Assembly: GCF_041602295.1 (NCBI RefSeq)
Contig: NZ_JBFIGO010000003.1
Span: 6,115-70,114, forward strand
Source: Spongiibacter sp.
GTDB taxonomy: Bacteria; Pseudomonadota; Gammaproteobacteria; Pseudomonadales; Spongiibacteraceae
Length of the DNA: 64,000 nucleotides
Direction of reading: 5' to 3'
This document shows, piece after piece, positions 1-64,000 of the stretch. Each line of letters opens with the position of its first letter. Positions within the stretch are counted from its first letter, which is position 1. The notes under the pieces were generated by a model, which saw only the letters and a program-made list of their open reading frames with translations, was not told the origin of the DNA and did no database searches. The position numbers and the translations under genes were made by a program.

Positions 1-1611
1 GCACTGGAATGGCCACTGGCCCAGTGGTTACCGCAAGGAAGTTCGGAAAACTTTGAGTCCCTTGAACGCCACTGGCATTTTCTACTGCCGGTGGGCGGCG
101 CACTGCTACTGGGCCTCGCCCTGAGCTTTATTCAGCCGGCCGACCGCTTCACCGGCATTCCCCATGTCATTGCCGCCCTGCACAATGGCCGCGGCCGCCT
201 GCCCTTCAAGAACATGGTCGTGCAGTTTTTTGGCGGCCTACTGGCCCTGCTCAGCGGCCAGTCCGGCGGCAGAGAGGGACCAGCGGTGCATATCGGCGCG
301 GCGGCCAGCAGCCTGGCCGGCTCGCGGCTTCGGCTGCCCAACAACAGCCTGCGGGTGATGACCGCCTGCGGCACCGCGGCCGCCATCGCCGCCTCGTTCA
401 ACACCCCCATCGCCGGCGTCATCTTCGCGATGGAGGTGGTGATGATGGAATATACCGTCGCCGGTTTTGTCCCGGTGATTCTTGCCGCCGTCACCGCCAC
501 CACGATGTCGCAGGCCGTTTTTGGCGACGTGGTGTTTCTGCCATCGAGCCAGATCGCCATGAACTCCCTGCTCGAACTGCCATTTATCGCCTTTCTCGGC
601 GCCATTTGCGGCGCACTTTCCGGGCTGTTTGTGCTGATTCAGAAACGCTGTCTGGCACTGATTAACCAGCCCATTTTACTGCGCCTCGCACTGGCCGGAC
701 TGCTGACCGGACTGTGCGCGCTGATCGCTCCGGAGGTCCTGGGCATCGGCTACGACAGCCTGCAAGCCACCATCGAGGGCCAATACAGCCTGTGGTTTCT
801 GCTGACTCTGATGGCCTTAAAGCTGTTCGCCACCGCAGTATCCTGTGGACTGGGCATGCCGATAGGCATTATTGGCCCCAGCTTGCTGGTCGGCGCCTTT
901 GCCGGCGGCGCCCTCGGCGGCCTTGGCGCCCAGTGGGTACCCAGTCTCGCCGCCGAACACAGCTTCTATGTGCTGATTGGCATGGCGGCGGTGATGGGCG
1001 CCGTCCTCAACGCCCCCTTGGCGGCGCTGCTGGCGCTGATCGAGCTGACCCACAATCAAAGCATCATCTTCCCGGCCATGCTGGCGGTCACCGCAGCGCA
1101 GCTGGTGCACAAGGAGCTGTTTGGTCTGCAATCTGCCCACCAGACAACACTGCAGGCCACCCAGCAAGCGGTGCGCGCCAACCCGCTAACACTGGCGCTG
1201 CTGCGCACCAGCGCCGCCGCACTGATGGACAGAAACCTCCGCCATGTCGCCCAGCATCTCGGCGCCGCCGAGCAGGAAAAACTGCTGGAAACACCGGTGC
1301 GCTGGCTAGTCATCACCAATGCCGAAGGCCAGCGCATTATTGTCCACCGCGAGCACTGGTTCCCCTTTGTCAGCGAGCTTACACTGCCGGCAGACGAGAC
1401 CGTCGATCTCCTCGCCACCCTGGAAAATCGCCGTCGCGCTGCCGCGTTCGACATCAACGGCACCTTGATGGAAGCCCTTGAAACCATGAATCAAGAGGGT
1501 TTAGACAGCCTGTTTGTTCGCAACCCCTTCCAGCGCCAAGGCCCGCTGGACGAGGGCATCATTACCCGCGAAGCGCTTTCAGACCACTACAATTTACCGA
1601 TCAGGTTCTAG
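1..1611 (+). CDS. ClC-family chloride channel/antiporter, 5'-truncated by the window edge
   Basis: Frame 1 is open from base 1 (ALEWPLAQW...) into the 506-aa ORF. ClC motifs GREGP, TGIP, AASFNTPIAGVIFAMEV and GGIIGPSL-like are present, with many TM helices. Confidence 0.9.
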   Translation, partial: ALEWPLAQWLPQGSSENFESLERHWHFLLPVGGALLLGLALSFIQPADRFTGIPHVIAALHNGRGRLPFKNMVVQFFGGLLALLSGQSGGREGPAVHIGAAASSLAGSRLRLPNNSLRVMTACGTAAAIAASFNTPIAGVIFAMEVVMMEYTVAGFVPVILAAVTATTMSQAVFGDVVFLPSSQIAMNSLLELPFIAFLGAICGALSGLFVLIQKRCLALINQPILLRLALAGLLTGLCALIAPEVLGIGYDSLQATIEGQYSLWFLLTLMALKLFATAVSCGLGMPIGIIGPSLLVGAFAGGALGGLGAQWVPSLAAEHSFYVLIGMAAVMGAVLNAPLAALLALIELTHNQSIIFPAMLAVTAAQLVHKELFGLQSAHQTTLQATQQAVRANPLTLALLRTSAAALMDRNLRHVAQHLGAAEQEKLLETPVRWLVITNAEGQRIIVHREHWFPFVSELTLPADETVDLLATLENRRRAAAFDINGTLMEALETMNQEGLDSLFVRNPFQRQGPLDEGIITREALSDHYNLPIRF

Positions 1612-1613
1612 CT

Positions 1614-2033
1614 ATGCTCTGGCTTAAAGCTTTCCATATTATCGCCGTTATTTGCTGGTTCGCCGGCATCTTTTACCTGCCGCGCATATTTGTCTATCAC
1701 GCCATGAGCGAAGACCGCGCCACCCGCGCCCAACTGGCCGTTATGGCCGGCAAGCTGTACCGCTTTGTCAGCCCCTTCGCACTGTTCACCATTGTGTTTG
1801 GCCTCGCCATGATCGCCCAACACCCCGACTACTACTTGCAGGCCGGTTGGATGTGGCTGAAATTAGTGTTTGTCGGCGCCTTGGTCGCCTACCATCTATA
1901 CTGCGGCCGACTGGTGAAACGCTTTGCCGACGACCGCAATCAGCGCAGCCATGTGTTCTTTCGCTGGTTCAACGAAGCACCGGTCATCGCCCTGTTCGCC
2001 ATTGTATTGCTAGTGGTACTCAAGCCCTTTTAA
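1614..2033 (+). CDS. hemJ: Protoporphyrinogen IX oxidase HemJ (CopD-like membrane protein)
   Basis: WLKAFHIIAVICWFAG..YLPRIFVYH N-terminus and RWFNEAP C-terminal motif; 139 aa; lies next to hemL and hemB. Confidence 0.9.
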   Translation: MLWLKAFHIIAVICWFAGIFYLPRIFVYHAMSEDRATRAQLAVMAGKLYRFVSPFALFTIVFGLAMIAQHPDYYLQAGWMWLKLVFVGALVAYHLYCGRLVKRFADDRNQRSHVFFRWFNEAPVIALFAIVLLVVLKPF

Positions 2034-2118
2034 ACACACGACAACTAGGCAAGGCCGGCGCAAGCCGGGATAATGCCCGGCACAACACCGCCGACACCTC
2101 GAGGACAGCCCACACACC

Positions 2119-4439
<2,321 letters not shown>

Positions 4440-4508
4440 CCTTTACGCTGCCAGCGGGAAGCACTATTGTTCACAACACTATAACGATCAAAACAGGGGA
4501 AAAGCATT

Positions 4509-5243
4509 ATGAACAAGAACATCCTGGCTATCGCCGTTCTCGCCGCAACGGCCGTCAGCGCCCAGGCCGATGTTGTCGGCGCCAGCGCCGGCGTCTATCA
4601 GTGGAAACAGAACTGGGAAGGCGATATCAAATCCGGTGGCGACGAAATTGATCTGAACGACGATCTCGGCTACGACGACGATAACGGCAACAGCTTTTAT
4701 GTCGCCCTGGAACACCCCATTCCGGTGTTGCCCAATATTCGCCTGCAGCGCACCGATATTGAAATTTCCGAGCGCAGTACGCTGGAGCGTTCATTCACCT
4801 ATGACGGCAAGGTCTATGTCGCCACAGAAGATGTCGACTCCACCACCGACCTGGGCCACACCGACGCCACCCTTTACTACGAAATCCTCGACAACTGGGT
4901 AAACCTCGATGTGGGTCTGACCATCAGAATGTTTGACGGCGAAGCCTCCATCAAAGGCACCAGCGGCGAAGGTAGCGTCGACCTCGATGCGCCCGTCCCC
5001 ATGCTTTACGGCAACGCCCGCTTCAACCTGCCGCTGACCGGCCTCTATGCACAAGCCATCGGCAACGTGATCAGCGTTGGCGACAACAGTGTGACTGACA
5101 TGACCGTTGGCCTCGGCTACGAGGTCGCTATCGTATCGCTGGAAGTCGGCTACCGCAGCTTCGATGTCTCACTGGAAGACGACGACGATGAAGCCAATGT
5201 CACCGTGGACGGCATTTACTTCGGCCTGAACATCGACATCTAA
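4509..5243 (+). CDS. Outer-membrane beta-barrel protein (TIGR04219-like)
   Basis: Signal peptide (..SAQA/DV), YVALEHPIPVLPNIRL motif, YYEILDN, amphipathic strands and GIYFGLNIDI C-terminus. Confidence 0.8.
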   Translation: MNKNILAIAVLAATAVSAQADVVGASAGVYQWKQNWEGDIKSGGDEIDLNDDLGYDDDNGNSFYVALEHPIPVLPNIRLQRTDIEISERSTLERSFTYDGKVYVATEDVDSTTDLGHTDATLYYEILDNWVNLDVGLTIRMFDGEASIKGTSGEGSVDLDAPVPMLYGNARFNLPLTGLYAQAIGNVISVGDNSVTDMTVGLGYEVAIVSLEVGYRSFDVSLEDDDDEANVTVDGIYFGLNIDI

Positions 5244-5264
5244 ACACTCCACAACGCAATACGT

Positions 5265-5298
5265 AAACGCGCAGCCGGGCAACCGCTGCGCGTTTTTT
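5265..5298 (+). terminator. Rho-independent terminator
   Basis: AAACGCGCAGC-loop-GCTGCGCGTTT followed by a T run. Confidence 0.75.
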
Positions 5299-5355
5299 AT
5301 TTTTCAAATTCCGCTTATGCTCTACCCTGTTAACACACTGCGAGACCCTATCATC

Positions 5356-5982
5356 ATGATTCCGCGTTTAGGCATTCTGTTGGCCGTTCTGTTCAGCCCG
5401 ACACTGCTAGCCTGCGACTGCCTCTGGCAGGGGGCCTTCAGCGAGGTTCACGGCAACGCCGACCTCCTTGCTCAGGTTGAAATTACTGCTCGCAAAGGCA
5501 ATAGCGCCGACCTGAATCTTGTGCAAACGTTCGCCGGCAAGGAGCACAACACGCGTATCCGGCTGTGGGCCGACAGCGGCGCGCTTTGCCGTCCCAACAT
5601 CGATGAGTTCCCTGTTGGCAGCCAGTGGGTCATGGCACTGCAGCGCATCGAACAACCACCCGACGATGCTTTTAATCCCTTTAAACCCAATATCAGCTTC
5701 GGCCGCAAAGGCGACTATTACCTGTCCAGCTGCGGGGTGAACTGGCTACCAGTAAAGAGTGGACGGGTATCAGGCAACATACTCAGCGCTACCCGCTGGC
5801 AGTATCTCGACCCGAAAAAAACCCCGGTGATCCTGCCGCTGTTTATCGATTGGCTAAGCGGCAACATCGACGATGCCACCCTCGCCGAGGCGGCGCGGCC
5901 GCAGGCGCAATCTCGCCAGTTGCTCAACGACACCAAAATGTTTCTATGGCAGCTTGAGCGGGAGCGGCGCGAGGCCGAGTAA
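5356..5982 (+). CDS. Secreted hypothetical protein with N-terminal CxC (TIMP/NTR-like fold suspected)
   Basis: Signal peptide MIPRLGILLAVLFSPTLLA followed by CDC, with further Cys in CRP and SSCG. The start at 5356 was chosen over 5317 from the signal-peptide pattern. Confidence 0.65.
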   Translation: MIPRLGILLAVLFSPTLLACDCLWQGAFSEVHGNADLLAQVEITARKGNSADLNLVQTFAGKEHNTRIRLWADSGALCRPNIDEFPVGSQWVMALQRIEQPPDDAFNPFKPNISFGRKGDYYLSSCGVNWLPVKSGRVSGNILSATRWQYLDPKKTPVILPLFIDWLSGNIDDATLAEAARPQAQSRQLLNDTKMFLWQLERERREAE

Positions 5983-6579
5983 TTCATCCAGCATGGCCAG
6001 CGACATCCCCCAGATGCGGCGCTTGCCGTAAAAATAACAGGGCAAGTTCAGCGCCAGCTTGCCGCGCCGCCATTCCATGCGCTCGCGATTGCCGCGATCG
6101 GCGAGGAAATCGAGCGGCACCCAAACCGCTTCCGCAACTTCGTGATTGGGGTGAATACTAACCGGTGTGTGCAGGCGAAACACATAGGGCGACACCACCA
6201 TCGGCCGCCGCCCGGAGTGCGGCCGACTCACCAAGTCCGACAGCCGACCAATACAGTGGCCGGCCTTAATCAGATCCACATTCAGCTCTTCCAGCGTCTC
6301 CCGCTGGGCCGTGCGAATACCAGTGACATCATCGGGGTCCATGCGCCCGCCGGGAAACGCCATATGCCCAGACCAGGGATCACCCTCGCGATCCGCGCGC
6401 TTAATCATCAGCACTTCCAGGCGCCGGTCGTGTTCGCGCAACACCAGCGCCACCGCCGAGCGCTTCACCCAGCGTCGCCACCAGCGCCGCCGCGGCCGAA
6501 ACTGCTTTAGCGCCGCGCTAAAATCGCTGAGCCTCAAACCCCGCTTATCTGCCAAACTCGCCCCCTGTATGCCACGCAA
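5944..6579 (-). CDS. Nudix hydrolase, CoA pyrophosphatase type
   Basis: WSGHMAFPGGRMDPDD..TAQRETLEE Nudix box with CoAse-type upstream motif, and IWGMS C-terminus. Start is uncertain. Overlaps the convergent gene by 39 bp. Confidence 0.85.
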   Translation of the reverse strand: MRGIQGASLADKRGLRLSDFSAALKQFRPRRRWWRRWVKRSAVALVLREHDRRLEVLMIKRADREGDPWSGHMAFPGGRMDPDDVTGIRTAQRETLEELNVDLIKAGHCIGRLSDLVSRPHSGRRPMVVSPYVFRLHTPVSIHPNHEVAEAVWVPLDFLADRGNRERMEWRRGKLALNLPCYFYGKRRIWGMSLAMLDELLGLAPLPLKLP

Positions 6580-6591
6580 CGCAGACCAACA

Positions 6592-7752
6592 CTAAGCATA
6601 CAACTTGCGCAGCCGCGCCACCGCCTTTTCGAGCTGCGCCATACTCGTGGTGTAGGCAAAGCGCACATGTCGATCGGCGGCGTACTGACCAAAATCCGCA
6701 CCGGGAGTAATGGCAATGCCGTGCTTTTCCAATAATTCCAGGCAGAATTGCTGGCTATTGTCGGAGAACTTCTCGATACCGGCATACAGATAAAACGCCC
6801 CGGCAGGGCAGTGGGGAATATCAAAACCCAAGTCACACAGCGCCGGATACAAAAAATCGCGGCGGCGGGCAAATTCGTCGCGGCGCGCATCCAGTATCTG
6901 CCGGCACTCGGGAGTAAATGCCGCCAGGGCGCCGTACTGCGCCATCGTCGACATGGAGATAAACAGATTCTGCGCCAGTTTCTCTAAATGCGGCACCGCC
7001 CACTCCGGCGCCACCAGCCAGCCGAGTCGCCAGCCGGTCATGCCAAAATATTTTGAGAAGCTGTTAATCACAAAGGCCTCATCGGTGATCGACAACACAC
7101 TGGGCGCCGCTTCACCAAAACTCAGGCCGTGGTAGATTTCATCAACGATCAAATGGCCGCCGCGCTGCTCACACAACTGATGCAGGGCGCTCAGCTGTTG
7201 CGCACTGAGAATTTCACCACTGGGGTTGGCCGGCGAGGCCACCATCACCCCACAGGTATTCTCCCGCCAGTGCTGCGCCGCCAGCTCGGCGTCGAGCTGA
7301 TAGCGCTGCTCCGGTCCCACGGGCACCAGCTGCCCCTGCCCCTCCACCAGACGCAAAAAATGACGATTGCAGGGATAACCCGGGTCCGTCATCAACATGC
7401 CCTCGCCGGGGTTCACCAGCAATCCGGCGAGCAGCATCAGCGCACCGCTGGCACCCGGGGTGATCATAATGCGTTCGGGGGCAATCTCCAGGCCGTAGTC
7501 ACTGCGATAATACTCCGACAAAGCCTGACGCAGCTGCGGAATACCTGCAGCCGGACTGTATTGCGTCTCCCCCCGCGACAGCGCCTGTTGGGCTGCCCGC
7601 ACAATCGGCTCGGCGGTGGTAAAATCGGGCTCGCCGGCGGCCATATGAACAATATCCCGCCCCTGTTGTTCAAGCTGTTTGGCGCGGGTCAGTACTTCCA
7701 CTACGCGAAACGGCTCGATATCCGCGAGACGATCAGCAATGCGTTTTGCCAC
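6592..7752 (-). CDS. PLP-dependent aminotransferase class I/II
   Basis: GEPDF, ASPANPSG, DEIYHGL and NSFSKYFGMTGWRLGW motifs. Confidence 0.92.
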   Translation of the reverse strand: MAKRIADRLADIEPFRVVEVLTRAKQLEQQGRDIVHMAAGEPDFTTAEPIVRAAQQALSRGETQYSPAAGIPQLRQALSEYYRSDYGLEIAPERIMITPGASGALMLLAGLLVNPGEGMLMTDPGYPCNRHFLRLVEGQGQLVPVGPEQRYQLDAELAAQHWRENTCGVMVASPANPSGEILSAQQLSALHQLCEQRGGHLIVDEIYHGLSFGEAAPSVLSITDEAFVINSFSKYFGMTGWRLGWLVAPEWAVPHLEKLAQNLFISMSTMAQYGALAAFTPECRQILDARRDEFARRRDFLYPALCDLGFDIPHCPAGAFYLYAGIEKFSDNSQQFCLELLEKHGIAITPGADFGQYAADRHVRFAYTTSMAQLEKAVARLRKLYA

Positions 7753-7949
7753 AAAAATTCCCCATCTGTTTGTCGAGCGCGCCTAGTGTAGCAGCGCCGC
7801 AGCCTTCACTGGCAGCGCTAAAGTGAGCCGCGCGCGTTTTTCTGTAGCGCCAACTACACTTATCTGGTAGTTTTGCCGGTTTGGCGGCACAGCGTCGCGC
7901 GCACATCCGCAGTCTGCGGTTAACGGCTTGTTAAAGAAGAGGGCCAAGC

Positions 7950-8387
7950 ATGCCTGCAAAGGACACAGCACAAGAAAGCCTAAAAACGTTCGTTCCCTAC
8001 TCTCCCAAGAAAGGAGAGGAATATATGAACGAGGCGCAAAAGGACCACTTCCGCAAAATTCTCTACAGCTGGAAGTCAGAGTTAATGGAAGAGGTTGACC
8101 GCACGGTTACCCACATGAAGGACGAGGCCGCCAATTTCCCAGATCCCGCAGACCGCGCCACTCAGGAAGAAGAGTTCAGCCTGGAACTGCGCACTCGCGA
8201 CCGCGAGCGCAAGCTGATCAAGAAAATTGACGCCACCCTCGACCTGATCGACGAAGACGACTACGGCTTCTGCGATACCTGTGGTGTAGAAATTGGCATA
8301 AAGCGCTTGGAAGCCCGCCCGACGGCAACCCTGTGCATCGACTGCAAAACCCTGGACGAAATCAAAGAGCGCCAGGAGCGCGGTTAA
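7950..8387 (+). CDS. dksA: RNA polymerase-binding factor DksA
   Basis: [31 protein letters not shown] coiled coil and CxxC...CxxC zinc finger. Confidence 0.97.
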
Positions 8388-8427
8388 TCAGCGGGCGGCG
8401 ACCGCCGCCCATGAATAGCGGCTTACC

Positions 8428-9297
8428 ATGCCCGCAACACTGGCACCCTATATCGGCCGCTTTGCACCCTCGCCGACCGGCCCCCTACACCTCGGCTCGC
8501 TGTGCAGCGCACTGGCGAGCTATCTCGACGCCCGCTCCAACGGCGGCCGCTGGCTGCTGCGCATAGAAAATCTAGACCCGCCGCGCGAACAAGTGGGCGC
8601 CGATCACCGCATCATTCAGTCCCTGCGAGCCCACCGCCTGCTCTGGGACGGCGATATTGTCTGGCAGAGCCAGCGCCTGGGCGCCTACCAGCAGGCACTA
8701 GAGCAGTTGCTGGACCAACAACAGGCGTTTTACTGCAGCTGCTCGCGCGCGCAACTAGCCGAACACGGCGGCCTGCACCGCGATCACTGCGTCGCGCCGT
8801 TACAAAAAGGCGATGCCGCCGTGCGCCTGCGCGCCAGTAACCAGCCCTACTGCTTCCGCGACCGCCTGCTCGGCCATCAACAGCAGACACCCAGCAGCGG
8901 CGGCGATGTTGTACTGCGCCGACGAGACGGCTTGTTTGCCTATCAACTGGCGGTGGTCGTCGACGACGCCGACAGCGAGGTCAGCGACATCGTTCGCGGC
9001 AGCGACCTGCTCGATTCCACCGCCTGGCAATTGCAGCTGCAGGACTCCCTGGGCTACCCCCGCCCCAACTACCTGCACCTGCCGCTGCTCACCGACAGCA
9101 GCGGCGACAAACTGAGTAAACGCAGCTATGCGCCCGCCCTCGACGACAGCTGCGCCGAAGACAATATTCGCCGCGTACTGCGCTACTTAAACCAAGCCAC
9201 GCCGCCCACCACCAGTGACCTAGACAGCTTGCTGCGCTGGGCGGCAGCGCACTGGCAGGTCTCAGCCATTCCGCGTCACGCCATCGCAGTCAACTGA
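8428..9297 (+). CDS. gluQ: tRNA glutamyl-Q(34) synthetase
   Basis: GRFAPSPTGPLHLGS, YCSCSR, AYQLAVVVDD and KLSKR motifs; short GluRS paralogue directly after dksA. Confidence 0.92.
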   Translation: MPATLAPYIGRFAPSPTGPLHLGSLCSALASYLDARSNGGRWLLRIENLDPPREQVGADHRIIQSLRAHRLLWDGDIVWQSQRLGAYQQALEQLLDQQQAFYCSCSRAQLAEHGGLHRDHCVAPLQKGDAAVRLRASNQPYCFRDRLLGHQQQTPSSGGDVVLRRRDGLFAYQLAVVVDDADSEVSDIVRGSDLLDSTAWQLQLQDSLGYPRPNYLHLPLLTDSSGDKLSKRSYAPALDDSCAEDNIRRVLRYLNQATPPTTSDLDSLLRWAAAHWQVSAIPRHAIAVN

Positions 9298-9367
9298 ACA
9301 GCCTTTGCAGTTTGACGGCGCGGCAGTAATAATCCGCAGCATCTTCTCTGTTCAGCGACGCCAGCTC

Positions 9368-9544
9368 ATGCGTATACAAGCTCCGCTTTTACTACTACTG
9401 TGCTTTATGGTGGTGTTCACCCCCACCCTCAACCACTGGCTATACAGTGGCGGCAGCTCTTGGTACCGCCTTCACCTTCTCTGGCTGGCGGTCATCGGCT
9501 TTGTCTTCCTGGTCAATCTCAAGCACAGCCGCCATGACATTTGA
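9368..9544 (+). CDS. cbrX: CbrX-like small membrane peptide (58 aa)
   Basis: MRIQAPLLLLLCFMVVFTP...W...GSSWYRLHLLWL; two hydrophobic segments; overlaps the cbrA start by 11 bp, as recalled for Pseudomonas cbrX. Confidence 0.7.
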   Translation: MRIQAPLLLLLCFMVVFTPTLNHWLYSGGSSWYRLHLLWLAVIGFVFLVNLKHSRHDI

Positions 9545-12509
9545 TATCAACATCCTCGTTATCGCCGCCCTGGCCTATCTCATTACGCTGTTCGCCATCG
9601 CCTATGCCAGCGAGCGCCAGCTGCTGCCGGCAGCGCTGGTCGACCACCCTCTGGTCTATGTGTTGTCTCTGGGGGTCTATGCCAGCGCCTTCGCCTACTA
9701 CGGCGTCACCGGCATGGCACAGGCCTACGGCCTCGGTTATCTCAATTATTATCTCGGCATCTCGGCGGCACTGTTCTTACTGCCGATTATCATTAGTCCG
9801 CTGCACCATATCTGCAAAACCTACCAACTCAACTCCCTGGCAGACCTGCTCAGTTTTCGCTTTCGCAGTCAGTGGGTCGGCTCACTCACCACCGTGTTTT
9901 GCAGCTTCGCCATGTGGCCGCTACTGGCAATGCAAATCCAGACCGTCTCCGACGCCACCATGCTGCTCACTCAGGCTGCCGACGACACCAGTGGCAGCGG
10001 CTTTCGGCAACTGTCAGCACTGATTTTTTGCCTGATTATCAGCCTATTCACCATTTTATTTGGCTCGCGCAGCCTTTCCTCACGAGACAGCCACCGCGGT
10101 CTCGTCGCCGCCCTGGCATTTGAGTCCCTGGTCAAGCTAGTGGCCTTCCTCTGTCTGGGCGCCGCCGCTGTCTATGGCGTCTTTGGCGGGTTCGCCGACA
10201 TGCAACACTGGCTGACCAGCCAGCCCGCCCTGTTAGAACAATTGCAGCAGTCCGACAACAGCGACAATGCACGAATGATGCTGGTACTGTTTTTCGCCGC
10301 CTCACTGTGCATGCCCCATGTTTTCCACATGCTGTTTGCCGAAAACCCCAGCGGCAAAAAACTGTATCTCGCCGGCTGGGGCTTGCCGCTGTATTTATTG
10401 TTACTGAGCCTACCGGTACTGCCGTTACTGTGGGCCAGCAGCGCACTGGGCAACGGGCAGCCAAGCGGCGATTACGCCGCGCTGCACGTGCTGTCGGCGC
10501 TGGACAGTCCACTGCTATCGCTGCTGGTGTATATCGGCGGCATTTCCGCCGCCAGCGGCGCCATCATCGTCGCCACACTGGCCATCGCATCGATGAACCT
10601 CAATCACATTGTCCTGCCCCTGCACCGCCCGCAACGCCGCCCAACAGATATCTACAGCTGGCTACTGTGGACTCGACAAGTCCTTATTTTCACCACCATC
10701 TTACTCGGCTACCTGCTCTACACCGTCCTTCCCGACCGGCAAATGCTCAGCACCTTGGCGGCAATTTCCGTAGCGGGCTGCGCCCAATTTCTACCCGGGC
10801 TGCTCGCGGTAATGTATTGGCCCAGAGCAAACCGCCAGGGTTTCATCGCCGGACTATTCGCCGGCTTCACCCTCTGGCTACTGGGTCTATTGGCACCCGC
10901 CATCGGCTTTGACACCCCGGGTTTTATCCTTACCCTGCCCGGCGTCACCGGCAACCAAACACAAAACTGGATGGCCATTGCCACACTGGCCGTGGGCATC
11001 AACACCCTGGTGATGATTCTGGCCTCACTGCTCAGCACCACGTCCAAGGAGGAACGCAGCGCCGCCGAGGCCTGCGCCATCGACGACCTCAACCGGCCGG
11101 GCCGCCAGGCACTGGCACTGAAAAGCGCCAAAGAAATGCGTGACCGCCTGACCGAATCCCTTGGCAGCGCCGTCGCCCACAAGGAGTTTGGCCGCGCTCT
11201 CGAAGAACTCCGGCTCAACGACGACGAGAGCCGTCCCTATGCTCTGCGCCGCATTCGCGACCGCATTGAAGTCAATCTCTCTTCGCTGCTCGGCCCCTCT
11301 ATCGCCCGCCGGGTGATCGACCGCAGCCTCCCCTATGCCAACAACCTAATGGGCGAGGGCGAAGACATAAACTATATCGAGGATCGACTGGAACACTACC
11401 AGGCCCACCTCACCGGCCTGGCCGCCGACCTCGACGCCCTGCGCCGCTACCACCGACAGACCCTGGAAGACCTGCCCACCGGGGTCTGCGCCCTGGCGTC
11501 AGATCACGAAATCCTGCTGTGGAACAAAAGCATGGCCAGCATTACCGGCGTGCAAAGCGGCGACATCACCGGCTCCAGCCTCAGCGGCCTGCCGCCCGCA
11601 TGGCATAAACTGCTCACCGATTTCAGCCATAGCGAAGATCAGCATTGGAATAAAACCGGCATCGAAGTCGATGGCCAGCCGCGCTGGCTCAACCTCCATA
11701 AAACCGACTCGCAGCTACCGGGCCGCGACGAGCTGATTATTGTTATCGAGGACATCACCGACACCCAGCTGCTGGAGAAAGAACTCGGCCACCAGGAACG
11801 CCTTGCCTCCATCGGCCGCCTGGCCGCCGGGGTCGCCCACGAGATCGGCAACCCCGTCACCGGCATCGCCAGCCTGGCGCAAAACCTGCGCTACGAAACC
11901 GACGACCCGCTACTGTTGGAAAGCGCCGACCAAATCGTCAAGCAAACCCAACGCATCAGCAGTATCGTGCAAAGCCTGGTCAATTTTGCCCACAATGGCC
12001 GCGAACACCCCACTCGCGCCAAGGAAGCCGTCTCCATCCGCCGCTGTGTTGACGACGCCGTGCAGTTGCTGCAGCTGGACAAGGAGGCCGAGCAAGTGCG
12101 CTTCCTTAACGACTGCCCCCCCGAGCTAGAGGTCGCTGGCGACCAACAGCGACTCGTTCAGGTCTTTATCAACCTGCTGACCAATGCCCGCGACGCCAGC
12201 CCAGCCGACTCCGCAGTGCATATCGACGCCAATACCATTGGGGAGAAAAATCAAGCGCATATCCGCATCTGTGACAGCGGCAGCGGCATCGAACCGCAGC
12301 TCATTGAACAGATATTTGAACCCTTCTTCACCACCAAGGACCCCGGTAAAGGGACCGGCCTCGGCCTGGCACTGGTATACCGCATTATCGACGACTTGGG
12401 GGGCGACATCAGCGTAGAAAGCCCCCATAACAATGGCACTCAGCCGGGCACCTGCTTCCACATTCACCTGCCGCTCGCCTGCCATCTCAGCAATGACTGC
12501 CCGCCCTAA
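9534..12509 (+). CDS. cbrA: SLC5-transporter-fused sensor histidine kinase CbrA
   Basis: About 13 TM sodium:solute symporter-like domain, linker, PAS-like region, LAAGVAHEIGNP H-box, QVFINLLTNA N-box and GTGLGL G-box. The start at 9534 (MTFDIN) was preferred over 9447. Confidence 0.9.
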   Translation: MTFDINILVIAALAYLITLFAIAYASERQLLPAALVDHPLVYVLSLGVYASAFAYYGVTGMAQAYGLGYLNYYLGISAALFLLPIIISPLHHICKTYQLNSLADLLSFRFRSQWVGSLTTVFCSFAMWPLLAMQIQTVSDATMLLTQAADDTSGSGFRQLSALIFCLIISLFTILFGSRSLSSRDSHRGLVAALAFESLVKLVAFLCLGAAAVYGVFGGFADMQHWLTSQPALLEQLQQSDNSDNARMMLVLFFAASLCMPHVFHMLFAENPSGKKLYLAGWGLPLYLLLLSLPVLPLLWASSALGNGQPSGDYAALHVLSALDSPLLSLLVYIGGISAASGAIIVATLAIASMNLNHIVLPLHRPQRRPTDIYSWLLWTRQVLIFTTILLGYLLYTVLPDRQMLSTLAAISVAGCAQFLPGLLAVMYWPRANRQGFIAGLFAGFTLWLLGLLAPAIGFDTPGFILTLPGVTGNQTQNWMAIATLAVGINTLVMILASLLSTTSKEERSAAEACAIDDLNRPGRQALALKSAKEMRDRLTESLGSAVAHKEFGRALEELRLNDDESRPYALRRIRDRIEVNLSSLLGPSIARRVIDRSLPYANNLMGEGEDINYIEDRLEHYQAHLTGLAADLDALRRYHRQTLEDLPTGVCALASDHEILLWNKSMASITGVQSGDITGSSLSGLPPAWHKLLTDFSHSEDQHWNKTGIEVDGQPRWLNLHKTDSQLPGRDELIIVIEDITDTQLLEKELGHQERLASIGRLAAGVAHEIGNPVTGIASLAQNLRYETDDPLLLESADQIVKQTQRISSIVQSLVNFAHNGREHPTRAKEAVSIRRCVDDAVQLLQLDKEAEQVRFLNDCPPELEVAGDQQRLVQVFINLLTNARDASPADSAVHIDANTIGEKNQAHIRICDSGSGIEPQLIEQIFEPFFTTKDPGKGTGLGLALVYRIIDDLGGDISVESPHNNGTQPGTCFHIHLPLACHLSNDCPP

Positions 12510-12595
12510 GGCCCCGGAGAATGTGGAATTATCGCGCTGGACGCGTTATGTTGGTGGGCTAAATATGGCAAGCCCGAATAGCGATGGAGCCCTCT

Positions 12596-14020
12596 ATGCC
12601 CCGAATCCTGATCGTTGAAGACGAAGATGTTATTCGCCTCGCGCTGCGTCGTCTGCTAGAACGCAACGACTATCAGGTAGATGAAGCCGCGTCGGTACAA
12701 GAGGCCGTCAACAACTTCGACCTCGACAGTTACCAACTGCTTATCAGCGACCTGCGCCTGCCCGGCGCCCCCGGCACCGAGCTCATCAACAAAACCGAGC
12801 GCCCCGTGCTGATTATGACCAGCTACGCCAGCCTCAAGTCCGCCGTCGACTCGATGAAAAAAGGGGCGATCGACTACATCGCCAAGCCCTTTGATCACGA
12901 CGAAATGCTCGACACGGTCGCCCGCATTATCAGCGATGACGACAGCGCCAGCGCGCCCGGCAACACCCGCCAGCGCCAACAGCAGGCGCGCGCAAACGGC
13001 ATGATTGGCAGCTGCAAGCCGATGCAGCAGCTGTACGAGCACATTCGCCGCGTCTCCCCCACCGACACCACGGTCTTGGTACACGGCGAAACCGGTACCG
13101 GCAAAGAGCTGGTCGCCCGCGCCATCCACAGCCAGAGCAAGCGCGCCAACAAAGCCATTATCTGCGTCAACTGCGCCGCCATCCCGGAAACGCTGATTGA
13201 GTCCGAGCTTTTCGGCTACGAAAAAGGCGCATTTACCGGCGCCAATACCAACCGCATCGGCCTGATCGAAGCGGCCGATGGCGGCACTTTGTTTCTCGAC
13301 GAAATCGGCGAATTGCCGCTTGAGGCCCAGGCGCGGCTGCTGCGCTTTATTCAAGAAGACGAAATTCGCCGCATCGGCGCCGTGGAATCCAGCAAGGTCG
13401 ACGTGCGACTGATCTGCGCCACCCATCGCGACCTCAAGGACATGGCCCACAACGGCCGCTTCCGGGAAGACCTCTACTACCGCATCAACGTCATGAAGCT
13501 GGAGCTGCCGCCGCTGCGCGAGCGCGGTAAAGACATACTGGAGATTGCCGAAACCCTGCTGCAGCGCCGCTGTGAAGCACTGGGTCGCGAGCGACTGAAA
13601 CTGAGCCCCAAGGCCATTCAAGCGATCACCACCTACGTCTGGCCCGGCAATATTCGCGAATTGGAAAACGCCATTGAGCGCGCGGTGATCCTCTGTGAAG
13701 GCAGCGAGATCGACAACGAACTGCTAGATATCGACCTCGAACTGGTAGACATCAGCCAGATCCGCGGCCGCAAACCCGAGCGCAGCCGCAACCCCAACAT
13801 CAGCGAACGCAAAGACGCACGCCCCAGCCGGGTGCGCAGCTCAGATCCCACTGAAGACCTGTCACTGGAAGACTACTTCCAGCGCTTTGTGCTGGAACAC
13901 CAGGACAGCATGAGTGAGACCGAACTCGCACAAAAACTCGGCGTCAGCCGAAAATGCCTGTGGGAACGCCGTCAGCGCCTGGGGATTCCACGCAAAAAAA
14001 CCGCCCGCTCCGGCGGCTAA
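12596..14020 (+). CDS. cbrB: Sigma-54-dependent response regulator CbrB
   Basis: REC domain, [23 protein letters not shown] and [10 protein letters not shown] motifs, and the CbrB-type tail [47 protein letters not shown]. Confidence 0.92.
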
Positions 14021-14024
14021 CGCC

Positions 14025-14073
14025 CGTTACCCAAGAGCCGCGCGCGTAACAACTTCCGTTTACTAAGGTAACA
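14025..14073. promoter_or_regulatory. Putative CbrB enhancer (three TGTTAC/GTAACA-type half sites)
   Basis: CGTTAC (14025)-N15-GTAACA (14046), plus GTAACA (14068). Resembles the TGTTAC-N14-GTAACA site described for Pseudomonas crcZ. Confidence 0.7.
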
Positions 14074-14146
14074 AAGACGCAAAAATCCCGTTTTCACGCC
14101 AGCAAAGGATATAAGTAAACAACTGATAAATAAGGAAAAACCAAAG

Positions 14147-14163
14147 TTGGCACAAGGAATGCT
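14147..14163 (+). promoter_or_regulatory. Sigma-54 (-24/-12) promoter
   Basis: TTGGCACAAGGAATGCT: GG (14149-50)-N10-GC (14161-62), with the TGGCAC core intact. Confidence 0.85.
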
Positions 14164-14173
14164 TTGTTATTTG

Positions 14174-14286
14174 ACAAAGAACAATAATAAACACAATAAA
14201 AATAATAAAACGCGGCAAAATAAAAATAATAGACGTAGTAAAGAGACCTGGGTGGGGAAGACATTGTTTTCCCCTTCTTCATTTTT
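14174..14286 (+). ncRNA. crcZ: CrcZ-like Hfq/Crc-sponge sRNA (short, about 110 nt)
   Basis: Lies between cbrB and pcnB, downstream of the sigma-54 promoter. Three (AAN)n tracts at 14177-90, 14195-208 and 14217-31, ending in a hairpin plus U-rich tail. Ends are inferred. Confidence 0.7.
14254..14286 (+). terminator. Terminator of the CrcZ-like sRNA
   Basis: GGGGAAGAC-ATT-GTTTTCCCC followed by TTCTTCATTTTT. Confidence 0.6.
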
Positions 14287-14382
14287 GGACCCGACAAAAT
14301 CCCCCATTCCCCCGACGGCGCGCCAAGCACTCCGCTTGTGCTAGAATGCCGCCTTTGCCATTTCAGGCTGATATCGAGATCA

Positions 14383-15765
14383 ATGAGCACCACTACTGTT
14401 TCAGGACTTTGGAAAAAACTCGCCGGCAAACTGAGTCGCTCCAATAGCAGTCCACACCGCCCGACAATCATCCCCCGCGACGACCATTGCGTATCACGCA
14501 GGCTCATCAGCGACGGCGCACTGAAGGTCATTCAGCGCCTTAACCAGGCCGGCCACGAGGCCTACCTGGTGGGCGGAGGCGTGCGCGACATACTGCTTGG
14601 CGGGGAGCCCAAGGACTTCGATGTCGCCACCGATGCGACCCCCGAACAAATTCGCGGTCTGTTTCGCAACAGCCGCATCATCGGCCGCCGCTTTCGCATA
14701 GTCCATGTGCGCTTTGGCCGAGAAGTAATTGAGGTCACCACCTTCCGTGGCAACCACGATGCCGCGCCCGTACACAGCAACCCCAAAGGCAAGCAGTCCG
14801 CACGCAATGAGTCCGGTATGCTGCTGCGCGACAATGTCTATGGAAGTATTGACGAAGACGCTGCCCGTCGCGATCTCAGCATTAACGCCCTCTACTATTC
14901 CAGTCGCGACTTCGCCATTTACGATTTCGTTGGCGGCATCGACGACCTCAACCGCCGCCTGATCCGTGTGATTGGCGACCCGGAAACCCGCTATCGCGAA
15001 GACCCCGTGCGCATGCTGCGGGTCGTGCGTTTTGCCGCCAAGCTGGACTTTGACATAGAAGCCCACACCGAAGCGCCGCTGCGCCAACTCGCGCCACTAC
15101 TGGAAGATATTGCCGCCGCGCGAATGTTCGACGAGGTGCTAAAACTGTTTATGGGCGGCCGCGCCCTGCAAACCTACGCGCTGATGCAGCGCTACGGCCT
15201 CTTTGCCCCGCTATTCCCGGCCACCCAACGCCTGCTCGACGAGGAGTGCCCAGAAACCGTCGAACTCATACACCAAGGCCTGGCCAACACCGACGCCCGC
15301 ATCGCCGAAGGCAAACCTGTTACCCCCGCCTTCCTCTACGCAGTCTTGCTCTGGCCGGTGGTTAAAAAACTGCACAAAGAACAGCTCGCCGACGGCGTGC
15401 CACCGATTCCCGCGCTACATCAGGCCGCCGAACGCTGCCTGCACAAGCAGCAGCAGCGAGTGGCTATTCCGAAACGTTTTTCGCTGCCGATGCGCGACAT
15501 CTGGGAGCTGCAACTGCGCTTCGAGCGCCAATCCGGAAAACGTGCCGAACAACTGGTAGAACACCGCTACTTCCGCGCCGGCTACGACTTCCTGCTGCTC
15601 CGCGAACAGTCCGGCGAAATTGGCGAGCAACTCAGTCAGTGGTGGCAGGCCTTCTACGAAGCCCAACCGGATACCCGCAGCAATATGCAACAGCACAGTG
15701 AATCCCAGGAGGAGCGCCCACGTCGCCCTCGACGCAGACGGCGTGGACCGCGCAACAAGGGATGA
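14383..15765 (+). CDS. pcnB: Poly(A) polymerase I
   Basis: AYLVGGGVRD, PKDFDVATDATPEQ, IIGRRFRIVHV, RRDLSINAL and EDPVRMLR motifs. Start is uncertain. Confidence 0.95.
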   Translation: MSTTTVSGLWKKLAGKLSRSNSSPHRPTIIPRDDHCVSRRLISDGALKVIQRLNQAGHEAYLVGGGVRDILLGGEPKDFDVATDATPEQIRGLFRNSRIIGRRFRIVHVRFGREVIEVTTFRGNHDAAPVHSNPKGKQSARNESGMLLRDNVYGSIDEDAARRDLSINALYYSSRDFAIYDFVGGIDDLNRRLIRVIGDPETRYREDPVRMLRVVRFAAKLDFDIEAHTEAPLRQLAPLLEDIAAARMFDEVLKLFMGGRALQTYALMQRYGLFAPLFPATQRLLDEECPETVELIHQGLANTDARIAEGKPVTPAFLYAVLLWPVVKKLHKEQLADGVPPIPALHQAAERCLHKQQQRVAIPKRFSLPMRDIWELQLRFERQSGKRAEQLVEHRYFRAGYDFLLLREQSGEIGEQLSQWWQAFYEAQPDTRSNMQQHSESQEERPRRPRRRRRGPRNKG

Positions 15766-16268
15766 TCCGCAGCTATATTGGCCTGGGCAGCAACCAGGCA
15801 TCGCCCCTGGCGCAGATCTACGGCGCTCTTAACGCCCTTAAGCGCCTGCCGGGCAGCCGCTTTATCGGCAGTTCCAGGCTGTACGGCAGCCGCGCCATTG
15901 GCCCCGGCCAGCAACCCGACTACATCAATGCGGCCGCCGCCATAGACACCGCACTCAGTGCCGACGAACTGCTAACCGCCCTGCAGCGTATCGAGCTGCA
16001 ACACGGCCGTCAGCGCGACGTCCGCTGGGGCGCCCGCACCCTGGACTTGGATATACTGCTGTTCGGCGACCAGCGCATTGACAGCGACAGCCTGCAAATC
16101 CCCCATCCGCGCATGGCCCAGCGCCCCTTTGTACTCGCGCCACTGGCCGACTTGTCACCGGCATTGGCCACAGCCAACAGCGCCCTGCCCACCCCCCTCG
16201 CCGAGCTGATTGGCACCGAGGAACTGTGGCTAATCAATGCCGATGAGCTGTCCAACTATGCTGAATGA
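15762..16268 (+). CDS. folK: 2-amino-4-hydroxy-6-hydroxymethyldihydropteridine kinase
   Basis: YIGLGSN, QPDYINAA and RWGARTLDLDILL motifs; ATGA overlap with pcnB. Confidence 0.95.
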   Translation: MIRSYIGLGSNQASPLAQIYGALNALKRLPGSRFIGSSRLYGSRAIGPGQQPDYINAAAAIDTALSADELLTALQRIELQHGRQRDVRWGARTLDLDILLFGDQRIDSDSLQIPHPRMAQRPFVLAPLADLSPALATANSALPTPLAELIGTEELWLINADELSNYAE

Positions 16269-16923
16269 ACCACTATTCAAATCCGCTACGCCCCCCCGCC
16301 ACATTGCGATAGAAGGGCCAATCGGCGTAGGAAAAAGCACATTAATGCGCAAACTGAGTGCCTCTCTGGGGTATGCGACACTGGAAGAGAAGGCCGAGGA
16401 AAACCCATTCCTGGAACGGTTTTACAATAATCGCCGCCACGGCGCCCTCTCCGCCCAGCTGTTTTTCCTCTTTCAGCGCGCCCAGCAACTTAACGACCTG
16501 CAACAAAGCGACCTGTTCGAGCGCGGCTACATCGCCGACTTCCTTTTTCAAAAAGACCCGCTGTTCGCGCAGATCACCCTGGACAGCAACGAGCTAGAGC
16601 TCTATCACAAGGTTTACCAACAGCTCAGCGTCGACCTACCCCGCGCCGATTTAGTCATCTACCTGCAGGCACCCAGCAAAGTACTGCGCGAGCGCATTCA
16701 GCAGCGCGGCGTGCGCTTCGAGCGCAACATCGACACCGCTTATCTGGAACAGGTCAACGAGGCCTACTGCGAATTTTTTCTCGACTACAGCGCGTCGCCG
16801 CTATTGATCGTCAATGCGGAAGAGATAGACTTCGCCCACAGCGATAGCGACTACCAGCAACTTCTCGACTATTTACTGGAAATTCGCAGCGGTCGCCATT
16901 ATTTTAACCCCTCTTTTTTCTGA
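16258..16923 (+). CDS. Deoxynucleoside kinase family protein
   Basis: IAIEGPIGVGKST P-loop and DLVIYLQAP...ERIQQRG motif. Confidence 0.9.
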   Translation: MLNEPLFKSATPPRHIAIEGPIGVGKSTLMRKLSASLGYATLEEKAEENPFLERFYNNRRHGALSAQLFFLFQRAQQLNDLQQSDLFERGYIADFLFQKDPLFAQITLDSNELELYHKVYQQLSVDLPRADLVIYLQAPSKVLRERIQQRGVRFERNIDTAYLEQVNEAYCEFFLDYSASPLLIVNAEEIDFAHSDSDYQQLLDYLLEIRSGRHYFNPSFF

Positions 16924-16941
16924 GTCTCCGCGAGGCCCACT

Positions 16942-17733
16942 ATGAGCAAGAGCAGCATCCCCAGTCTGTTGCAAAAGAAACAGCGCGGCGAAAAATTTGC
17001 TGTCGTCACCTGCTACGACGCCAGTTTTGCCCGCCTCGTGGAAAAAGCCGGCATCGAAGTCATCCTGATTGGCGACTCTCTCGGCATGGTATTACAGGGA
17101 CAAGATTCCACCCTGCCGGTGAGCGTTGCGGACATGGCCTACCACACTGCCAGCGTCGCCCGCGGCTGCTCAGCCCCGCTGATCATCGCCGACCTGCCCT
17201 TTGGCAGCTACCACAACAGCCTGCAATGCCTGGAAAACGCCACTGCACTCATGCGCGCCGGCGCGCACATGGTCAAGCTTGAAGGCGGTGCCTGGCTGGC
17301 CGACAGCGTCACCCAGCTCAGCCGCGCCGGCATACCGGCCTGTGGCCACCTGGGCCTCACCCCACAATCGGTTAATGTCCTGGGCGGCTACCGCGTACAG
17401 GGCCGCGACACCGACCAGGCGCAGCAGATCATCAACGATGCCAAGGCCCTGGAAGCCGCCGGCGCCGCCATGCTGGTACTCGAGTGTGTACCGCGCCAAC
17501 TCGCGACAGAAATCAGCCAGACTCTGAGCATTCCCGTCATCGGCATCGGCGCTGGCGCCGGTACCGACGCCCAGGTTCTGGTACTTCACGACTTGCTGGG
17601 CATCACCGAGAAAACCGCGCGTTTTGTCCGCAATTTCGCCGACGGCAGCAGCAGCATCGAAGACGCCCTGTGCCGCTACCGCGCCGCCGTATTGGACGGC
17701 AGCTTCCCCGCCGCCGAACACAGCTTTGACTAG
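16942..17733 (+). CDS. panB: 3-methyl-2-oxobutanoate hydroxymethyltransferase
   Basis: [30 protein letters not shown] and GHLGLTPQS motifs. Confidence 0.96.
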
Positions 17734-17753
17734 CGACAAGAAACGGGCCAACA

Positions 17754-17829
17754 TTGTTACCTAGAGAAACGAAAATTGCGGTAACAAAGTTCTGACTTTT
17801 TTGTTACCAAAGCATTGAACGGCCATAAT
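17754..17829 (+). promoter_or_regulatory. Putative sigma-70 promoter of panC-panD overlapped by TGTTAC/GTAACA repeats
   Basis: TTGTTA (17801-06)-17 nt-CATAAT (17824-29); TTGTTAC (17754), GTAACAA (17781) and TTGTTAC (17801). Confidence 0.5.
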
Positions 17830-17834
17830 AGTTG

Positions 17835-17978
17835 GGGCATACTTGCCCGCCACCGTCGAACTGGTCAGTTTGTGACCAATGTACTCACTGAGTACTGAAC
17901 GCCGGTGAACAGGTCGCCAGCCCGCGGAACGAGCGGACTGACTTCACAGCAAACTGCCTTTGTACACGCCGTACAAAG
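17835..17978 (+). other. Hairpin-rich untranslated leader upstream of panC
   Basis: Inverted repeats GGGCA/TGCCC (17835-48), TGGTCA/TGACCA (17862-78), GTACTCA/TGAGTAC (17881-95) and CTTTGTAC/GTACAAAG (17958-78). Confidence 0.4.
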
Positions 17979-18002
17979 ATCGAGATTGGGAAGTTAGGTG
18001 GT

Positions 18003-18887
18003 ATGAAAACATACAGCACAACCGCCGCGCTCCGCGCCGCTATTTCCGCCGCACGCCGTGCAGGAAAAACTGTTGCCTTCGTTCCCACTATGGGGAATCT
18101 CCACGAAGGGCATATTTCACTGGTTCGTCGCGCCGCGCGCGAGGCCGATGTCGTGGTGGTGAGTATTTTCATCAACCCACTGCAATTTGCCGCCAGCGAA
18201 GACCTGAGCAGCTACCCTCGCACCCTGGCCGCCGACAAAGAAAAATTGTTCGCTGAAGGCGTGCAGCTGCTGTTCCAACCCGCGGTAGAGGAAATCTACC
18301 CCGAAGGCATGGACCAACACAGCAAGGTTTCAGTTCCCGCAGTTTCTGAATATCACTGCGGCGCCAGTCGTCCCGGCCACTTTACCGGCGTGGCGACCAT
18401 CGTTAACAAGCTGTTCAATATGGTTCAGCCCGACGTTGCGGTATTCGGCGAGAAAGATTTTCAACAGCTCAGCGTCATCCGCAAAATGGTCAAGGACCTG
18501 TGCATGCCGATCAATGTCATTGGCGTTGCCACCGCCCGCGCCGAAGACGGCCTGGCACTGAGCTCGCGCAATGGTTACTTGAACGATGAGCAGCGCCACA
18601 CAGCTCCAGAGCTGCACCGCGTACTGCAGCAGACGCGCGAAGCCATCGCCTGCGGCTACGACAGCTACGGCGAACTGGAAGAGCACGCCAAACTGGCACT
18701 GCAGGACGCCGGATTTGAACCCGATTACGTAAATATTTGTGATGCCCGCAGCCTCCAACAGGTTCGCGGGGACACCGAAGAAGTTGTTATACTAGCCGCC
18801 GCCAAGTTGGGCACGACGCGACTAATCGACAACGTCACCCTGACCCTGAATCCCAGTGCCGACTGGGGCATGCTGGCCGCTAACTAA
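18003..18887 (+). CDS. panC: Pantoate--beta-alanine ligase
   Basis: [45 protein letters not shown] and RLIDN motifs. Confidence 0.97.
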
Positions 18888-18922
18888 GCGCCGGCCGAGA
18901 ACGACGAGAAAGGAACAGCGTT

Positions 18923-19303
18923 ATGCAGTCCGTTATGCTGAAAGCCAAACTCCACAAAGCTCGAGTAACCCACGCGGTACTGAACTACGAGGGCTCCTGC
19001 GCCATAGACGGCAAATTGCTGGATATGTCCGGGATTCGCGAGTTTGAACAGATTCAAATCTACAACGTCACCAATGGTGAGCGCTTCACCACCTACGCCA
19101 TTCGCGGTGAAGACAACAGCGGCATTATCTCTATCAATGGTGCCGCCGCGCACAAGGCCGGCGTCGACGACACCATTATTATCTGCGCCTATGCCAGCTA
19201 TACCGAAGCGGAATTGATTAACTTCAAACCGCGGCTGATCTATATGAATGAAGACAACACTGTCAGTCATTCCAGCAATGCTATTCCCGTGCAGGTTGCC
19301 TGA
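18923..19303 (+). CDS. panD: Aspartate 1-decarboxylase proenzyme
   Basis: [20 protein letters not shown] autocleavage site, NGERFTTY and INGAAAH motifs. Confidence 0.96.
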
Positions 19304-19326
19304 ACGCGACCGGCAACAGCACTGCT

Positions 19327-19354
19327 AAAAGGGCCCCATGCGGGCCCTTTTTTT
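19327..19354 (+). terminator. Rho-independent terminator
   Basis: AAAAGGGCCC-CATGC-GGGCCCTTTTTTT. Confidence 0.85.
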
Positions 19355-19597
19355 CATCTAAATCATGGACTTGCTCACATATTCACAAGCCCGCTAATTA
19401 CCGCCCCCCACACCAAGGTTACTATACTGTAGCCAAAACACTCGACCACTCTCACGGCGGCCAGTGCTCTGGCACCGCAAATATAACGAGGATAATAAGC
19501 GGAGCTGATCCACCGCCGTCACAGCAACTGACAGCCCTCACTGTCGGCGCGCCCGGCCCGCGTATAACACTATAACAACAAGAGAAAAAGGAAGACT

Positions 19598-21760
19598 ATG
19601 CAAAAGCAATCGGCCAAATCCCAGTGGCGAGCGCGGTGGTGCATCGCCCTAACAATCCTGCTCGGCAGCACTAACCTCGCCAACGCACTAGATCTAATCG
19701 AACTACTCGGCGGCAATCAGGGCCAGGCACTGCCACTGCCCGCAGAGGTCACCTTTACCTACACCGCCGGCGACCAGCTCATCCCCGACAAACTCACCGC
19801 CGAGGGCATCGACTTGAAGCCCGCCGCCGACGAAAGTGGTATCAGTGGCTACCGCCTGTACTGGGCCGACGACGCCGGCAACAAAATCATCGACCTGCCG
19901 CTACTGGGCGGCAAGCCCTTTATCACTGAGCTCAATACCAGTGGCCGTGCGCTGAGCTACCGCTTTGCCGCAGACACCACGGTACCGCCCAGCGCCTTTT
20001 CCGTATTGGCTTGCTCGCGCACGGCCGACAGCGAATACTGCGGCAGCTCGGCAAGCGACAAGGTTTTTTACCGCTTCCGCGACAGCGGCATGGCCGCGAC
20101 CCTAACAGAACTCCCCCTGGTGACCGGTGACCTCGGCGCACTCGCCAACTGCCCCGGTGTCGAAGTCGCCGCCAGCTGTGGCAACCAGATGTGCGACGCG
20201 CTGGAAACCGCCGAAAATTGCCCGGCGGACTGCGGCAACTGGCAGCTGGCCTCCTACAACTACCAGACCCTGTGCAGCGATATTCAGTCGATCCACACGC
20301 CAAGCAGTGTCGCCGAAGTCCAGCAACTGGTCAGCGCCGCTGCCGCCGCCGGCAAGCGCGTCAAGGTCACCGGCAAGGCCCATTCGGCCACCGAGGTGAT
20401 GTGTACCGATGGCGTGCTGATCAGCACCGCGCAACTGACCATGCACAACCCCAGTCTCGGCATTCAATTGGAAACCTTCGAAGGCGTCGAGGTCGTTAAA
20501 GTCCCCGCCGGCACCCTGATGTGGGACCTGTCCGAATGGCTGCACCCACGCGGCAAGTCCATCGGCTATACCCACCTGGGCTATGCCTACCCCACCGTTG
20601 CCGGCCACATCGCCACCAGCTCCCACGGCAGCTCACCGCGGCACCGCACCGTACTCGCACACAGCGTGGTGGGCATGGAGGTCGTCACCGCCGATGGCCA
20701 GTTGCGCCAATTCTCCCGCGGCACCACCAAGAAAGACCTGTGGAAGGCGCTGACCACCAATCTCGGCTACCTCGGCGTGGTCACCAGCCTGCGCATAGAA
20801 GTGCAGCCGACCACCAATCTGCACGTAAAGGTCACCTACCACGACGACGACTACCTGTTCCAGAATGGCCCGGATTCGGCCTGGGAAAATATCAAGGACT
20901 GTGACTTCGGCCAGTACAACTGGTATCCCGGCATGTCCAAAGTCATCCGCAGCTGCGGCATGGAAACCAGCGCCCCCGCCGAGCCCGGCGCACTTAACCG
21001 CCTGCTCAACCCCTCGGTACCGGCGGAGATTTTCCCCTTTTTCAAACAGGGCATGCACGCGGCGGCCTGCAACCCGGGCGGCTATCTCGACGGCTTTATG
21101 GAGCGCTTTCGCTACCTGCAGTTTGTTAACCAGCCGCCCTTCGTTAAAGACCAAGATGGCAAAAGCGTGTTTACCGCCGACGTGGTTGGCCCCCAGCACC
21201 GGATGATCACCAGCACACTGGTCGATGGTCAGGACGGTTTCTTCCAAATGGACTGGGAGGTCGCCGTGCCCCGCGCCAATGCGGCGGCCGCCATGCAGTA
21301 CATCAACAACTTCCTGCACGGCCAGAACGCCAAGAACCTCGACTTGCGCCTGCCGCTGGTCGGCGTTTTCACCCGCTATGCGAAAAGCGAAGACCACACA
21401 CTCATGGCCTACACCGGCACCGGCGGCCCCTTTGCAGACAACAGCCACGTGGTGCATATCGAAATGCCGATCTACGTGCCCGCCGGCTTTAATCAGGCCC
21501 AGCTGGACGCCTATATGGCGCCGTTTGTCGAATATGTCAGCGTGCTGATCGAAGAGTACGGCGCCCGCGCTCACTGGGCCAAAAACCGCGAGTGGACCTT
21601 CGACCTGCAGCGCCAACTGGGCTCCTTCAACTACGGCGACCGCCTGAAAAAGTTTAACAAGGCCGTCGCCACACTGGACCCTAACGGCGTGTTCGCCAAT
21701 GAATACGCCAAGCGCATCGGCATCATCTACCCCAACTTCAACTATCCCGCTGACTGGTAG
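19598..21760 (+). CDS. Secreted FAD-linked aldonolactone oxidase-like protein (GULO/ALO family) with N-terminal accessory and Cys-rich domains
   Basis: Signal peptide (..LANA/LD), GKAHS covalent-FAD motif, HGSS, LGYLGVVTSL and C-terminal HWAK. About 215-aa N-terminal extension including CGNQMCDALETAENCPADCG. Confidence 0.8.
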   Translation: MQKQSAKSQWRARWCIALTILLGSTNLANALDLIELLGGNQGQALPLPAEVTFTYTAGDQLIPDKLTAEGIDLKPAADESGISGYRLYWADDAGNKIIDLPLLGGKPFITELNTSGRALSYRFAADTTVPPSAFSVLACSRTADSEYCGSSASDKVFYRFRDSGMAATLTELPLVTGDLGALANCPGVEVAASCGNQMCDALETAENCPADCGNWQLASYNYQTLCSDIQSIHTPSSVAEVQQLVSAAAAAGKRVKVTGKAHSATEVMCTDGVLISTAQLTMHNPSLGIQLETFEGVEVVKVPAGTLMWDLSEWLHPRGKSIGYTHLGYAYPTVAGHIATSSHGSSPRHRTVLAHSVVGMEVVTADGQLRQFSRGTTKKDLWKALTTNLGYLGVVTSLRIEVQPTTNLHVKVTYHDDDYLFQNGPDSAWENIKDCDFGQYNWYPGMSKVIRSCGMETSAPAEPGALNRLLNPSVPAEIFPFFKQGMHAAACNPGGYLDGFMERFRYLQFVNQPPFVKDQDGKSVFTADVVGPQHRMITSTLVDGQDGFFQMDWEVAVPRANAAAAMQYINNFLHGQNAKNLDLRLPLVGVFTRYAKSEDHTLMAYTGTGGPFADNSHVVHIEMPIYVPAGFNQAQLDAYMAPFVEYVSVLIEEYGARAHWAKNREWTFDLQRQLGSFNYGDRLKKFNKAVATLDPNGVFANEYAKRIGIIYPNFNYPADW

Positions 21761-21779
21761 ACGCCACAGACTTCGACCA

Positions 21780-21802
21780 GGGGCCTTCGGGCCCCTTTTT
21801 TT
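21780..21802 (+). terminator. Rho-independent terminator
   Basis: GGGGCC-TTCG-GGCCCC-TTTTTTT. Confidence 0.85.
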
Positions 21803-21954
21803 GGCCCGGCGTTAAGCCCTACGCTCAACTCACTAGCCACCTGCGACTTTAGTCTAGTTGGGCTTCAATGGGCGACTGACAGAGGGTATCCTCAATTCAC
21901 TCGCTCGCGGCAGCGCTGCGGCAATCAAAATAATAGCCCTTAACAGGATGCGCC

Positions 21955-23892
<1,938 letters not shown>

Positions 23893-23908
23893 TATCAACA
23901 CAGCGCAA

Positions 23909-23935
23909 GGCTCCCCCCCAGGGGGAGCCGTTTTT
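23909..23935 (+). terminator. Rho-independent terminator
   Basis: GGCTCCCCC-CCA-GGGGGAGCC-G-TTTTT. Confidence 0.75.
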
Positions 23936-23979
23936 GTTGCAGCGGCAAGGATTGGCCCCACTACCCTCAGGACCACAAC

Positions 23980-24322
23980 ATGGATGTTGTCAAAACCCTC
24001 CGCCCGGGCGACTCGGGCAGCCATCGCAAAAGCGCATGCGGCAAACCGCTCTACACCCCCATCGCAACCATCCTCGACCCATACAAGGCATCAACCCCAC
24101 ACCACCGCGTCCTGCAAATGACCGAGAGCAACCCTGCCGTGGCCATTCGAGTGCATTATTAAGAACAGGCGTTGCGGCGGAAAACAAAAGCCGCAGGGTT
24201 GCCAATGGAGCCCGCAACTGAAGTTGTGGCTGATGCGGTACAACGATGCGGTTAAGATGGGATCGAGGGGCAGAATTGAGGACGGGCCCGCCGGAACGCG
24301 CCACAATCGCCAGCCACAATAA
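23980..24322 (+). pseudogene. Degraded gene for a small conserved hypothetical protein (TLRPG..G N-terminus; DUF5710-like AAG.QW...KLWL C-terminus)
   Basis: MDVVKTLRPGDSGS..., in-frame TAA at 24160-62, then EQALRRKTKAAG. Removing one G near 24192-96 continues as CQWSPQLKLWLMRYNDAVKMG..GRIE. Confidence 0.55.
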
Positions 24323-24347
24323 TTACAAAACCATAGAGACAGCGCTC

Positions 24348-24719
24348 ATGACCAGACCACTGCTTGACCTCGCCCAGGTACATCCCAACATTCAAAGCAA
24401 GCTGGGCGGCAACTACGCCGATACGCTTAAAGAAGTACAAGATGCCATTGCCAGCCATCACGTCGTGGTGGTGGGCATGAAGCAGAACCCGTTTTGCAAA
24501 AAAGTCAGAAAGCATCTGGACGGTGCCGGCGTCCGCTATCACTATCTGGAGTACGGCAGCTACCTCAAGGAATGGCACCGCCGCCTGGCGATCAAGATGT
24601 GGAGCGGCTGGTCAACCTTTCCGATGGTGTTTGTGGCCGGCCAGCTGATTGGTGGCAATCAGGAAACCGAGGCAATGCTCGCCTCTGGAGAGCTGGCCGC
24701 CAACGCAGAAGCCGGCTGA
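24348..24719 (+). CDS. Glutaredoxin-like protein (NPFC active-site variant)
   Basis: VVVVGMKQNPFC, TFPMVFV.GQLIGG cis-Pro and GG motifs. The start at 24348 was preferred. Confidence 0.8.
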   Translation: MTRPLLDLAQVHPNIQSKLGGNYADTLKEVQDAIASHHVVVVGMKQNPFCKKVRKHLDGAGVRYHYLEYGSYLKEWHRRLAIKMWSGWSTFPMVFVAGQLIGGNQETEAMLASGELAANAEAG

Positions 24720-24827
24720 TTACCCGGCACTACACTGGCGATAACGTTCGGCCCCTTATTACCGTAATGGGGCCGCTGTTATTCAATGGCAAGAACACTA
24801 CCGTTCGCGGTGCTTGCTTTATGCCGC

Positions 24828-26228
24828 TCAGAGCATATAACCGGCCAGCGGCGGGTCGACCCGAACCGCGAAGGGAAGGCTAATTTCGTAAACGACGCCG
24901 CCAGTGCCAAAGCCGGCCGGTAGGCCATTGCGCAGGGCACGCTGACTAGCAACGTACAGGCGGCGACCATCGGGCGAGAACGCCGGGCCAGTAACCTCGG
25001 TGACGTTGGGGTCGCCGGGCAGCCTGAGCAGGGGGATGGTGCTGCGGTCGGGCAGCAGTACCATGGCACGCATGTCGCCGCCGTCCTCGACCACGACCAT
25101 TTCGCCGTCCAGTGTCATGGTAATGTTATCGACCCCTGCCAGCGGCGGCTCTTCAGGGTCGACCGGAGAACCCACCGGGCCGTCAGCCGGGTTGTAGATA
25201 CTTTCGATGGTGTTGCCGATAGTGTCGATTGCCCAGATGTTGTCGTCGCTCTTCGTTGAAAAAAACACAAATCCCGAGTGAAACCAGCAGCCTTCATTGC
25301 CCTCGAAGATGGTAGCGTCGTCGAGGTAGACCTCGCTCTGCGGGCGGCCGTCATCGATGGCATTGATCCAGCGGATAGGCACTGGCCCGAGACGGGCGGC
25401 CTCAATGCCGGCGTCAACGGCCAACACCTGCAGCAAGCCCTGCTGCCAGTCCGGCCGATCGCCGGCCGGCCAGGATGAGGCGCTCTCAAAAATCGTGCGG
25501 TAGAAGCGTTCATCGCCGGCCATATCTTCGGTGTGGTAGATGGCGCGGCCCTCCGGGTCGAGGGCAACCATTTCGTGGGCCTTGCGACCAAAGCGATCCA
25601 GCCGCAGAGGCTCACCACCGTCGCGCAGCGGGCTGCACTCAAACATATAGCCGTCGAGAATTTCTTCTCCGTTAACCCACGTTCCCCAAGGCGTGACGCC
25701 ACCCGAGCAGTTGGTGGTGGTGTTGCGCTGTACCGGGTAGGCATCCACCAGGTTGCCGCTGGCATCAAAGCGCAGCGCGCTGACGCCGCCGCGCAGCAAG
25801 CCCAGCGATTCTACATGCTCCCGGGAGGTGCCGGGCAGCCCGGCGGCGCCACCGGTAGTGCTGTCGCGAACCTCACTGTTGGACACATAAATCCAGCCGC
25901 TATCGTCGGTTCGAAACACCGCGCCGCCGTCGGGGTCGGAGTGCCAGAGAAAGCCCGGATTGTCGGGTATCGGCGGCTCATTAAAAACCGCGACGACCCG
26001 CGAGCTGAACCCCGCAGGAAGTTGCACGCCGTTTTCGTCGGGGGCCTGTAGGGGACCGATATTGGCTAGGCGGCTGCGCAGCACGCCGACCGCCGAGCTG
26101 CTGCTACTGTTCCGACAAGCGCTCAGCCAACTCGCGGTGGCGAGACTGCCGGCGGAAAACAGCAGGTTGCGCAGGAAGGCTCGACGGGACTGGCCGCTGC
26201 GCTCAGCGGCTTCAAGGAGTGGGTTCAT
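24828..26228 (-). CDS. PhoX/DUF839-like alkaline phosphatase, Tat-exported lipoprotein
   Basis: SRRAFLR Tat motif plus LSAC lipobox; PDGG, NSE, NCSGG.TPWGTW..GEE, HE, DNIT, EDGG and EVTGPAFSPDG motifs. Confidence 0.8.
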   Translation of the reverse strand: MNPLLEAAERSGQSRRAFLRNLLFSAGSLATASWLSACRNSSSSSAVGVLRSRLANIGPLQAPDENGVQLPAGFSSRVVAVFNEPPIPDNPGFLWHSDPDGGAVFRTDDSGWIYVSNSEVRDSTTGGAAGLPGTSREHVESLGLLRGGVSALRFDASGNLVDAYPVQRNTTTNCSGGVTPWGTWVNGEEILDGYMFECSPLRDGGEPLRLDRFGRKAHEMVALDPEGRAIYHTEDMAGDERFYRTIFESASSWPAGDRPDWQQGLLQVLAVDAGIEAARLGPVPIRWINAIDDGRPQSEVYLDDATIFEGNEGCWFHSGFVFFSTKSDDNIWAIDTIGNTIESIYNPADGPVGSPVDPEEPPLAGVDNITMTLDGEMVVVEDGGDMRAMVLLPDRSTIPLLRLPGDPNVTEVTGPAFSPDGRRLYVASQRALRNGLPAGFGTGGVVYEISLPFAVRVDPPLAGYML

Positions 26229-26450
26229 CAGTGACTACCTGCAGTGTTTGGCAAAGCCCGACCAACTCAGCTGGTGATGGAGTGACTCTGCCGTAATTGT
26301 TGTTATTGTATTGGAAACGATTCCAGCGCCAACGGTTATAGCGAAGTAACCATTCAATGGTCAAGCCTTAGCGCTCTGACGGCAGCGTTGCAACTGCCGC
26401 ACTGCGACAGCTCATTGGCAAATGATTCGCCCCCCGCTTCGCCGTCGCCG

Positions 26451-26732
26451 CTATTGAATAATGTCCCGCCACTTGCGGCTGCGCCGGGCAACCAGCTTGA
26501 CATAGGAACACACCGCCACCGCCTGCCAGCCATGCGTTTCAATGTATTCAAAGGTCTTTTCCACCAGCTCTTTGCCCACGCGGTGGCCGCGCAACTCGGA
26601 CGGCACCTCGGCATGAATCAGATAGAGCTTGCCGTCCTGCTTGCGGTAGTTGACGGTCGCACACGGGCCGTTTTCCAGCGCCAGCACGAATTGCTGTTGC
26701 TGCGGACGGTGTTCGATTACCGTTGCTGCCAT
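26451..26732 (-). CDS. Small GNAT-family acetyltransferase (YjdJ-like)
   Basis: HAEVPSELRGHRVGKELV and AVCSYV motifs; 93 aa from MAATVIEH. Confidence 0.8.
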   Translation of the reverse strand: MAATVIEHRPQQQQFVLALENGPCATVNYRKQDGKLYLIHAEVPSELRGHRVGKELVEKTFEYIETHGWQAVAVCSYVKLVARRSRKWRDIIQ

Positions 26733-26829
26733 ATCCCGTTTCCTGAACCGCTTGTGTGTGTTCAGCGGGCTCGCCATCGCGCCCCCGCCACGGTAATCAC
26801 TTGCGGCCTGGGGCGGCCATTGCTACTAC

Positions 26830-28623
26830 TTAGTAGGCCAGCTCGTCTTCGCTGATATCCATCAGCGCATCGGCACCGGCGAGCATCGCCGCCTTGTGGG
26901 TAGCGGTGCGCGGCAGCAGGCGCTGGAAGTAGAAGCGCGCGGTCTTCACCTTGCCGCGGTACAGGGCGTCATCCACACCGGCATCCAGCTTCTGCTGAGC
27001 CACTTCCGCCATTTGCGCCCAGATGTAAGCGAAGGCGATATAGCCGGAGTACATCAGGTAGTCGACCGAGGCCGCACCGACTTCATCGGCGTTATTCATC
27101 GCCTTCTCGCCCACCGCCATGGTGACCTCGCCCCACTCCTTGTTGAGCTCGGCCAGCGGGGCAATAAACTCGGCCATCGCCGCATTGTCTTTATGCGCTT
27201 CACAGTATTTGTGAATCATCTTGGTGAAATGGCGCAGCACTTCGCCGCCGCTGCCCATCACCTTGCGACCAATCAGGTCCAGCGACTGAATGCCGGTGGT
27301 GCCCTCGTATACCGTGGAGATACGGTTGTCGCGGGCGATACGCTCCATACCGTGCTCGCTGATATAACCGTGACCGCCAAACACCTGCATCCCCAGGTAG
27401 GTGACCTCCTGGGCGGTTTCGGTACAAAACGCCTTGGCGATCGGCGTCAGCAGCTCCAGCAATTTACCGGCGTGGGCCTGCTGCTCCTCATCGCCGTGCT
27501 TGGTCAAATCCACTTGCTGGGCCAGCCAGTAAATAAATGCGCGCTGGCCTTCGACAAAGGCTTTCTGGGTCAGCAGCATGCGGCGCACATCGGGGTGCAC
27601 AATAATCGGGTCGGCGGGGCCATCGGGATTTTTCGGGCCGGTCAGCGAGCGCATTTGCAGACGTTCACGGGCGTAGTCGATCGCGCCCTGATAGGAAATT
27701 TCACCCATTGCCAGGCCTTGCAGAGCAGTGCCCAGACGCGCCGAGTTCATCAGTTTGAACATGATCTCCAAACCGCGATTTTCTTCACCGAGCAACACCG
27801 CGCGGGCGCCGTCGTAGTTCATCACGCAGGTAGCCGAGGCTTTCAGGCCCATTTTCTTTTCAATAGAGCCACAGGTGATGTTATTGAAGTCGCCCATTGA
27901 GCCGTCTTCGTTAACCCAGTATTTCGGCGCAATAAACAGCGACACACCCTTGGTACCTTCCGGCGCCCCTTCCACCCGCGCCAGGATGGCGTGAATGATA
28001 TTGTCGGTCATATCCTGCTCGCCACCGGAAATAAAGATCTTGGTGCCCTGCAGGGTATAGGTGCCGTCATCGTTTTTGCTGGCCTTGGTGCGCAGCAGGC
28101 CCACGTCAGAGCCACAGTGCGACTCGGTCAGGCACATGGCACCCGCCCACTCGCCGCTGAGCAGCTTGGGCAAATAGCGCTGTTGCTGCTCTTCAGTACC
28201 ACCGTTTAACAGGCAAGTCACCGGCGCCAGCGCCAGCCCGCCGTACATGCTGAACGCCCAGCTGGGGGCGCCAACCATTTCGCTAATCACCGAATTCAGC
28301 GAGCCCGGCAGCCCCTGACCACCCGCCTCGGCGGGAATACTCAGCCCCTGCCAGCCGCCTTCGCCCCACTGGCGAAACGCATCTTTGAAACCATCGGGGG
28401 TAGTCACCTTGCCATCGCTAAACGTGCAACCCTGCTCGTCGCCAATAGCGGCGATCGGGTTGACCACGTTTTCAGCAAACTTGGCACCCTCGCTGATAAT
28501 GGCATCCATCAGATCGCTGCTGAGCTGTTCGCAGCCCTGCAATCCAGCATAGTGCTGCTCACTGTTGAGCAGATCTTTCAGGACAAAATCGATATCGCGC
28601 AGGGGGGCTTTGTAGTCGGCCAT
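26830..28623 (-). CDS. Acyl-CoA dehydrogenase (FadE5-like, about 600 aa)
   Basis: MADYKAPLRD, AMCLTESHCGSDVG, GTKIFIS, IEKKMG and YEGTTGIQSLDL motifs. Confidence 0.92.
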   Translation of the reverse strand: MADYKAPLRDIDFVLKDLLNSEQHYAGLQGCEQLSSDLMDAIISEGAKFAENVVNPIAAIGDEQGCTFSDGKVTTPDGFKDAFRQWGEGGWQGLSIPAEAGGQGLPGSLNSVISEMVGAPSWAFSMYGGLALAPVTCLLNGGTEEQQQRYLPKLLSGEWAGAMCLTESHCGSDVGLLRTKASKNDDGTYTLQGTKIFISGGEQDMTDNIIHAILARVEGAPEGTKGVSLFIAPKYWVNEDGSMGDFNNITCGSIEKKMGLKASATCVMNYDGARAVLLGEENRGLEIMFKLMNSARLGTALQGLAMGEISYQGAIDYARERLQMRSLTGPKNPDGPADPIIVHPDVRRMLLTQKAFVEGQRAFIYWLAQQVDLTKHGDEEQQAHAGKLLELLTPIAKAFCTETAQEVTYLGMQVFGGHGYISEHGMERIARDNRISTVYEGTTGIQSLDLIGRKVMGSGGEVLRHFTKMIHKYCEAHKDNAAMAEFIAPLAELNKEWGEVTMAVGEKAMNNADEVGAASVDYLMYSGYIAFAYIWAQMAEVAQQKLDAGVDDALYRGKVKTARFYFQRLLPRTATHKAAMLAGADALMDISEDELAY

Positions 28624-28763
28624 CTCAAACCTCACGGGGCTATAATTTGCAAAAAATGTCGCCGCAGCATAGCAGATAGGGCAGACCGCGTTATTAACAT
28701 TGGGGGTCAAACCAAGAACAGATCGTGCTCACTCGCGCCAGATCGCCGCCATTTCGGCGCTGC

Positions 28764-30515
28764 TTAGCCGCTGCTGGCCAACCAGCTGTACGCGTAGGGT
28801 GGCAGCAATAGATCACCGCACTCGGCGGCAATCTCGGCGCCGCTCAGCAGCTCTCGCCAACACAAATCGGCATCCAGGTTAAGCTCCGAGATCGGCAGTG
28901 TTTGCGCCTCTGCCGTCAAATTATAGATCGCCAACAGCGTCTGTGGCGCCGCTTCCCCGGCGCGGCTCTCGCGGCGCAGGCCAAACAGCTTATCGCCCAA
29001 ATGCAGCGGGTACTGGGCCGCATTGGGGTGAAACGCGGCTTGCTCGGCGCGGCGGGCAATCAATGCCTTCAGGGCCTCAAAAATCCGCCGTTGATGCCCG
29101 CCCTCGCCCAGCGCCTGCGCCAGTTCGTCGGCCTGCCATTGGTGGCGGTTGATGGCGCGATTGTGATTGCTATTGGCCACCCGCTTTTCATCATTGCCGG
29201 TGGCCAACAAGCTGTGGATATACAGCGCGGGGATGCCTTGCAGCGACAGCATCAGCGCGTGGGCACAGAGATAGCGCGCCTCCTGAAAGCCATCTTCGCC
29301 GGCGCCGCGACGGCGGCGCATGGCATCAAACAGGCTGATGTTAATTTCGTAGGGCCGGCTCTCGCCACTGCCCAGCGCCCGCCACGACACCAAGCCGCCG
29401 CTTTGCTGCATCAAACTCACCAGGGCATCCACTTCCTCGTCGGCCAGCAAGCCCTCTACCGGGCGCAGGCCGATGCCGTCGTGCGAGGCGATAAAATTAA
29501 AATAGGTGGTACCGTCCTGGGCCGCCGGCATGCCCATCATCCAGCGCGTCAGCGCCGAGCTGTCGGCACTGACCAGGGCGTGCAACAGTAGCGGCGGCAG
29601 CGAAAAGTTGTAGACCATATGGGCTTCGTTGGCATTGCCAAAATACGCCAGGTTCTCGCGCAGCGGGATATTCGTTTCGGTAATCAGAATGGCGTCGGGC
29701 GCGGCGTGCTCTATCAAGCTGCGCAGCAAGCGAACAATTTCATGGGTCTGAGCGAGGTTTAAACAGCTGCCGCCCACCTCCTTCCACAAAAAGGCCACGG
29801 CATCCAAACGAAAAATTCTCACCCCTTGGTCGAGGTAGTGGCGAATAATGCTGACAAACTCTAACAGCACCTCCGGATTGCGGAAATTGAGATCGACCTG
29901 ATCGTGGCTGAAGGTACACCAGACATGGCGCTTGCCATCCAGGGTCTGCACTTCGGCCAGCAGCTCGCTGGTGCGCGGCCTGACCACCGCCGACAGGTCC
30001 CACTGCGGATCGGCTTCAACAAAGTAGTCCTTGCCCGGGTCGCGGCGCTGCTTAAAATTCTCAAACCACTGACTGCGGCTGGAACAGTGGTTAATCACCA
30101 GGTCGGCCATCAAATCAAAATCCCGGGCAATGGCGCTGATGTCCTGCCACTCCCCCAGCGCGGGGTTGACCGACACATAATTGATCACCGAAAAGCCGTC
30201 GTCCGAGCTCCAGGGATAAAACGGCAGAATATGCACACCGCTGATCACCCCTCGGCACTCGCGCCGCAAAAAGTCGTGTAGGGTATGCAGCGGCCACTCA
30301 CCCTCTTTAAGCAGCGAGTCCCCATAGGTAATCATCAGACAATCGCGCTGGCTCCACAGATTCTTGTGGCGCTCGGGCATAAAGCAGCGCTGATCCAGCT
30401 CCATCAGCGCAATCATTCTCTCCAGCAGTGGCAGCGCGTCGCGCTCGGGGTAAATCTGCTGAAGCTGCGCGGCCAGGGTATCGCGCAGGTGTTGCAGAGC
30501 CGTCGCGACCGTCAT
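28764..30515 (-). CDS. GH13_18 sugar phosphorylase, likely glucosylglycerate phosphorylase
   Basis: FRLDAVAFLWK (nucleophile), ITETN (acid/base), FIASHDGIG and PYEIN motifs, plus operon context. Confidence 0.85.
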   Translation of the reverse strand: MTVATALQHLRDTLAAQLQQIYPERDALPLLERMIALMELDQRCFMPERHKNLWSQRDCLMITYGDSLLKEGEWPLHTLHDFLRRECRGVISGVHILPFYPWSSDDGFSVINYVSVNPALGEWQDISAIARDFDLMADLVINHCSSRSQWFENFKQRRDPGKDYFVEADPQWDLSAVVRPRTSELLAEVQTLDGKRHVWCTFSHDQVDLNFRNPEVLLEFVSIIRHYLDQGVRIFRLDAVAFLWKEVGGSCLNLAQTHEIVRLLRSLIEHAAPDAILITETNIPLRENLAYFGNANEAHMVYNFSLPPLLLHALVSADSSALTRWMMGMPAAQDGTTYFNFIASHDGIGLRPVEGLLADEEVDALVSLMQQSGGLVSWRALGSGESRPYEINISLFDAMRRRRGAGEDGFQEARYLCAHALMLSLQGIPALYIHSLLATGNDEKRVANSNHNRAINRHQWQADELAQALGEGGHQRRIFEALKALIARRAEQAAFHPNAAQYPLHLGDKLFGLRRESRAGEAAPQTLLAIYNLTAEAQTLPISELNLDADLCWRELLSGAEIAAECGDLLLPPYAYSWLASSG

Positions 30516-31735
30516 GCGCCGTACTCATCGGTGTCCGCCGCCACCGCCGCCAGCAGCTCTGCCGGCAACTGCGGCTCGGCGCTGCACACCCGATTCCAAC
30601 TGGGTATAAATGGGGTTTCCATCGGATTGTCCAAAAAGGCATTGCCCGCCTTGACGATATTGCCGGCAAACAGCTCCACCGCCTCCTCTTCGCGATGCAG
30701 GTCCAGGTCCAGGCCGTTCATCACCGCGTCATTGCGATAGCTTTCAACAAAATCCAGCGCCACGCGGAAATAGGTCGCCTTGATCGAACGAAAGGTCTCG
30801 CTGTTAAACACCACCCCGGTGGTCGCCAGCTTGCGGAAAATGGCCTTGGAAATATCGATCGACATCTTCGACAGGCCGCCAGCATCGTTGTCGGCCGACA
30901 GCGACTGGTGCTTGTGGTCGTAGGCATCGGCGATATCCACCTGGCACAGGCGGTTGGTGGAATAGTTGCGGTACATCTCCGACAACACGCCGATTTCCAA
31001 GCCCCAGTCACTGGGAATACGCAGATCATTGAGTACATCGCGACGCATCGAAAACTCGCCGGACAGGGGGTAGCGGTAGCTATCGAGATACTCTAGATAA
31101 TCCAGGTCGCCGAAGATTTTTTTCAGCGAGCGAATCAGCGGCGTGACCAGCAGCCGGCTGACCCGGCCATTCATCCGGCCGTCCGCCACCCGCGCATAAA
31201 AACCCTTGCAGAACTCATAGTTAAACCCCGGATTGGCCACCGGATAAAACAGCTGGGCCAGCAAGCGTCGGTCGTAGGTCAGAATATCGCAGTCGTGCAG
31301 AGCGATGGCCTCGCTGCGGTCAGAGGCCAGCACATAGCCCATGCAGTACCACACATTGCGCCCCTTGCCCGCTTCCATGGGCGCCAGCCCCCGCGACTGC
31401 AGGCGGGCATCCAGTGCCCGCAGGCGCGGGCCGTCATTCCACAGCACGCGGTGGCGCTGGGGCAGGCGACTGAAAAACTTCAGCGCGTGGCGGTACTGGG
31501 CCTCGTCGGCCTGATCCAGGCCAATGACCACCTCTTCCAGGTAGGGCACCTTGGCGATTTCATCAATAATATGCCCCAGCGCCGGCCCTTCCAGCTCGGA
31601 AAACAGCGACGGCAGCACCAGCGCCATCGGCCGGTGACGCGCAAAGCCGCTGAGCTCCGCCTCCAGCTCCGCCACCGGTCGATCAACAAGATTGTGCAGG
31701 GTAGTGATAATGCCGTTCTGATAAAAATCCGCCAT
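30512..31735 (-). CDS. gpgS: Glucosyl-3-phosphoglycerate synthase-like glycosyltransferase
   Basis: MADFYQNG.ITTLH, GKGRNVW, LHDCDI, YPLSGEF and DWGLEIG motifs. Confidence 0.8.
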   Translation of the reverse strand: MADFYQNGIITTLHNLVDRPVAELEAELSGFARHRPMALVLPSLFSELEGPALGHIIDEIAKVPYLEEVVIGLDQADEAQYRHALKFFSRLPQRHRVLWNDGPRLRALDARLQSRGLAPMEAGKGRNVWYCMGYVLASDRSEAIALHDCDILTYDRRLLAQLFYPVANPGFNYEFCKGFYARVADGRMNGRVSRLLVTPLIRSLKKIFGDLDYLEYLDSYRYPLSGEFSMRRDVLNDLRIPSDWGLEIGVLSEMYRNYSTNRLCQVDIADAYDHKHQSLSADNDAGGLSKMSIDISKAIFRKLATTGVVFNSETFRSIKATYFRVALDFVESYRNDAVMNGLDLDLHREEEAVELFAGNIVKAGNAFLDNPMETPFIPSWNRVCSAEPQLPAELLAAVAADTDEYGA

Positions 31736-31822
31736 AACTCGGTCCTTGTTATTTATTTTAAGTGCCGCTGTCCGCGGTGGGCGCCGCCCGGCTCCCTATA
31801 GCCACGCATTTTTTGTGCCGCT

Positions 31823-32632
31823 TTACTCTTCGTCCAACAGGTCCAGCAAACTGCGATTCCAGCCCGCCGGGCCCTCCTGCTCGCTCAGCCACACTCTCCC
31901 GCGGGGCGCGGGAATCGACGGCGGCGCGTGGCTGGGCGAACGTATCACCACCGCCTCGTCGGCCAGCGCCAGCATCGGCACATCATTGCCGCCGTCACCC
32001 AGCGCAATGCACCGCGGCGTCGGGCAGTCGGCCAGCAGTTGCGGGGCCAACCACTGCATGGCGCAGCCCTTGTCGCAGTGATCACTGATATGCACAAAGC
32101 GGCCACCGCGCTGGGCGCGCAAACCCTCGGCCCGCAGACAGTCCTCAAACTGTCGCCACGGCCCCTCACCGCCCCGCCAGACAATGGGCTCGGAATAGTC
32201 GCGCTGCAGGGCCAGCTCCGCCTCATTTTGGTGCAAGCCAGTCAGGGCGCACAGCCCCTCGACATCCATGTCGGCAAAGCCTTGAAAGTCGAAGCCCCGC
32301 TCGCGACGCCAGCGCTGCAGCAGGGGCAAAAACTCACTGCGCGGTCGCGCCAGGGCCTTCACACGCCCCCAGCGCCCGCTGGCCAGCGACGGCGGGCCGG
32401 CCTCGGGAAATATCACCGCCGCGCCGTTCTCCACAATATAGGGATAGGGGTTAGCCAGCTGCCGGCGCAGCTTAGCGATCTCCGCCGCCGTTTTACTGCT
32501 GTTTAGGACCAGCGGGATACTCCGCCTAGCCAACAGTGCCAGGGCCTCGCCAGCCGCCGCAAAGCTGTAGTTGTGGTGATCGAGCAAACTGCCGTCAAGA
32601 TCGGTAAATACCACTGTCGCGCGGGCCATCAC
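31823..32632 (-). CDS. Glucosyl/mannosyl-3-phosphoglycerate phosphatase (HAD IIB)
   Basis: FTDLDGSLLD, SSKT, IVENG, GGRF.H and ALGDGGND motifs. Confidence 0.88.
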   Translation of the reverse strand: MMARATVVFTDLDGSLLDHHNYSFAAAGEALALLARRSIPLVLNSSKTAAEIAKLRRQLANPYPYIVENGAAVIFPEAGPPSLASGRWGRVKALARPRSEFLPLLQRWRRERGFDFQGFADMDVEGLCALTGLHQNEAELALQRDYSEPIVWRGGEGPWRQFEDCLRAEGLRAQRGGRFVHISDHCDKGCAMQWLAPQLLADCPTPRCIALGDGGNDVPMLALADEAVVIRSPSHAPPSIPAPRGRVWLSEQEGPAGWNRSLLDLLDEE

Positions 32633-33522
32633 CCCTCCTCCCGATAATAGACCGCGGTGATTTCACGCTGCGCATCCAGGCACATACGCGCGTCGGCCAG
32701 TGCCGGCAAGACCGCCAGAGCATGGCGACTAAGGCGCTCGTAATGACTGATAAAGCGCCGCAACTGTTCGGCATTCATAAACTGCGCCGCGCGATCATCG
32801 CCACGGCGCTGCGCCAGCTTCTGTTCCTGCTCACCCCGCCAGCGCGCGACGCAGTCAAAGCTGGGGGCCTGCAGCATTAACAGGTAGTCAATCTCGGCAA
32901 ACAGTCCTTGATAGGCGCCCGCCAATTGCCCGTTCACCCAGCTTCGCCACTGGCCGTCTGCGTCTTCCTCTGCCTCCAGAGCATTTACTGGCGCGACCAG
33001 CTCAGCCGGCGCTTGCGGTGGCACGCCCAGACACCAGCCCTCAAAAATAACCAGATCCGCTGCCGCCACTTGCGGCCAGTCGGCGTCCGCCAGCGGCTCG
33101 TCGCGGGCCTTATCAAACCGCGGCAGAGCGCAGGGCCAACCCGCGCGCAGAGCCGCCAAGGTAGTGCGAGCCAAAGGCGTATCGTGGGTGCCCGGCACAC
33201 CTCGGGTGGCGAGCAAGGGGTGCCGGCGCTGCGCCAAGCGGCGGCGATCCGCTGAGGATAAGTAAAAATCATCCAGTGACACAGAGGCGATATTCAGGCC
33301 GTGGTGGCGAGTCAAATACCACTGGTAAAACGCCGCCAGGGTCGATTTGCCACTGCCCTGGGCGCCCTGTATTCCCAGCACTTTCAGGTCGTCGCCGCGC
33401 TGCGCCAACAAGCGCTCGATAAACGGCAAGAAAACCCCCTCAACCTGCCGGCGATAACTCTGCGGCAGTGATTCGCGCTGTAAAAAATCGTCTAAGCCCG
33501 CAAGCTGAAAAGACAAGACCAC
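32629..33522 (-). CDS. GLYK-type D-glycerate 3-kinase-like P-loop kinase
   Basis: GIQGAQGSGKST, SLDDFYL, TRGVPGTHD, PRFDKA.D and FEGWC motifs. Confidence 0.8.
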   Translation of the reverse strand: MVLSFQLAGLDDFLQRESLPQSYRRQVEGVFLPFIERLLAQRGDDLKVLGIQGAQGSGKSTLAAFYQWYLTRHHGLNIASVSLDDFYLSSADRRRLAQRRHPLLATRGVPGTHDTPLARTTLAALRAGWPCALPRFDKARDEPLADADWPQVAAADLVIFEGWCLGVPPQAPAELVAPVNALEAEEDADGQWRSWVNGQLAGAYQGLFAEIDYLLMLQAPSFDCVARWRGEQEQKLAQRRGDDRAAQFMNAEQLRRFISHYERLSRHALAVLPALADARMCLDAQREITAVYYREEG

Positions 33523-33680
33523 CCTCCTATATGCCGCCGCACACTATCCGGGCACAAGCGCGCCCTCTATCAGCTTAGGCTATATATCAAGCAGGTTTCT
33601 TGCCAAATAATCTTAGTAAAAGAGAAAAGTGCGGGGAGAGAGAACGGGCCGAAGAATATCGACCCGAAACGACACATCGA

Positions 33681-34145
33681 TCAGTGTACGTGGCCGTGGG
33701 CGATCTCTTCTTCGCTCGCCGCACGCACCTCGGCAATGCTGACGTCAAAGTGCAGAGTTTGGCCTGCCAGTGGGTGATTGGCATCGACGGTGACATTCTC
33801 GTCATCGACCGCTTTAACCACAACCATCTGCATCTGGCCACCTTCGCCCTGTGCCTGAAACTGCATACCGACTTCGATCTGCTCTACGCCCTGAAAAGCA
33901 GCGCGTGGCACAGCCTGAATTAATTCAGGGTTGAGCTCGCCGTAGGCATCGCCCGGTTGCACAGTCACTTTCAACTCGTCACCCGCCGCTTTACCTTCCA
34001 GCTCGCGCTCCAAGCCGGGGATAATGCCACCGTGGCCATGCAGATAAGCCAGCGGATCCTGGCCTTTAGATGAATCGAGTTCAACACCGTTGTCATCGGT
34101 GAGGGTGTAGTGAAATGCCACCACGCAATCGTTGGCAATGTTCAT
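33681..34145 (-). CDS. slyD: FKBP-type peptidyl-prolyl isomerase SlyD
   Basis: YLHGHGGIIPGLE and VDANHPLAGQTLHFDV motifs; short His tail AHGHVH. Confidence 0.92.
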   Translation of the reverse strand: MNIANDCVVAFHYTLTDDNGVELDSSKGQDPLAYLHGHGGIIPGLERELEGKAAGDELKVTVQPGDAYGELNPELIQAVPRAAFQGVEQIEVGMQFQAQGEGGQMQMVVVKAVDDENVTVDANHPLAGQTLHFDVSIAEVRAASEEEIAHGHVH

Positions 34146-34420
34146 GGGAACCTCCCGTTAAAATGAGCCGGCAAGCATGACAGCTTTGCACGGCGAGGTC
34201 ACGCCAACAGCTGCAATCCCGGTGATATTCGCCAAAGTTGTAGGCTTAACTCAGAAGTTCCCTCCCCTTGCCGGGCGACTTTTGACAAGCGCCGGGAATC
34301 CGCAACGCGGTGCAGGGGCGGCTAGCACACGGCGCGCCCGGCCGCCGACAAGCGGCATATTTACCCCCGCGGCCAAACTGCGCCACCCAGGAAAAGCACG
34401 CTTAGCAGCGCCTATGGGGC

Positions 34421-34792
34421 TTAACCCTGGCCTTGCAGCTGCTCACGCAGCCACTGGCAGGCGCGCTCTCGCTCCGAAAACAGTTCCAGCCGCAGAGCAT
34501 GTTTGCGAGGCAGCGAACGTATGGTGTCAAAAATCATATCGCTGCGCCGCGAGTGGCGCACGATGGCAATGGCACATAATCCCGGCTCACTGCCAATATC
34601 GGCCTGAGCTTCAAACTGCATAGAAAAATCCAGACTGCCGGTCACTAACAGCGCGTAGCGCCGGGGACCACTGCTCGCCAGCCACAGGCGAAGTTCAGCT
34701 AGCGCATTTAGGTCAATTTCACTGCCCCGATCGACGACCAGTTCGACGATGTCGCCGTCGCGGCGCACACCGGCATAACTCAACCTCCACAT
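34421..34792 (-). CDS. Hypothetical protein, STAS/SpoIIAA-like fold suspected
   Basis: RBS AGGAGG before ATG 34792; AIAIV...ELFSERERACQWL C-terminus resembles the SpoIIAA-like F...EA..WL ending. Confidence 0.55.
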   Translation of the reverse strand: MWRLSYAGVRRDGDIVELVVDRGSEIDLNALAELRLWLASSGPRRYALLVTGSLDFSMQFEAQADIGSEPGLCAIAIVRHSRRSDMIFDTIRSLPRKHALRLELFSERERACQWLREQLQGQG

Positions 34793-35035
34793 TGCGCCCT
34801 CCTGGCCCAAAGCGGCTAGTTTAGGCGGCGCGACTATCAGGAAAAATAAGTAGTTGTCTCTAATCCAAAAATCACCGCCGCAGCCGACCCGGTTTTACGC
34901 GCCCCAGAGGGAGGAGCCGCATCATCGCCAAGGGCATGGCTTCAGGGCGTGATCGACGCCCGTCAAAATGCAGGGCCTTGCACCGCCAAACGACGATACC
35001 AATGCGCCTTACAAGGCACTGGCGCAATTCTCAGC

Positions 35036-35983
35036 TTAACCGTGTTCAATCATCTCCTGGCCCATTTCAACAATGCGGCGGCGCAGCCAAATATGGCCGG
35101 GATCGTGCTGCAGCAGTGGACTCCAGGCCAACTTGAGCTCAATAGGAATAATCATAAACGGCGGCTTGCGCACCGCCAGACGCGGATCATCGGCGTACAG
35201 CTTGGCGACCTGCGTCGGCAGGGTCGCGATCAAATCCGGGTGGCGCGCCAGCAGCGCCGCCACTTGGTAATGGCGGGTAAATACACGGATCTGCCGCTCG
35301 TGGCCGACTTCAGCCAGCGCCTCATCCACCCAGCCCAGACGCTGGCTGTCGCGGTGGCTCATACCGCGACCGACCCCCATGCCGGTTTTACTCACCCAGA
35401 TATGCGGCGCGGCGAGAAAGGCGTCCATATCAAAATTTTCCAGGGCCGAGTTCTCACTGCTCATCAAGCAGGAAAAACTGTCGCGCCACACCGTGGCCTG
35501 GTGAAAGGACTGGGGCAGACGGTCAAAGCGGTTGACCGCCATATCAATCTTGCCCTGCTCCAGATCCTGAAAGGTCACATCTGAGGGCGTGAGAATATCC
35601 AGGGTAATATTCGGTGCCTCGTCACGCAGCTTGAACAGCAGGCGGGTCAGCAACGTAGACTCAGCATAGTCACTGGCCATGACGCGGAAAACCCGCGTAC
35701 TTTTAGTGACTTCAAAATCGGAGACCGGCAGCACCGCCTGCTCCACCGAGGACAGAATATTGCGCACCTGCGGCTGCAGTTCCAGCGCCCGCTCGGTGGG
35801 CGTCATCCCCTCACTGGTGCGCACCAGCAGAGGGTCGTTGAACAGGTCGCGCAAGCGGCGCAGGCCATTGCTCAGTGCCGGCTGGGTAATCCCCAGTTGC
35901 TCGGCGGCCCGCGTGACATTTTTTTCGCGCAACAGCACGTCGAGATAGACCAACAGATTCAGGTCGATACGCGATAGATTCAT
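35036..35983 (-). CDS. LysR-family transcriptional regulator
   Basis: IDLNLLVYLDVLL.EKNVTRAAEQLGITQPALSNGLRRLR HTH plus substrate-binding domain. Confidence 0.93.
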   Translation of the reverse strand: MNLSRIDLNLLVYLDVLLREKNVTRAAEQLGITQPALSNGLRRLRDLFNDPLLVRTSEGMTPTERALELQPQVRNILSSVEQAVLPVSDFEVTKSTRVFRVMASDYAESTLLTRLLFKLRDEAPNITLDILTPSDVTFQDLEQGKIDMAVNRFDRLPQSFHQATVWRDSFSCLMSSENSALENFDMDAFLAAPHIWVSKTGMGVGRGMSHRDSQRLGWVDEALAEVGHERQIRVFTRHYQVAALLARHPDLIATLPTQVAKLYADDPRLAVRKPPFMIIPIELKLAWSPLLQHDPGHIWLRRRIVEMGQEMIEHG

Positions 35984-36072
35984 GGCGCTGATAGCTCCGC
36001 TAAATAGTATAATACGGCGTGATTATGGGCAGTTTTTCACCACTTCGCCAGCACAAGGGTTTGTTAGCAGGC

Positions 36073-36099
36073 AAAAAAAAGGCCCGGTAGAACCGGGCC
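36073..36099 (-). terminator. Terminator after glcB
   Basis: On the minus strand, GGCCCGG-TTCTA-CCGGGCC followed by T8. Confidence 0.8.
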
Positions 36100-36137
36100 A
36101 AGCCTCACTGACAGGAAATCGTTGAGGACCGAAGTCC

Positions 36138-38324
36138 TTAAGCGCCGTGCTTCGCTTTGTATTCGATACGGCGGCGGTGCAATACTGGTTCTGTGTAGCC
36201 ACTGGGTTGCTTGACACCTTCAAAAACCAGCTCGCAAGCGGCCTGGAAAGCCACACTATCGTCAAAGTTGGGCGCCATATTGCGGTAGCTTGCATCGCCG
36301 GCATTCTGGCGATCAACAACCGCTGCCATCCGCTGCATAGTTTCCATTACCTGCTCTTCACTGCAGATGCCGTGGCGCAACCAGTTGGCGATGTGCTGAC
36401 TGGAAATACGCAGTGTCGCGCGGTCTTCCATTAGGCCGACATCGTTAATATCGGGCACTTTTGAGCAGCCCACGCCGGCGTCTATCCAGCGCACCACATA
36501 ACCGAGGATGCCCTGGGCATTGTTATCCAGTTCGCTCTGGATCTCTTCGGCGCTCCAGTCGGTGTTCTCGGCGACCGGGATTGTCAGAATATCTTCCAAA
36601 GCGGCGCGCTGGCGATCAGCCAGCTGCTCTTGCTGGCTGCGCACATTCACTTCGTGGTAGTGCATTACGTGCAGGGTGGCCGCCGTGGGCGAAGGCACCC
36701 AGGCACAGTTGGCGCCAGCTTTAGGGTGGCCAATTTTGGCTTCCATCATCTGCGCCATTTCGTCGGGCATGGCCCACATGCCCTTACCGATTTGCGCCTT
36801 GCCGCTGAGACCACAGGCCAGACCGATATCGACGTTCCAGTCTTCGTAGGCCTTGATCCAAGCCTGTTGCTTCATGTCCGCCTTGCGGACAAAAGCGCCG
36901 GCTTCCATGCTGGTGTGGATTTCATCACCGGTGCGATCCAAAAAGCCGGTATTGATAAAGATCACGCGTTCACTGGCGGCGGCAATACAGGCCTTTAGGT
37001 TAACCGTGGTACGGCGCTCCTCATCCATGATGCCTATTTTCAGGGTATTGCGAGCCAGACCCAGAGCGTCTTCAACGCGGCCAAACAGCTCGGCGGCAAA
37101 AGCCACTTCTTCGGGGCCGTGCATTTTCGGCTTAACGATGTAAACGCTGCCGGTACGTGAGTTGCTCAGGCTGCCAGTCTTTTTCAAGTCGTGCATGGCC
37201 GCCAGTACGGTGACCATGGCGTCCATAATGCCCTCAGGGATTTCGTTGCCCTGTGCATCGATAATCGCGTTATTGGTCATCAGGTGACCGACGTTGCGCA
37301 CCAGCAGCAAGCTGCGGCCGTGCAGAACTTTTTCGCCGCCGTTGGGCGCGGTGAAGACGCGGTCTTCAGCCATGCGACGGGTCTGCTCTTTGCCACCTTT
37401 ACTAAAGGTTTCGCTGAGGTTGCCCTTCATCAGGCCCAGCCAGTTGCTGTAGGCCACGCACTTGTCTTCAGCGTCTACCGCGGCAACCGAGTCTTCACAG
37501 TCCTGAATGGTGGTCAGGGCAGATTCCAGACAAACATCTTTCACCTGAGCGGCATCGGTTTTGCCAATCGGGTGGCTGCCGTCAATCTGAATATCAATAT
37601 GCAGGCCGTTGTTAACCAACAGGATATTGCTGGGCGCAGCGGCATCGCCGATATAACCGGCAAATTTTTCCGGCGCTTGCAGACCGGTGCTGGCGCCATT
37701 GGCCAGGCTAACAACCAGACTGCCATTTTCTACTTTGTATGCCGTGGCATCGGCGTGGCTGCCTTCAGCCAGGGCAACATGCTTGTCGAGGAAGGCCTTG
37801 GCATAAGCGACAACTTTCTCACCGCGAACCGGGTTGTAAGCGCCAGCGCGCTCGGCACCGCCCTCTTCAGAAATCACATCGGTGCCGTACAGGGCATCGT
37901 AGAGGCTGCCCCAACGGGCATTGGCAGCGTTCAGGCCAAAGCGGGCATTCATCACCGGCACTACCAGCTGCGGGCCAGCCAGGGTGGCGATCTCTTGGTC
38001 GACGTTTTCAGTGGTAATGGCGAAATCGGCAGGCTCGGGCAGCAGATAACCCAGCTCTTCCAGGAAAGCTTTATATGCCGCCATATCCGGCTTACCAGGA
38101 TTGGCGCGGTGGTAGTCGTCAATCTTGGCCTGAATCTCGTCTCGCTTGGCGAGCAGGGCTTTGTTCTTGGGCGCCAGATCAGCGACAATCGCGGCCAGCG
38201 CAGACCAGAACGCATCGGGCTCGACACCGGTACCCGGGGCAACTTGCTCATTCACCAGACGGTACAAGACCTCGGCAATCTGAAGACCACTGTGTTCTAC
38301 CCGGTTGATTTGCTGCGCGGACAT
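36138..38324 (-). CDS. glcB: Malate synthase G
   Basis: [45 protein letters not shown] and [12 protein letters not shown] motifs. Confidence 0.97.
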
Positions 38325-38600
38325 CTGCCACTCCTTCTAGCGTCGGTGAGTCTAAAAACCGCCCTTAATAATAAGAAGCATGAATGTTATCGGCTAACAC
38401 ATGCAAAACAGAGATAACGGCCTAGGTGGACATCCTAGCTACCCGCCAATAATTTCACAAATATATCCACATTATGCTTGTTATTCATTTATTAAATAAT
38501 GGATGGCCGGCAGGCCCCGCAGCAATATATTAATATAGGAATTGCTTCCACAAGCGAACCAGCACAACACCCCATCAATATTTCCAGTGAAAATACCGAA

Positions 38601-38613
38601 TATAGAGTCTATA
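38601..38613. promoter_or_regulatory. Candidate LysR-type operator (T-N11-A palindrome)
   Basis: TATAGA-G-TCTATA perfect dyad in the AT-rich glcB/aceA divergent spacer, about 75 bp upstream of aceA. Confidence 0.4.
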
Positions 38614-38688
38614 AATTAGAAAAATCAATATGCCGCGAGTAAACTAGCCAGCGTTAAACCACCCACTGCAATGAAAAAGGGACCGCAT

Positions 38689-40284
38689 ATGTCATCGTTA
38701 GAAGCAGACATCCAATCCATCGCCGGACTTAAAGAGCAAGCCGGCAGCCCATGGGATGCTATCAACCCCGAATCTGCCGCGCGCATGCGTGCTCAGAACA
38801 AATTCAAAACCGGTCTGGACATTGCCAAGTACACCGCTGGCATCATGCGTCGCGACATGGCCGAGTTCGACAAAGACAAAACCAAGTACACTCAGTCTCT
38901 GGGCTGCTGGCACGGTTTTGTTGGTCAGCAAAAGCTGATCTCTATCAAAAAGCACTTCGGCTCAACTGAACGTCGCTACCTCTACCTGTCTGGCTGGATG
39001 GTTGCCGCACTGCGCTCTAGCTTCGGTCCTCTGCCCGACCAGTCTATGCACGAAAAAACCGTTGTTGCCGACCTGGTAAGAGAGCTGTACACCTTCCTGC
39101 GCCAAGCTGACGCACGCGAGCTGGGCGGTCTGTTCCGCGAGCTGGACGCTGCACGCGAAGCTGGCGACAGCGCCAAAGAAGCTGAAATTCAAAGCAAAAT
39201 CGACAACCACGAAACCCACGTTGTGCCCATCGTTGCCGACATCGATGCCGGTTTCGGTAACGCTGAAGCGACTTACCTGATGGCCAAGCAAATGATCGAA
39301 GCCGGTGCTTGCTGCCTGCAGATCGAAAACCAGGTTGCCGATGAGAAGCAGTGTGGTCACCAGGACGGCAAAGTAACCGTTCCCCACGCCGACTTCCATG
39401 CCAAGCTGCGCGCACTGCGTTACGCATTCCTTGAGCTGGGTGTTGATGACGGTGTTATCGTTGCACGTACCGACTCTGAAGGCGCTGGCCTGACTAAAGA
39501 GATCGCTGTTGTTCGCGAACCAGGCGACCAGGGTGACGTTTACAACTCCTTCCTGGATTGCGAAGAAGTTTCTCCAGAAGACACTGCTGAAGGTGATGTA
39601 CTGATCAGCCGCAACGGCAAGCTGGTTCGTCCTAAGCGTCTGCCTTCCGGTCTGTACCAGTTCCGCCAGGGCACTGGCCACGAGCGTTGCGTATTTGACT
39701 GCATCGAAGCCATCAACGCTGGCGCTGACCTGCTGTGGATCGAAACTGCCGTACCAACTGTCCACGAAATCAAGGGCATGATGGACGAGATTCGCAAGGT
39801 TCACCCTGATGCGAAACTGGTTTACAACAACTCGCCTTCGTTCAACTGGACGCTGAACTTCCGTCAGCAGACTTACGATGCATGGGCGGCTGAAGGCAAA
39901 GACGTTTCCGCTTACGACCGCGCCAACCTGATGTCTGCTGAGTACGACGACTCTGAACTGTCTGCTGCGGCTGATGCACGTGTACGTACCTTCCAGGCAG
40001 ATACTGCCCGCGAAGCAAACGTATTCCACCACCTGATCACTCTGCCGACTTACCACACTACAGCACTGTCTGTAGACAACCTGGCGAAAGAGTACTTCGG
40101 TGACAAAGCGATGCTGGGTTACGTTGAAGGCGTACAGCGCAAAGAGATCCGTCAGGGTATCGCCTGCGTTAAGCACCAGAACATGGCTGGCTCCGACCTG
40201 GGCGACGACCACAAAGAGTACTACGCAGGTGAAATGGCGCTGAAAGCCGGCGGTGAGAAAAACACCTCTAATCAGTTCGGCTAA
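38689..40284 (+). CDS. aceA: Isocitrate lyase (Pseudomonas-type, about 530 aa)
   Basis: YLSGWMVAA, ADIDAGFG, KQCGHQDGK active-site loop and YNNSPSFNW motifs; strongly biased codon usage. Confidence 0.96.
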   Translation: MSSLEADIQSIAGLKEQAGSPWDAINPESAARMRAQNKFKTGLDIAKYTAGIMRRDMAEFDKDKTKYTQSLGCWHGFVGQQKLISIKKHFGSTERRYLYLSGWMVAALRSSFGPLPDQSMHEKTVVADLVRELYTFLRQADARELGGLFRELDAAREAGDSAKEAEIQSKIDNHETHVVPIVADIDAGFGNAEATYLMAKQMIEAGACCLQIENQVADEKQCGHQDGKVTVPHADFHAKLRALRYAFLELGVDDGVIVARTDSEGAGLTKEIAVVREPGDQGDVYNSFLDCEEVSPEDTAEGDVLISRNGKLVRPKRLPSGLYQFRQGTGHERCVFDCIEAINAGADLLWIETAVPTVHEIKGMMDEIRKVHPDAKLVYNNSPSFNWTLNFRQQTYDAWAAEGKDVSAYDRANLMSAEYDDSELSAAADARVRTFQADTAREANVFHHLITLPTYHTTALSVDNLAKEYFGDKAMLGYVEGVQRKEIRQGIACVKHQNMAGSDLGDDHKEYYAGEMALKAGGEKNTSNQFG

Positions 40285-40352
40285 TCTGAACAAGTGTTAA
40301 GCAAAGTGCCCTGCAATTAGCGACACGCAGGGCACAGCGCACTTGCGAACAT

Positions 40353-40386
40353 AAAGGCGACACCTTTAAAAGGGGTCGCCTTTTTT
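40353..40386 (+). terminator. Terminator after aceA
   Basis: AAAGGCGAC...GTCGCC-TTTTTT. Confidence 0.8.
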
Positions 40387-40514
40387 GTGGACAGAATCAT
40401 CTTAATCAGCGAATCGCAGGCCTTTTAGAGCCCGCCGAGATATTGCTAAGCTGTGCAAAGCTTCCCTAAACTTCTAGATGCCTTCCATCTCAAACCGACT
40501 GTGTAACTTCGACT

Positions 40515-41078
40515 ATGACTGACACACCAGATTTTCTTAAAGATGCTAGCGCTTTATTAAGCGAACAGGGCTTTACCACCAGCAGCACTTGGTATCACGG
40601 TACCTCTTCGGCTCTGGTTGACGCCATCATGGAACAGGGCTTAAAACGCTCCGGCGACAAGGCACTGAAACAAGCCGCAAAACAAACCATGGCCACTATC
40701 GGCAATAGCTATGCCGAATCCATTGAGCCGGTCTTTTTAACGCAGAGCAAAGAGTTAGCTTTTTACTGGGCCGAGCAAACCGTAAGAGAGCGCAGCGTCC
40801 GGTTTCAAGGCAAGGAACAGCCGGTTGTACTTGCGGTAACACTTCCTGAAGAATTGAATACCAAAGTTAAACCCGATGTGGGCGCCGCCAGCTTATTGTT
40901 AGTCGAAGAGGGCGAGAAATTTATGGCTTATCTGGCAGGTATTTACCAAGCTAACCAGTTCGACGCGCCCGAAATAGACCTGATGAAAGCCGACCGCTTA
41001 GAGTACTTAAATAAATTGGGCATGGCGTATTACGATGCGGATATTAGTGCATCATATCTCAATGTAGTCACAGGCTAA
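40515..41078 (+). CDS. Hypothetical protein, ADP-ribosyltransferase/Tpt1-like fold suspected
   Basis: WYHGTS...IMEQGL and VFLT...A.YWA motifs; AT-richer than its neighbours. Confidence 0.6.
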   Translation: MTDTPDFLKDASALLSEQGFTTSSTWYHGTSSALVDAIMEQGLKRSGDKALKQAAKQTMATIGNSYAESIEPVFLTQSKELAFYWAEQTVRERSVRFQGKEQPVVLAVTLPEELNTKVKPDVGAASLLLVEEGEKFMAYLAGIYQANQFDAPEIDLMKADRLEYLNKLGMAYYDADISASYLNVVTG

Positions 41079-41151
41079 GCCCAGACCCAAGCTGAACAAT
41101 TAATTCCATGCTCAGCGCCAACCCTACCGCTTCGAGCCCCGGAGGAAAATC

Positions 41152-41634
41152 ATGCCCATCTCTACACCCGATCTCTGCGACGAATTCGGCGACGACGTCC
41201 GCGTTCTTGAACTGCCCCTACGCCACTACGGTGCCACACGCAATTTTGGCGGCGAAGTAGTCACCGTTAAATGTTTTGAAGACAACTCTCTGGTTGCCGA
41301 GCAGGTAAAACAGCCGGGTGAAGGCCGGGTATTAGTCGTTGATGGCGGCGGCTCGGTGCGGCGCTCACTGCTGGGCGACAACCTGGCCGGCGCCGCAGTT
41401 AAGAATGGCTGGAGCGGTATTATCATTTACGGCTATTTGCGCGATGTCGAAGAGATAGCACCAATGCCTCTGGGCGTCCTGGCGCTGGGCAGCGTGCCGC
41501 GCAAAACGGAAAAACGCAACGAGGGCCAGCTAAATGTTGCCCTGCATTTCGGCGGCACCCACATTCAAGCCGGCGACTATGTTTACGCCGACGACACCGG
41601 TGTTATCTTCTCTGCCAAAGCACTGGTAAGCTAA
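41152..41634 (+). CDS. rraA: RraA-like / HMG aldolase-family protein
   Basis: TPDLCD, FGGEVVTVKCFEDNSLV, VDGGGS.R..LLGDN and G..RDV motifs. Confidence 0.88.
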   Translation: MPISTPDLCDEFGDDVRVLELPLRHYGATRNFGGEVVTVKCFEDNSLVAEQVKQPGEGRVLVVDGGGSVRRSLLGDNLAGAAVKNGWSGIIIYGYLRDVEEIAPMPLGVLALGSVPRKTEKRNEGQLNVALHFGGTHIQAGDYVYADDTGVIFSAKALVS

Positions 41635-41689
41635 GCCTCAAACCGGGCGCCCCAGGGTGCCCGGCAAACAGAATAACAAGGGGAATACG

Positions 41690-42724
41690 ATGAAACTGGG
41701 ACTTCTACTAGGTTACTCCGGCAAGCAACTAAAGTTGCCGATGGACGATATCAAACACGCCGAGTCGTTGGGCTTTGACTCTGTCTGGACCGCCGAAGCC
41801 TACGGCTCCGATGCCGTCAGCCCGGCGGCATGGATTCTGGCGCAAACTGACAAAATCAAAGTCGGCACCGCCATCATGCAAATGCCGGCGCGCAGCCCTG
41901 CGATGACCGCCATGACCGCCATGAGCCTGGACTCACTGTCCGGCGGACGCTTCATCGTCGGCCTTGGCGCCTCCGGCCCACAGGTCGTGGAAGGCTGGCA
42001 CGGTGTGCCCTACGGCAAACCCGTGACCCGCACCCGCGAATATATCCAGATTATGAAACAGATCTTCGAACGCCAAGGCCCGCTGGAATTTGACGGCAAG
42101 ATGTACCAGATCCCCAACAAGGGTGAAGGCACTACCGGCCTGGGCAAGGCGCTGAAATCGATTCTGCACGGCGACCCCAATATCCCCATTTACACCGCCT
42201 CGATCACCCCCGCCGGCGTTGCGGCCTCGGCGGAAGTGGCCGACGGCGTCTTCCCCGTATGGATGAGTCCCGACAAGTATTCAGTGCTGGAGCCCGCCAT
42301 TAACAAAGGCCTGGAAAAGAGCGGCCGCACAAAAGCCGACTTTGATGTCGCGCCCTTTGTTGGCGTCATTATGGACGACAACCTCGACGGCTGCCGCCAC
42401 TTCATCAAGGACTTCCTGTCGCTGTATATCGGCGGCATGGGCGCCAAGGGCAAAAACTTCTACACCGACTACGCCACTCGCATGGGCTACGGCGATGCCG
42501 CCGAGAAGGTTCAAGACCTGTACCTGGCGGGCAAAAAAGATGAGGCCCGGGAAGCCGTACCCAACGAGCTGGTCGATGAAGTCGCCCTGGTGGGCCCCGA
42601 GGCACGCATCCGCGAGCGCGCCAAAGACTGGAAAGCCGCCAACCAGCGCGGCGAGGTCGGCACCATGATCCTCAACTGCCAGCAGGCCGAGGCCCGCGAA
42701 GTGATGGCTGACTGCTTCCTATAG
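41690..42724 (+). CDS. LLM-class oxidoreductase (Rv3520c-like, putatively F420-dependent)
   Basis: WTAEAYGSDA and GTAIMQMPARSPAMTAMTA.SLD.LSGGRF..GLG.SGPQV.EGWHG motifs. Confidence 0.85.
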   Translation: MKLGLLLGYSGKQLKLPMDDIKHAESLGFDSVWTAEAYGSDAVSPAAWILAQTDKIKVGTAIMQMPARSPAMTAMTAMSLDSLSGGRFIVGLGASGPQVVEGWHGVPYGKPVTRTREYIQIMKQIFERQGPLEFDGKMYQIPNKGEGTTGLGKALKSILHGDPNIPIYTASITPAGVAASAEVADGVFPVWMSPDKYSVLEPAINKGLEKSGRTKADFDVAPFVGVIMDDNLDGCRHFIKDFLSLYIGGMGAKGKNFYTDYATRMGYGDAAEKVQDLYLAGKKDEAREAVPNELVDEVALVGPEARIRERAKDWKAANQRGEVGTMILNCQQAEAREVMADCFL

Positions 42725-42832
42725 ATCGCAAACCGGGAGTATCCCACCCCCGCCGCCCGACTTCGCTTTTACGGCAAAGTCGGGCAAACTCTCCAGCACT
42801 GCCCTCGCCGATGTAACAGGACCCGATACGCA

Positions 42833-44563
42833 ATGACCGCCGTCACCCGCCGCCTCGCCATGGCCATACTCAATGGCTTTGACGCCTTTTTCGCCGAGTT
42901 TAAAAATATCACTCTCGGCGCCCAGGCCCGCTTTGAGGCCGCCGACTGGCACGGCTCGCAGCGGGCCATGCGCGCCCGACTGGAACTGTGGAAGCAAAAA
43001 CGCTCCATCGTTGCCGAAGCGGCCTACACCATCACCGGGGGGAGCGTGGAAAACCGCGACCATTGGGAAATTGCCAAGCAAGAGTATGCGGAGCTTATCC
43101 AGAACCACGACAACTACGAGATCGCCCAGTCCTTCTTCAATTCGATCTACTGCCACGTATTCAAGCACGAAAAAATCCGCGACCTACATACTTTCGCGAC
43201 CACCCCGGTCGGCCATCGCGGCCCCATCGACAGCGACTCAATCCTGCGGCGCTACCGCTTCGACGGCAATAACGCCGCCGACATCGTTCGCCAACTGCTC
43301 AATAACTGCGAATTCAATATCCCCTGGGAGGACCTCGACCGCGACATCAGCTTCATCATGCATGAAGTCAATCAGCAGCTGATGCCCCGAGTCCCCGAGG
43401 GCGGTGACGACATCTGGGTAGAAACCCTGGAGTCACTGTTTTTCCGCAATAAGGCCGCCTACCTGGTCGGCCGGGTCTACAGCGGCAACTTCAGCAAGCC
43501 CTTTGTACTGCCCATTCTGCACTCCGAGGAGCGCTCGCTGTTTGTCGACACCCTGCTGCACGACCCCGACGACATCTCGATCCTGTTCAGCTTCAGCCGC
43601 AGCTACTTTATGGTCGACGCCTCCATTCCCTCGGAATACGTCGCCTTTCTGCGCCGCTTGATGCCGCACAAAGAAGTGTTTGAACTGTACAACGCCCTGG
43701 GCATGCCCAAGCACGGCAAGACTGAGTTCTTTCGCTTTGCCGTCAATGAAACCGTCAACAGCGAAGCACCCTATGTGATCGCGCCGGGCATCAAGGGCAT
43801 GGTAATGCTGGTATTCACCCGCCCCGATTTCGGCTACGTATACAAAGTCATCAAGGACAAATTCACCCCACCCAAGGAAATGAGCCGGGAACACGTCAAA
43901 AAGTGCTACAGCCTGGTAAAACGCTGGGATCGCGGCGGCCGTATGGCCGACACCCAGGAATTCAACAACCTGGCCTTTGACCGCCGCCGCTTCTCCGATG
44001 AACTGATGGCCGAACTCTACAAAGAGGCGCCCTCGCTGATCGAAGAACACGGCAATGTGTTGATCCTTAAGCACGTGTATATCGAGCGCAAGATGATTCC
44101 GCTCAACCTCTACCTGAAAGACTGCAACGAACAGCAGCTGTACAGCGTGATGGACGAGTATGGCAGCGCCATCAAGCAGCTGGCCGCCGGCAACATCTTC
44201 CCCGGCGACATGCTGCTGAAGAACTTCGGCGTTACCCGCCACGGCCGCGTGGTGTTCTACGACTACGACGAAATCTGCCCGCTGACCGACTGCAATTTCC
44301 GCAGCCTGCCGGAGCCCAAAACCGAGGAGCAGGCCATGGCCACCCAACCTTGGTACGAGGTGAATCCCGAGGATGTCTTCCCGGAGGAATTCCGGCTGTT
44401 TTTCTCGGGCAACCAGCGCGCCAAAAAAGTCTTCGACGAGCTGCACAGCGACCTCTACGACCCGGCATACTGGCGAGAGCTGCAAGACAAGATTCGCGCC
44501 GGCTACGTCGCCGACGTATTCCCCTACCGCAAGAAGCAGCGCTTCCAGCAACGACCACACTGA
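42833..44563 (+). CDS. aceK: Isocitrate dehydrogenase kinase/phosphatase
   Basis: APGIKGMVM.VF, VYKVIKDKF, GRMADTQEF, IFPGDMLLKNFGVTRHGRVVFYDYDE motifs. Confidence 0.96.
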   Translation: MTAVTRRLAMAILNGFDAFFAEFKNITLGAQARFEAADWHGSQRAMRARLELWKQKRSIVAEAAYTITGGSVENRDHWEIAKQEYAELIQNHDNYEIAQSFFNSIYCHVFKHEKIRDLHTFATTPVGHRGPIDSDSILRRYRFDGNNAADIVRQLLNNCEFNIPWEDLDRDISFIMHEVNQQLMPRVPEGGDDIWVETLESLFFRNKAAYLVGRVYSGNFSKPFVLPILHSEERSLFVDTLLHDPDDISILFSFSRSYFMVDASIPSEYVAFLRRLMPHKEVFELYNALGMPKHGKTEFFRFAVNETVNSEAPYVIAPGIKGMVMLVFTRPDFGYVYKVIKDKFTPPKEMSREHVKKCYSLVKRWDRGGRMADTQEFNNLAFDRRRFSDELMAELYKEAPSLIEEHGNVLILKHVYIERKMIPLNLYLKDCNEQQLYSVMDEYGSAIKQLAAGNIFPGDMLLKNFGVTRHGRVVFYDYDEICPLTDCNFRSLPEPKTEEQAMATQPWYEVNPEDVFPEEFRLFFSGNQRAKKVFDELHSDLYDPAYWRELQDKIRAGYVADVFPYRKKQRFQQRPH

Positions 44564-44573
44564 GCCCACAAAC

Positions 44574-44601
44574 AAAAACGGCGCCATCTCGCGCCGTTTT
44601 T
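44574..44601. terminator. Bidirectional terminator between aceK and dtd
   Basis: AAAAACGGCGC-CATCTC-GCGCCGTTTTT. Confidence 0.8.
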
Positions 44602-44630
44602 GCTGCCGCTCTTTCAGCCCACGCGACTCA

Positions 44631-45068
44631 CTACTGCTCCAACAGAAAGGTTACCGGACCGTCGTTGACCAGGCTGATCTGCATGTCGGCGCCAAACTCA
44701 CCGCTGGCCAGTTTACTGTGCCGCGCCTCCAGCCAGACCAGCGCATGGTCGTAGAGCTGCTTCGCCCGCTGCGGCTCTGCGGCGGTTGAAAACCCAGGCC
44801 GGCGCCCCTTGCCGGTCTCGGCAGCCAGCGTAAACTGCGACACCAGTAACAAGCCGCCATCAACATCTCTAAGCGAGCAATTCATGCGCCCTTGCTCGTC
44901 AGCAAACACGCGATAGTTCAGCAAGCGCTCCAGTAATTTTTCCAGCACCGACTCATCGTCCGCTTTCTCAATACCGAGAAATACCAGCAACCCCTGGTCA
45001 ATTTCGCCGATACAACTGCCGTCGACGTCCACACGGGCGCTGCGCACCCGCTGCAATAAGGCTTTCAT
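44631..45068 (-). CDS. dtd: D-aminoacyl-tRNA deacylase
   Basis: MKALLQRV, VSQFTL, GRRPGF and NDGPVT motifs. Confidence 0.95.
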   Translation of the reverse strand: MKALLQRVRSARVDVDGSCIGEIDQGLLVFLGIEKADDESVLEKLLERLLNYRVFADEQGRMNCSLRDVDGGLLLVSQFTLAAETGKGRRPGFSTAAEPQRAKQLYDHALVWLEARHSKLASGEFGADMQISLVNDGPVTFLLEQ

Positions 45069-45113
45069 CGCTTTCCTGTATTACTGTTGATTCGCTGAAT
45101 CGCCGCGCCGCGC

Positions 45114-46091
45114 TCAGGCGCCTTCGCCGGAAAACTGCCGCACCAAGACCTCGGCAATCTCATCGGTCGCCTTCACCAAGGCATCACTCATGCTCGGCTC
45201 AAACGCCGAGTGACCGGCATCGCGCACCACAAACAACTCGGCACTGGGCCAGCGTTCGTGAAGGCTCACGGCATTGTCCAAAGGGCAAATCATATCGTAG
45301 CGGCCGTGAACAATCACCGCCGGAACCTCTGCCAGCGCGGCCATATTGCCCAGCAAGTTATTTTCTTGAAGGTAGGGGTCACTGCGGAAAAAATGATTTT
45401 CGATGTGCGACATCGCCACCGCGGTGTGGGTGTCGAGCAAATGCTCCTCAACGTCATGGTTAGGCCGCAATGTAGAGCAGCGCGCCTCCCAGTGACACCA
45501 GGCCTTGGCCGCCGACATTTTCGCCAACTCATTATCACCGTGCAGCTGGCGATGGTAGGCGTCTATCCAGCTTTCGTCGGCGCGGCGATTCGCCACCTCG
45601 TCAAACTCCTGCCAGTAGTCGGGAAAGATACGGCTCGCCCCACCCTCGCAGTAAAACCAGCGCAGGTCCTCTGGCCTGGCGAGAAAAATCCCCCTCAGCA
45701 CCATGGCCAGCACCCGCTGGGGGTGGGCCTGGGCATAGGCAAGGCTCAGCGTCGATCCCCAGGAGCCGCCGAACAGCACCCAGTGATGAATACCCAAAAA
45801 CTCGCGAATGGCTTCAATGTCGTCGATCAGCGCCAACGTGTTGTTGCTCAACAGGCAGGCATGGGGCTCAGAGCGCCCACAGCCGCGCTGATCAAAGAGA
45901 ATGATGCGATAAATTTCCGGATCAAAAAAACAGCGGGACTTGGGACTACTGCCCGCACCGGGACCACCGTGCACAAACAGCACCGGAATCCCCTCGGGGT
46001 TGCCGGATTCTTCAAGATACAGAACGTGCGGGGACTGCACCGCCAGGCGGTGGGTCTGATAGGGTTTGATATCGGGATAGAGTGCCTGCAT
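45114..46091 (-). CDS. pip: Proline iminopeptidase
   Basis: HGGPGAG, FDQRGCGRS, FGGSWGSTL, HGRYD and AGHS motifs. Confidence 0.95.
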   Translation of the reverse strand: MQALYPDIKPYQTHRLAVQSPHVLYLEESGNPEGIPVLFVHGGPGAGSSPKSRCFFDPEIYRIILFDQRGCGRSEPHACLLSNNTLALIDDIEAIREFLGIHHWVLFGGSWGSTLSLAYAQAHPQRVLAMVLRGIFLARPEDLRWFYCEGGASRIFPDYWQEFDEVANRRADESWIDAYHRQLHGDNELAKMSAAKAWCHWEARCSTLRPNHDVEEHLLDTHTAVAMSHIENHFFRSDPYLQENNLLGNMAALAEVPAVIVHGRYDMICPLDNAVSLHERWPSAELFVVRDAGHSAFEPSMSDALVKATDEIAEVLVRQFSGEGA

Positions 46092-46175
46092 ACCTCGCAC
46101 CTGGATCGATTAACTACTGATCCTCAGTGTAGCGCAGTAGGGGGCGGGCTGCCGCCCCCAAAGTCCCTTATAGAC

Positions 46176-47984
46176 TTACTTGCCGGCGCGCTTGCGCTCG
46201 TTTTCCTTGAGCAACTTCTTGCGCAGGCGAATGCTCTTCGGCGTCACTTCCACCAATTCGTCATCCTCGACAAACTCCAGCGCCTGCTCCAGGGTGTGAA
46301 CCACCGGCGGAGTCAGGGTCAGCGCTTCATCGGTGCCCGAAGCGCGCACGTTGGTCAGCTGCTTGCCCTTGGTGGGGTTAACCACCAGGTCATTGCCGCG
46401 GCTGTGCAGACCGATAATCTGACCTTCGTAGACTTCTTCGGCGTGGCCGAGGAACAAACGGCCGCGATCCTGCAGGTTGAACAGACCGTAGCTCAAGGTC
46501 TTGCCCTTCACCATCGACACCATTACGCCGTTTTGGCGTTTGGCCATTTCGCCGCCCTTCACCTCACCGTAGTGATCGAACACGGTGGTCATAATGCCAC
46601 TGCCCGATGTCAGGGTGAGGAACTGGCCGCGGAAACCAATCAAGCCGCGTGCCGGTGCGATAAACTCCAGCTTAACGCGACCCTTGCCGTCAGGTTCCAT
46701 ATTGGTCATTTCGGCTTTGCGCAGGCCCATCTCTTCCATTACCGAGCCCTGGTGCTGCTCTTCAACGTCGATCACCACCTGCTCGTAAGGCTCTTGCAAC
46801 ACGCCGTCGATTTCTTTTTGTACCACTTCCGGACGCGACACACCCAGCTCAAAGCCTTCGCGGCGCATGGTTTCGATCAGTACTGACAGGTGCAATTCGC
46901 CGCGACCTGAGACCTTGAATTTGTCCGGGGTCTCACCCTGCTCAACACGCAGCGCCACGTTGTGGATCAGCTCTTGTTCGAGGCGGTCTTTGATATTACG
47001 GGTGGTAATAAACTTGCCTTCCAGACCAGCAAACGGCGAGTCGTTAACCTGGAAGGTCATGCTCACGGTCGGCTCATCAACGGTCAGCGCGGGCAGTGCC
47101 TCGGGCTGCGCCGGCGAACAGATCGTGTCGGAAATATTCAGACCTTCAATGCCGGTAATACACACAATGTCGCCGGCCTGCGCCTGCTCGACTTCGACGC
47201 GCTCCAGACCGTGATAACCCATCACCGTCAGCACGCGCCCCTTGCGCTGCTTGCCATCGGCACCCACCACAACCACCTGCTCGTTGGGCTTCATGGTGCC
47301 GCGGGTAATGCGACCGACACCGATAACGCCCACATAGCTGTTGTAGTCCAGCGCCGAGATCTGCATTTGCAGCGGGCCGTCGACATCAACGTCCGGCGAC
47401 GGGACTTTATCAACAATCATTTCAAACAGCGGCGTCATATCGTCCGCCAGCTCATCCGCTTCCGGACCGGCAATACCATTGAGGGCCGACGCGTAAATAA
47501 TCGGGAAGTCCAATTGCTCGTCGGTGGCGCCGAGGCGGTCGAACAGGTCAAACACCTGATCCATAACCCAGTCCGGGCGCGAACCCGGGCGATCCACCTT
47601 GTTGACGACAACAATCGGCTTCAAGCCGCGCTCAAAGGCCTTCTGCGTTACAAAGCGCGTCTGTGGCATGGGCCCGTCGACGGCGTCGACCAGCAGCAAT
47701 ACACAATCGACCATCGACAGCACGCGCTCAACCTCACCACCAAAGTCGGCGTGTCCAGGGGTGTCAACGATATTAATGCGGTAGTCGTTCCAGCGAATGG
47801 CGGTGTTCTTCGCCAGAATGGTAATGCCGCGCTCTTTCTCCTGATCGTTGGAGTCCATGATGCGCTCGGCATCCTGGTTGCGGCGGTCGAGGGTACCCGA
47901 CTGGCTCAGCAGTTTATCAACCAGTGTGGTTTTACCGTGGTCAACGTGGGCGATGATGGCGATATTGCGCAGCTTATCAATCAT
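46176..47984 (-). CDS. typA: Translational GTPase TypA/BipA
   Basis: [33 protein letters not shown] and GRGELHL motifs. True start is MIDKLRN at 47984. Confidence 0.97.
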
Positions 47985-48175
47985 GGAGTGGGGTCGTCGT
48001 CGCAGAAATTTGGGCGCGCAGTATACACCAGCGGCGCCGAGATAAGCACAAATCCTCCGCATCATGGGCATATTGCCAGTGTTTAATCCGGCAATTGCCT
48101 CGCCGCGCGGCTTGGGGCCCTGCCCCTTTCCCGCTACAATTCGCCAAAAGCCTTTTCCCCCGATGGAATAATAAT

Positions 48176-49510
48176 ATGAGCAAAGCCCTGACGGCCCCCG
48201 AGGGCGTGACCTGGAAGTCGCGCTGGACATTCATTCTCGCCGCCACCGGTTCAGCCGTAGGACTGGGCAACATTTGGAAATTCCCCTATATCACCGGCGA
48301 ATATGGCGGCGGCGCCTTTGTGCTGACCTATCTGGCCTGCATCCTGATGATCGGCATTCCGGTGATGATCGCCGAGGTGATGATCGGTCGCGCCGGGCGC
48401 AGCAACCCAGCCGACGCCATGAGCCGACTGGCCAAGGAGAGCAAACGCAGCAGTTACTGGGGGCTGGTCGGCGTTGCCGGCGTGCTGTCGGGCCTGATGA
48501 TCATGATGTTTTACAGCGTAGTCGCCGGCTGGGCGCTGGACTATGTTGCCCAGAGTGCCAGCGGCGCCTACAGCGACCTCGATGCCGAGCAGATCGAGAG
48601 CAATTTCGGCCAGTTGCTGGCGAGCAACGGCCAGCAACTGCTGTGGCACAGCGTCTTCTGCCTGCTCACCGCCTCCGTGGTCGCCGCCGGCGTCACCAAG
48701 GGCATCGGCAAGGCCGTCGACATCCTGATGCCCATGCTATTTGTCTGCCTGCTGCTGCTGGTCGGCTACAGCGCGATCAACGGCGATTTCGCCGCCGGCC
48801 TGCACTTTATGTTCGACACCGATTTTAGCCGGCTCAATGGCGAGGCCATTCTGGTCGCCATGGGCCACGCCTTCTTTACCCTCAGCCTCGGCATGGGCGC
48901 CATCATGGCCTACGGCGCCTACTTTCCCGGCCACTCCTCCATCGGCAAAACCGTGCTGACCATCGCCGCACTGGACACCGTCATCGCCCTGCTGGCCGGT
49001 ATGGCAATGTTCCCGCTGGTGTTTGCCAACGACCTGGTGCCCGGCCAGGGCCCCGGCCTGATGTTTGTCACCCTGCCCATCGCCTTTTCAAACATGAGCG
49101 GCGGCCTGTTTTTCGGCACCTTATTTTTCACTCTGGTCAGCATCGCCGCGCTCAGCTCCTCGATCTCGCTGATCGAACCCGGCGTCGCCTGGCTGGAAAG
49201 GCACGGCTTTAATCGCCCGCTCGCCACCTTTGGCCTGGCCGGAACGGCCTGGCTGGGCGGCATTGCCAGCATTCACTACGAGGCGGTCTTTAACGCCCTG
49301 GACTACCTCACCGCCAATGTCATGCTGCCCCTTGGCGGCCTGCTGATTGCGATCTTTGTCGGCTGGCAAATGCCCGCGCCGCGAGTACTGGACGAAACCG
49401 GCATCGTCAGCAGCAGAGTGTTTAGCGCCTGGCGCTTCCTGTTGCGTTACATTGCCCCGCTGGGCATTATCGCCGTCTTTCTCCACAGCCTCGGCCTGCT
49501 CACCTGGTAA
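48176..49510 (+). CDS. Sodium-dependent transporter (NSS/SNF family)
   Basis: GSAVGLGNIWKFPY, GGGAF and AFFTLSLGMG motifs. Confidence 0.92.
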   Translation: MSKALTAPEGVTWKSRWTFILAATGSAVGLGNIWKFPYITGEYGGGAFVLTYLACILMIGIPVMIAEVMIGRAGRSNPADAMSRLAKESKRSSYWGLVGVAGVLSGLMIMMFYSVVAGWALDYVAQSASGAYSDLDAEQIESNFGQLLASNGQQLLWHSVFCLLTASVVAAGVTKGIGKAVDILMPMLFVCLLLLVGYSAINGDFAAGLHFMFDTDFSRLNGEAILVAMGHAFFTLSLGMGAIMAYGAYFPGHSSIGKTVLTIAALDTVIALLAGMAMFPLVFANDLVPGQGPGLMFVTLPIAFSNMSGGLFFGTLFFTLVSIAALSSSISLIEPGVAWLERHGFNRPLATFGLAGTAWLGGIASIHYEAVFNALDYLTANVMLPLGGLLIAIFVGWQMPAPRVLDETGIVSSRVFSAWRFLLRYIAPLGIIAVFLHSLGLLTW

Positions 49511-49545
49511 CTTGCCGGGCCGACAACAGCGATTAAGGAAGGACC

Positions 49546-49980
49546 GTGAACAACACCCTGCTGCGCGTTTTTATTATCGGCGGCCTTGTGCTCTTTGGCA
49601 GCCTCTACTACTACAGCGGCGAAGTTGAAGACAGCTATCGCGAGCCGGCGCGCAACTATCTGCAGCGCGCCCTGCTGAACATTTCCAGCTGGCAGGCCAG
49701 CGCACTGAAAACCGAGCTGAGCCGCCAGACCCTCGCCCATGTCAGCGACGCCCAATTGAGCTCACTGGTTGAGCAGTACCGCCACCTGGGCCGCTACCAG
49801 CGCATGGACGAACTGCGCTTTTCACGGCTCAGCGGCGCCCTGTCGCTGTTTGCCGAGGCGCCACGACTGAGTTACAGCAGCAAGATTTATTTCGAGAAGG
49901 GCGCGGCCATTATGACCGCCACACTGACCCTGCAAGACCAGCGCTTAAAACTCTATAACTTTAATCTGGCCACCCCCTAG
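49546..49980 (+). CDS. Hypothetical membrane-anchored protein
   Basis: GTG start with RBS AGGAAGGA; one N-terminal TM helix; beta-rich C-terminus (DUF4019/NTF2-like is only a guess). Confidence 0.6.
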   Translation: MNNTLLRVFIIGGLVLFGSLYYYSGEVEDSYREPARNYLQRALLNISSWQASALKTELSRQTLAHVSDAQLSSLVEQYRHLGRYQRMDELRFSRLSGALSLFAEAPRLSYSSKIYFEKGAAIMTATLTLQDQRLKLYNFNLATP

Positions 49981-49991
49981 GGCAGCCATCG

Positions 49992-50411
49992 CTAAGACAG
50001 CAACAGCGCCCGCTGCAGAATATCGCGCGCGGCGCCGGCAATGGCCTGCGAGCGGTGCTCGGCATCGACATGCACCAGCGTTGCCTCCCCCTCCGCCACC
50101 AGCTGCTCACCGTCCTCGCTGTACAGCGCCTGACGCAGACTGAAGCTGCTATTACCCAGACGAGACACCCAGGCGCGGGCGCGCAGCGCCTTGCCGTGGC
50201 GCCACTCGCGGCGATAATTCAAACCGATCGCGGCGATCACCAGGCGAAAGCCACCTACCGCCGCCATCGCCTCGCTGCGCAACCAGCGCACCCGCGCCTC
50301 CTCAAGATAGGAGAAATAGCTGACATGGTTGATATGTCCGAGACTGTCCTGGTCGGCCCAGCGCGGCTCGATCAGCACATCGAATAATGGCTCTGCGCTA
50401 ACCCCACTCAT
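49992..50411 (-). CDS. Acyl-CoA thioesterase (4HBT/hotdog family)
   Basis: RWADQDSLGHINHVSYFSYLEEAR and GNSSF motifs; ATGA overlap with thiI. Confidence 0.88.
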   Translation of the reverse strand: MSGVSAEPLFDVLIEPRWADQDSLGHINHVSYFSYLEEARVRWLRSEAMAAVGGFRLVIAAIGLNYRREWRHGKALRARAWVSRLGNSSFSLRQALYSEDGEQLVAEGEATLVHVDAEHRSQAIAGAARDILQRALLLS

Positions 50412-51862
50412 GACGGCCGGTACACCTTAATATTCGTGTAGCCCTGATCCAGCAGGTGCGCCGCGTGCAGGCGACTCATCACCCCCTTGTCGCAATACAG
50501 CTGATAAACCGTATTGCTGTCCAGCTCGCTGCAGCGCTTGTGCAACTCGTAAAACGGCAGGCACTGCACTGCATTGCGCTCCAGCTTGAGCGGCTGGCGG
50601 TCGACTTCATCGGGGTGGCGCACGTCCAGAATCACCGCCTCGGCCAGCGGAATCGGCAGCACCTCAACATCGGTATGACTGACCTCCTCGTCGGCCAGCT
50701 GATCGATATTGCTGTAACGGGCCGCGGCAATGGCTCGCTCCAACACGGCAAAATCAAACTTCGCCTCCTCGTGGGCAATGCGCTCGGGGCGCGCCCGCGT
50801 GGTCGGCTTCACCGAGATCACCCCGCAGTACTCCGGCATATTGGCGGCAAACTGCTCGGTGCCAATGCGCGCAGCGGTGTTAATGATATCCAGCTTGTCG
50901 GCGGTAATCAGCGGTCTCAGCACCAGGGTATCGGTCACCTGGTCGATGATCGACAAATTGGTCAGCGTCTGGCTGCTGACCTGCGACACCGCCTCACCGG
51001 TCACCAGCGCCGGCGACTCCAGCTCGGCCGCCACGCGCTCGGCGGCGCGCAGCATCATGCGCTTGAGCACCACCCCCATCTGCGAATTGTCGACATTCTT
51101 AAGGATCTCGGCCACCACATCCTCGAAGGGCACAGTGATAAACTTCACCCGGTGCGAGGCGCCAAACTTCTGCCACAGGTACAGCGCCACCTCTTTTACA
51201 CCCACCTCGTGCTCGCGACCGCCGAGATTAAAGAAGCAAAAGTGGGTGCGCATGCCGCGCTTCATGGTCATGTAACTGGACACCGTGGAATCAAAGCCGC
51301 CGGAGATCAAGCTGACCACCGAGTCCACTGTACCAATGGGGTAGCCCCCCAGCCCCTCGTGGCGCCGCTTCACCACGCAAAACTGGTCGTGGCGCACCTC
51401 AATGCGCACCACCTCATCCGGGTTCTTAAGCTTGACCCCCGCCGAGGGCACATGCTGATTCAGACCGCCGCCGACATAGCGCTCCACCTCGCCCGAATTG
51501 AAATCGTGGCTGCCGGTGCGCTTGCAGCGCACCGCAAAGGTCTTGCCCTGCAGGCTGTCGCCCACCGCCTCGCGGGTCTTCTCATAAATGTCGTGGACAT
51601 CGACCAGCGGGTACTCCGCCACCTCGATCACATGGGCAATGCCCGGCGTATTGCGCAGCACCGCCAGCATGGCCGCCACCGACGCCTCATCGTCGCAACG
51701 CGTGTCAATGGTAATGCGATCCCACTCGCGCAGAATCTCCAACTCGGGATCAATCGGCCGCAACAGCTTGCGCAAATTATCCCGCAGCTGCTTAATAAAC
51801 TTCTTGCGAACCGGCTTGCTCTTGATAATGATTTCGGGAAAGAGCTTAACGACAAACTTCAT
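50408..51862 (-). CDS. thiI: tRNA 4-thiouridine synthase with C-terminal rhodanese domain
   Basis: THUMP domain, LISGGFDS PP-loop, MPEYCGVIS and LYCDKGVMSRLHA motifs. Confidence 0.96.
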   Translation of the reverse strand: MKFVVKLFPEIIIKSKPVRKKFIKQLRDNLRKLLRPIDPELEILREWDRITIDTRCDDEASVAAMLAVLRNTPGIAHVIEVAEYPLVDVHDIYEKTREAVGDSLQGKTFAVRCKRTGSHDFNSGEVERYVGGGLNQHVPSAGVKLKNPDEVVRIEVRHDQFCVVKRRHEGLGGYPIGTVDSVVSLISGGFDSTVSSYMTMKRGMRTHFCFFNLGGREHEVGVKEVALYLWQKFGASHRVKFITVPFEDVVAEILKNVDNSQMGVVLKRMMLRAAERVAAELESPALVTGEAVSQVSSQTLTNLSIIDQVTDTLVLRPLITADKLDIINTAARIGTEQFAANMPEYCGVISVKPTTRARPERIAHEEAKFDFAVLERAIAAARYSNIDQLADEEVSHTDVEVLPIPLAEAVILDVRHPDEVDRQPLKLERNAVQCLPFYELHKRCSELDSNTVYQLYCDKGVMSRLHAAHLLDQGYTNIKVYRPS

Positions 51863-51930
51863 TTCAATACCGCGGCGATGACTGGGCGGGCATTATACCG
51901 TGACAGCGGCTGCGCTTCAGCCATGCCTAA

Positions 51931-51968
51931 CGCACCAAAATAATGCAGCAAAGCACCATATTGGTGCT
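51931..51968. promoter_or_regulatory. Tandem NtrC binding sites
   Basis: CGCACCAAAATAATGCA (51931-47) and AGCACCATATTGGTGCT (51952-68), against the consensus TGCACCA-N3-TGGTGCA. Confidence 0.85.
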
Positions 51969-52048
51969 AACATGCATCATAAGCGCGCCCTCTCGGGGCA
52001 AAAACCCTCGCAGCGGCAAATATTGCGCAAAAAACCAGCACAAAAATA

Positions 52049-52064
52049 TGGCATGCATATTGCT
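52049..52064 (+). promoter_or_regulatory. Sigma-54 promoter of glnA
   Basis: TGGCATGCATATTGCT: GG (52050-51)-N10-GC (52062-63). Confidence 0.85.
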
Positions 52065-52234
52065 CTAGTGTTCCCGAACAGCAACTGCCGGGCCACCGCC
52101 CTGCAAAGCAAATGTGCGTTTACTTTCGGTTCACTGCAGATGCGGCTATGCGGCACCTCGCAATGAACCTATAATCGCCACTGCCTCGGCTCAGCCGAAT
52201 CGACTACAAGACTCTATATTGGAGGATGTTAAGA

Positions 52235-53641
52235 ATGTCAGAGAATACTCTGAAGTTAATCGCCGATAATGACGTGAAGTGGGCGGACCTGCGCTTCACC
52301 GACACTAAAGGTAAGGAACAGCACGTCACCATGCCGGTGGGCGAAATCGACGCAGGCTTCTTTGAAGAAGGCAAAATGTTCGACGGCTCATCCATCGCTG
52401 GCTGGAAAGGCATTAACGAGTCAGACATGATCCTCATGCCAGACGACGAGGCCTCTGTACTGGACCCGTTCACCGACGAGCCCACTGTTATCATCCGCTG
52501 CGGCATCGTTGAGCCTTCTACCATGCAGGGCTACAACCGCGACCCGCGCTCTATCGCTCAGCGCGCCGAAGACTACATGCGCTCTGCCGGCATCGCCGAC
52601 GGCGCCCTGTTTGGCCCCGAGCCCGAGTTCTTTGTATTTGACGACGTCAAATGGAAAGTCGCAATGGAAGGCGCCAGCTACGCCATCTCTTCTGACGAAG
52701 CGGCCTGGGTATCTGGCAACAACTTCGAAGAAGGCAACACTGGCCACCGTCCAGGCGTCAAAGGTGGTTACTTCCCCGTACCGCCAGTCGACAGCCTGCA
52801 CGACCTGCGTGGCGCCATGTGTAACGCCATGGACGACATGGGTCTGGAAATTGAAGTACACCACCACGAAGTCGGCACTGCCGGTCAGTGTGAAATCGGT
52901 GTTGGCCCGAACTCTGCCGTTAAAAAAGCCGACGAAGTACAGATTCTCAAGTACTGTGTCCACAACGTCGCTCACGCCTACGGCAAAACTGCGACTTTCA
53001 TGCCCAAGCCTATCGTTGGCGACAACGGCAGCGGCATGCACGTACACATGTCTCTGAGCAAAGACGGCCAGAACCTGTTCACCGGTGACGCTTACGGCGG
53101 CCTGTCTGAAACTGCCCTGTACTACATCGGCGGTATCATCAAGCACGCTCGCGCCATCAACGCCTTCACCAACGCTTCTACCAACTCGTACAAGCGCCTG
53201 GTTCCCGGCTTTGAAGCCCCGGTTATGCTGGCATACTCTGCTCGCAACCGTTCAGCCTCTATCCGCATCCCCTTCATCAGCAACCCGAAGGCACGTCGCG
53301 TAGAAGTTCGCTTCCCAGATCCCTCTGCGAACCCCTACCTGGCCTTTGCCGCCCTGCTGATGGCTGGCCTTGACGGCATCCAGAACAAGATCCACCCCGG
53401 CGATGCCGCCGACAAGGATCTGTACGACCTGCCCGCAGAAGAAGCAGCAAACATCCCAACTGTTGCCTCTAGCCTCGAGCAAGCTCTGCAGGCTCTGGAC
53501 GCAGACCGCGCCTTCTTGACCGCTGGCGGCGTATTCGACGACGACATGATCGACGCTTACATCGAGCTGAAATCACAAGAAATCGAGCGCCTGAACATGA
53601 CAACTCACCCCGTTGAGTTCGACATGTACTACAGCGTATAA
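52235..53641 (+). CDS. glnA: Glutamine synthetase type I
   Basis: [41 protein letters not shown] and adenylylation-site DKDLYDLP motifs. Confidence 0.98.
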
Positions 53642-53656
53642 GGCTCCGGCCGCGCG

Positions 53657-53684
53657 AAAAGCCCGCTTCGGCGGGCTTTTTTTT
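53657..53684. terminator. Terminator after glnA (possibly bidirectional)
   Basis: AAAAGCCCGC-TTCG-GCGGGCTTTTTTTT. Confidence 0.88.
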
Positions 53685-53864
53685 CATCGTAAATTGGCAT
53701 GTAAAAATGGGAGGCGAAGCGGTTAGCTTTGAGTTCGCCATAACGAACCCGCTCGAAAGGTCATCAAGCAAAGTCGCCGGCTGCCGGGATAACGACTACC
53801 TCATGGCGATAAACGCTGCGCTCAACGGTACAGCGCGACGAACCTTGTTATTCTCGACGCCGCA

Positions 53865-55220
53865 CTACTGAATACCAAAGGCCAACATAGCATCCGCCAC
53901 CTTTTTGAAACCCGCGATATTGGCGCCCTTGGCATAGTCCACATAACCGTCTGGGCGCTTTGCGTACTCGAGGCAGTTACTGTGAATATTCAACATAATA
54001 TCGCGCAACAGGCCCTGCAACTCCTCCTCCCTTAGCATCAAGCGCGTACTGTTCTGACTCATTTCCAAGCCGGAAACCGCCACACCGCCGGCATTGGCCG
54101 CCTTGGCCGGACCAAACAGCACCCGCGCATCGCGAAACACCTTCACACCATCGTTGGTAGTGGGCATATTCGCGCCCTCCACCACCGCCTTCACGCCGTT
54201 TTTAACCAGCAACTCTGCATCCGCTTTGCTCAGCTCATTCTGCGTGGCACAGGGCAAGGCAACATCACAGGGCACTTTCCATGGCCGCTCCCCCTCATGG
54301 AAGGTCGCGCCGGGAAACTCCGCCACATAGTCAGCCAGCTGACCGCTTCGATGCCCCTTGTGCGCCATCACCCAGTGAACTTTTTCCAACGTAAAGCCGT
54401 CCGGGTCATGCACGAAGCCACCGGAATCCGACATGGTTACCACCTTGGCCCCCAACTGCACGGCCTTTTCCGCGGCGTGAGTGGCCACATTTCCGGAGCC
54501 GGACACCGCAACCACCTTGCCTTCCACCACGTCGTTACTGTGCTTGAGCATGTCCTCCAGGAAATAAACAACGCCGTAACCCGTGGACTCCTTACGCACC
54601 AGGCTGCCCCCCCACTCCAGCCCTTTGCCCGTCAACACTCCTACATAGCGGTTGGTAATGCGCTTGTACTGGCCGAACATATAGCCTATTTCCCGCGCAC
54701 CCACGCCAATGTCACCTGCCGGCACATCGGTGTGCTCACCCACGTGGCGGTAGAGCTCGGTCATAAAGGATTGGCAAAAACGCATGACTTCGTTATCAGA
54801 CTTGCCCTTCGGATTGAAGTCGGAGCCCCCTTTTCCGCCCCCCATCGCCAAGCCCGTCAGACTATTCTTGAAGGTTTGCTCAAAGGCGAGAAACTTGAGA
54901 ATGCTCTGATTGACACTGCGATGGAAACGCAAGCCCCCTTTATACGGCCCAATCGCGTTGTTGTTTTGCACCCTATAGCCCCGCTGCACCCGAACGTTAC
55001 CGCAGTCATCCTCCCAGCAGACACGGAAGGAAACCACCCGATCCGGCTCCGCGATTCGGCGTAGAATCTGCGCTGCGTGATAAACCTCCTTGTCTTCGAT
55101 GAAGTCGAAAATATCGACAGCAACCTCATAAACGGCCTGGTGAAACTCGGTTTCGCCGGGATTTCGACGCAGCACCCCGTCCATAAACTGCTCAAGATTA
55201 ACGTGATCGGATACGGCCAT
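53865..55220 (-). CDS. gdhA: NADP-specific glutamate dehydrogenase
   Basis: GPYKGGLRFH, GGGKGGSDF, DVPAGDIGVG, GSGNVA and EGANMP motifs; start MAVSDH with RBS GAGGGG. Confidence 0.95.
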   Translation of the reverse strand: MAVSDHVNLEQFMDGVLRRNPGETEFHQAVYEVAVDIFDFIEDKEVYHAAQILRRIAEPDRVVSFRVCWEDDCGNVRVQRGYRVQNNNAIGPYKGGLRFHRSVNQSILKFLAFEQTFKNSLTGLAMGGGKGGSDFNPKGKSDNEVMRFCQSFMTELYRHVGEHTDVPAGDIGVGAREIGYMFGQYKRITNRYVGVLTGKGLEWGGSLVRKESTGYGVVYFLEDMLKHSNDVVEGKVVAVSGSGNVATHAAEKAVQLGAKVVTMSDSGGFVHDPDGFTLEKVHWVMAHKGHRSGQLADYVAEFPGATFHEGERPWKVPCDVALPCATQNELSKADAELLVKNGVKAVVEGANMPTTNDGVKVFRDARVLFGPAKAANAGGVAVSGLEMSQNSTRLMLREEELQGLLRDIMLNIHSNCLEYAKRPDGYVDYAKGANIAGFKKVADAMLAFGIQ

Positions 55221-55442
55221 GCTCGATTCCCCTCGCGTAAGGCAGTCCTCTATAAGTAATAGACGGCCTGACAGTGTTCGGCCACATTCCTCGCAAACAC
55301 CACACCCACCGCGGGACGGTAAGCTATACTCCTTTTCATCGGGGGTTACCATTGGCGTCGCATTTCGACGCACACCCCAGGACAAACCACCGGAACAAGG
55401 TAGCTAGGGGACACACCATGATGGGTCAGGTGGGGTGATCCA

Positions 55443-58043
55443 GTGACGGATCATTATGAAATTGCCGTTATCGGGGCCGGCCCCGCCGGTCTGAGTGCGG
55501 CCGGTCGAGCTGCAGATCACGACCGAGCAGATCAACTCGCCCAACCCCGCCATATTCTTCTCGAATCCTCGCCACTGCACGCCAACACTATCCAGCGCTA
55601 CCAAAAAGGCAAGCACGTTATGGACGAGCCTGGCTATCTGGATTTGCGCAGCCCGCTAGAATTTGCTGCCGGCAGGCGCGAACACATTCTGCAAACTTGG
55701 GAAGAGGATATCGCCTCCACCGGCATCAACTTGCGCTGCCACACTGAAGTCACCGGTATCAGCGGCCAGCGCGGCGACTTCAAGATCCGCTGCAGTGATG
55801 GCCGCGACATCACTGCAGACAATGTAGTGGTGTCGATCGGCACCCAGGGCAACCCCCGCCGCCTGGGTGTAGACGGTGACACCTCGGCCTTTGTGCAATA
55901 CCAGCTGGACGACCCCGACGAATATAGCGACGAAGATATTGTGGTGATCGGAGCGGGTGATGCGGCTATCGAGAATGCGCTGGCATTAGCGCGCCAGAAC
56001 CGTGTCGTGATCGTGAACCGTCGCGATGAATTCAGCCGCGCCAAGCAGGGCAACCTAGACGCGGTATTAACTGCCATCAACAACCCCAACGTGCCCTTCT
56101 CCTGTCGCTACGGCTCCAGCGTCAAGGCCCTGAGCATTGCTGAAAATGGCGAAGCAGGCAGTATCACCCTGAGCACCCCGCAGGGCGAAGAGACCCTGCC
56201 CTGCCATCGCATCATTGCGCGATTGGGCTCGATCCCGCCACGCAAGTTTGTCGAAGCCTGCGGCATTGAATTTCCCAGCGAAGACATAGAGTCGATACCC
56301 GAGCTGGACGCCCACTATCAGTCCAATGTGCCCGGCCTCTATATCATTGGTGCGCTCGCCGGTTACCCACTCATCAAACAGGGGATGAACCAGGGCTACG
56401 ATGTTATCGAATACATCAAGGGCAATGAGGTAAAACCGGCCGACCACGCCCTGCTGGCACTCAAGTTTGCCCTCCTGCCTTATGGCGCTGATGTCGATGA
56501 TGTGCTGGCCCTGTATCAGCAGCGCATTCCGATGTTTGCCCGCATGAACACACTCGCCTTCCGCGAGCTGATAATGGAAAGCAATATCCACTACGGTGTA
56601 CCCGATCAGCAACAGCTGGAAGAACTGCTGCAACAACGTGGTGAGCTGCGTGAACAGCGTATCGTCGACATTAAGAGCGCACGCCAGCAGGAAGACCAAC
56701 GCCGTGCACAGGCCGGGCGCCCGGCCAAAGTGCGTAAAGAGATTGCGGAACCCGAGATCACGCTGGTCAATGCCGCTGACGACTTTCTGTACCGCGATGG
56801 CGACTACAGCAACAGTTTTTTTACCATAGTAGAGGGCCAGGTGCTGCTACAGGCAGATGGCGGCGCCGATACCCGCCTGGGGCCGGGCCAATTCTTCGGT
56901 GAGATGAGCCTGCTCTCTGGCAGACCCCGCATTGGTAACGCCCAAATCAAAGGTGAAACGATCCTGATCGAAACACCGCGGCGCACCATGGTCAAACTGA
57001 TGGCGGCCAATACGGAAGTCAGCGAGGGGATTGAAGCGGTTTTTCTGCAACGGACCTTGCAGCAGTTTTTCGCGCCCAAAGTCAGTTACAGCGCCCTGCG
57101 CGAAATTGCACGGCAGGTGACCACCAGCCACTTTAATATTGGCGACACCATTTACAGCGAAGGCGAACAGGGTGACCGCCTATACCTCATTCGCAGTGGC
57201 ACGATCGCGCTAACCAAAAGCAGCGCACACGGCGACATCGCGGTAGGCCAGCCCCAGTCGGGAGAAATCTTTGGCCAAATGGCGCTAATGGGTGACGTAC
57301 AGCGCCGCGAAACCGCCAAGGCCTCCGTGCGCTGCGAAGTCATCGAAATTCAACGCCCCCAGTTTCTGGAGCTGCTACGCAAATCCCCCGAGTCTGTCAC
57401 CCGCCTGCAGCAAGATACTACCGCTCAGCTCAAATTGAACGCCCAGCTGGAAGCGGTGCCCGAGAGCGCCTCGGTCATTTCGTTTTTACTTGATCGCGGC
57501 GTCGGCGAAGCAACCAATGTGCTGATTATCAACGAACAGCTCTGTGTAGGCTGCGACAACTGTGAAGTTGCCTGTGCAGAAACCCATGGTGGCGTCTCCC
57601 GGCTGGACCGCAAAGCCGGCGCCCGTTTCGCGCACATCAACCTCCCTATTGCCTGCCGCCACTGCGAAAAACCGCATTGCATGAAAGAGTGCCCGCCCAA
57701 CGCCATACACCGGGATCCCAGTGGCGAAGTGTTTATTGATGACAGCTGCATTGGCTGCGGCAACTGCCAATCCAACTGTCCCTATGGCGTAATTCGCATG
57801 ACCTACCCGACCGAGAAAAAACCCGGCCTGCTGGATTGGTTGTTTTTCGGCCGCGGCCCCGGCCCGGGCGAAGACCGTAATGCCGAACCCAGCGCAACCG
57901 CCAAAGAAACCGGAAAGAAAGCTGTGAAATGCGATGCCTGCGTCAGCCGAGAAGCCGGGCCTGCCTGTGTGCAATCCTGCCCCACAGGCGCCGCAAAACG
58001 TATCAACCCCATACAATTTGTAGAGGTGATTAGCGTAAATTGA
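55443..58043 (+). CDS. Multidomain NAD(P)H/FAD oxidoreductase (TrxB/YpdA/FNR-like) + 2 cNMP-binding domains + 4x[4Fe-4S] DmsB/HydN-like domain
   Basis: GAGPAG and GAGDAA..NRR motifs, and IGALAG. cNMP cassettes FFGEMSLL.GRPR and IFGQMALM..VQRRETA. Sixteen Cys in CVGCDNCEVAC, CRHC..PHC...CP, CIGCGNCQSNCP and CDAC...PACVQSCP. Confidence 0.88.
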   Translation: MTDHYEIAVIGAGPAGLSAAGRAADHDRADQLAQPRHILLESSPLHANTIQRYQKGKHVMDEPGYLDLRSPLEFAAGRREHILQTWEEDIASTGINLRCHTEVTGISGQRGDFKIRCSDGRDITADNVVVSIGTQGNPRRLGVDGDTSAFVQYQLDDPDEYSDEDIVVIGAGDAAIENALALARQNRVVIVNRRDEFSRAKQGNLDAVLTAINNPNVPFSCRYGSSVKALSIAENGEAGSITLSTPQGEETLPCHRIIARLGSIPPRKFVEACGIEFPSEDIESIPELDAHYQSNVPGLYIIGALAGYPLIKQGMNQGYDVIEYIKGNEVKPADHALLALKFALLPYGADVDDVLALYQQRIPMFARMNTLAFRELIMESNIHYGVPDQQQLEELLQQRGELREQRIVDIKSARQQEDQRRAQAGRPAKVRKEIAEPEITLVNAADDFLYRDGDYSNSFFTIVEGQVLLQADGGADTRLGPGQFFGEMSLLSGRPRIGNAQIKGETILIETPRRTMVKLMAANTEVSEGIEAVFLQRTLQQFFAPKVSYSALREIARQVTTSHFNIGDTIYSEGEQGDRLYLIRSGTIALTKSSAHGDIAVGQPQSGEIFGQMALMGDVQRRETAKASVRCEVIEIQRPQFLELLRKSPESVTRLQQDTTAQLKLNAQLEAVPESASVISFLLDRGVGEATNVLIINEQLCVGCDNCEVACAETHGGVSRLDRKAGARFAHINLPIACRHCEKPHCMKECPPNAIHRDPSGEVFIDDSCIGCGNCQSNCPYGVIRMTYPTEKKPGLLDWLFFGRGPGPGEDRNAEPSATAKETGKKAVKCDACVSREAGPACVQSCPTGAAKRINPIQFVEVISVN

Positions 58044-58094
58044 TGCGCCACAAATACTGCAATACAGCGATTAACCGCACATGAGAGCGGCATA

Positions 58095-58985
58095 ATGTCG
58101 GCCCTGTACGCCAACCTGTTGAATTTCGCCGGGCGTCGCTACCTGAAGTGGGCGGCAATGCTGCTGGCGGTCAGCGTATTGCTCTATCTCAGCCAGGACA
58201 TAGCGCTGCCGCGCAATGGCGGCAGCTGGCAGGGCTACGCGCTGGGCAGCATCGGGCTGCTACTGATTGTCTGGCTCAGCTGCCTGGGTATACGCAAGCG
58301 CGATTACAACAATCAGCGCGGCAGCCTGCAGGCCTGGGTCTCCGCCCATATTTATTTGGGCCTGGCACTGCCACTAATCGCCACACTTCACTGCGCCTTC
58401 CAGTTCGGCAACAACGTCCACACCCTTGCCTACCTGCTGATGTGGACGGTAGTGATCAGCGGCGCCTACGGTCTGTACAGCTACCTGCGCTACCCCTTGA
58501 TGATGATCGGCAACCGGGCAAACAAGGCCTTTGATGAGCGCCTGAAAGAACTCGAGGACAGCGACCAGAACGGTCGGGAAGTTGCCGCGCAATGCAACGA
58601 AACAGTAAACGCGATCGTCAACAGTGCCATTGACCGCAGCAGTATTGGCGGCGGCTTTTTGGATCAGCTGCTGGCTCGAGACCGCTCCACCGTGCTGCTG
58701 CCCGGCGACAGTGGCGAGCTGATGTTACGCAACAATGTCGGCCAACAGGCCGCCATCGACTTTCTGGCTGCCAAAATTCCCGCCACCTCCAAATCCGGTG
58801 AGGCAGAGAAATTGCGCGACTTACTCAGCCTGCTGGGTCGCCGCGCCGAGCTACTGAGACGCCTGCGGCAGGAAATCAGCCTGCAACTGCGTTTGAAAGT
58901 GTGGCTCAGCGCTCACGTACCGCTCACTGCAGCGTTATTAGTCGCACTGGTGGCACACGTCATCAGCGTCTTTTTCTACTGGTGA
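58095..58985 (+). CDS. Five-TM membrane protein with two His-x13-His pairs (NOX/ferric-reductase-like di-heme b)
   Basis: H85/H99 (WVSAH...ATLH) and H274/H288 (WLSAH...VAH); positive-inside residues place both helices in the same orientation. Confidence 0.7.
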   Translation: MSALYANLLNFAGRRYLKWAAMLLAVSVLLYLSQDIALPRNGGSWQGYALGSIGLLLIVWLSCLGIRKRDYNNQRGSLQAWVSAHIYLGLALPLIATLHCAFQFGNNVHTLAYLLMWTVVISGAYGLYSYLRYPLMMIGNRANKAFDERLKELEDSDQNGREVAAQCNETVNAIVNSAIDRSSIGGGFLDQLLARDRSTVLLPGDSGELMLRNNVGQQAAIDFLAAKIPATSKSGEAEKLRDLLSLLGRRAELLRRLRQEISLQLRLKVWLSAHVPLTAALLVALVAHVISVFFYW

Positions 58986-58989
58986 TGTC

Positions 58990-60714
58990 ATGCTGATCCT
59001 TGTTCGTAAAGTCCGCATGCAGAACAACCGCATCGTTGATCAAAACGATGAAGAATTCAGCGCCGAGCATCTAACACTGGGCAGCCGCAGCGACCGTGAC
59101 CTGCAGCTGTTCGGTGACGGTGTCGGCACCGAGCACTGCGTACTCCAACCCCAGCAAAACGGCCAGTTGCTGGTGCAGTGTCAGCCACCACACAAGGTGC
59201 TCAGCGCCAGTGAAACGGGCGAGGGCTTGCGTCAGCTCAGTGCGACAGCAGACCAGTGGCTGCGTATCGGCCCGCACCAGTTTGCACGGGTGGAAGCGCC
59301 GCCAGGCTTTGATGCCGCTATTGAGCTGCGTGTTGATATCGACGCAACCGAGTCGCTAAAACAAAAGCTGCAGCAGGAGTTGACCCTGAAGCTGCCGCGA
59401 ATTCGCCGCCACAGTTATCTGTTGGCCCTGCTGACCCTGGCGGCCACGCTATTGCTGCCCTTATGGGGTTTTTATGACGATGGCGCGCAAGCCCTGCTCG
59501 ACAAGAGCGGCGCACCCAGTGACCGGTTTTGGCTCAGCGGCCCCCTTGCGGCACCGCACCATCTGCCGGGTTTGGCGAACGATTGCAATAGCTGCCACCT
59601 CAAGCCTTTTCAGCAGGTGCCGGACCAAGCCTGTGCGCAATGCCACAACACGACACCGGCGCATTTCGGCGATGCCCATCCCGCTGCGACCCGCCTGGAC
59701 CAAGATTGCGCCGCCTGCCACAAAGAACACAACGAGCCAGAAACACTGATAGTTGAAAACACCGCTCTGTGTGTCGACTGCCATCGCTCAGAACAAGCAC
59801 GCAGCCTTGATAGTCATTTCGCCGTTAGCGGCCACCCAGTAGCAAAAGCCCCCACACAGCTGCGCGCGGCCAGTGCGTTTACCGAAGCCGCGCATCCGGA
59901 GTTTCTACTTGCCCTGCTAAAGCGCGAACCAAACGGCTGGCAGATACAGCGCGAGCGCGCAGCGACTGCCCGTGAGTCGTCTAATCTAAAATTTCCCCAC
60001 GACGTACACACCAGCAGCAACAAGGTCTGGCGCAAGGAGAAAAACGGGCAACAACGTGCACTGCACTGTGGTGACTGTCACCAACTTGCCGACGACGGCG
60101 AACATTTTCAGCCCATCACCATGGAAACCCATTGCGCCGACTGCCACAGCCTCAGTTTTGACGACGCGGCTCCCTATCGATCGCTCCCCCATGCTCAAGC
60201 TGATGTGGTGGAAACCTACCTCGCCGAATTCTACGTTAAACAGCTTGCCGAGCAGCTGCGTTTGGCCGCAGCCCCACCACCGCGCTGGGTCCCGGCGCGC
60301 GATCTCGACACCCTGTGCCCCTCGCGCGATCCGCTGCAATGCGGCCTCGCCTGGGCCGACCGGGAGATCAGCCAGCTGTTTCAAACCAGCGGCTGCGTCG
60401 ATTGTCACGAAGTGGATCAGCACGACGGGCGCTGGCAAGTACGCGAGGTCAGGCTGACGCAGAACTGGATGCCCGAGGCGCGCTTTGATCACCGCCCGCA
60501 TCTCAGCGCCACCGTCGATGGCGAGGGCTGTCTGCGGTGTCACCAGGCCGACCGTTCCTCGCACAGCCGGGATGTATTGATGCCCAGTTTGGCAGACTGC
60601 ACCGCCTGCCACGGAGAGAAGCAATCCCAGGCCGTGCTGTTGCAGTGTATTGATTGCCATAGTTTTCATCGCACCGGTATGCCGGCAATGCTAAAGGCGG
60701 AGACACTGCCATGA
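58990..60714 (+). CDS. Membrane-anchored decaheme cytochrome c with N-terminal FHA-like domain
   Basis: Ten CxxCH motifs: CNSCH, CAQCH, CAACH, CVDCH, CGDCH, CADCH, CVDCH, CLRCH, CTACH, CIDCH. One TM after RIRRH; FPHDVH and FDHRPH distal-His motifs. Confidence 0.88.
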   Translation: MLILVRKVRMQNNRIVDQNDEEFSAEHLTLGSRSDRDLQLFGDGVGTEHCVLQPQQNGQLLVQCQPPHKVLSASETGEGLRQLSATADQWLRIGPHQFARVEAPPGFDAAIELRVDIDATESLKQKLQQELTLKLPRIRRHSYLLALLTLAATLLLPLWGFYDDGAQALLDKSGAPSDRFWLSGPLAAPHHLPGLANDCNSCHLKPFQQVPDQACAQCHNTTPAHFGDAHPAATRLDQDCAACHKEHNEPETLIVENTALCVDCHRSEQARSLDSHFAVSGHPVAKAPTQLRAASAFTEAAHPEFLLALLKREPNGWQIQRERAATARESSNLKFPHDVHTSSNKVWRKEKNGQQRALHCGDCHQLADDGEHFQPITMETHCADCHSLSFDDAAPYRSLPHAQADVVETYLAEFYVKQLAEQLRLAAAPPPRWVPARDLDTLCPSRDPLQCGLAWADREISQLFQTSGCVDCHEVDQHDGRWQVREVRLTQNWMPEARFDHRPHLSATVDGEGCLRCHQADRSSHSRDVLMPSLADCTACHGEKQSQAVLLQCIDCHSFHRTGMPAMLKAETLP

Positions 60715-62699
60715 GAGTATTGCCGGCCTTACTGCTGAGCCTGACACTGTCCGGCTGTTTACCCGGCGGCGATCGCGACAACCAGGACGGCGCACGCGGC
60801 TCCAATGCCGGCAGCCGCTGCGACGGCAGCTGTGCCAATGCCAGCACCTTTCTCAGCCCTGCTGATGTCGAACAAGTGATCCGACAGGCCGCCGCCGAGG
60901 CAAAGGCCTTGAACGTTGGCGCCACCATTGCCGTGGTCGACCGTGTCGGCAATGTGCTGGCGGCCTACCGGATGGACGAGGTGCTGACCGGCAGCGTCGG
61001 CGAGGTCACCATCGCTTCCAACCCTGGCGGCACGCCCATTGCGGCCGGCCTGGAAAGCCTGAAACTGCCCATCAGCGCTGGCGCCGATGCCTTAGCCGCC
61101 ATTGCCAAGGCCATTACCGGCGCCTACCTGTCCAGCGAAGGCAACGGCTTCAGCACCCGTGTGGCCAGCCAGATTGTGCAGGAGCATTTTAACCCCGGCG
61201 AGCGCAACCAGCCCGCGGGCCCGCTGTTTGGCGTGCAATTCAGTCAACTGCCCTGCTCTGACTTCTCGCTGGACGCCAGCAACCCCGCCACCCTGGTCGG
61301 CCCCAAACGCTCACCGCTGGGGCTATCAGCCGATCCGGGCGGCTTTCCACTGTATAAGAACGGCACACCGGTGGGCGGCATTGGTGTTATCGCCGATGAT
61401 TTCATCTACTCGCTGGACAAGAACATCAGCGACAGCGACCGGGATTTCGATGAGCTGATTGCGCTGGCCGGGACCTTTGGCTATGCCGTGCCCGCCGACC
61501 GACAGGCCGACCACATCACGGTCGACGCCAAGACCCTGCGTTACAGCGATGTCGACTTCGACGACCTGAGCGCCAATCTCACCTCGCCACCAGCACTGGT
61601 GCTGGGTGTCGATGGTTTGCTGGTCTCGGTGCCCGATTACTACGACAGCGCCAATGGCTATCTCGGCGGGCAGGCCTTTGGTGAAGCCGCCTCCGGGGTC
61701 CGCCCGGATACCACACACTTTCCCGGTCGCGATGCCTTTGTGTTCGTCGACCAAGCCAACATGGAACGCTTCCCGCCCAGTGCGGGCAGTGCATTGACGG
61801 CCGCCGAGGTACGCACGCTGATTGACCAGGCGTTGTCGGTCGCCAACCGGGCGCGCGCGCAAATCCGTCGCCCGCTGGGCTCCCCTGCCAGAGTGACGAT
61901 CAGCGTGGTGGACATCGACGGCAGCGTCCTGGGTATCGCCCGCAGCCGCGATGCGCCGGTCTTCGGTGCTGATGTCTCACTGCAAAAAGCCCGTACCGCA
62001 ACGCTGTTCTCCTCCAGTGACGCGGCCGACTTCATCAGCAACCTACCGGACACCCAGTACCTGACACCGACCCTGACCCAGTCAACCACCGTACAGCTGG
62101 TCGACTATGTTCAGAACGTGATTAATTTAACCGGTGACGCCAACGCCCTGCGCGATGGCATTGCCTTTGCCGACCGCTCCGGTGGCAACCTCTCCCGGCC
62201 GTTCTACCCCGACGGTATCGACAGCGCCCAGACGGGCCCACTCAGCAAAGCCCAGGGTGAATGGAGCCCCTTCTCCACCGGACTGCAGCTGGATATGAGC
62301 ATGAATGCCATCGTGCGCCACCTGCTGCATGAGTTTGATCCCACTAACGTCAGCGACGTCGGCAAGAACTGCGTCGGCGTGCCCTTTCCCAGCGATGCCA
62401 GCATCGCGAGTGCGAGGGCAGCCAATGGCATTCAGATTTTTCCTGGCAGTGTACCGGTGTACCGCGGCCTGCAGCTGGTGGGCGGCATTGGTGTATCCGG
62501 TGATGGCGTCGACCAAGACGATATGATTGCGTTTCTCGGCGTACATCAGGCCGGCCAGATACTCGGCACCCTGAACAATGCCCCGGCGAGTATCCGCGCC
62601 GATACCCTCAGCCCTGGCGGCGTCAGACTGCGCTATATCAGCTGCCCTCAATCACCCTTTAACGACAGTGATGAACAAGATGCCTGCGCGGGGAAGTAA
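60711..62699 (+). CDS. Lipoprotein with two GlcG/HbpS-like (heme-binding) domains
   Basis: LSGC lipobox; repeated IAVVDRVG/ISVVDIDG, AKA.T/QKARTA and GGFPL...VGGIGV/GSVPV...VGGIGVSG motifs; ATGA overlap with the cytochrome gene. Confidence 0.82.
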   Translation: MRVLPALLLSLTLSGCLPGGDRDNQDGARGSNAGSRCDGSCANASTFLSPADVEQVIRQAAAEAKALNVGATIAVVDRVGNVLAAYRMDEVLTGSVGEVTIASNPGGTPIAAGLESLKLPISAGADALAAIAKAITGAYLSSEGNGFSTRVASQIVQEHFNPGERNQPAGPLFGVQFSQLPCSDFSLDASNPATLVGPKRSPLGLSADPGGFPLYKNGTPVGGIGVIADDFIYSLDKNISDSDRDFDELIALAGTFGYAVPADRQADHITVDAKTLRYSDVDFDDLSANLTSPPALVLGVDGLLVSVPDYYDSANGYLGGQAFGEAASGVRPDTTHFPGRDAFVFVDQANMERFPPSAGSALTAAEVRTLIDQALSVANRARAQIRRPLGSPARVTISVVDIDGSVLGIARSRDAPVFGADVSLQKARTATLFSSSDAADFISNLPDTQYLTPTLTQSTTVQLVDYVQNVINLTGDANALRDGIAFADRSGGNLSRPFYPDGIDSAQTGPLSKAQGEWSPFSTGLQLDMSMNAIVRHLLHEFDPTNVSDVGKNCVGVPFPSDASIASARAANGIQIFPGSVPVYRGLQLVGGIGVSGDGVDQDDMIAFLGVHQAGQILGTLNNAPASIRADTLSPGGVRLRYISCPQSPFNDSDEQDACAGK

Positions 62700-64000
62700 C
62701 TGCCATAACGCGGTGCTGGCCGGCGTGCTGGCGGCCTTGCTGCCACACGCGACCTACGGGCAGGCGGCACGTATTTGCGAAAGGCCCGCTGCCGGCGACC
62801 CCAGTATCCCTGCCCGCAACGACGGCTGCGCGCGCAGAACGGCGCCAACCGGCAAGCGCATTGCCACCCCCAGCCTAAACGACTACAGCCCCGCCCAAGC
62901 CATGCCGGACCGCTGGCGAATTGTCGATGCACTGGGCTATGAAAGTCGCTGGTACGACCCCTACAACCGCAACACACTGAAAGGCGATGCCCCCCTTCAC
63001 GGCGACTGGTTCTTTGCCACCACTCTCATTTCAGACACCGTGTTTGAAGATCGCAAAGTCCCTACACCGGTTGGCTTGCAAAGTACCCGCAGCGCGGGCG
63101 ATCTGGATTTGCTCGGCGGCAGCAGTCAAACCCAGCTGGTTCAATCACTGGCCGTCGAATTGGTGTATTACAAGGGCGACACCGTATTTCGCCCACCGGA
63201 CTATGAATTTCGGCTGACACCAGTGTTCAACTACAACGACACCCAACTAGACGAAATCCTCGGCATCAATGTCGATCCCGCTAAGAAAAACAGCCGTTAC
63301 GACAACTTTGTCGGCTTCCAAGCGGCCTTTGTCGACGTCCACCTGCGCAATGTTTCGCCGCGCTACGATTTCGACAGCATCCGCGTCGGCATCCAGCCCT
63401 TTACCGCTGATTTTCGCGGTTTCCTGTTTCAGGACAGTCCCTTTGGGATCCGCCTGTTTGGCACCCGCGACAACAACATTTTTCAGTACAACCTGGGCTG
63501 GTTCCGGCGTCTGGAAAAAGACACCAACAGCGGCTTGAACGACGCCGGAGAAGCGCTGCGCGACGACGATATTTTTGTCGCCAACCTCTACTGGCAGGAT
63601 ATGCTGGCCAAGGGCCACATGAGTCAGTTCACGCTACTCTACAACCGCAACCGGGAAAGCGATTTCTTTTTTGACAATAACGGGTTTATTCAGCGACCCG
63701 CCTCCTTTGGCCGCGAGAGCCCCCGCAAGTACGATGTTGTCTATCTCGGCTTCAATACCGACGGGCATGTTGAGCGACTAAATATCACCAGCGCTTTTTA
63801 TGTTGCCCTCGGCCAGCAGGACGGCTCCCCCTTCACTGGCGATGACAGTGACATCCGCGCACTTTTCGCCGCCGCAGAGCTATCGTTTGATCGCGACTGG
63901 ATTCGCTGGCGCGCATCGCTGCTCTACGCTTCCGGTGACGATGATCCCTTTGACGATGTTGAAACCGGCTTCGACGCCATACTGGAATCCCCCCTGTTTG
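62671..64000 (+). CDS. Probable outer-membrane beta-barrel protein, 3'-truncated (absent from the ORF track)
   Basis: Frame 1 is open from ATG 62671 (or 62680) to the window end. Signal-like VLAGVLAALLPHATYG/Q, PDRWRIVD...WYDPYNRNTLKGD, then amphipathic strands (YNLGWFRRLEKDTNSG, YLGFNTDG, WIRWRASLLYASGD). Confidence 0.75.
   Translation, partial: MNKMPARGSNCHNAVLAGVLAALLPHATYGQAARICERPAAGDPSIPARNDGCARRTAPTGKRIATPSLNDYSPAQAMPDRWRIVDALGYESRWYDPYNRNTLKGDAPLHGDWFFATTLISDTVFEDRKVPTPVGLQSTRSAGDLDLLGGSSQTQLVQSLAVELVYYKGDTVFRPPDYEFRLTPVFNYNDTQLDEILGINVDPAKKNSRYDNFVGFQAAFVDVHLRNVSPRYDFDSIRVGIQPFTADFRGFLFQDSPFGIRLFGTRDNNIFQYNLGWFRRLEKDTNSGLNDAGEALRDDDIFVANLYWQDMLAKGHMSQFTLLYNRNRESDFFFDNNGFIQRPASFGRESPRKYDVVYLGFNTDGHVERLNITSAFYVALGQQDGSPFTGDDSDIRALFAAAELSFDRDWIRWRASLLYASGDDDPFDDVETGFDAILESPLF

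Follow-up and report, generated by a model that had tools for sequence, protein, structure and literature searches.

Catabolite repression through the CbrAB-CrcZ-Crc/Hfq pathway has been called unique to Pseudomonas and Azotobacter, i.e. to the Pseudomonadaceae (PMC8871633), and PMC6296734 states the uniqueness of CbrAB/CrcZ in the same way. The crcZ genes of P. aeruginosa, P. putida and Azotobacter vinelandii share a common position between cbrB and pcnB. Their product, a decoy that relieves mRNAs of Hfq/Crc repression, is an RNA of about 390-400 nt with a structured central part and, in Pseudomonas, about six A-rich motifs; in P. putida, P. syringae and Azotobacter, the paralogous CrcY/CrcX are further A-rich decoys dependent on CbrB and RpoN. 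From the P. aeruginosa Hfq/Crc/amiE complex, the recognition rule of the Hfq distal face is known to be a period-3 A-R-N pattern (PMC6422490). Our literature search found no published description linking CrcZ to Cellvibrionales, Halieaceae, Marinobacter or similar groups, the term "CrcZ-like" being encountered once, for P. putida. Here, we describe a 64,000-nucleotide stretch of Spongiibacter DNA (hereafter the window) in which, judging from the sequence, the cbrB-pcnB spacer is likely to encode a CrcZ-like decoy RNA of about 110 nt that would be driven by CbrB and RpoN and would titrate Hfq, probably together with a Crc homologue. A CrcZ-type interpretation had already been put forward in the initial annotation of this DNA; it is supported overall, every part of it that could be tested by sequence having held.

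The genes of the region follow the order gluQ-cbrX-cbrA-cbrB-RNA-pcnB-folK, which is that of Pseudomonas (coordinates in Table 1). The stop of the cbrX-like ORF overlaps the probable ATG of cbrA (9534) by 11 nt, an arrangement that suggests translational coupling and that is described for P. putida (PMC6591292); the GTG start at 9447 proposed for cbrA in the list of open reading frames is probably too far upstream. Over residues 30-1009, CbrA shares 48-49% identity with its Pseudomonas counterpart; it has about 13-14 hydrophobic segments, and its N-terminal domain gives no match to the Pfam SSF model. The features that define the CbrA/CbrB pair were all found, namely an SLC5-like multi-transmembrane domain joined to PAS-HisKA-HATPase, an overlapping cbrX and an NtrC-family partner, and among named CbrB proteins that of Pseudohaliea rubra comes nearest (69%). 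The RNA does lie at the cbrB-pcnB position originally assigned to it, flanked by a CbrB-like NtrC-family activator and by pcnB, with 363 nt from the cbrB stop to the pcnB ATG. In front of this ATG, the conserved TGTGCTAGAAT makes it unlikely that the GTG-initiated ORF from 14338 marks the real start of pcnB, and it also argues against pcnB depending on the sigma-54 promoter.

Table 1. Features of the cbrX-pcnB region in the window. Identity, mean pairwise identity in the family alignment.
Feature	Position	Strand	Identity	Basis or remark
cbrX-like small membrane ORF	9368..9544	+		58 aa from ATG, hydrophobic; stop TGA 9542-9544
cbrA, sensor kinase	9534..12509	+		~13-TM transporter-like N-terminal domain, PAS, HisKA, HATPase; Pfam, identity
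cbrB, NtrC-family sigma-54 activator	12584..14020	+		Receiver and Sigma54_activat domains; 63-65% to Pseudomonas CbrB
CbrB-type upstream activating sequence (enhancer)	14026..14073	+	0.69	GTTAC-N15-GTAACA and third GTAACA; motif, family alignment
Enhancer-to-promoter spacer			0.49	
IHF-like site TATCAGTTGTTTA	14116..14128	-		Fits WATCAR-N4-TTR; between enhancer and promoter; read from sequence
Sigma-54 promoter (-24/-12) TGGCACAAGGAATGCT	14148..14163	+	0.77	TGGCAC-N5-ATGCT; GG-N10-GC spacing
Predicted mini-CrcZ RNA	14174..14286	+		+1 inferred from promoter; length ~111-113 nt
A-rich body			0.73	
(ARN)5 module 1	14177..14191	+		AAG AAC AAU AAU AAA
(ARN)5 module 2	14195..14209	+		AAU AAA AAU AAU AAA
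(ARN)5 module 3	14219..14233	+		AAU AAA AAU AAU AGA
3' element AGAGACCUGGGUGGGGAAGACAUUGUUUUCCCCUUCUUCAUUU	14242..14284	+	0.93	Terminator hairpin and U-rich tail; nearly invariant, family alignment
Downstream spacer			0.31	
Extended -10 TGTGCTAGAAT	14337..14347	+	0.80	Likely pcnB's own promoter; ~36 nt before ATG 14383; family alignment
pcnB, poly(A) polymerase I	14383..15765	+		TIGR01942, 538 bits; ATG 14383 conserved in alignment

Just after cbrB, the CbrB-type half sites that had been reported are indeed present: GTTAC-N15-GTAACA occupies positions 14026-14051 and a third GTAACA follows 16 nt beyond this palindrome (14068-14073). The palindrome pattern has a single match in the window and was found in none of 100 shuffles; its hexamers are invariant in the alignment of 30 species, the half-site spacer being 15 nt at the window locus and 14-15 nt in relatives. 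In two Pseudomonas loci, the corresponding palindrome-bearing stretch after cbrB is matched exactly by the Rfam "P36 sRNA" RF01679 (L011, 4471-4531; L013, 4480-4540), a family that may describe the crcZ enhancer or the 3' region of cbrB and not an independent sRNA. The promoter TGGCACAAGGAATGCT is the sole sigma-54 match in the window, the motif alone not being significant (0.24 matches expected; a match in 21 of 100 shuffles). It has the GG-N10-GC spacing, and its -12 element, ATGCT, is one base off TTGCW; TGGCAC and TGC are invariant across the 30 species. In the window, TGGCAC lies 122 nt from the palindrome, and in Pseudomonas the CbrB palindrome likewise precedes the sigma-54 promoter of crcZ by about 122 nt. 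This distance is 121-124 nt in the window, in a Cellvibrionales metagenome-assembled genome (MAG; locus L017), in Pseudohaliea, in Gilvimarinus, in two Cellvibrionaceae and in five Pseudomonadaceae loci, the latter being crcZ loci recognised by Rfam (four Pseudomonas-type and one Serpens, 123-124 nt), and it reaches 131-132 nt in Marinobacter and Hahellaceae. At the Pseudomonas locus L011, the Rfam CrcZ match begins 27 nt after the T of TGGCAC. Between enhancer and promoter, TATCAGTTGTTTA is presumably an IHF-like site, as judged from the consensus given in Table 1; the TAA...YTGA core of this site is partly kept in the family alignment.

Read from its predicted +1, the RNA consists of ACA, module 1, CAC, module 2, ACGCGGCAA, module 3, CGU AGU AAA GAG ACC, the hairpin and UUCUUCAUUUUU. 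The initial annotation had listed three (AAN)4-5 tracts; three tracts are present, but they are better described as (ARN)5. Taking the three modules in the 30 species together, the first position of the triplets is A in 98% of the cells, the second is a purine in 94% and the third is free (entropies of 0.10, 0.25 and 1.01 bits, respectively), and all three modules are retained despite relative phase shifts between species. Such a pattern, in which A and R are fixed and N is variable, fits a binding site for the Hfq distal face; aligning low-complexity A-rich sequence may flatter conservation, but the period-3 pattern is independent of the fine alignment. Overlapping AANAANAA motifs number 8 in 100 nt at the RNA locus, for 1944 genome-wide (both strands, 6.5 Mb). 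In the whole genome, the only other locus with at least five clustered AANAANAA motifs is an (AAAAAC)n microsatellite, located outside the window at a contig end (G000:C112:7880-7910), which was rejected as an sRNA of the mini-CrcZ type. The expectation of a nearly unstructured RNA agrees with the ViennaRNA prediction, which gives no stable structure for the first ~70 nt and a terminal hairpin only.

This hairpin is terminator-like (14254-14274), is followed by TTCTTCATTTTT and gives the RNA a predicted length of about 111-113 nt, in agreement with the terminator announced about 110 nt downstream of the promoter. The whole 43-nt 3' element has a single occurrence in the genome and a mean pairwise identity of 0.93 among the 30 species, a constraint that seems to exceed the apparent needs of a terminator. 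When 33 sequences of several families were aligned, pairing within the hairpin amounted to 99%, three pairs were compensatory, and none of 500 shuffles reached the observed score; this covariation is modest support because the alignment had been fitted to the model. Upstream of the stem, GACCUGGRUGGGG is kept even between families. Metagenomes scanned for the 3' element yielded 12 contigs, all of them long DNA and some from TARA ocean samples, with no short transcript-like contig among them.

When compared with the Rfam CrcZ model (RF01675), the window RNA obtains 20.7 bits (E = 0.004) for a gathering score of 95. Standard Rfam-based annotation therefore misses it, as the initial annotation had thought probable for covariance models. 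The alignment takes only model positions 1-48 and 383-398, the central 334 of the 398 positions being deleted; the 3' part of module 2 (from 14193) falls inside the stretch aligned to the first 48 positions, and module 3 is aligned with cacAAUAAaAACAAgACGuAa of Rfam CrcZ. Pseudomonas and Serpens RNAs (234-362 bits) are the sole ones above the gathering score, while a relaxed threshold gives 53 bits for Marinobacter, 33 for Hahellaceae and 20-22 for the short forms. Like CrcZ, the window RNA begins with ACAA..., continues with AANAANAA motifs, including the model-aligned AAUAAAAAUAA..GACGUA, and ends in a G-rich terminator hairpin, and the partners cbrA, cbrB, crc and hfq occur in both systems. 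It also shares with RF01675 the location between cbrB and pcnB on the same strand, the sigma-54 promoter with a CbrB palindrome of the TGTTAC-N14-GTAACA type and the several A-rich CA motifs. It differs from CrcZ in its length (~110 nt instead of ~390-400 nt), in the number of its A-rich elements (three modules instead of about six motifs, and so less titration capacity), in the complete lack of the structured central part, in its 3' element (GACCUGGRUGGGGAA...), which is not seen in Pseudomonas, and in its host, which belongs to a different family of marine gammaproteobacteria. Since the model score falls short and the ~400 nt length with its structured central domain is missing, we file this RNA as a miniature variant and not as a member of RF01675. 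By position and promoter, its sequence makes it very probably a CrcZ orthologue; what is specific to it is the combination of a single three-module unit, maintained across an entire family, with a quantitative A-R-N signature.

To follow the RNA in relatives, we used a covariance model, R1, built from nine short units (partly from Halieaceae loci), the E-values of which are rough. R1 has one match in the genome of the window, at 75 bits, and no second copy, in contrast with the CrcY/CrcX paralogues of P. putida, P. syringae and Azotobacter. Within the same family (40 species, 4 genera), it matches 39 of the 40 genomes, once each apart from one draft genome with two matches. Among 30 family loci that were fetched, 28 carry the RNA between pcnB and a cbrB 71-96% identical to that of the window, in spacers of 360-484 nt that could not accommodate a 400-nt CrcZ. 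In an even sample of the order, 37 of 151 genomes, from at least 14 families, have an R1 match, which is located between cbrB and pcnB in 6 of the 7 loci fetched from other families. Two genomes of one such family (G046 and G102, family f3) show 4-5 dispersed R1 matches on different contigs, at least one of which (L119) is not beside cbrB; this suggests that the mini unit has been multiplied there.

A second view was obtained from relatives of CbrB, which belong to Pseudohaliea rubra, Halieaceae and Cellvibrionales MAGs, Gilvimarinus, Cellvibrionaceae, Marinobacterium, Marinobacter, Hahellaceae and Pseudomonas. In 14 of about 19 non-pseudomonad loci, cbrB is followed by an A-rich RNA that is preceded by GTTAC/GTAACA boxes and a sigma-54 promoter; no such A-rich RNA was found after cbrB when loci L021-L024, L027 and L030 were read. 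Two forms can be distinguished. A long RNA of ~200-400 nt occurs in Gilvimarinus, Cellvibrionaceae, Marinobacterium (two tandem copies), Marinobacter and Hahellaceae (L010, L015, L019, L026, L029, L031), with the promoter layout of the window and always below the Rfam CrcZ gathering score, and a short RNA of ~90-110 nt occurs in Halieaceae and in the Cellvibrionales MAG L017. In Halieaceae, a second mini unit often stands in tandem, ~100-200 nt after the first (L007, 4707-4798; L008, 4777-4873; L009, 4793-4884), reminiscent of the multiple Crc sRNAs. These second units have no recognisable sigma-54 promoter and may owe their transcription to read-through or to a different promoter. The Halieaceae form has two units with two modules each, against a single three-module unit in the window.

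The genome (3.24 Mb, 58% G+C, 98% complete) contains rpoN, hfq and a crc homologue alongside cbrX, cbrA and cbrB, so that the search for crc and hfq advised in the initial annotation was positive for both, crc being a homologue between pyrE and rph. Of the first 71 residues of Hfq, 67 (~94%), including SIYLVNGIKLQGQ, are shared with P. aeruginosa Hfq, whose structure 1u1s is the best solved match. Two paralogues with the ExoIII fold are encoded; one (Xth) has intact catalytic residues, whereas in the Crc homologue substitutions affect E34, the D-x-N motif and the D of the D-H motif. The best solved relative of the latter is P. aeruginosa Crc (4jg3; 206 bits, 41% identity), a small margin over true ExoIII (178 bits). 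In the Hfq/Crc/RNA assembly of P. aeruginosa, K139, R140 and R141 of Crc contact the RNA, R140 being pivotal, and E142, E193, R229/R230 and R233 are interface residues (PMC6422490). K139, R140 and R141 are kept in the homologue, with E142 changed to D; the other substitutions are R138 to N, E193 to L, R196 to N, R229 to K, R230 to T and R233 to E. As E193, R196, R230 and R233, which belong to Crc-Crc interfaces, are changed, the assemblies may differ from those of Pseudomonas.

Possible targets were surveyed on a crude gene set in which starts were picked by Shine-Dalgarno score. The AANAANAA motifs are most frequent between -40 and -11 relative to the predicted starts (137 in sense orientation vs 27 in the antisense control), and runs of (ARN)5 or longer are found in this interval for 16 genes, 10 of them annotated. 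The strongest A-rich leaders precede fatty-acid, SDR and symporter genes; the annotated set includes a FadD-like ligase, an acyl-CoA dehydrogenase, two short-chain dehydrogenases, a wax-ester synthase and an amidohydrolase, and further a DoxX protein, a WrbA-like flavoprotein and an SSF symporter, to which we add the secreted oxidase-like gene at window position 19598. The FadD-like gene lies at C87:2035-3744, that of the acyl-CoA dehydrogenase at C48:4446-5648 and that of the SSF symporter at C97:1370-2797. A-rich leaders are common in bacteria generally, and since this enrichment is not specific to Crc/Hfq, it is compatible with a regulon and is not evidence for one. The A-rich motif of the SSF symporter is kept in only about one third of the family orthologues. 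In front of 19598, AUAACAACAAGAGAAAAAGGAAG (window 19560-19600; G000:C3:25670-25712) forms an ARN run of 21 nt that reaches up to the ribosome-binding site; only two runs of this length class, the longest in the genome, were seen, and the sequence makes this gene a candidate Hfq/Crc target.

From the observed sequence features, conservation, synteny, A-R-N constraint and full set of protein partners, we infer how the RNA would be transcribed in dependence on CbrB and RpoN, how it would bind Hfq and Crc and which mRNAs it would act on. Under a poor carbon supply, CbrA would phosphorylate CbrB, which would bind the GTTAC/GTAACA enhancer and, helped by an IHF-type bending, activate the RpoN-RNA polymerase at TGGCAC-N5-ATGCT. 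The transcript would end in the conserved hairpin and U-rich tail, and its ~70-nt single-stranded part would offer three (ARN)5 tracts, each matching the A-R-N pockets of the distal face in an Hfq hexamer. Titration of Hfq, probably with the Crc homologue, would then relieve the translational repression of mRNAs with A-rich motifs beside their ribosome-binding sites. In evolutionary terms, the RNA is probably the positional and evolutionary counterpart of Pseudomonas CrcZ, reduced to a functional minimum.

Other readings of the spacer have to be weighed against this one. The RNA is on the same strand as pcnB and ~100 nt upstream of it in nearly all loci, and the terminator tails of relatives are only moderately U-rich, which makes some read-through plausible; the segment could accordingly be a regulated leader or attenuator of pcnB, in which the hairpin would terminate conditionally and a long pcnB mRNA would be made in place of a free sRNA. 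We regard this as unlikely, because TGTGCTAGAAT is conserved between terminator and pcnB in a spacer that is otherwise 31% identical, because attenuation gives no evident reason for the A-R-N constraint and because the equivalent arrangement in Pseudomonas yields a free CrcZ RNA (PMC5113210, PMC4063720). An Hfq-dependent base-pairing sRNA, with the 3' element or the A-rich segment serving as seed for mRNAs and not as a protein sponge, is in our opinion improbable as well: the 43-nt 3' element is unique in the genome and, at 93% identity in the family, more conserved than a terminator seems to require, but it is mostly locked in the hairpin, and in the 5' part every third base is free, which fits recognition by a protein better.

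The short length, with 334 of the 398 model positions missing, might instead point to a decaying and functionless remnant of a full-length crcZ. The pattern of conservation contradicts such a decay, which must be considered very unlikely: 39 of 40 species keep it as a single copy, as do several other families, and the enhancer, the promoter, the three modules and the terminator are intact, whereas the flanking spacers have diverged to 31-49% identity. Finally, an ORF of 65 codons is predicted at 14147-14344, where in-phase ARN repeats without stop codons could specify a small Lys/Asn-rich peptide. This coding reading was rejected, its chance being negligible in our judgement, since the frame is interrupted in more than half of the 30 homologues (about 19 have no frame open beyond ~41 codons, and 18 none reaching 38), the indels between modules are not multiples of three, and there is neither a Shine-Dalgarno sequence nor a conserved start. 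The CrcZ-like decoy RNA is the reading that we prefer.

Within this decoy interpretation, we tentatively suggest a further role for the 3' element (GACCUGGGUGGGGAAGAC...CCCCUUCUUCAUUU). It could possibly be a second specific protein-binding module (e.g. for the proximal face or rim of Hfq, or for Crc) that offsets the small number of A-rich sites, the RNA then being a minimal bipartite Hfq/Crc trap, and the short unit might be the ancestor from which the 400-nt Pseudomonas CrcZ arose by duplication of modules.

Rfam-based annotation systematically misses such short CrcZ-like genes. If functional, this 110-nt RNA, with its hairpin and only three (ARN)5 tracts, would offer a small natural system in which to determine the number of Hfq sites that a sponge needs. 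That cbrX, cbrA, cbrB, the A-rich RNA, crc and hfq are conserved in marine heterotrophs of another family indicates that this carbon-choice circuit is probably not confined to pseudomonads, and, if it is functional, a large group of carbon degraders in the ocean would have Pseudomonas-type reverse catabolite repression as a general trait.

Follow-up and report, generated by a model that had tools for sequence, protein, structure and literature searches.

A conserved nine-gene cluster in Spongiibacter with a predicted route for NAD(P)H electrons to cytochromes at the outer membrane

Five tightly coupled genes at the end of a 64,000-nucleotide stretch of Spongiibacter sp. DNA (the window) raise the question of where electrons entering a flavoprotein in the cytoplasm might be sent, and how their flow might be controlled. 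An initial sequence-only reading proposed an outward electron wire, gated by cAMP or cGMP, that resembles NOX enzymes at its cytoplasmic end and MtrAB porin-cytochrome systems at the cell surface. The open reading frames across positions 55443-64000 (Table 1) agree with the five genes and junctions that it described: gaps of 51 bp between g1 and g2 and 4 bp between g2 and g3, an ATGA overlap of g3 with g4, and a start for g5 at either ATG 62671 (29-bp overlap with g4) or ATG 62680 (20-bp overlap), with the MNKM start at 62671 seen again in homologues. The operon also continues past the window, as had been anticipated. Four further genes were retrieved, encoding a decahaem-propeller protein (g6, 7 bp after g5), a c554-like cytochrome (g7), a PP2C phosphatase and a protein with two FHA domains (2xFHA), to give a nine-gene cluster.

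Table 1. Genes of the cluster within the window, and domains of g1.
Feature	Position in window	Strand	Description	Evidence
g1	55443..58043	+	866-aa cytoplasmic fusion: TrxR/YpdA-like FAD/NAD(P)H domain, tandem cNMP-binding pair, four-cluster ferredoxin domain	Pfam, NCBIfam, PDB relatives, homologue conservation
g1 flavoprotein domain	55443..56450	+	aa 1 to about 336	Pyr_redox_3 98.5 bits, Pyr_redox_2 93.1 bits
g1 tandem cyclic-nucleotide-binding domains	56772..57404	+	aa 444-654	cNMP_binding 114.5 bits, two stretches
g1 ferredoxin domain	57522..58010	+	aa 694-856; 16 Cys, four CxxCxxCxxxC-type groups	
g2	58095..58985	+	296-aa inner-membrane protein, 5 TM helices, putative di-haem b	
g3	58990..60714	+	574-aa protein: FHA-like head, one TM helix, periplasmic decahaem c domain	
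g4	60711..62699	+	662-aa lipoprotein, three GlcG/HbpS-like (DUF336) stretches	
g5	62671..64000, runs on to window-equivalent 64443	+	590-aa outer-membrane beta-barrel with signal peptide	

The genes travel together. Among 82 loci, every contig of sufficient length preserves the order g1-g7; this order is found in about 60 species-level genomes, and g4 is missing from loci L061, L062, L064 and L075. In an even draw of 300 genomes from the class of the source organism, g6 was found in 12 and g2 in 14, and all 12 carriers of g6 also have g2 (hypergeometric p about 1e-19); the arrangement is far beyond chance. The 2xFHA gene lies immediately downstream in 16/16 genomes checked, and genes for PP2C, 2xFHA and a Ser/Thr kinase are conserved with the cluster, forming a second regulatory layer that was missing from the sequence-only reading. 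Most carriers are aerobes, marine and soil bacteria (judged partly by what is known of the named genera).

Electrons are predicted to enter at g1. Its flavoprotein domain, for which YpdA/Bdr and TrxR are the closest solved structures, carries two GxGxxG motifs and a conserved NRRxEFSRAK motif. The stretch that aligns with the redox CxxC of TrxR reads SIGTQGNPRRLG in 30/30 homologues; the CxxC is absent from this alignment, which rules out a disulfide reductase, and g1 is therefore a dehydrogenase or ferredoxin-reductase-type flavoprotein. The tandem cNMP domains align continuously with the CNB-A/B pair of PKA-R/PKG. Phosphate-binding cassette 1 (FFGExSLxSGRPR) is invariant in homologues, cassette 2 reads GQMALMG..R[RQ]E/D[TS]A, and the phosphate-binding Arg is present in both domains, with the canonical Glu also in the first. 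Bacterial domains of this type can have ligands other than cyclic nucleotides, and cAMP or cGMP may gate g1. The source genome encodes a class III cyclase; the downstream genes include the further multihaem proteins that had been looked for, and a search of 82 loci found no gene like this cyclase near the cluster. The ferredoxin domain has Fer4_11 and Fer4_7 matches above cut-off, a 4Fe-4S dicluster region, 16/16 Cys invariant across homologues, and Cys grouped as in 4x[4Fe-4S] proteins of the HycB/DmsB/NrfC type; among PDB structures, HycB3 and formate hydrogenlyase subunit 2 come closest to it (E about 1e-17 to 1e-18). In 80/82 loci g1 adjoins g2, and in one MAG a single 1110-aa ORF joins the two, with both W-x3-H-x13-H motifs intact and a g3 homologue next in line, which argues for a cytoplasmic redox partner of g2 rather than a quinone.

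The membrane protein g2 carries W81-x3-H85-x13-H99 on TM3, S122-G-x-x-G126 on TM4 and W270-x3-H274-x13-H288 on TM5; a helical insert on the cytoplasmic side separates TM4 from TM5. None of these residues, the two His pairs included, varies in 28 homologues with identities as low as 45%, and within the 150 best matches both motifs are kept in 105 of 127 cluster representatives (50% identity, at least 250 aa). An AlphaFold2 model (pLDDT 90.7) has five TM helices, and the basic loops RRYLK, RKR and RRLR indicate an inner position for H85/H274 and an outer one for H99/H288. The protein is a putative di-haem b protein, for which we infer haem loading. PF01292 matches 26/28 family members below threshold, PF01794 gives no match to the family (E >= 0.2), and solved di-haem proteins show no significant structural or sequence match. 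NOX/FRD enzymes pass NAD(P)H electrons through the membrane by way of two b-haems, stacked and ligated by His pairs with a 13-residue spacing in TM3 and TM5; in NOX5, regulation comes from a sensor domain fused to the enzyme. The likeness to NOX claimed for this locus holds for this logic and for the putative haem geometry, which g2 would share with NOX/FRD (PF01794) and the bacterial two-component system MsrQ-Fre. It does not extend to the five-helix g2, unmatched by PF01794, or to the flavoprotein, which is of TrxR/YpdA rather than FNR type, separate from the membrane part and wired to it through four Fe-S clusters; the predicted product, as far as visible, is reduced cytochrome c, not superoxide.

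Beyond the membrane, g3 consists of a cytoplasmic FHA-like domain (aa 1 to about 110), a TM helix (aa 143-161) and ten CxxCH motifs (199-557), the same number as in 70/73 homologues. FHA/Yop-YscD_cpl matches occur in 13-15 of 20 homologues and the head profile matches solved FHA domains; read from sequence, other residues (GS..., A/GxxH) stand where the canonical pThr-binding Arg and Ser would be. The lipoprotein g4 (lipobox LSGC, Cys16; PF03928 86 bits in 3 stretches) had been called haem-binding, a label that comes from the family name; with EfgA/GlcG as nearest solved relatives, alongside NahX and the PduO C-domain, its sequence marks it as a GlcG/EfgA-type protein. For g5, no match was found in Pfam or NCBIfam, nor to MtrB/PioB. 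Its AlphaFold2 model has 18 long strands and finds AlgE as top Foldseek match (3rbh, E 8.7e-16, TM 0.71), followed by OprD/Occ porins; in the sequence, an N-terminal extension (PDRWRIVD...WYDPYNRNTLKGD) is conserved and the C terminus carries a beta-signal (...LFNAVLTY; homologues end in Y/F/W). As modelled, g5 is an AlgE-like barrel with an estimated C-alpha diameter of about 33 Å, narrower than MtrB, whose 26 strands correspond to about 47 Å.

The 1251-aa g6 combines ten CxxCH motifs with an LVIVD beta-propeller. Its homologues have SPase-I signal peptides and none has a lipobox; no catalytic motif was found, and profile searches gave no solved relative. Identity is 57-75% for g6 versus 29-48% for g3, which fits the expectation for a constrained terminal protein. 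With the 4-5 haems of g7, the chain would hold about 25 c-type haems and about 27 haems overall including the two predicted in the membrane; the source genome encodes CcmF and CcmC.

The sequence-only reading knew of no system built in this way. None has been characterised, and such systems had already been predicted. PCC4, proposed in 2017 (He et al. 2017, PMC5566968), combines a porin and a decahaem with a 5-TM WX3HX13H protein that has an Fe-S gene upstream; the same paper described the NOX/FRD-like haem motif of the PCC3/PCC4 membrane protein, whose motif set is identical to that of g2, and includes one further case of Fe-S and membrane genes annotated as a single gene. The predicted operon ptdABCDEFG, of the same composition as PCC4, was named in 2023-24 (bioRxiv 10.1101/2023.11.21.568154), and from their published compositions the two are apparently the same cluster. 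The present cluster, set beside the Ptd proteins by description, is a variant of this predicted kind. Both have a 5-TM protein of about 300 aa in which TM3 and TM5 each bear a WX3HX13H motif and TM4 bears SGXXG; immediately upstream of this protein lies an Fe-S (pfam13247) gene or domain. They also share a porin, a periplasmic decahaem, and cNMP-binding and FAD/NAD(P) redox proteins, and both are found in marine Proteobacteria. Here, in contrast, the FAD, cNMP and Fe-S domains lie in one 866-aa protein, PP2C and 2xFHA belong to the conserved set, and the outer half, in PCC4/ptd a pentahaem with a beta-sandwich plus a tetrahaem, consists of a GlcG-type lipoprotein, an AlgE-like barrel, a 1251-aa decahaem-LVIVD-propeller and a c554-like cytochrome. 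PCC3 (He et al. 2017) shares the conserved 5-TM WX3HX13H protein, a porin and multihaem cytochromes, and differs in its giant cytochromes (median 21 and 34 haems), in porins of up to 42 strands and in that a flavo-Fe-S partner is not described for it.

The initial emphasis lay on a true MtrAB-type wire, in which the haem chain threads g5 and NAD(P)H reduces insoluble extracellular acceptors, for instance electrodes or Fe(III)/Mn(IV) minerals. With MtrCAB, MtoAB and PioAB this cluster shares the presence of two decahaems and an outer-membrane barrel in one operon, and the haem part of g6, at about 80 aa per haem, falls within the range of MtrC-type cytochromes. Tight coupling of a barrel gene to a multihaem gene, here 7 bp apart, is the hallmark of PCC clusters (PMC5566968), LVIVD repeats are described as typical of cell-surface proteins (Pfam; a Tenderiales preprint agrees), and one carrier MAG bears the name Biocath_Gamma_022. 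The likeness fails at the level of protein families: g3 scores 27 bits against a cut-off of 192 bits for DmsE/MtrA, and g5 is a narrow AlgE/OprD-like barrel outside MtrB/PioB, whereas contig C122 of that same genome carries a true MtoA/MtoB/CymA set above both family cut-offs. A further difference is the predicted entry of electrons, here from NAD(P)H over Fe-S clusters and haem b instead of from quinol through CymA. The missing lipobox of g6, its conservation (unusual for an outer-surface cytochrome) and the mostly aerobic carriers also speak against such a wire, which we consider unlikely.

Could the electrons run inward instead, from an extracellular or periplasmic donor of the Fe(II)/Mn(II) type to the quinone pool, with g2 as a quinone-active cytochrome b and g1 as a regulator or secondary outlet? 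Tmc and Hmc of sulfate reducers are layered alike, with multihaem c in the periplasm, cytochrome b in the membrane and an Fe-S protein in the cytoplasm, and move electrons inward; compared by description rather than homology, they differ in their NarI/HdrE-type cytochrome b and HdrD-type Fe-S protein. PF01292, which most g2 homologues weakly match, is a family of quinone-reactive b cytochromes, and inward flow, with the membrane protein as quinone-active, was drawn for the PCC3/PCC4 clusters that share the 5-TM WX3HX13H/SGXXG protein (He et al. 2017, PMC5566968). Set against this are a complete NAD(P)H flavoprotein-ferredoxin beside or fused to g2, carriers that are not known iron oxidisers, the strongly uphill reduction of NAD(P)+ from Fe(II)/Mn(II), and the membrane potential, which would oppose inward electron movement; inward flow appears improbable. 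More improbable still is redox sensing, in which the haem chain reports the periplasmic or extracellular redox state, and g1 with the kinase, phosphatase and FHA proteins makes the signal. The heavy regulatory content (two cNMP domains, the FHA-like g3 head, PP2C, 2xFHA and Ser/Thr kinase) would suit it, and the GlcG/HbpS family includes the sensors EfgA and HbpS. Yet a sensor with about 27 haems, four Fe-S clusters and a flavin would be expensive to build, no transcription factor or other output domain is encoded by the cluster, and the large, highly conserved g6 suggests catalysis or specific binding.

The compartment-by-compartment chain first proposed, from NAD(P)H/FAD through 4x[4Fe-4S] and a di-haem-b membrane protein to a decahaem, fits the conserved gene order and the single g1-g2 protein, and its core of g1, g2 and g3 is well supported. 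Genes, motifs, folds, topology cues, synteny, co-occurrence and the fused g1-g2 form are what the analysis shows; from here we infer cofactor loading, docking, flow direction, ligand identity, the location of g6 and the acceptor. In the export that we favour, NAD(P)H would reduce the FAD of g1, and electrons would move along the four [4Fe-4S] clusters of its C-terminal ferredoxin domain, docked on the cytoplasmic face of g2, and then across the inner membrane over an inner haem on H85/H274 and an outer one on H99/H288. This outward direction would run with the membrane potential. The membrane-anchored g3 would bring electrons into the periplasm and g7 would pass them to g6, encoded right after the barrel; g5, g6 and g7 may together make up an outer-membrane station for terminal reduction. 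For the acceptor we lean towards a defined soluble compound that meets g6 at the barrel or by way of it, and away from a mineral wire of MtrAB type. Flavin-based extracellular electron transfer in Listeria, compared by description, likewise has a dedicated NADH entry for export, and continues through quinone and flavinylated lipoproteins. Ligand binding to the PKA-R-like tandem domains between the flavin and Fe-S parts of g1 may switch the flux, and the Ser/Thr kinase, PP2C and 2xFHA module could provide a second switch, perhaps via the FHA-like head of g3. With moderate confidence, we propose that the cluster serves a regulated export of NAD(P)H electrons that bypasses the quinone pool and ends in a terminal station of cytochromes at the outer membrane.

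Outward electron export is the best-supported reading of the gene cluster that begins near the end of the window. Clusters of this predicted kind are already in the literature; the present one is widespread, and its outer half and a phospho-signalling gene set set it apart. All five genes described in the sequence-only reading are present as co-directional ORFs with the gaps and overlaps it gave (g1, a flavoprotein-cNMP-ferredoxin protein; g2, a membrane protein; g3, a decahaem cytochrome; g4, a lipoprotein; g5, an outer-membrane barrel). That reading, of a cyclic-nucleotide-gated, NOX-like trans-envelope electron conduit, is confirmed as an observation and partly supported as an interpretation. 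Its question of further multihaem genes downstream is answered by two cytochrome genes, g6 and g7, past the window end. These are followed by genes for a PP2C phosphatase, a protein whose two FHA domains carry the canonical GR/SxxH/NG motifs, and a Ser/Thr kinase; at other loci, a kinase gene is often located upstream of g1. Just past the kinase gene are genes for a protein resembling alpha/beta-hydrolases and for a small one with an autotransporter beta-domain. The MNKM start of g5 at 62671 is seen again among homologues, and a scan of the operon for promoters and terminators gave nothing above shuffled expectation. The window sits on contig C3 of a 3.24 Mb assembly with 58% G+C.

Coordinates of the cluster, its surroundings and related genes. 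L002 is a stretch of the same genome covering the operon and downstream genes (window coordinate = L002 + 54886); C17 and C122 are other contigs of that genome.
Feature	Position	Strand	Description
glnA, gdhA	window 52226-55385	+ (glnA), − (gdhA)	Divergent; immediately upstream of cluster
g1	window 55443-58043	+	ORF
g2	window 58095-58985	+	ORF; 51-bp gap after g1
g3	window 58990-60714	+	ORF; 4-bp gap after g2
g4	window 60711-62699	+	ORF; ATGA overlap with g3
g5	window ATG 62671 (29-bp overlap) or 62680 (20-bp overlap) to window-equivalent 64443	+	
g5 mature N-terminus	window 62671-63000		Cys pair around RRRRPG-type basic motif
g6	L002 9565-13320		1251 aa, 10 CxxCH, C-terminal LVIVD beta-propeller
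g7	L002 13310-14638		GTG start, GGAGG before it; c554-like; 4 CxxCH and one CxxxxCH
PP2C phosphatase	L002 14639-15421		After g7
Protein with two canonical FHA domains	L002 15520-16416		After PP2C
Ser/Thr kinase	L002 16413-17909	−	Convergent
PP2C/two-FHA/kinase block	L002 14639-17909 (window-equivalent 69525-72795)		Past window end
Hydrolase-like and autotransporter proteins	L002 17910-19908	−	No evident cluster link
REC and class III nucleotidyl cyclase	C17 40177-40686 (L086)	−	654 aa; no linkage to cluster
Decahaem, barrel and tetrahaem set	C122 (L090 1878-5607)		
Fused g1 and g2	MAG GCA_039908105.1, L087 10001-13333		One 1110-aa ORF

The first gene, g1, encodes a predicted cytoplasmic fusion of flavoprotein, tandem cyclic-nucleotide-binding (CNB) and ferredoxin parts. 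The N-terminal domain is a two-dinucleotide-binding flavoprotein, nearest to YpdA/Bdr and thioredoxin reductases (Pyr_redox_2/3). The position of the thioredoxin reductase (TrxR) redox CxxC holds SIGTQGNPRRLG, with Cys absent in 30/30 homologues, so g1 is not a disulfide reductase; the score for the thioredoxin reductase family TIGR01292 is 60 bits (cut-off 343). After the strand that trails the second GxGxxG is a conserved NRRxEFSRAK, which we take, from its likeness to HRRDxFRA in E. coli TrxR, to be the NADPH 2'-phosphate site, and this likeness suggests a preference for NADPH. Residues 444-654 align in a single stretch to the tandem CNB-A/CNB-B domains of PKA regulatory subunits and PKG, and two domains predicted to bind cyclic nucleotides match PF00027 (114.5 bits, cut-off 27.5). 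The phosphate-binding cassette of the first, FFGExSLxSGRPR, is invariant with the canonical Glu and Arg (GE...R); in the second the Arg is conserved and Gln replaces Glu in most homologues. Residues 694-856 contain 16 invariant Cys in four groups and match Fer4_11 (PF13247; 47.6 bits, cut-off 26.2), the features of HycB/DmsB/NrfC-type four-cluster ferredoxins, with HycB3 matched at E 6e-18. A protein with REC and class III nucleotidyl cyclase domains is encoded on a separate contig (C17). Nothing else in the genome matches PF00211, so this protein is a candidate for supplying the nucleotide signal; when it was used as query, no cyclase was found near the operon in 82 loci.

The second protein, g2, is a putative di-haem membrane protein. 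It contains five histidines (H85, H99, H109, H274 and H288); none of them varies among 28 homologues, the most distant at 45% identity, and the same holds for W81, W270 and S122-G123-x-x-G126. An AlphaFold2 model (pLDDT 90.7) shows five TM helices, with TM4 and TM5 separated by a helical insert on the cytoplasmic side; judged from the basic loops, H85/H274 lie towards the cytoplasm and H99/H288 towards the periplasm. The motif and predicted topology fit the bis-His arrangement of NOX/ferric reductases, with His pairs 13 apart on TM3/TM5 and predicted haem binding. The PF01794 domain of the NOX/FRD group appears in just 4/28 homologues (E >= 0.2), and Foldseek gave no significant match of the model to the PDB (best E 0.38), although an all-helical model with a large insert may escape global alignment. 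Neither g2 nor g6 matched any PDB sequence by profile or by sequence. Below threshold, PF01292 was found in 26/28 g2 homologues (best E 2e-6, 28 bits, cut-off 30) and DUF4405 in 13/28. The flavoprotein also differs: in NOX and ferric reductases an FNR-type FAD/NADPH domain passes electrons directly to haem, whereas g1 is of the TrxR/YpdA-like Pyr_redox_2/3 type with a four-cluster ferredoxin between flavin and membrane.

The decahaem protein g3 has an FHA-fold head, a single TM helix and, on the periplasmic side, a decahaem domain, and ten CxxCH motifs are present in 70/73 homologues. A profile of its N-terminus matched solved FHA domains (E down to 1.7e-6), and 13-15 of 20 homologues match Pfam FHA/Yop-YscD_cpl. 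The phosphothreonine-binding Arg (GR) and Ser (SxxH) are absent from this head, which reads LGSRSD...GTEH (consensus GS...AxxH). The next protein, g4, is a lipoprotein (lipobox LSGC) in which three stretches match PF03928 (HbpS-like/GlcG; 86 bits, cut-off 25). Its earlier description as haem-binding reduces to a family label, since the nearest solved structures are EfgA/GlcG, NahX and the PduO C-domain; solved relatives differ in ligand (EfgA, the PduO C-domain and a putative haem binder). Genes for CcmF and CcmC are present elsewhere in the genome.

For the barrel g5 there is no family match in Pfam or NCBIfam, PF13372 included. Its AlphaFold2 model has 18 long strands, with parts at low confidence, and the fold is closest to AlgE (E 8.7e-16, TM 0.71; identity 12-14%), followed by OprD/Occ porins. 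By a simple estimate, the C-alpha diameter is ~33 Å at 18 strands and ~47 Å at 26, the number of strands in MtrB. Its homologues carry a signal peptide, share a conserved extension at the N-terminus and end in an aromatic beta-signal. At the mature N-terminus, a Cys pair around a basic motif is conserved in most homologues and is followed by an invariant PDRWRI...DPYN.N.LKGD segment, disordered in the model; this N-terminal segment could be a plug or docking arm. Beyond the barrel, g6 is the best conserved protein of the set (57-75% identity, versus 29-48% for g3; mean column identity 75%). Ten CxxCH motifs are kept in 51/52 homologues, with SPase-I signal peptides and the lipobox absent. At least 8000 clusters (90% identity) contain its relatives, all named hypothetical or LVIVD repeat protein, and the literature on LVIVD together with cytochrome yielded just one unrelated Tenderiales LVIVD protein. 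The low haem density of g6 was dropped as a sign of an enzyme, since that of MtrC-type surface cytochromes is close to it, and its weak Pfam matches to MtrC/MtrF domains do not discriminate, as g3 gives them too.

The genes keep company across genomes, as the sequence-only reading requires. Two narrow peptide patterns, run over ~185,000 species genomes, picked out a g2 relative in 318 of them, and ~4-5% of sampled gammaproteobacterial genera carry one. The closest 80 are mostly Gammaproteobacteria and include Spectribacter/Salinisphaera, Zhongshania, Spongiibacteraceae, Pseudoteredinibacter, Halieaceae, Marinobacter, Steroidobacteraceae, Wenzhouxiangellaceae and Woeseiaceae. Over 82 loci the counts are 80 for g1, 78 for g3, 64 for g4, 61 for g5, 58 for g6 and 50 for g7; gene order is constant and nearly all absences are contig ends. 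Among variant loci, some have the order g5-g6-g7-PP2C-FHA-g1-g2-g3 and some are missing g4. The two-FHA gene is directly beyond g7 and PP2C in 16/16 genomes checked. Of 300 genomes sampled evenly across the class, g2 is found in 14 and g6 in 12, and 12/12 genomes with g6 have g2 (p ~1e-19). One sampled gammaproteobacterial genome (G211) has two copies of the g2...g6 cluster, on its contigs C12 and C14. Among 1.8 billion representatives searched, 3049 belong to the family, and both W-x3-H-x13-H motifs are kept by 105/127 top-hit representatives of at least 250 aa; contigs of distant g2 relatives are mostly too short for informative gene context. In the MAG GCA_039908105.1, g1 (FAD-CNB-CNB-FeS) and g2 are fused with both motifs intact and followed by a g3 homologue, with no barrel or further cytochromes nearby, so the g1-g3 core can stand alone. 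The cluster is a patchy accessory island, found in 0/16 other families sampled from the order. With just 6/25 genomes of the window's own genus carrying it, it looks like an accessory insertion beside the core nitrogen-assimilation genes glnA/gdhA.

Close relatives of this architecture have been predicted. The PCC3 and PCC4 clusters defined by He et al. 2017 (PMC5566968) share a conserved inner-membrane protein of ~300 aa with five TM helices, SGXXG on TM4 and WX3HX13H on TM3/TM5, all of which are found in g2; the same study explicitly likens it to the FRD domain of ferric reductases/NOX and to cytochrome b. Subgroup II of PCC4 has an upstream Fe-S (pfam13247) gene, other redox proteins, a porin and 4-, 5- and 10-haem cytochromes (PMC5566968). 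A 2023-24 preprint names a cluster of PCC4 composition ptdABCDEFG and terms its function completely unknown; among the products it lists are a decahaem, a membrane protein described as "ferric reductase-like" and a protein that binds cNMP and has 4Fe-4S clusters (10.1101/2023.11.21.568154). The earlier statement that no system of this architecture has been characterized stands, but these published predictions qualify it. Compared by descriptions only, PCC4/ptd and the present cluster have in common the upstream Fe-S (pfam13247), cNMP and FAD/NAD(P) redox components, a decahaem and a porin, the first three being one fused protein, g1, here. In PCC4/ptd the partners are a periplasmic pentahaem (NrfA-COG, beta-sandwich) and a tetrahaem; the present cluster lacks an NrfA-like pentahaem and has g6 and g7 instead. 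It also differs in having its own outer half (g4, the AlgE-like g5 and g6) and a conserved phospho-signalling set.

In the export reading, electrons would pass from NAD(P)H through FAD and four [4Fe-4S] clusters to two b-haems of g2 and the decahaem g3, and from there to g7 and then g6 at the barrel g5. The outward direction is suggested by the NAD(P)H-type input enzyme, by thermodynamics and by outward flow running with the membrane potential; these points tell against the model of He et al., in which electrons move inwards to quinone, and leave it very unlikely here. Such a path would deplete NAD(P)H and dissipate the membrane potential, which makes tight control plausible. The control elements would be the CNB pair, which in g1 separates the flavin part from the Fe-S part, together with the conserved kinase, PP2C and FHA genes. 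A cluster so equipped might also be read as a redox sensor, which we regard as highly improbable.

For the outer half we lean towards a terminal reductase station for a defined soluble acceptor, since g6 is so well conserved and has no lipobox, and since the barrel resembles AlgE/OprD. The competing proposal is an MtrAB-type wire to minerals. A thin haem-bearing segment within an 18-20-strand g5 barrel is possible; parts of the model are of low confidence. The MtrAB-like pairing of the sequence-only reading fails against the known families: MtrAB/MtoAB/PioAB systems have a DmsE/MtrA decahaem (TIGR03508, cut-off 192), for which g3 scores just 27.2 bits, and an MtrB/PioB barrel (TIGR03509), which g5 does not match. 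We consider such a wire unlikely. The genome also encodes, on contig C122, a DmsE/MtrA-family (MtoA-like) decahaem (310 aa; 284 bits, cut-off 192), an MtrB/PioB-family barrel (741 aa; 356 bits, cut-off 240) and a divergent NapC/CymA-type tetrahaem cytochrome. This set points to a canonical quinol-linked porin-cytochrome conduit, by which the organism may already carry out quinol-linked extracellular electron transfer.

Several carriers of the cluster are cultured (Zhongshania, Spongiibacter nanhainus, Marinobacter salexigens, Steroidobacter, Pseudoteredinibacter isoporae, Parahaliea maris and Spectribacter), so the question of electron export can be tested directly. A bolder proposal, distinctly unlikely in our estimate, is that the cluster is a working bacterial counterpart of NADPH oxidases and ferric reductases, spending cytoplasmic NAD(P)H past the respiratory chain, with second messengers and a Ser/Thr kinase in control. 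It would turn O2 into superoxide, or reduce Fe(III), Mn or organic oxidants, at the surface of common aerobic marine and soil heterotrophs. NAD(P)H-stimulated production of extracellular superoxide by marine bacteria has long been observed, and the proposal, if true, would give a molecular basis for it or for reductive metal uptake. If the export reading is true, hundreds of mostly aerobic species would have a switchable electron outlet from NAD(P)H that bypasses the quinone pool, for which no characterized example is known in Gram-negative bacteria. The consequences would reach the redox chemistry outside cells in oxygenated seawater and soil, including iron and manganese cycling and reactive oxygen, and the ways in which cells dump or deploy their reducing power. 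They would extend to bioelectrochemical engineering, with a compact core of three genes, two of them a single polypeptide in one MAG.

Follow-up and report, generated by a model that had tools for sequence, protein, structure and literature searches.

A flavoprotein, cyclic nucleotide-binding and polyferredoxin fusion as the putative cytoplasmic input subunit of a trans-envelope haem conduit in Spongiibacter

Within the 64,000-nt stretch of a Spongiibacter genome that was analysed (the window), one gene, here called gene A, probably encodes the cytoplasmic input subunit of a seven-gene trans-envelope haem conduit, in which electrons would pass from NAD(P)H to FAD and then to four [4Fe-4S] clusters under the control of a cyclic nucleotide-binding (cNMP) gate. 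We assign this reading a probability of about 0.6; the domain identities, the conserved motifs for cofactors and ligand, the obligatory linkage of the genes and a fusion of A with gene B are observed directly, while the cofactors bound, the outward flow of electrons, the binding of a cyclic nucleotide and the gating are what we infer. The ligand of gene A is probably cAMP or cGMP, which would act as a gate on electron flow.

Results

Gene A and its family

Gene A (55443-58043, 866 aa; all features described here lie on the plus strand) is the sole long frame of this interval in the ORF listing, and its GTG at 55443 is the first in-frame start possible after a stop at 55419. A Shine-Dalgarno-like AGGTGGGG can be read at 55428-55435, 8-15 nt 5' of the GTG; a scan of 54900-59100 for a sigma-70-like promoter found no site, an uninformative result. 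Pfam maps Pyr_redox, cNMP_binding twice and Fer4_11/Fer4_7 in that order along the single frame, which bears out the flavoreductase-cNMP-cNMP-polyferredoxin fusion proposed in an earlier, sequence-only reading. The AF2 model has a mean pLDDT of 83.9 and a pTM of 0.75. A helical linker (56604-56762, about residues 388-440, with an AF2 helix at 389-423) belongs to a segment that measures about 60 aa in gene A and the proteins nearest to it but shrinks to 2 aa in distant members; it is a lineage-specific insertion.

More than 6700 relatives are present in databases, and the family extends to at least 575 GTDB species and about 5% of the gammaproteobacterial genera sampled. At NCBI the protein is named only "cyclic nucleotide-binding domain-containing protein", and literature searches for a biochemically or genetically characterised member found none. 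The carriers are mostly aerobic marine or soil heterotrophs without known extracellular electron transfer; those in culture include Zhongshania, Spongiibacter nanhainus, Alcanivorax sp. 1008, Pseudomarimonas arenosa and Zavarzinia. Conservation was assessed across 46 homologues with 47-73% identity to the gene A protein and is far beyond chance; on this alignment, gene A is a conserved architecture and not a fortuitous ORF. Two flavin-less short forms that might have indicated a split family were rejected, one (P0291) as an artefact of a frameshift-ridden long-read contig and the other (P0370) because an overlapping Pyr_redox gene is present upstream; only a 474-475-aa form from Thermodesulfobacteriota looks like a genuine flavin-less relative.

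A flavoprotein domain without a redox dithiol

The N-terminal domain (55455-56396, residues 5-318) has a TrxR/YpdA fold with FAD and NAD(P)H motifs, and matches Pfam Pyr_redox_3 (PF13738) and Pyr_redox_2 (PF07992) with 98.5 and 93.1 bits. It carries GAGPAG at residue 11, GAGDAA at 170 and NRR at 192, the last within the stretch NRRDEFSRAK; the TrxR-type NADPH motif N192-R193-x-x-E196-F197-x-R199-x-K201 is invariant in the family, in agreement with the NADPH preference read earlier from NRR. There is no CxxC before residue 701, the only cysteines there being those at 99, 117, 221, 254, 273 and 631. The CxxC of TrxR (C-A-x-C) aligns instead to Q154-L-D-D157, within a Y153-Q-L-D-D-P158 segment conserved across the family, and the catalytic Cys of YpdA (GGGPCG in 7a7b) aligns to Ala15 of GAGPAG, a position occupied by Ala in 25, Gly in 16 and Ser in 5 of the 46 homologues and never by Cys.

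These replacements bear directly on whether gene A might be a disulfide or low-molecular-weight-thiol reductase of TrxR or YpdA type that carries its regulatory and Fe-S domains by chance. The best NCBIfam and Foldseek matches of the domain are indeed YpdA/Bdr and TrxR: Bdr/YpdA 7a7b is the closest PDB fold (E 6e-23, TM 0.73), and TrxR-type ferredoxin-NADP+ reductases (FNRs) are also recovered. Scores nonetheless lie far under the family cut-offs, at 96.8 bits against 339.9 for YpdA/Bdr (TIGR04018) and 60.3 against 343.45 for TrxB (TIGR01292), and the gene neighbourhood consists wholly of cytochromes. Since both the TrxR CxxC and the YpdA Cys are replaced, thiol reduction is unlikely; as an identity for gene A it fails on the defining residues, and we regard its chances as close to negligible. 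The two-domain TrxR fold, FAD and NADPH motifs and lack of a dithiol are features of TrxR-type FNRs, which donate single electrons to an Fe-S partner; further marks of these enzymes are homodimerisation and a C-terminal extension that stacks an aromatic or His residue on the flavin. FNR-like one-electron donation is thus a reasonable reading of the flavin domain, and the earlier preference for electron transfer over thiol reduction, argued from a TrxB-like fold lacking CxxC, is supported.

The cyclic nucleotide-binding tandem

Two PF00027 stretches in gene A together score 114.5 bits against a cut-off of 27.5, and both copies were recovered in a genome scan. Domain 1 (56775-57011) contains the cassette F485-G-E-M-S-L-L-S-G-R-P-R496 (56895-56930), which has the Gly-Glu-x8-Arg form expected of PF00027 and in which G486, E487 and R496 are invariant in all 46 homologues. 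Domain 2 (57129-57383, residues 563-647) contains F610-G-Q-M-A-L-M-G-D-V-Q-R621 (57270-57305); G611 and R621 are again invariant (n = 46), and the domain is only partly canonical in having Gln at 612. That position is Glu in 27 and Gln in 17 of the 46, so that Gln, as far as the alignment tells, is a common state in the family and not a peculiarity of this copy. The tandem is closest to that of PKA/PKG regulatory subunits (3of1, E 1e-20) and keeps the Glu/Gln-x8-Arg spacing. Both the placing of two cNMP domains, with FGE..R and FGQ..R, between the flavin and Fe-S parts and their likening to PKA had been anticipated from the sequence, and both hold. The unequal affinity of the two sites suggested in that reading may apply, and it is plausible by analogy that a bound ligand would shift FAD with respect to the Fe-S chain.

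The iron-sulfur domain

The C-terminal part of gene A (57522-58004, about residues 694-854) is a HycB/HydN/DmsB-type ferredoxin domain recognised by Pfam Fer4_11/Fer4_7 (for PF13247, 47.6 bits against a cut-off of 26.2). It contains exactly 16 Fe-S cysteines in four [4Fe-4S] motifs (701-711, 738-750, 769-779 and 830-846), as the sequence-only reading had it, and all 16 are invariant across the 46 homologues. Its best relatives of solved structure are HycB3 of HDCR (7qv7_A, 3.8e-19), ArrB (6cz7_B) and HycB (7z0s_B), and in NCBIfam it matches best to E. coli AegA, in the four-cluster module at the N-terminus of that protein, with PadI and YgfT matching too. Scores against the NCBIfam equivalogs all fall far below their cut-offs (HydN 57.2 against 260, DmsB 55 against 214.1, ArrB 61.3 against 450, AegA 69.8 against 1003 bits). 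In AegA the four-cluster module is fused to a GltD-type flavoprotein, and the statement that DmsB-type domains partner molybdoenzymes or hydrogenases rather than flavoreductases was therefore too strong.

Gene B and the surrounding cluster

Gene B (58095-58985, 296 aa) follows gene A after a 51-nt gap in which no terminator-like site was found, and is predicted to encode a five-helix inner-membrane protein (AF2 pLDDT 93.5), putatively a di-haem cytochrome b. It carries W81xxxH85x13H99, S122-G-x-x-G126 and W270xxxH274x13H288, and H85, H99, H109, H274 and H288 are invariant in 41 homologues. Two WX3HX13H motifs and SGxxG are the published marks of the PCC3/PCC4 inner-membrane protein (He et al. 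2017, Front Microbiol 8:1584, PMC5566968), and all three are present. PF01292 (cytochrome b561) matches 37 of the 41 homologues weakly, the window copy's own Pfam signals being below threshold; PF01794, the domain expected of NADPH oxidases and ferric reductases (NOX/FRE), appears in 3 of 41 at E 0.1, and Foldseek against the PDB found no structural relative (best E 0.36). Gene B was accordingly rejected as a NOX/FRD domain, having no PDB fold match and only clan-level weak Pfam signals.

Gene C (58990-60714, 574 aa), whose start lies 4 nt from gene B, would have an FHA-like cytoplasmic N-terminus (FHA weak, E 0.02), one transmembrane helix at about residues 142-165 and a periplasmic decahaem cytochrome c with ten CxxCH motifs (Pfam Cytochrome_C7, Paired_CXXCH). 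Gene D (60711-62699, 662 aa), which overlaps gene C, encodes a lipoprotein (lipobox LSGC) with repeated HbpS/GlcG-like domains (PF03928 in three stretches, E 2.8e-24). Gene E (62671-64000) runs beyond the window end to a stop at window position 64443; it has a signal-peptide-like N-terminus from the M at 62671, found no match in Pfam or NCBIfam profile searches, and is a putative porin-like outer-membrane protein. Outside the window lie gene F, after E, a 1251-aa decahaem cytochrome with LVIVD repeats, and gene G, a tetrahaem cytochrome.

Among 80 species loci, gene A is accompanied by C in 63, D in 59 and E in 55, most absences coinciding with contig truncations, and F follows E in 56. In Burkholderiales the order is B-C-D-E-F-G-A; gene A has moved to the other end of the cluster, and linkage has therefore been kept despite relocation. 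A and B are fused in single open frames of 1120-1146 codons in three genomes, all from one genus that belongs to another class; the one frame translated, an ORF of 1123 aa, retains both WX3HX13H motifs. The A-B-C-D-E synteny, the Burkholderiales order and the A-B fusion strongly back the earlier view of gene A as a redox input module.

Discussion

Proposed electron path and gating

In proposing a mechanism, we suggest that NAD(P)H, probably NADPH, would reduce the FAD of the TrxR-fold domain, and, because gene A has no redox dithiol, the flavin would hand electrons on singly to the C-terminal HycB/HydN-type domain with its four [4Fe-4S] clusters. This Fe-S wire would dock at the cytoplasmic face of the gene B product, in which two b haems, one above the other across the membrane, would be bound by the two WX3HX13H pairs, and electrons would continue to the membrane-anchored decahaem C and then, through the outer-membrane protein E, to the periplasmic and surface cytochromes G and F. 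Electrons run downhill from NAD(P)H (-320 mV) to haems, assisted by the membrane potential, while the reverse is doubly uphill, which is why we take the direction to be outward. Lying between the flavin and the wire, the cNMP tandem most likely binds cAMP or cGMP and thereby sets whether flavin and wire, or wire and B, come close enough for electron transfer; it would then gate allosterically an electron export that is costly and runs down the membrane potential.

The same wiring could exist without a cyclic-nucleotide sensor. The cNMP-like domains might be a spacer or dimerisation module, or might bind another ligand, candidates being c-di-GMP (Clp-like), a metabolite (NtcA/PrfA-like) or haem (CooA-like), in which case electrons would flow constitutively or under some other control, perhaps that of the Ser/Thr kinase, PP2C and FHA genes adjoining the cluster. 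That CNB folds can take ligands other than cNMPs is well established (Clp with c-di-GMP, NtcA and PrfA with metabolites, CooA with haem), and some bind none; the Gln found in 17 of 46 homologues stands at the ribose-binding Glu position of cNMP-2, the residues following the cassette Arg are variable across the 46, and a PP2C phosphatase, a protein with two FHA domains and a Ser/Thr kinase are encoded just downstream of the cluster, with kinase homologues near it in 12 loci. However, both cassettes keep their Gly and Arg without exception at the divergence of this set and in PKA-like spacing, which is most simply explained by selection to maintain a phosphate site, and cyclase genes recur beside gene A-type genes: they occur within about 5 kb upstream of gene A in 5 of the 80 loci, and they directly adjoin a flavin-less homologue with two cNMP domains and the Fe-S domain, itself followed by a multihaem cytochrome. 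The host genome has a single cyclase, of class III, unlinked to gene A, on contig 17. We consider a tandem that does not sense cyclic nucleotides unlikely, although it is the alternative to which we give most weight.

Less probable still is that electrons move inwards or end at the membrane, the cluster taking them up from extracellular Fe(II), Mn(II) or minerals. Gene B would then be a quinone-reactive cytochrome b, and gene A would serve as a side entrance from NAD(P)H to quinone, or else as an acceptor or redox sensor in the cytoplasm, and not as the source of exported electrons. Clusters of the PCC3/PCC4 kind, with the same type of inner-membrane protein, have been proposed to take up electrons from Fe(II) and pass them via that protein to the quinone pool (He et al. 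2017, PMC5566968); in addition, the FHA-decahaem family is present in 27 of 87 Gallionellaceae iron oxidisers, and gene B is weakly homologous, through PF01292, to the cytochromes b that react with quinone in hydrogenase and formate dehydrogenase. Yet we identified no quinone-site motif, and the carriers are mostly heterotrophs and not lithotrophs. Reduction of NAD(P)+ by donors at the level of Fe(II), against the membrane potential, would be thermodynamically implausible, whereas an NAD(P)H-type flavoprotein joined to a low-potential four-cluster wire, and in one genus fused to B, fits the role of a donor. For these reasons we retain the gated, outward-directed conduit.

Possible role and significance

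We suggest, as a tentative extension that we think less likely than not, that the system is a regulated, NADPH-driven electron-export machine of proteobacteria that are mainly aerobic and live in the sea or in soil, functionally analogous to eukaryotic NADPH oxidases, which would be switched on both by a cyclic nucleotide on A and by Ser/Thr phosphorylation read by the FHA-like domain of C. Its purpose would be non-respiratory, for instance to acquire metals reductively, to make extracellular superoxide or to signal by redox state. If the gate is real, a second messenger would act directly on an electron-transfer chain and not on transcription or a kinase, and this would be the first case in which one gates intramolecular electron transfer from a flavin to an Fe-S wire; the proposed path would likewise let cytoplasmic NAD(P)H feed a trans-envelope haem conduit without passing through the quinone pool. 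Extracellular electron transfer in aerobic bacteria of sea and soil would have to be reinterpreted in either case, and bioelectronic engineering would gain a compact module that a ligand can switch. The window itself adds one further family member together with evidence from context (A fused to B, the rearranged gene order and the cyclases nearby), and its value is modest.

Comparison with known systems

Each part of gene A has analogues in other proteins. The flavin domain shares the two-Rossmann TrxR fold, FAD and NADPH motifs and absence of CxxC with TrxR-type FNRs (Bacillus subtilis YumC 3lzw, B. cereus FNR1/2 6gar/6gas and the Chlorobaculum enzyme 3ab1), but is only about 20% identical to these and to YpdA/Bdr (7a7b), lacks the YpdA catalytic Cys, and has its Fe-S partner fused in cis behind two sensor domains. 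The tandem has the cassette spacing and Gly-Glu...Arg signature of CNB-A/CNB-B in PKA/PKG, but with Gln instead of Glu in site 2 and an output that is presumably the geometry of a redox chain and not a kinase. As in E. coli AegA and YgfT, a four-cluster module and a pyridine-nucleotide flavoprotein are paired in one chain, although domain order and flavoprotein subfamily differ from AegA. The wiring also resembles that of FdnH-FdnI or HycB, a four-cluster ferredoxin beside a putative di-haem b partner (gene B being weakly similar to PF01292); here, however, the topology is reversed, with the Fe-S domain cytoplasmic, and there is no molybdo- or hydrogenase catalytic subunit.

As a gene cluster, the closest published relative is the PCC4 subgroup II cluster (He et al. 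2017, PMC5566968), which also appears as ptdABCDEFG with its PtdE-PtdF-PtdG core (Elbon et al., bioRxiv 10.1101/2023.11.21.568154); it is described from genomes only and proposed to function in extracellular electron transfer. In it, a cNMP-binding/[4Fe-4S] (pfam13247) protein is encoded directly upstream of a five-helix inner-membrane protein of about 300 aa, followed by a decahaem cytochrome, and genes A, B and C present the same series of a cNMP/Fe-S protein, a protein with two WX3HX13H motifs and SGxxG, and a decahaem; the equation with named Ptd proteins is made on their descriptions. Porin or porin-like and tetrahaem cytochrome genes are also shared. The published sets differ in listing a separate FAD/NAD(P) oxidoreductase, PtdC, where the flavoprotein here is the N-terminal domain of gene A, and in including a pentahaem PtdA that is absent from this cluster, which thus lacks the full published gene set and instead has the HbpS-like lipoprotein D and the 1251-aa decahaem LVIVD protein F.

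The resemblance to eukaryotic and bacterial NADPH oxidases and ferric reductases is one of logic only: cytoplasmic NADPH would reduce a flavin that feeds two b haems, for which His-x13-His pairs on two helices would provide the ligands, and electron export would be under second-messenger or phosphorylation control. Gene A has a TrxR-type and not an FNR-type flavin domain, a four-cluster Fe-S wire is interposed, and gene B is not recognisable as an FRD; but in the same restricted sense, the A-B fusion in one genus is a single-chain analogue of NOX/FRE.

Results

Gene A, a fusion of a flavoprotein, two cNMP-binding domains and a 4x[4Fe-4S] domain, is the sole long frame of the interval 55443-58043 (+) and encodes 866 residues. 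The GTG at 55443 is its earliest possible in-frame start, the preceding stop lying at 55419, and AGGTGGGG is found 8-15 nt 5' of it. Domain mapping, a check proposed with the sequence-only reading, was run with Pfam and placed Pyr_redox_3/Pyr_redox_2 at residues 5-318, two cNMP_binding domains at 56775-57011 and 57129-57383 of the window (114.5 bits; gathering score 27.5), and Fer4_11/Fer4_7 at approximately residues 694-854. A motif script bore out all the motif details noted earlier, locating GAGPAG at 11, GAGDAA at 170, NRR at 192, cassette motifs FGE at 485 and FGQ at 610, and four ferredoxin motifs (16 Cys), with no CxxC N-terminal to residue 701. Modelling with AlphaFold2 from 46 homologues gave a confident structure (mean pLDDT 83.9, pTM 0.75).

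The family is large. More than 6700 relatives were returned by a word-indexed search, and the best 120 of these are all approximately full length (823-882 aa), share 53-73% identity with A, the window's own sequence aside, and carry the sole name 'cyclic nucleotide-binding domain-containing protein'. An exhaustive HMMER search yielded 578 clusters at 50% identity (E <= 1e-30), and A is encoded in at least 575 GTDB species representatives. In an even sample of Gammaproteobacteria it occurs in 14 of 301 genomes, the window's own included, or 13 of 271 genera, and in none of the sampled genomes of the same order; it is also present in further classes of the phylum. One sampled gammaproteobacterial genome has two full-length copies on separate contigs.

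The flavin domain resembles several families at once. Searching PDB sequences retrieved TrxR, YpdA/Bdr and TrxR-type FNR proteins, all at approximately E 1e-10 to 1e-7, while the top fold match of the AlphaFold2 model was Bdr/YpdA 7a7b (E 6e-23, target TM 0.73), with TrxR-type FNRs and TrxRs next. As a TrxR, A would need the CxxC that aligns instead to a conserved Y153-Q-L-D-D-P158; as a YpdA, it would need the catalytic Cys of GGGPCG, which aligns to Ala15, a position held by Ala, Gly or Ser in 46 of 46 homologues. NCBIfam scores for YpdA or TrxR were both far under their cut-offs (96.8 against 339.9; 60.3 against 343.45). By its sequence, A is placed outside both thiol-reductase families, and the suggestion of FNR-like electron transfer in place of thiol reduction holds up, since the TrxR CxxC and the YpdA Cys are both replaced. 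The TrxR-type 2'-phosphate motif is retained, with N192, R193, E196, F197, R199 and K201 invariant among the 46 homologues and R194 found in 26, and a preference for NADPH may therefore fairly be inferred. The NADPH domain also has two cysteines, C221 and C254, retained by 40 and 38 of the 46 homologues, respectively; they lie 33 residues apart and form no CxxC.

Conservation of the sensor tandem was assessed in an alignment of 46 sequences with 47-73% identity to A, and among solved structures the tandem is closest to the CNB domain pairs of PKA/PKG regulatory subunits (3of1, E 1e-20). G486, E487 and R496 are invariant in cassette 1, as are G611 and R621 in cassette 2, and both cassettes have the PKA-like Glu/Gln-x8-Arg spacing. 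That Arg is invariant at both sites speaks for a phosphate-binding pocket having been maintained in each. The Glu-to-Gln change reported for the second cassette is real but no peculiarity of this protein: of the 46 sequences, 27 have Glu and 17 have Gln at residue 612, making Gln a common family state. A helical linker of approximately 55 residues ahead of the first domain is a lineage-specific insertion, reduced to just 2 residues in distant members.

All 16 Fe-S cysteines are invariant in the same alignment. The best solved relatives of this domain are electron-wire subunits, namely HDCR HycB3 (7qv7_A, 3.8e-19), ArrB and HycB, and in NCBIfam it is matched best by the N-terminal four-cluster module of E. 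coli AegA, with YgfT and PadI matching too. In AegA this module is fused to a GltD-type flavoprotein, and so the earlier statement that DmsB-type domains are not partnered with flavoreductases was overstated. The unusual features of A are its TrxR-type flavin partner and a sensor tandem set between the flavin and Fe-S domains.

Gene B, 3' of A, encodes 296 aa with five helices, and no terminator-like site was found in the gap between the two. In three genomes of one genus, belonging to another class of the phylum, a single open frame of 1120-1146 codons spans both A and B. The 1123-aa example (L098:376-3747) shares 41% identity with A over residues 3-793 and matches B over residues 810-1123, where both WX3HX13H motifs are present; in the two sister genomes the frames run to 1120 and 1146 codons. 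Of all the evidence that the Fe-S wire of A passes electrons to B, this naturally occurring fusion is the strongest, and the single chain would be a handy construct for biochemistry. In B itself, H85, H99, H109, H274 and H288 are invariant among 41 homologues. Its AF2 model is highly confident (pLDDT 93.5) and has no fold match in the PDB; PF01292 (cytochrome b561 / Ni-hydrogenase cytochrome b) is matched weakly by 37 of the 41 homologues and Ferric_reduct by just 3. He et al. 2017 (PMC5566968) described the inner-membrane protein of PCC3/PCC4 clusters as a five-helix protein whose helices 3 and 5 carry WX3HX13H and whose helix 4 carries SGxxG. All three features are found in B which, together with the weak PF01292 matches, supports its assignment as a putative di-haem b protein.

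Beyond B come C, whose FHA-like N-terminus and single TM helix accompany ten CxxCH motifs, then D, an HbpS-like lipoprotein, and E, a putative outer-membrane protein. In its longest frame, E shares approximately 120 nt with the end of D (62578-62699); ATG 62671 is the likelier start and gives a signal-peptide-like N-terminus, and the gene ends at approximately 64443, outside the window. Past the window end on the same contig are F (L082:2566-6321), a secreted 1251-aa protein in which ten CxxCH are combined with LVIVD repeats and an MtrC-like segment, and G, a tetrahaem, c554-like cytochrome. The order A-B-C-D-E is retained in 55-63 of 80 species loci, contig ends accounting for most gaps, and F follows E in 56 (49-68% identity); in Burkholderiales the order is B-C-D-E-F-G-A. 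At most loci F is conserved more strongly than A-E, at 49-68% identity across families.

Directly 3' of F and G (L082:7640-10910), a PP2C phosphatase gene is accompanied by genes for a Ser/Thr protein kinase and a protein with two strong FHA domains (E 5.6e-38); taken with the FHA-like N-terminus of decahaem C, these neighbours suggest that the cluster may be under phospho-regulation. Kinase homologues occur near the cluster in 12 of the 80 related loci.

On the other side, A is adjoined by a divergent GdhA-type glutamate dehydrogenase gene (53865-55385, -). Its annotated TTG start probably overextends the frame, because the Pfam domain starts only at residue 114. In 9 of the 80 loci a GdhA homologue is found no more than 10 kb upstream of A, in several directly upstream and in some on A's strand (e.g., L002 8626-9978); a tie to NADPH supply is possible.

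Discussion

We propose that electrons would pass from NAD(P)H to the FAD of A, through its four [4Fe-4S] clusters to two b haems in B, and on to decahaem C and thence to G and F via E. We infer an outward direction because this would be downhill and helped by the membrane potential. We rate inward flow to the quinone pool, as He et al. 2017 (PMC5566968) proposed for related clusters, as less likely, since it is implausible that Fe(II)-level donors would reduce NAD(P)+ against the membrane potential. Outward flow would dissipate energy, which would explain layered control.

The cNMP tandem would provide one such layer, acting as an allosteric gate on the electron path. Circumstantial support for cyclic-nucleotide control comes from a class III cyclase in the window's genome and from 5 of 80 loci (L028, L033, L034, L038, L048) that have class III cyclase genes within approximately 5 kb of A on its upstream side. 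On a Thermodesulfobacteriota contig a 1107-aa cyclase (L083:5945-9268) neighbours a flavin-less cNMPx2-Fe-S homologue, after which comes a 696-aa multihaem cytochrome. Second-messenger gating of the flavin-to-Fe-S junction is an attractive, if unproven, possibility. The fusion noted in the sequence-only reading is confirmed as an observation, and its interpretation as a ligand-gated module is partly supported.

A is a new member of an already described family, known from genomes alone. The core trio of the window cluster matches PCC4 subgroup II (He et al. 2017, PMC5566968) and, likened by description, PtdE-PtdF-PtdG of the ptdABCDEFG operon (bioRxiv 10.1101/2023.11.21.568154), both of them likewise known only from genomes. 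A ten-haem 'Forkhead-associated protein' reported in 27 of 87 iron oxidisers in the Gallionellaceae pangenome (PMC10734462) probably belongs to the C family. The window cluster departs from the published ptd set in having its flavoprotein fused and in lacking a pentahaem cytochrome, with D and F present instead.

Follow-up and report, generated by a model that had tools for sequence, protein, structure and literature searches.

A predicted two-haem b relay protein in the inner membrane of a PCC4-type porin-cytochrome cluster from Spongiibacter

Introduction

The closest described counterparts of the protein studied here are the IMPs of two putative porin-cytochrome clusters, PCC3 and PCC4, reported by He et al. 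2017 (Front Microbiol 8:1584, PMC5566968). Published IMPs are ~300 aa long and have five transmembrane (TM) helices, with an SGXXG motif on TM4 and a WX3HX13H motif on both TM3 and TM5. He et al. likened IMP to the ferric reductase domain of FRE/NOX and to cytochrome b, proposed that each IMP carries two b haems, and favoured a quinone-linked role for it. In their comparison, the PCC3 and PCC4 IMPs showed no significant homology to each other. In PCC4 subgroup II, known from marine Zeta-, Gamma- and Alphaproteobacteria and Planctomycetes, an Fe-S protein (PF13247) is encoded upstream of IMP, and the cluster also contains genes for a porin and for cytochromes that carry 10, 5 and 4 haem motifs; the Fe-S gene is missing from subgroup I (Hyphomicrobium) (PMC5566968). 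In the literature searched we found no experimental follow-up of IMP and no bench proof of haem in any member.

A module of similar make-up has been described from Ferrigenium straubiae (bioRxiv 10.64898/2026.01.22.701106), where a [4Fe-4S] protein, a 5-TM protein and an FHA-anchored multihaem cytochrome form a triad that was expressed under all conditions tested. The 5-TM protein of that triad was reported to have no redox motif in InterPro, and a binding platform or scaffold was proposed as its role.

Results and Discussion

The Spongiibacter operon

The DNA analysed, here called the window, is a stretch of 64,000 nucleotides from Spongiibacter sp. (assembly GCF_041602295.1, contig NZ_JBFIGO010000003.1, positions 6,115 to 70,114), and coordinates below are positions within it. 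The gene of interest is the second in a tightly packed operon, the genes of which are as follows.

55443..58043, + strand: gene 1, a cytoplasmic protein of 866 aa that combines a Pyr_redox FAD/NAD(P)H domain (GAGPAG, GAGDAA) with two cNMP-binding domains and a ferredoxin domain with 16 Cys for four clusters (Pfam, Cys pattern); proposed electron donor
58095..58985, + strand: gene 2, a 5-TM inner-membrane protein of 296 aa, predicted to act as a di-haem b relay; the IMP of this PCC4-type cluster (ORF, motifs, AlphaFold2, homologues)
58990..60714, + strand: gene 3, 574 aa, with an FHA-like segment at its cytoplasmic N-terminus, a single TM helix (143-161) and ten CXXCH motifs (Pfam, motif count); proposed periplasmic acceptor
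60711..62699, + strand: gene 4, a 662-aa lipoprotein with an LSGC lipobox and HbpS/GlcG-like repeats (PF03928 in 3 stretches)
62671..64000, + strand: gene 5, about 590-620 aa (621 aa at full length), with no Pfam family and a signal-like N-terminus, running off the window (ORF; full length from the related locus L006)
Gene 6: 1251 aa, with ten CXXCH motifs and LVIVD repeats
Gene 7: 452 aa, cytochrome c554-like, with 4 CXXCH and 1 CX4CH

Gene 1 matched PF13247 at 2e-12, and its ferredoxin domain gave sub-threshold NCBIfam matches to subunits of the HydN/DmsB/NrfC/HybA type. The product of gene 5, which ends in an aromatic residue (...NAVLTY, from locus L006), is probably the outer-membrane porin of the cluster, making it the candidate barrel. 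Gene 7 is followed by genes for a PP2C phosphatase and a protein with two FHA domains, and for a Ser/Thr kinase on the other strand.

The window protein shares with the PCC4 IMP its length and five TM helices, both His pairs with their Trp residues (W81/H85/H99 and W270/H274/H288) and the TM4 motif, here S122-G-A-Y-G126; placed by published motifs and gene order, it shows no essential difference from that protein. Its operon shares with subgroup II the PF13247 gene (gene 1), the decahaem gene (gene 3), the barrel candidate, the LVIVD protein with ten CXXCH and the c554-like protein. Judged by the published description, the operon thus fits PCC4 subgroup II. The preliminary description of this DNA had presented the gene as a hypothetical protein hiding a haem scaffold; both the motifs and the two-haem inference had in fact been published (PMC5566968), and that observation is a rediscovery of a known family. 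By description, the window triad is also like the Ferrigenium straubiae module, differing in that the cytochrome there has nine haem motifs versus the ten in gene 3. The 'uet' cluster of the Tenderiales was considered as the system present here and rejected, as it is a separate system.

Motifs and membrane topology of the IMP

Within the window protein, the following features are referred to below.

58335..58391, + strand: TM3 motif W81-x3-H85-x13-H99, proposed axial ligands of an inner haem (H85) and an outer haem (H99), based on conservation
58419..58421, + strand: H109, at the periplasmic start of TM4, invariant in PCC4-type IMPs and Asn in PCC3-type relatives
58458..58472, + strand: TM4 motif S122-G123-A-Y-G126 (SGxxG), on the helix that separates the two bis-His helices and within its cytoplasmic half, based on conservation
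58488..58895, + strand: cytoplasmic insert, residues 132-267, between TM4 and TM5 (DSSP on the model, charge)
58902..58958, + strand: TM5 motif W270-x3-H274-x13-H288, proposed to supply the other pair of haem ligands, based on conservation

Hydropathy and AlphaFold2 secondary structure placed the five membrane helices at residues 15-32, 45-67, 78-100, 108-131 and ~268-295. The AlphaFold2 model of the 296-aa protein, for which an alignment with 49 homologues was the input, had a pLDDT of 92.2 and a pTM of 0.82. The soluble stretch between TM4 and TM5, estimated earlier at ~135 aa, is 136 residues long (132-267); in the model, TM4 and TM5 both extend into it, and three more helices and one beta-hairpin make up the rest (DSSP). 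It carries 20 K/R residues, which together with its position place it in the cytoplasm, where it is a possible docking surface for an Fe-S domain or an FHA domain. The PDB searches described below returned no relative of this insert by sequence or by structure.

The orientation of the helices was read from charge. Basic clusters follow TM2 (R67-K68-R69) and precede TM5 (RRAELLRRLR..RLK), and in the short loops one K/R is found in 39-44 and none in 101-107. By these counts, the cytoplasmic parts are the N-terminus, loop 68-77 and the insert, and the periplasmic parts are loops 39-44 and 101-107 and the C-terminus. TM3 and TM5 are therefore parallel, both running from cytoplasm to periplasm. An N-in, five-TM topology fits both this charge distribution and a Magnetococcus protein in which the products of genes 1 and 2 are joined (see below). 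The preliminary description had drawn the same picture, and its two basic clusters, the parallel TM3 and TM5, and the charge-based assignment of H85 and H274 to the cytoplasmic side and of H99 and H288 to the periplasmic side are all borne out.

Both of the His pairs that it reported, H85-x13-H99 and H274-x13-H288, are present in the open reading frame 58095-58985(+). Two or more H-x13-H pairs were found in only 231/200,000 shuffles of the window protein sequence. On a helix, H-x13-H spans ~21 A, in keeping with the haem-haem spacing in cytochrome b and NOX. The W-x-S-A-H motif said to precede each pair does so in the window protein (WVSAH at residues 81-85, WLSAH at 270-274), but the 'SA' of the second copy is variable in the family, with residue 272 mostly Y/L/F and 273 mostly L/V/F. 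The conserved repeat is therefore W-x3-H-x13-H. This motif does occur twice, as the proposed internal pseudo-repeat would have it; however, an internal duplication relating TM3 to TM5 had no statistical support past the short motif (hhalign, 0.2%).

Conservation of the proposed haem ligands

The preliminary description had made conservation of the histidines in homologues a test of its reading. All four (H85, H99, H274 and H288) are invariant in the 49 homologues. Residues were also counted in 120 representatives, each from a distinct 50%-identity cluster. Of residues present, H85 was found in 118/120, H99 in 120/120, H274 in 110/113 and H288 in 111/115. The flanking Trp residues are retained to a similar degree (W81 114/120, W270 111/116), as is the SGxxG motif on TM4, with G123 in 120/120, G126 in 119/120 and S122 in 101/120 (T in 17). 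Overall, conservation of the four His, two Trp and SGxxG across the 120 representatives was 92-100%, apart from S122 at 84%, or 98% when Thr is included.

Further conserved positions are the basic pair after TM2 (K68 113/120, R69 118/120), G47-Y48-x-L50-G51 on TM2, and N107. The GYxLG residues lie at the periplasmic end of TM2, level with H99 and H288, and SGxxG lies level with H85 and H274. These depths would match what is expected if two porphyrins were sandwiched in a bundle of TM2-TM5. A fifth His, H109, which the first reading of the sequence did not mention, is also invariant in the family (118/120 representatives). It was considered as a core haem ligand and rejected, as PCC3-type IMPs have Asn at the aligned position.

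Comparison with known families and folds

No Pfam or NCBIfam family matched the window protein above cut-off. Below cut-off, PF01292 (prokaryotic cytochrome b561) was matched by 42/49 homologues, the best at 29.2 vs 30.1 bits; these matches are local and run through the bis-His helices, both of which fall on the same H-x13-H helix of the profile. DUF4405 was touched by 18/49 homologues. PF01794 (Ferric_reduct) was matched by just 6/49 homologues, with E-values of 0.2-0.8, and not by the window protein itself. In hhalign comparisons against profiles built from genomes of the class, the family profile gave non-significant scores with both the MsrQ-type ferric reductase domain (FRD) profile (0.1-0.6%) and the b561 profile (10-31%, over one helix); since the control comparison of FRD with b561 itself gave 1.5%, this profile-profile test is of little power. 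The profile negatives exclude close membership in either family and leave distant kinship possible.

Structural searches gave a similar result. The AlphaFold2 model was compared with the PDB using Foldseek, which matches all-helical membrane folds with a large insert poorly; the best match had an E-value of 0.29, and no natural haem membrane protein was among the 50 matches listed. The top rows by probability were four-helix bundles of periplasmic sensors (TorS, McpS), and it is probably the helical insert in the cytoplasm that they match. HMM searches of PDB sequences with the family profiles returned coiled-coil noise in the soluble insert only, and no related structure. Neither the NOX/FRD nor the cytochrome b561 family can claim the protein at the sequence level, and the Foldseek comparison that had been suggested gave no NOX or MsrQ structure among the matches listed. 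What fits the NOX-like two-haem scaffold is the topology, the His and Trp residues, SGxxG and the gene linkage; the profiles gave no sign of relatedness to NOX, FRD or MsrQ. The earlier reading is apt as a functional analogy, and as such is partly supported, with haem binding a prediction.

With NOX/FRE/MsrQ-YedZ (PF01794) the window protein shares N-in topology and bis-His motifs on parallel TM3 and TM5, one helix apart, and the stacked two-haem set of those proteins is predicted here. As in MsrQ-Fre (PMC5676040), the dehydrogenase is on a separate polypeptide, an arrangement that the preliminary description had anticipated. Its partner in gene 1 is not the FNR-type domain of NOX and other FRD proteins, however, but a Pyr_redox_2/3 flavoprotein with cNMP domains and a polyferredoxin of four [4Fe-4S] clusters. 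The FRD superfamily has six TM helices, whereas the window protein has five and its 136-residue insert, and FRD acceptors are O2, Fe(III) chelate or MsrP, whereas the acceptor proposed here is a multihaem cytochrome.

By score, the nearest Pfam type is that of cytochrome b561/FdnI/HyaC (PF01292), considered here with its partners FdnH and HybA, and an H-x13-H helix is common to it and the window protein. In FdnI/HyaC, a four-cluster ferredoxin feeds a di-haem b subunit, as is proposed here. In the b561 type, unlike in the window protein, a four-helix bundle supplies the haem ligands from three of its helices (His on TM1, TM2 and TM4), the bis-His helix has the opposite direction, and the Fe-S subunit is periplasmic.

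Gene linkage

Linkage was counted in 80 related loci from named genomes, including those of Spectribacter, Zhongshania, Halieaceae, Steroidobacteraceae, Woeseiaceae, Arenicella, Wenzhouxiangella, Marinobacter salexigens and Rhodanobacteraceae. Gene 3 lies directly downstream of the IMP gene in 79/80 loci, and the single locus without it stops at a contig edge. Gene 1 lies directly upstream in 74/80, gene 4 is found in 69/80 and gene 5 in 60/80. The six loci with no gene 1 found at the upstream position include one (L124) with only 118 bases there, and in the Rhodanobacteraceae/Lysobacterales loci a RimO-like gene takes its place. These six loci indicate that the membrane protein has no strict need for gene 1 in cis. 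Gene 1 was nevertheless found elsewhere in the genome in 5/5 tested genomes that lack the adjacency.

Genes 1 and 2 are also found fused. A Magnetococcus metagenome-assembled genome (MAG) encodes both as a single polypeptide of 1110 aa (P0252), and a gene 1-gene 2 fusion was likewise noted in Oceanospirillum beijerinckii (He et al. 2017, PMC5566968). If real, these fusions would place the N-terminus of the membrane protein in the cytoplasm and speak for a physical complex of the two proteins. The Magnetococcus fusion could be an assembly or gene-calling artefact of the MAG; a model of it made without an alignment (pLDDT 36) was uninformative.

PCC3-type relatives

Weaker matches to the family profile (E about 1e-12) were to proteins of 300-320 aa that adjoin cytochromes with 19-26 haems, and going by their cytochromes these loci are PCC3-like. 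When the PCC3-type IMPs were compared with the window family by hhalign, the two aligned at 99.5% (E = 1.4e-22, 259 columns), with the four His, both Trp and SGxxG in register and N in place of H109. The profile alignment indicates that PCC3-type and PCC4-type IMPs are homologous, which is an addition to the findings of He et al. 2017 (PMC5566968).

The PCC3-like loci also have a flavoprotein. In 4/4 of them, the divergent neighbour of IMP encodes a protein of 431-437 aa with two [4Fe-4S] motifs and a Pyr_redox_3 domain; in one PCC3-type locus, a CcmH/CycH-type TPR gene adjoins IMP. As this sister family has the same four His and a different Fer4 and Pyr_redox_3 flavoprotein in 4/4 loci, the triad of Fe-S flavoprotein, bis-His membrane protein and multihaem cytochrome recurs independently. 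What is new in our analysis is the homology of the PCC3 and PCC4 IMPs, the Fe-S flavoprotein partner of both types, and the presence of the family in at least 592 species genomes.

Proposed function and alternatives

The conserved His, Trp and SGxxG residues, the parallel TM3 and TM5, and the linkage to genes 1 and 3 fit a bis-His, two-haem b relay with the TM3-TM5 topology of NOX/FRD. Based on these observed motifs, their conservation, the topology and the gene linkage, we think it rather likely that the window protein, as the IMP of a PCC4-type cluster, binds two stacked b haems and passes electrons from gene 1 to the decahaem cytochrome, the haems, the partners and the direction of flow being predictions. 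In this scheme, H85 (TM3) and H274 (TM5) would ligate a haem on the cytoplasmic side and H99 and H288 one on the periplasmic side, and the porphyrins would find room against SGxxG on TM4 and GYxLG on TM2. The point of entry would be the four-cluster ferredoxin domain of the NAD(P)H/FAD protein encoded by gene 1, which would dock at the cytoplasmic face of the IMP, possibly by way of the 136-residue insert. From that domain, electrons would hop via the two haems to the membrane-anchored decahaem cytochrome c (gene 3), and then onward through the HbpS-like lipoprotein, the porin, the LVIVD cytochrome with ten CXXCH and the c554-like cytochrome. The logic would be that of a split NOX-like or FdnH-FdnI-like wire, independent of the quinone pool.

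Four-cluster ferredoxins of the DmsB/HybA/FdnH/NrfC type dock on a membrane subunit in known complexes. Outward flow from NAD(P)H, at -320 mV, is downhill and is helped by the membrane potential, whereas inward flow from Fe(II) to NAD(P)+ is opposed by both the potential difference and the membrane potential. For this reason, we favour a conduit that exports electrons. Tight gating of such a conduit is suggested by the two cNMP domains of gene 1 and the FHA head of the decahaem cytochrome, as well as by the genes for a kinase, a phosphatase and an FHA protein nearby.

A different role was favoured by He et al. 2017 (PMC5566968), in whose model IMP would be a quinone-active cytochrome b; on this reading, the flavoprotein encoded upstream would have a regulatory function or act elsewhere in the pathway. 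This published hypothesis accords with the lack of the Fe-S gene in Hyphomicrobium (subgroup I) and with the non-adjacent gene 1 of the Rhodanobacteraceae/Lysobacterales loci, and the nearest Pfam family, PF01292, is one of quinone-reactive b cytochromes. However, no quinone-site motif was identified in the window protein, and gene 1 co-occurs with it in all genomes tested, including those where the two are unlinked. The kind of ferredoxin that gene 1 carries (DmsB/HybA/FdnH-type) normally docks on a membrane subunit, and fusions of the two genes are reported from two taxa. The second, differently built Fe-S flavoprotein of the PCC3-type relatives (4/4 loci) also counts against the quinone model: with an Fe-S pyridine-nucleotide flavoprotein in two differently built systems, a direct NAD(P)H wire is favoured over a quinone-linked one. 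We consider the quinone model rather unlikely.

Two further explanations would dispense with a fixed haem relay. The four near-invariant intramembrane His, with exact x13 spacing on parallel helices and with Trp and Gly flanks in two divergent families, would be hard to explain if the protein were a membrane scaffold with no cofactor of its own, keeping the decahaem cytochrome and the Fe-S protein together, and such a scaffold would provide no electron path through the bilayer from the Fe-S clusters to the c haems. A binding platform is what was proposed for the Ferrigenium straubiae protein on finding no InterPro redox motif (bioRxiv 10.64898/2026.01.22.701106), and the window protein is likewise without a database family match; even so, we regard this explanation as improbable. 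The constant presence of many-haem cytochromes beside the gene, and the CcmH/CycH-type TPR gene at one PCC3-type locus, could instead point to a haem-handling or other metal-binding protein, for example one for haem export or delivery in cytochrome maturation that binds haem transiently as CcsBA/CcmF do. Against this, neither a WWD nor a Trp-rich periplasmic domain is present in the window protein, the CcsA, CcmF and ResB families gave no match, and the symmetry of its W-x3-H-x13-H pairs, at two depths of the membrane, is more in keeping with fixed, stacked haems than with a channel; we give this explanation scarcely any credence.

If the two-haem relay is real, it would take electrons over the inner membrane within a trans-envelope conduit that is very widespread. 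Outside Shewanella and Geobacter, how electrons cross the inner membrane is to our knowledge less well understood than any other part of extracellular electron transfer. A quinone-free path that links NAD(P)H to c haems by way of Fe-S clusters and b haems would, if true, be a new coupling of cytoplasmic reducing power to the outside of the cell. We extend the relay hypothesis only tentatively: IMP and gene 1 may together form a quinone-independent transmembrane NAD(P)H:multihaem-cytochrome oxidoreductase, a split Fe-S analogue of NOX gated by cyclic nucleotides and Ser/Thr phosphorylation, which would be the core common to PCC3 and PCC4 and be found in hundreds of mostly heterotrophic marine and soil Gammaproteobacteria. 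This wider proposal is plausible to us, though the balance of probability lies against it in its entirety.

Distribution

A word-indexed search found 1152 close homologues of the window protein among the candidates scored, and the profile search returned 3108 representative clusters (E <= 1e-3). In a family-diverse sample of the class, 23/300 genomes were positive. Carriers are common among heterotrophic marine and soil Gammaproteobacteria, and so extend beyond iron oxidisers.

Boundaries of the operon and gene starts

One divergent ORF lies upstream of the operon in the window.

53865-55385, minus strand: glutamate dehydrogenase-like ORF, listed as 506 aa

Because this ORF is divergent, the start of the operon is placed within the 55386-55442 gap. 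The true glutamate dehydrogenase-like protein is probably shorter than listed. Within the operon, the end of the HbpS-like lipoprotein gene is overlapped by the porin-candidate ORF (window 62578-62699). A start at position 62671 (Met, MNKMPARG...) is the likely one for the porin candidate and yields a signal-like N-terminus; the longer version, listed as beginning at 62578, has probably been extended too far.

Genes encoding potential signaling proteins were observed after the cytochrome genes, just beyond the window end in the same genome (L006, the stretch that reaches past it).

Within L006:7640-10910, directly after the cytochrome genes: PP2C phosphatase, 260 aa
Within L006:7640-10910, following the cytochrome genes with the phosphatase: two-FHA-domain protein, 298 aa
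Within L006:7640-10910, strand opposite to the PP2C and FHA genes: Ser/Thr protein kinase, 498 aa

These three genes and the decahaem protein's FHA-like head suggest that the predicted conduit is under phospho-threonine control.

Related inner-membrane proteins

In PCC3-like loci of four other Gammaproteobacteria (L148-L151), homologous inner-membrane proteins (IMPs) of 300-320 aa adjoin cytochromes with 19-26 CXXCH motifs. A divergent flavoprotein with Fer4 and Pyr_redox_3 domains (431-437 aa, 59-65% mutual identity) lies beside the IMP in all four, and in one of these loci a CcmH/CycH-type TPR gene stands between them. Two residues at the periplasmic mouth of TM4 distinguish the families.

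58413-58415: N107
58419-58421: H109

N107-x-H109 is invariant across the PCC4-type family and absent in the PCC3-type, and it may serve the decahaem acceptor specifically, either as a contact or as a proton/propionate partner.

The whole cluster was also found on CAMAQZ010000018.1 (L106), labelled "MAG: Klebsiella pneumoniae", where the IMP has 46% identity to the window protein and the gene order is that of marine and soil relatives. The Klebsiella name probably stems from faulty binning or a wrong taxonomic assignment.

In the Magnetococcus sp. YQC-9 MAG, the flavoprotein-cNMP-ferredoxin protein and the IMP form one 1110-aa polypeptide (P0252, MEO5345780.1), joined by a linker of 7 residues. 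This single chain may be a real fusion, or a stop codon may have been lost in the MAG. Its TM2-TM3 loop carries a 40-residue insertion.
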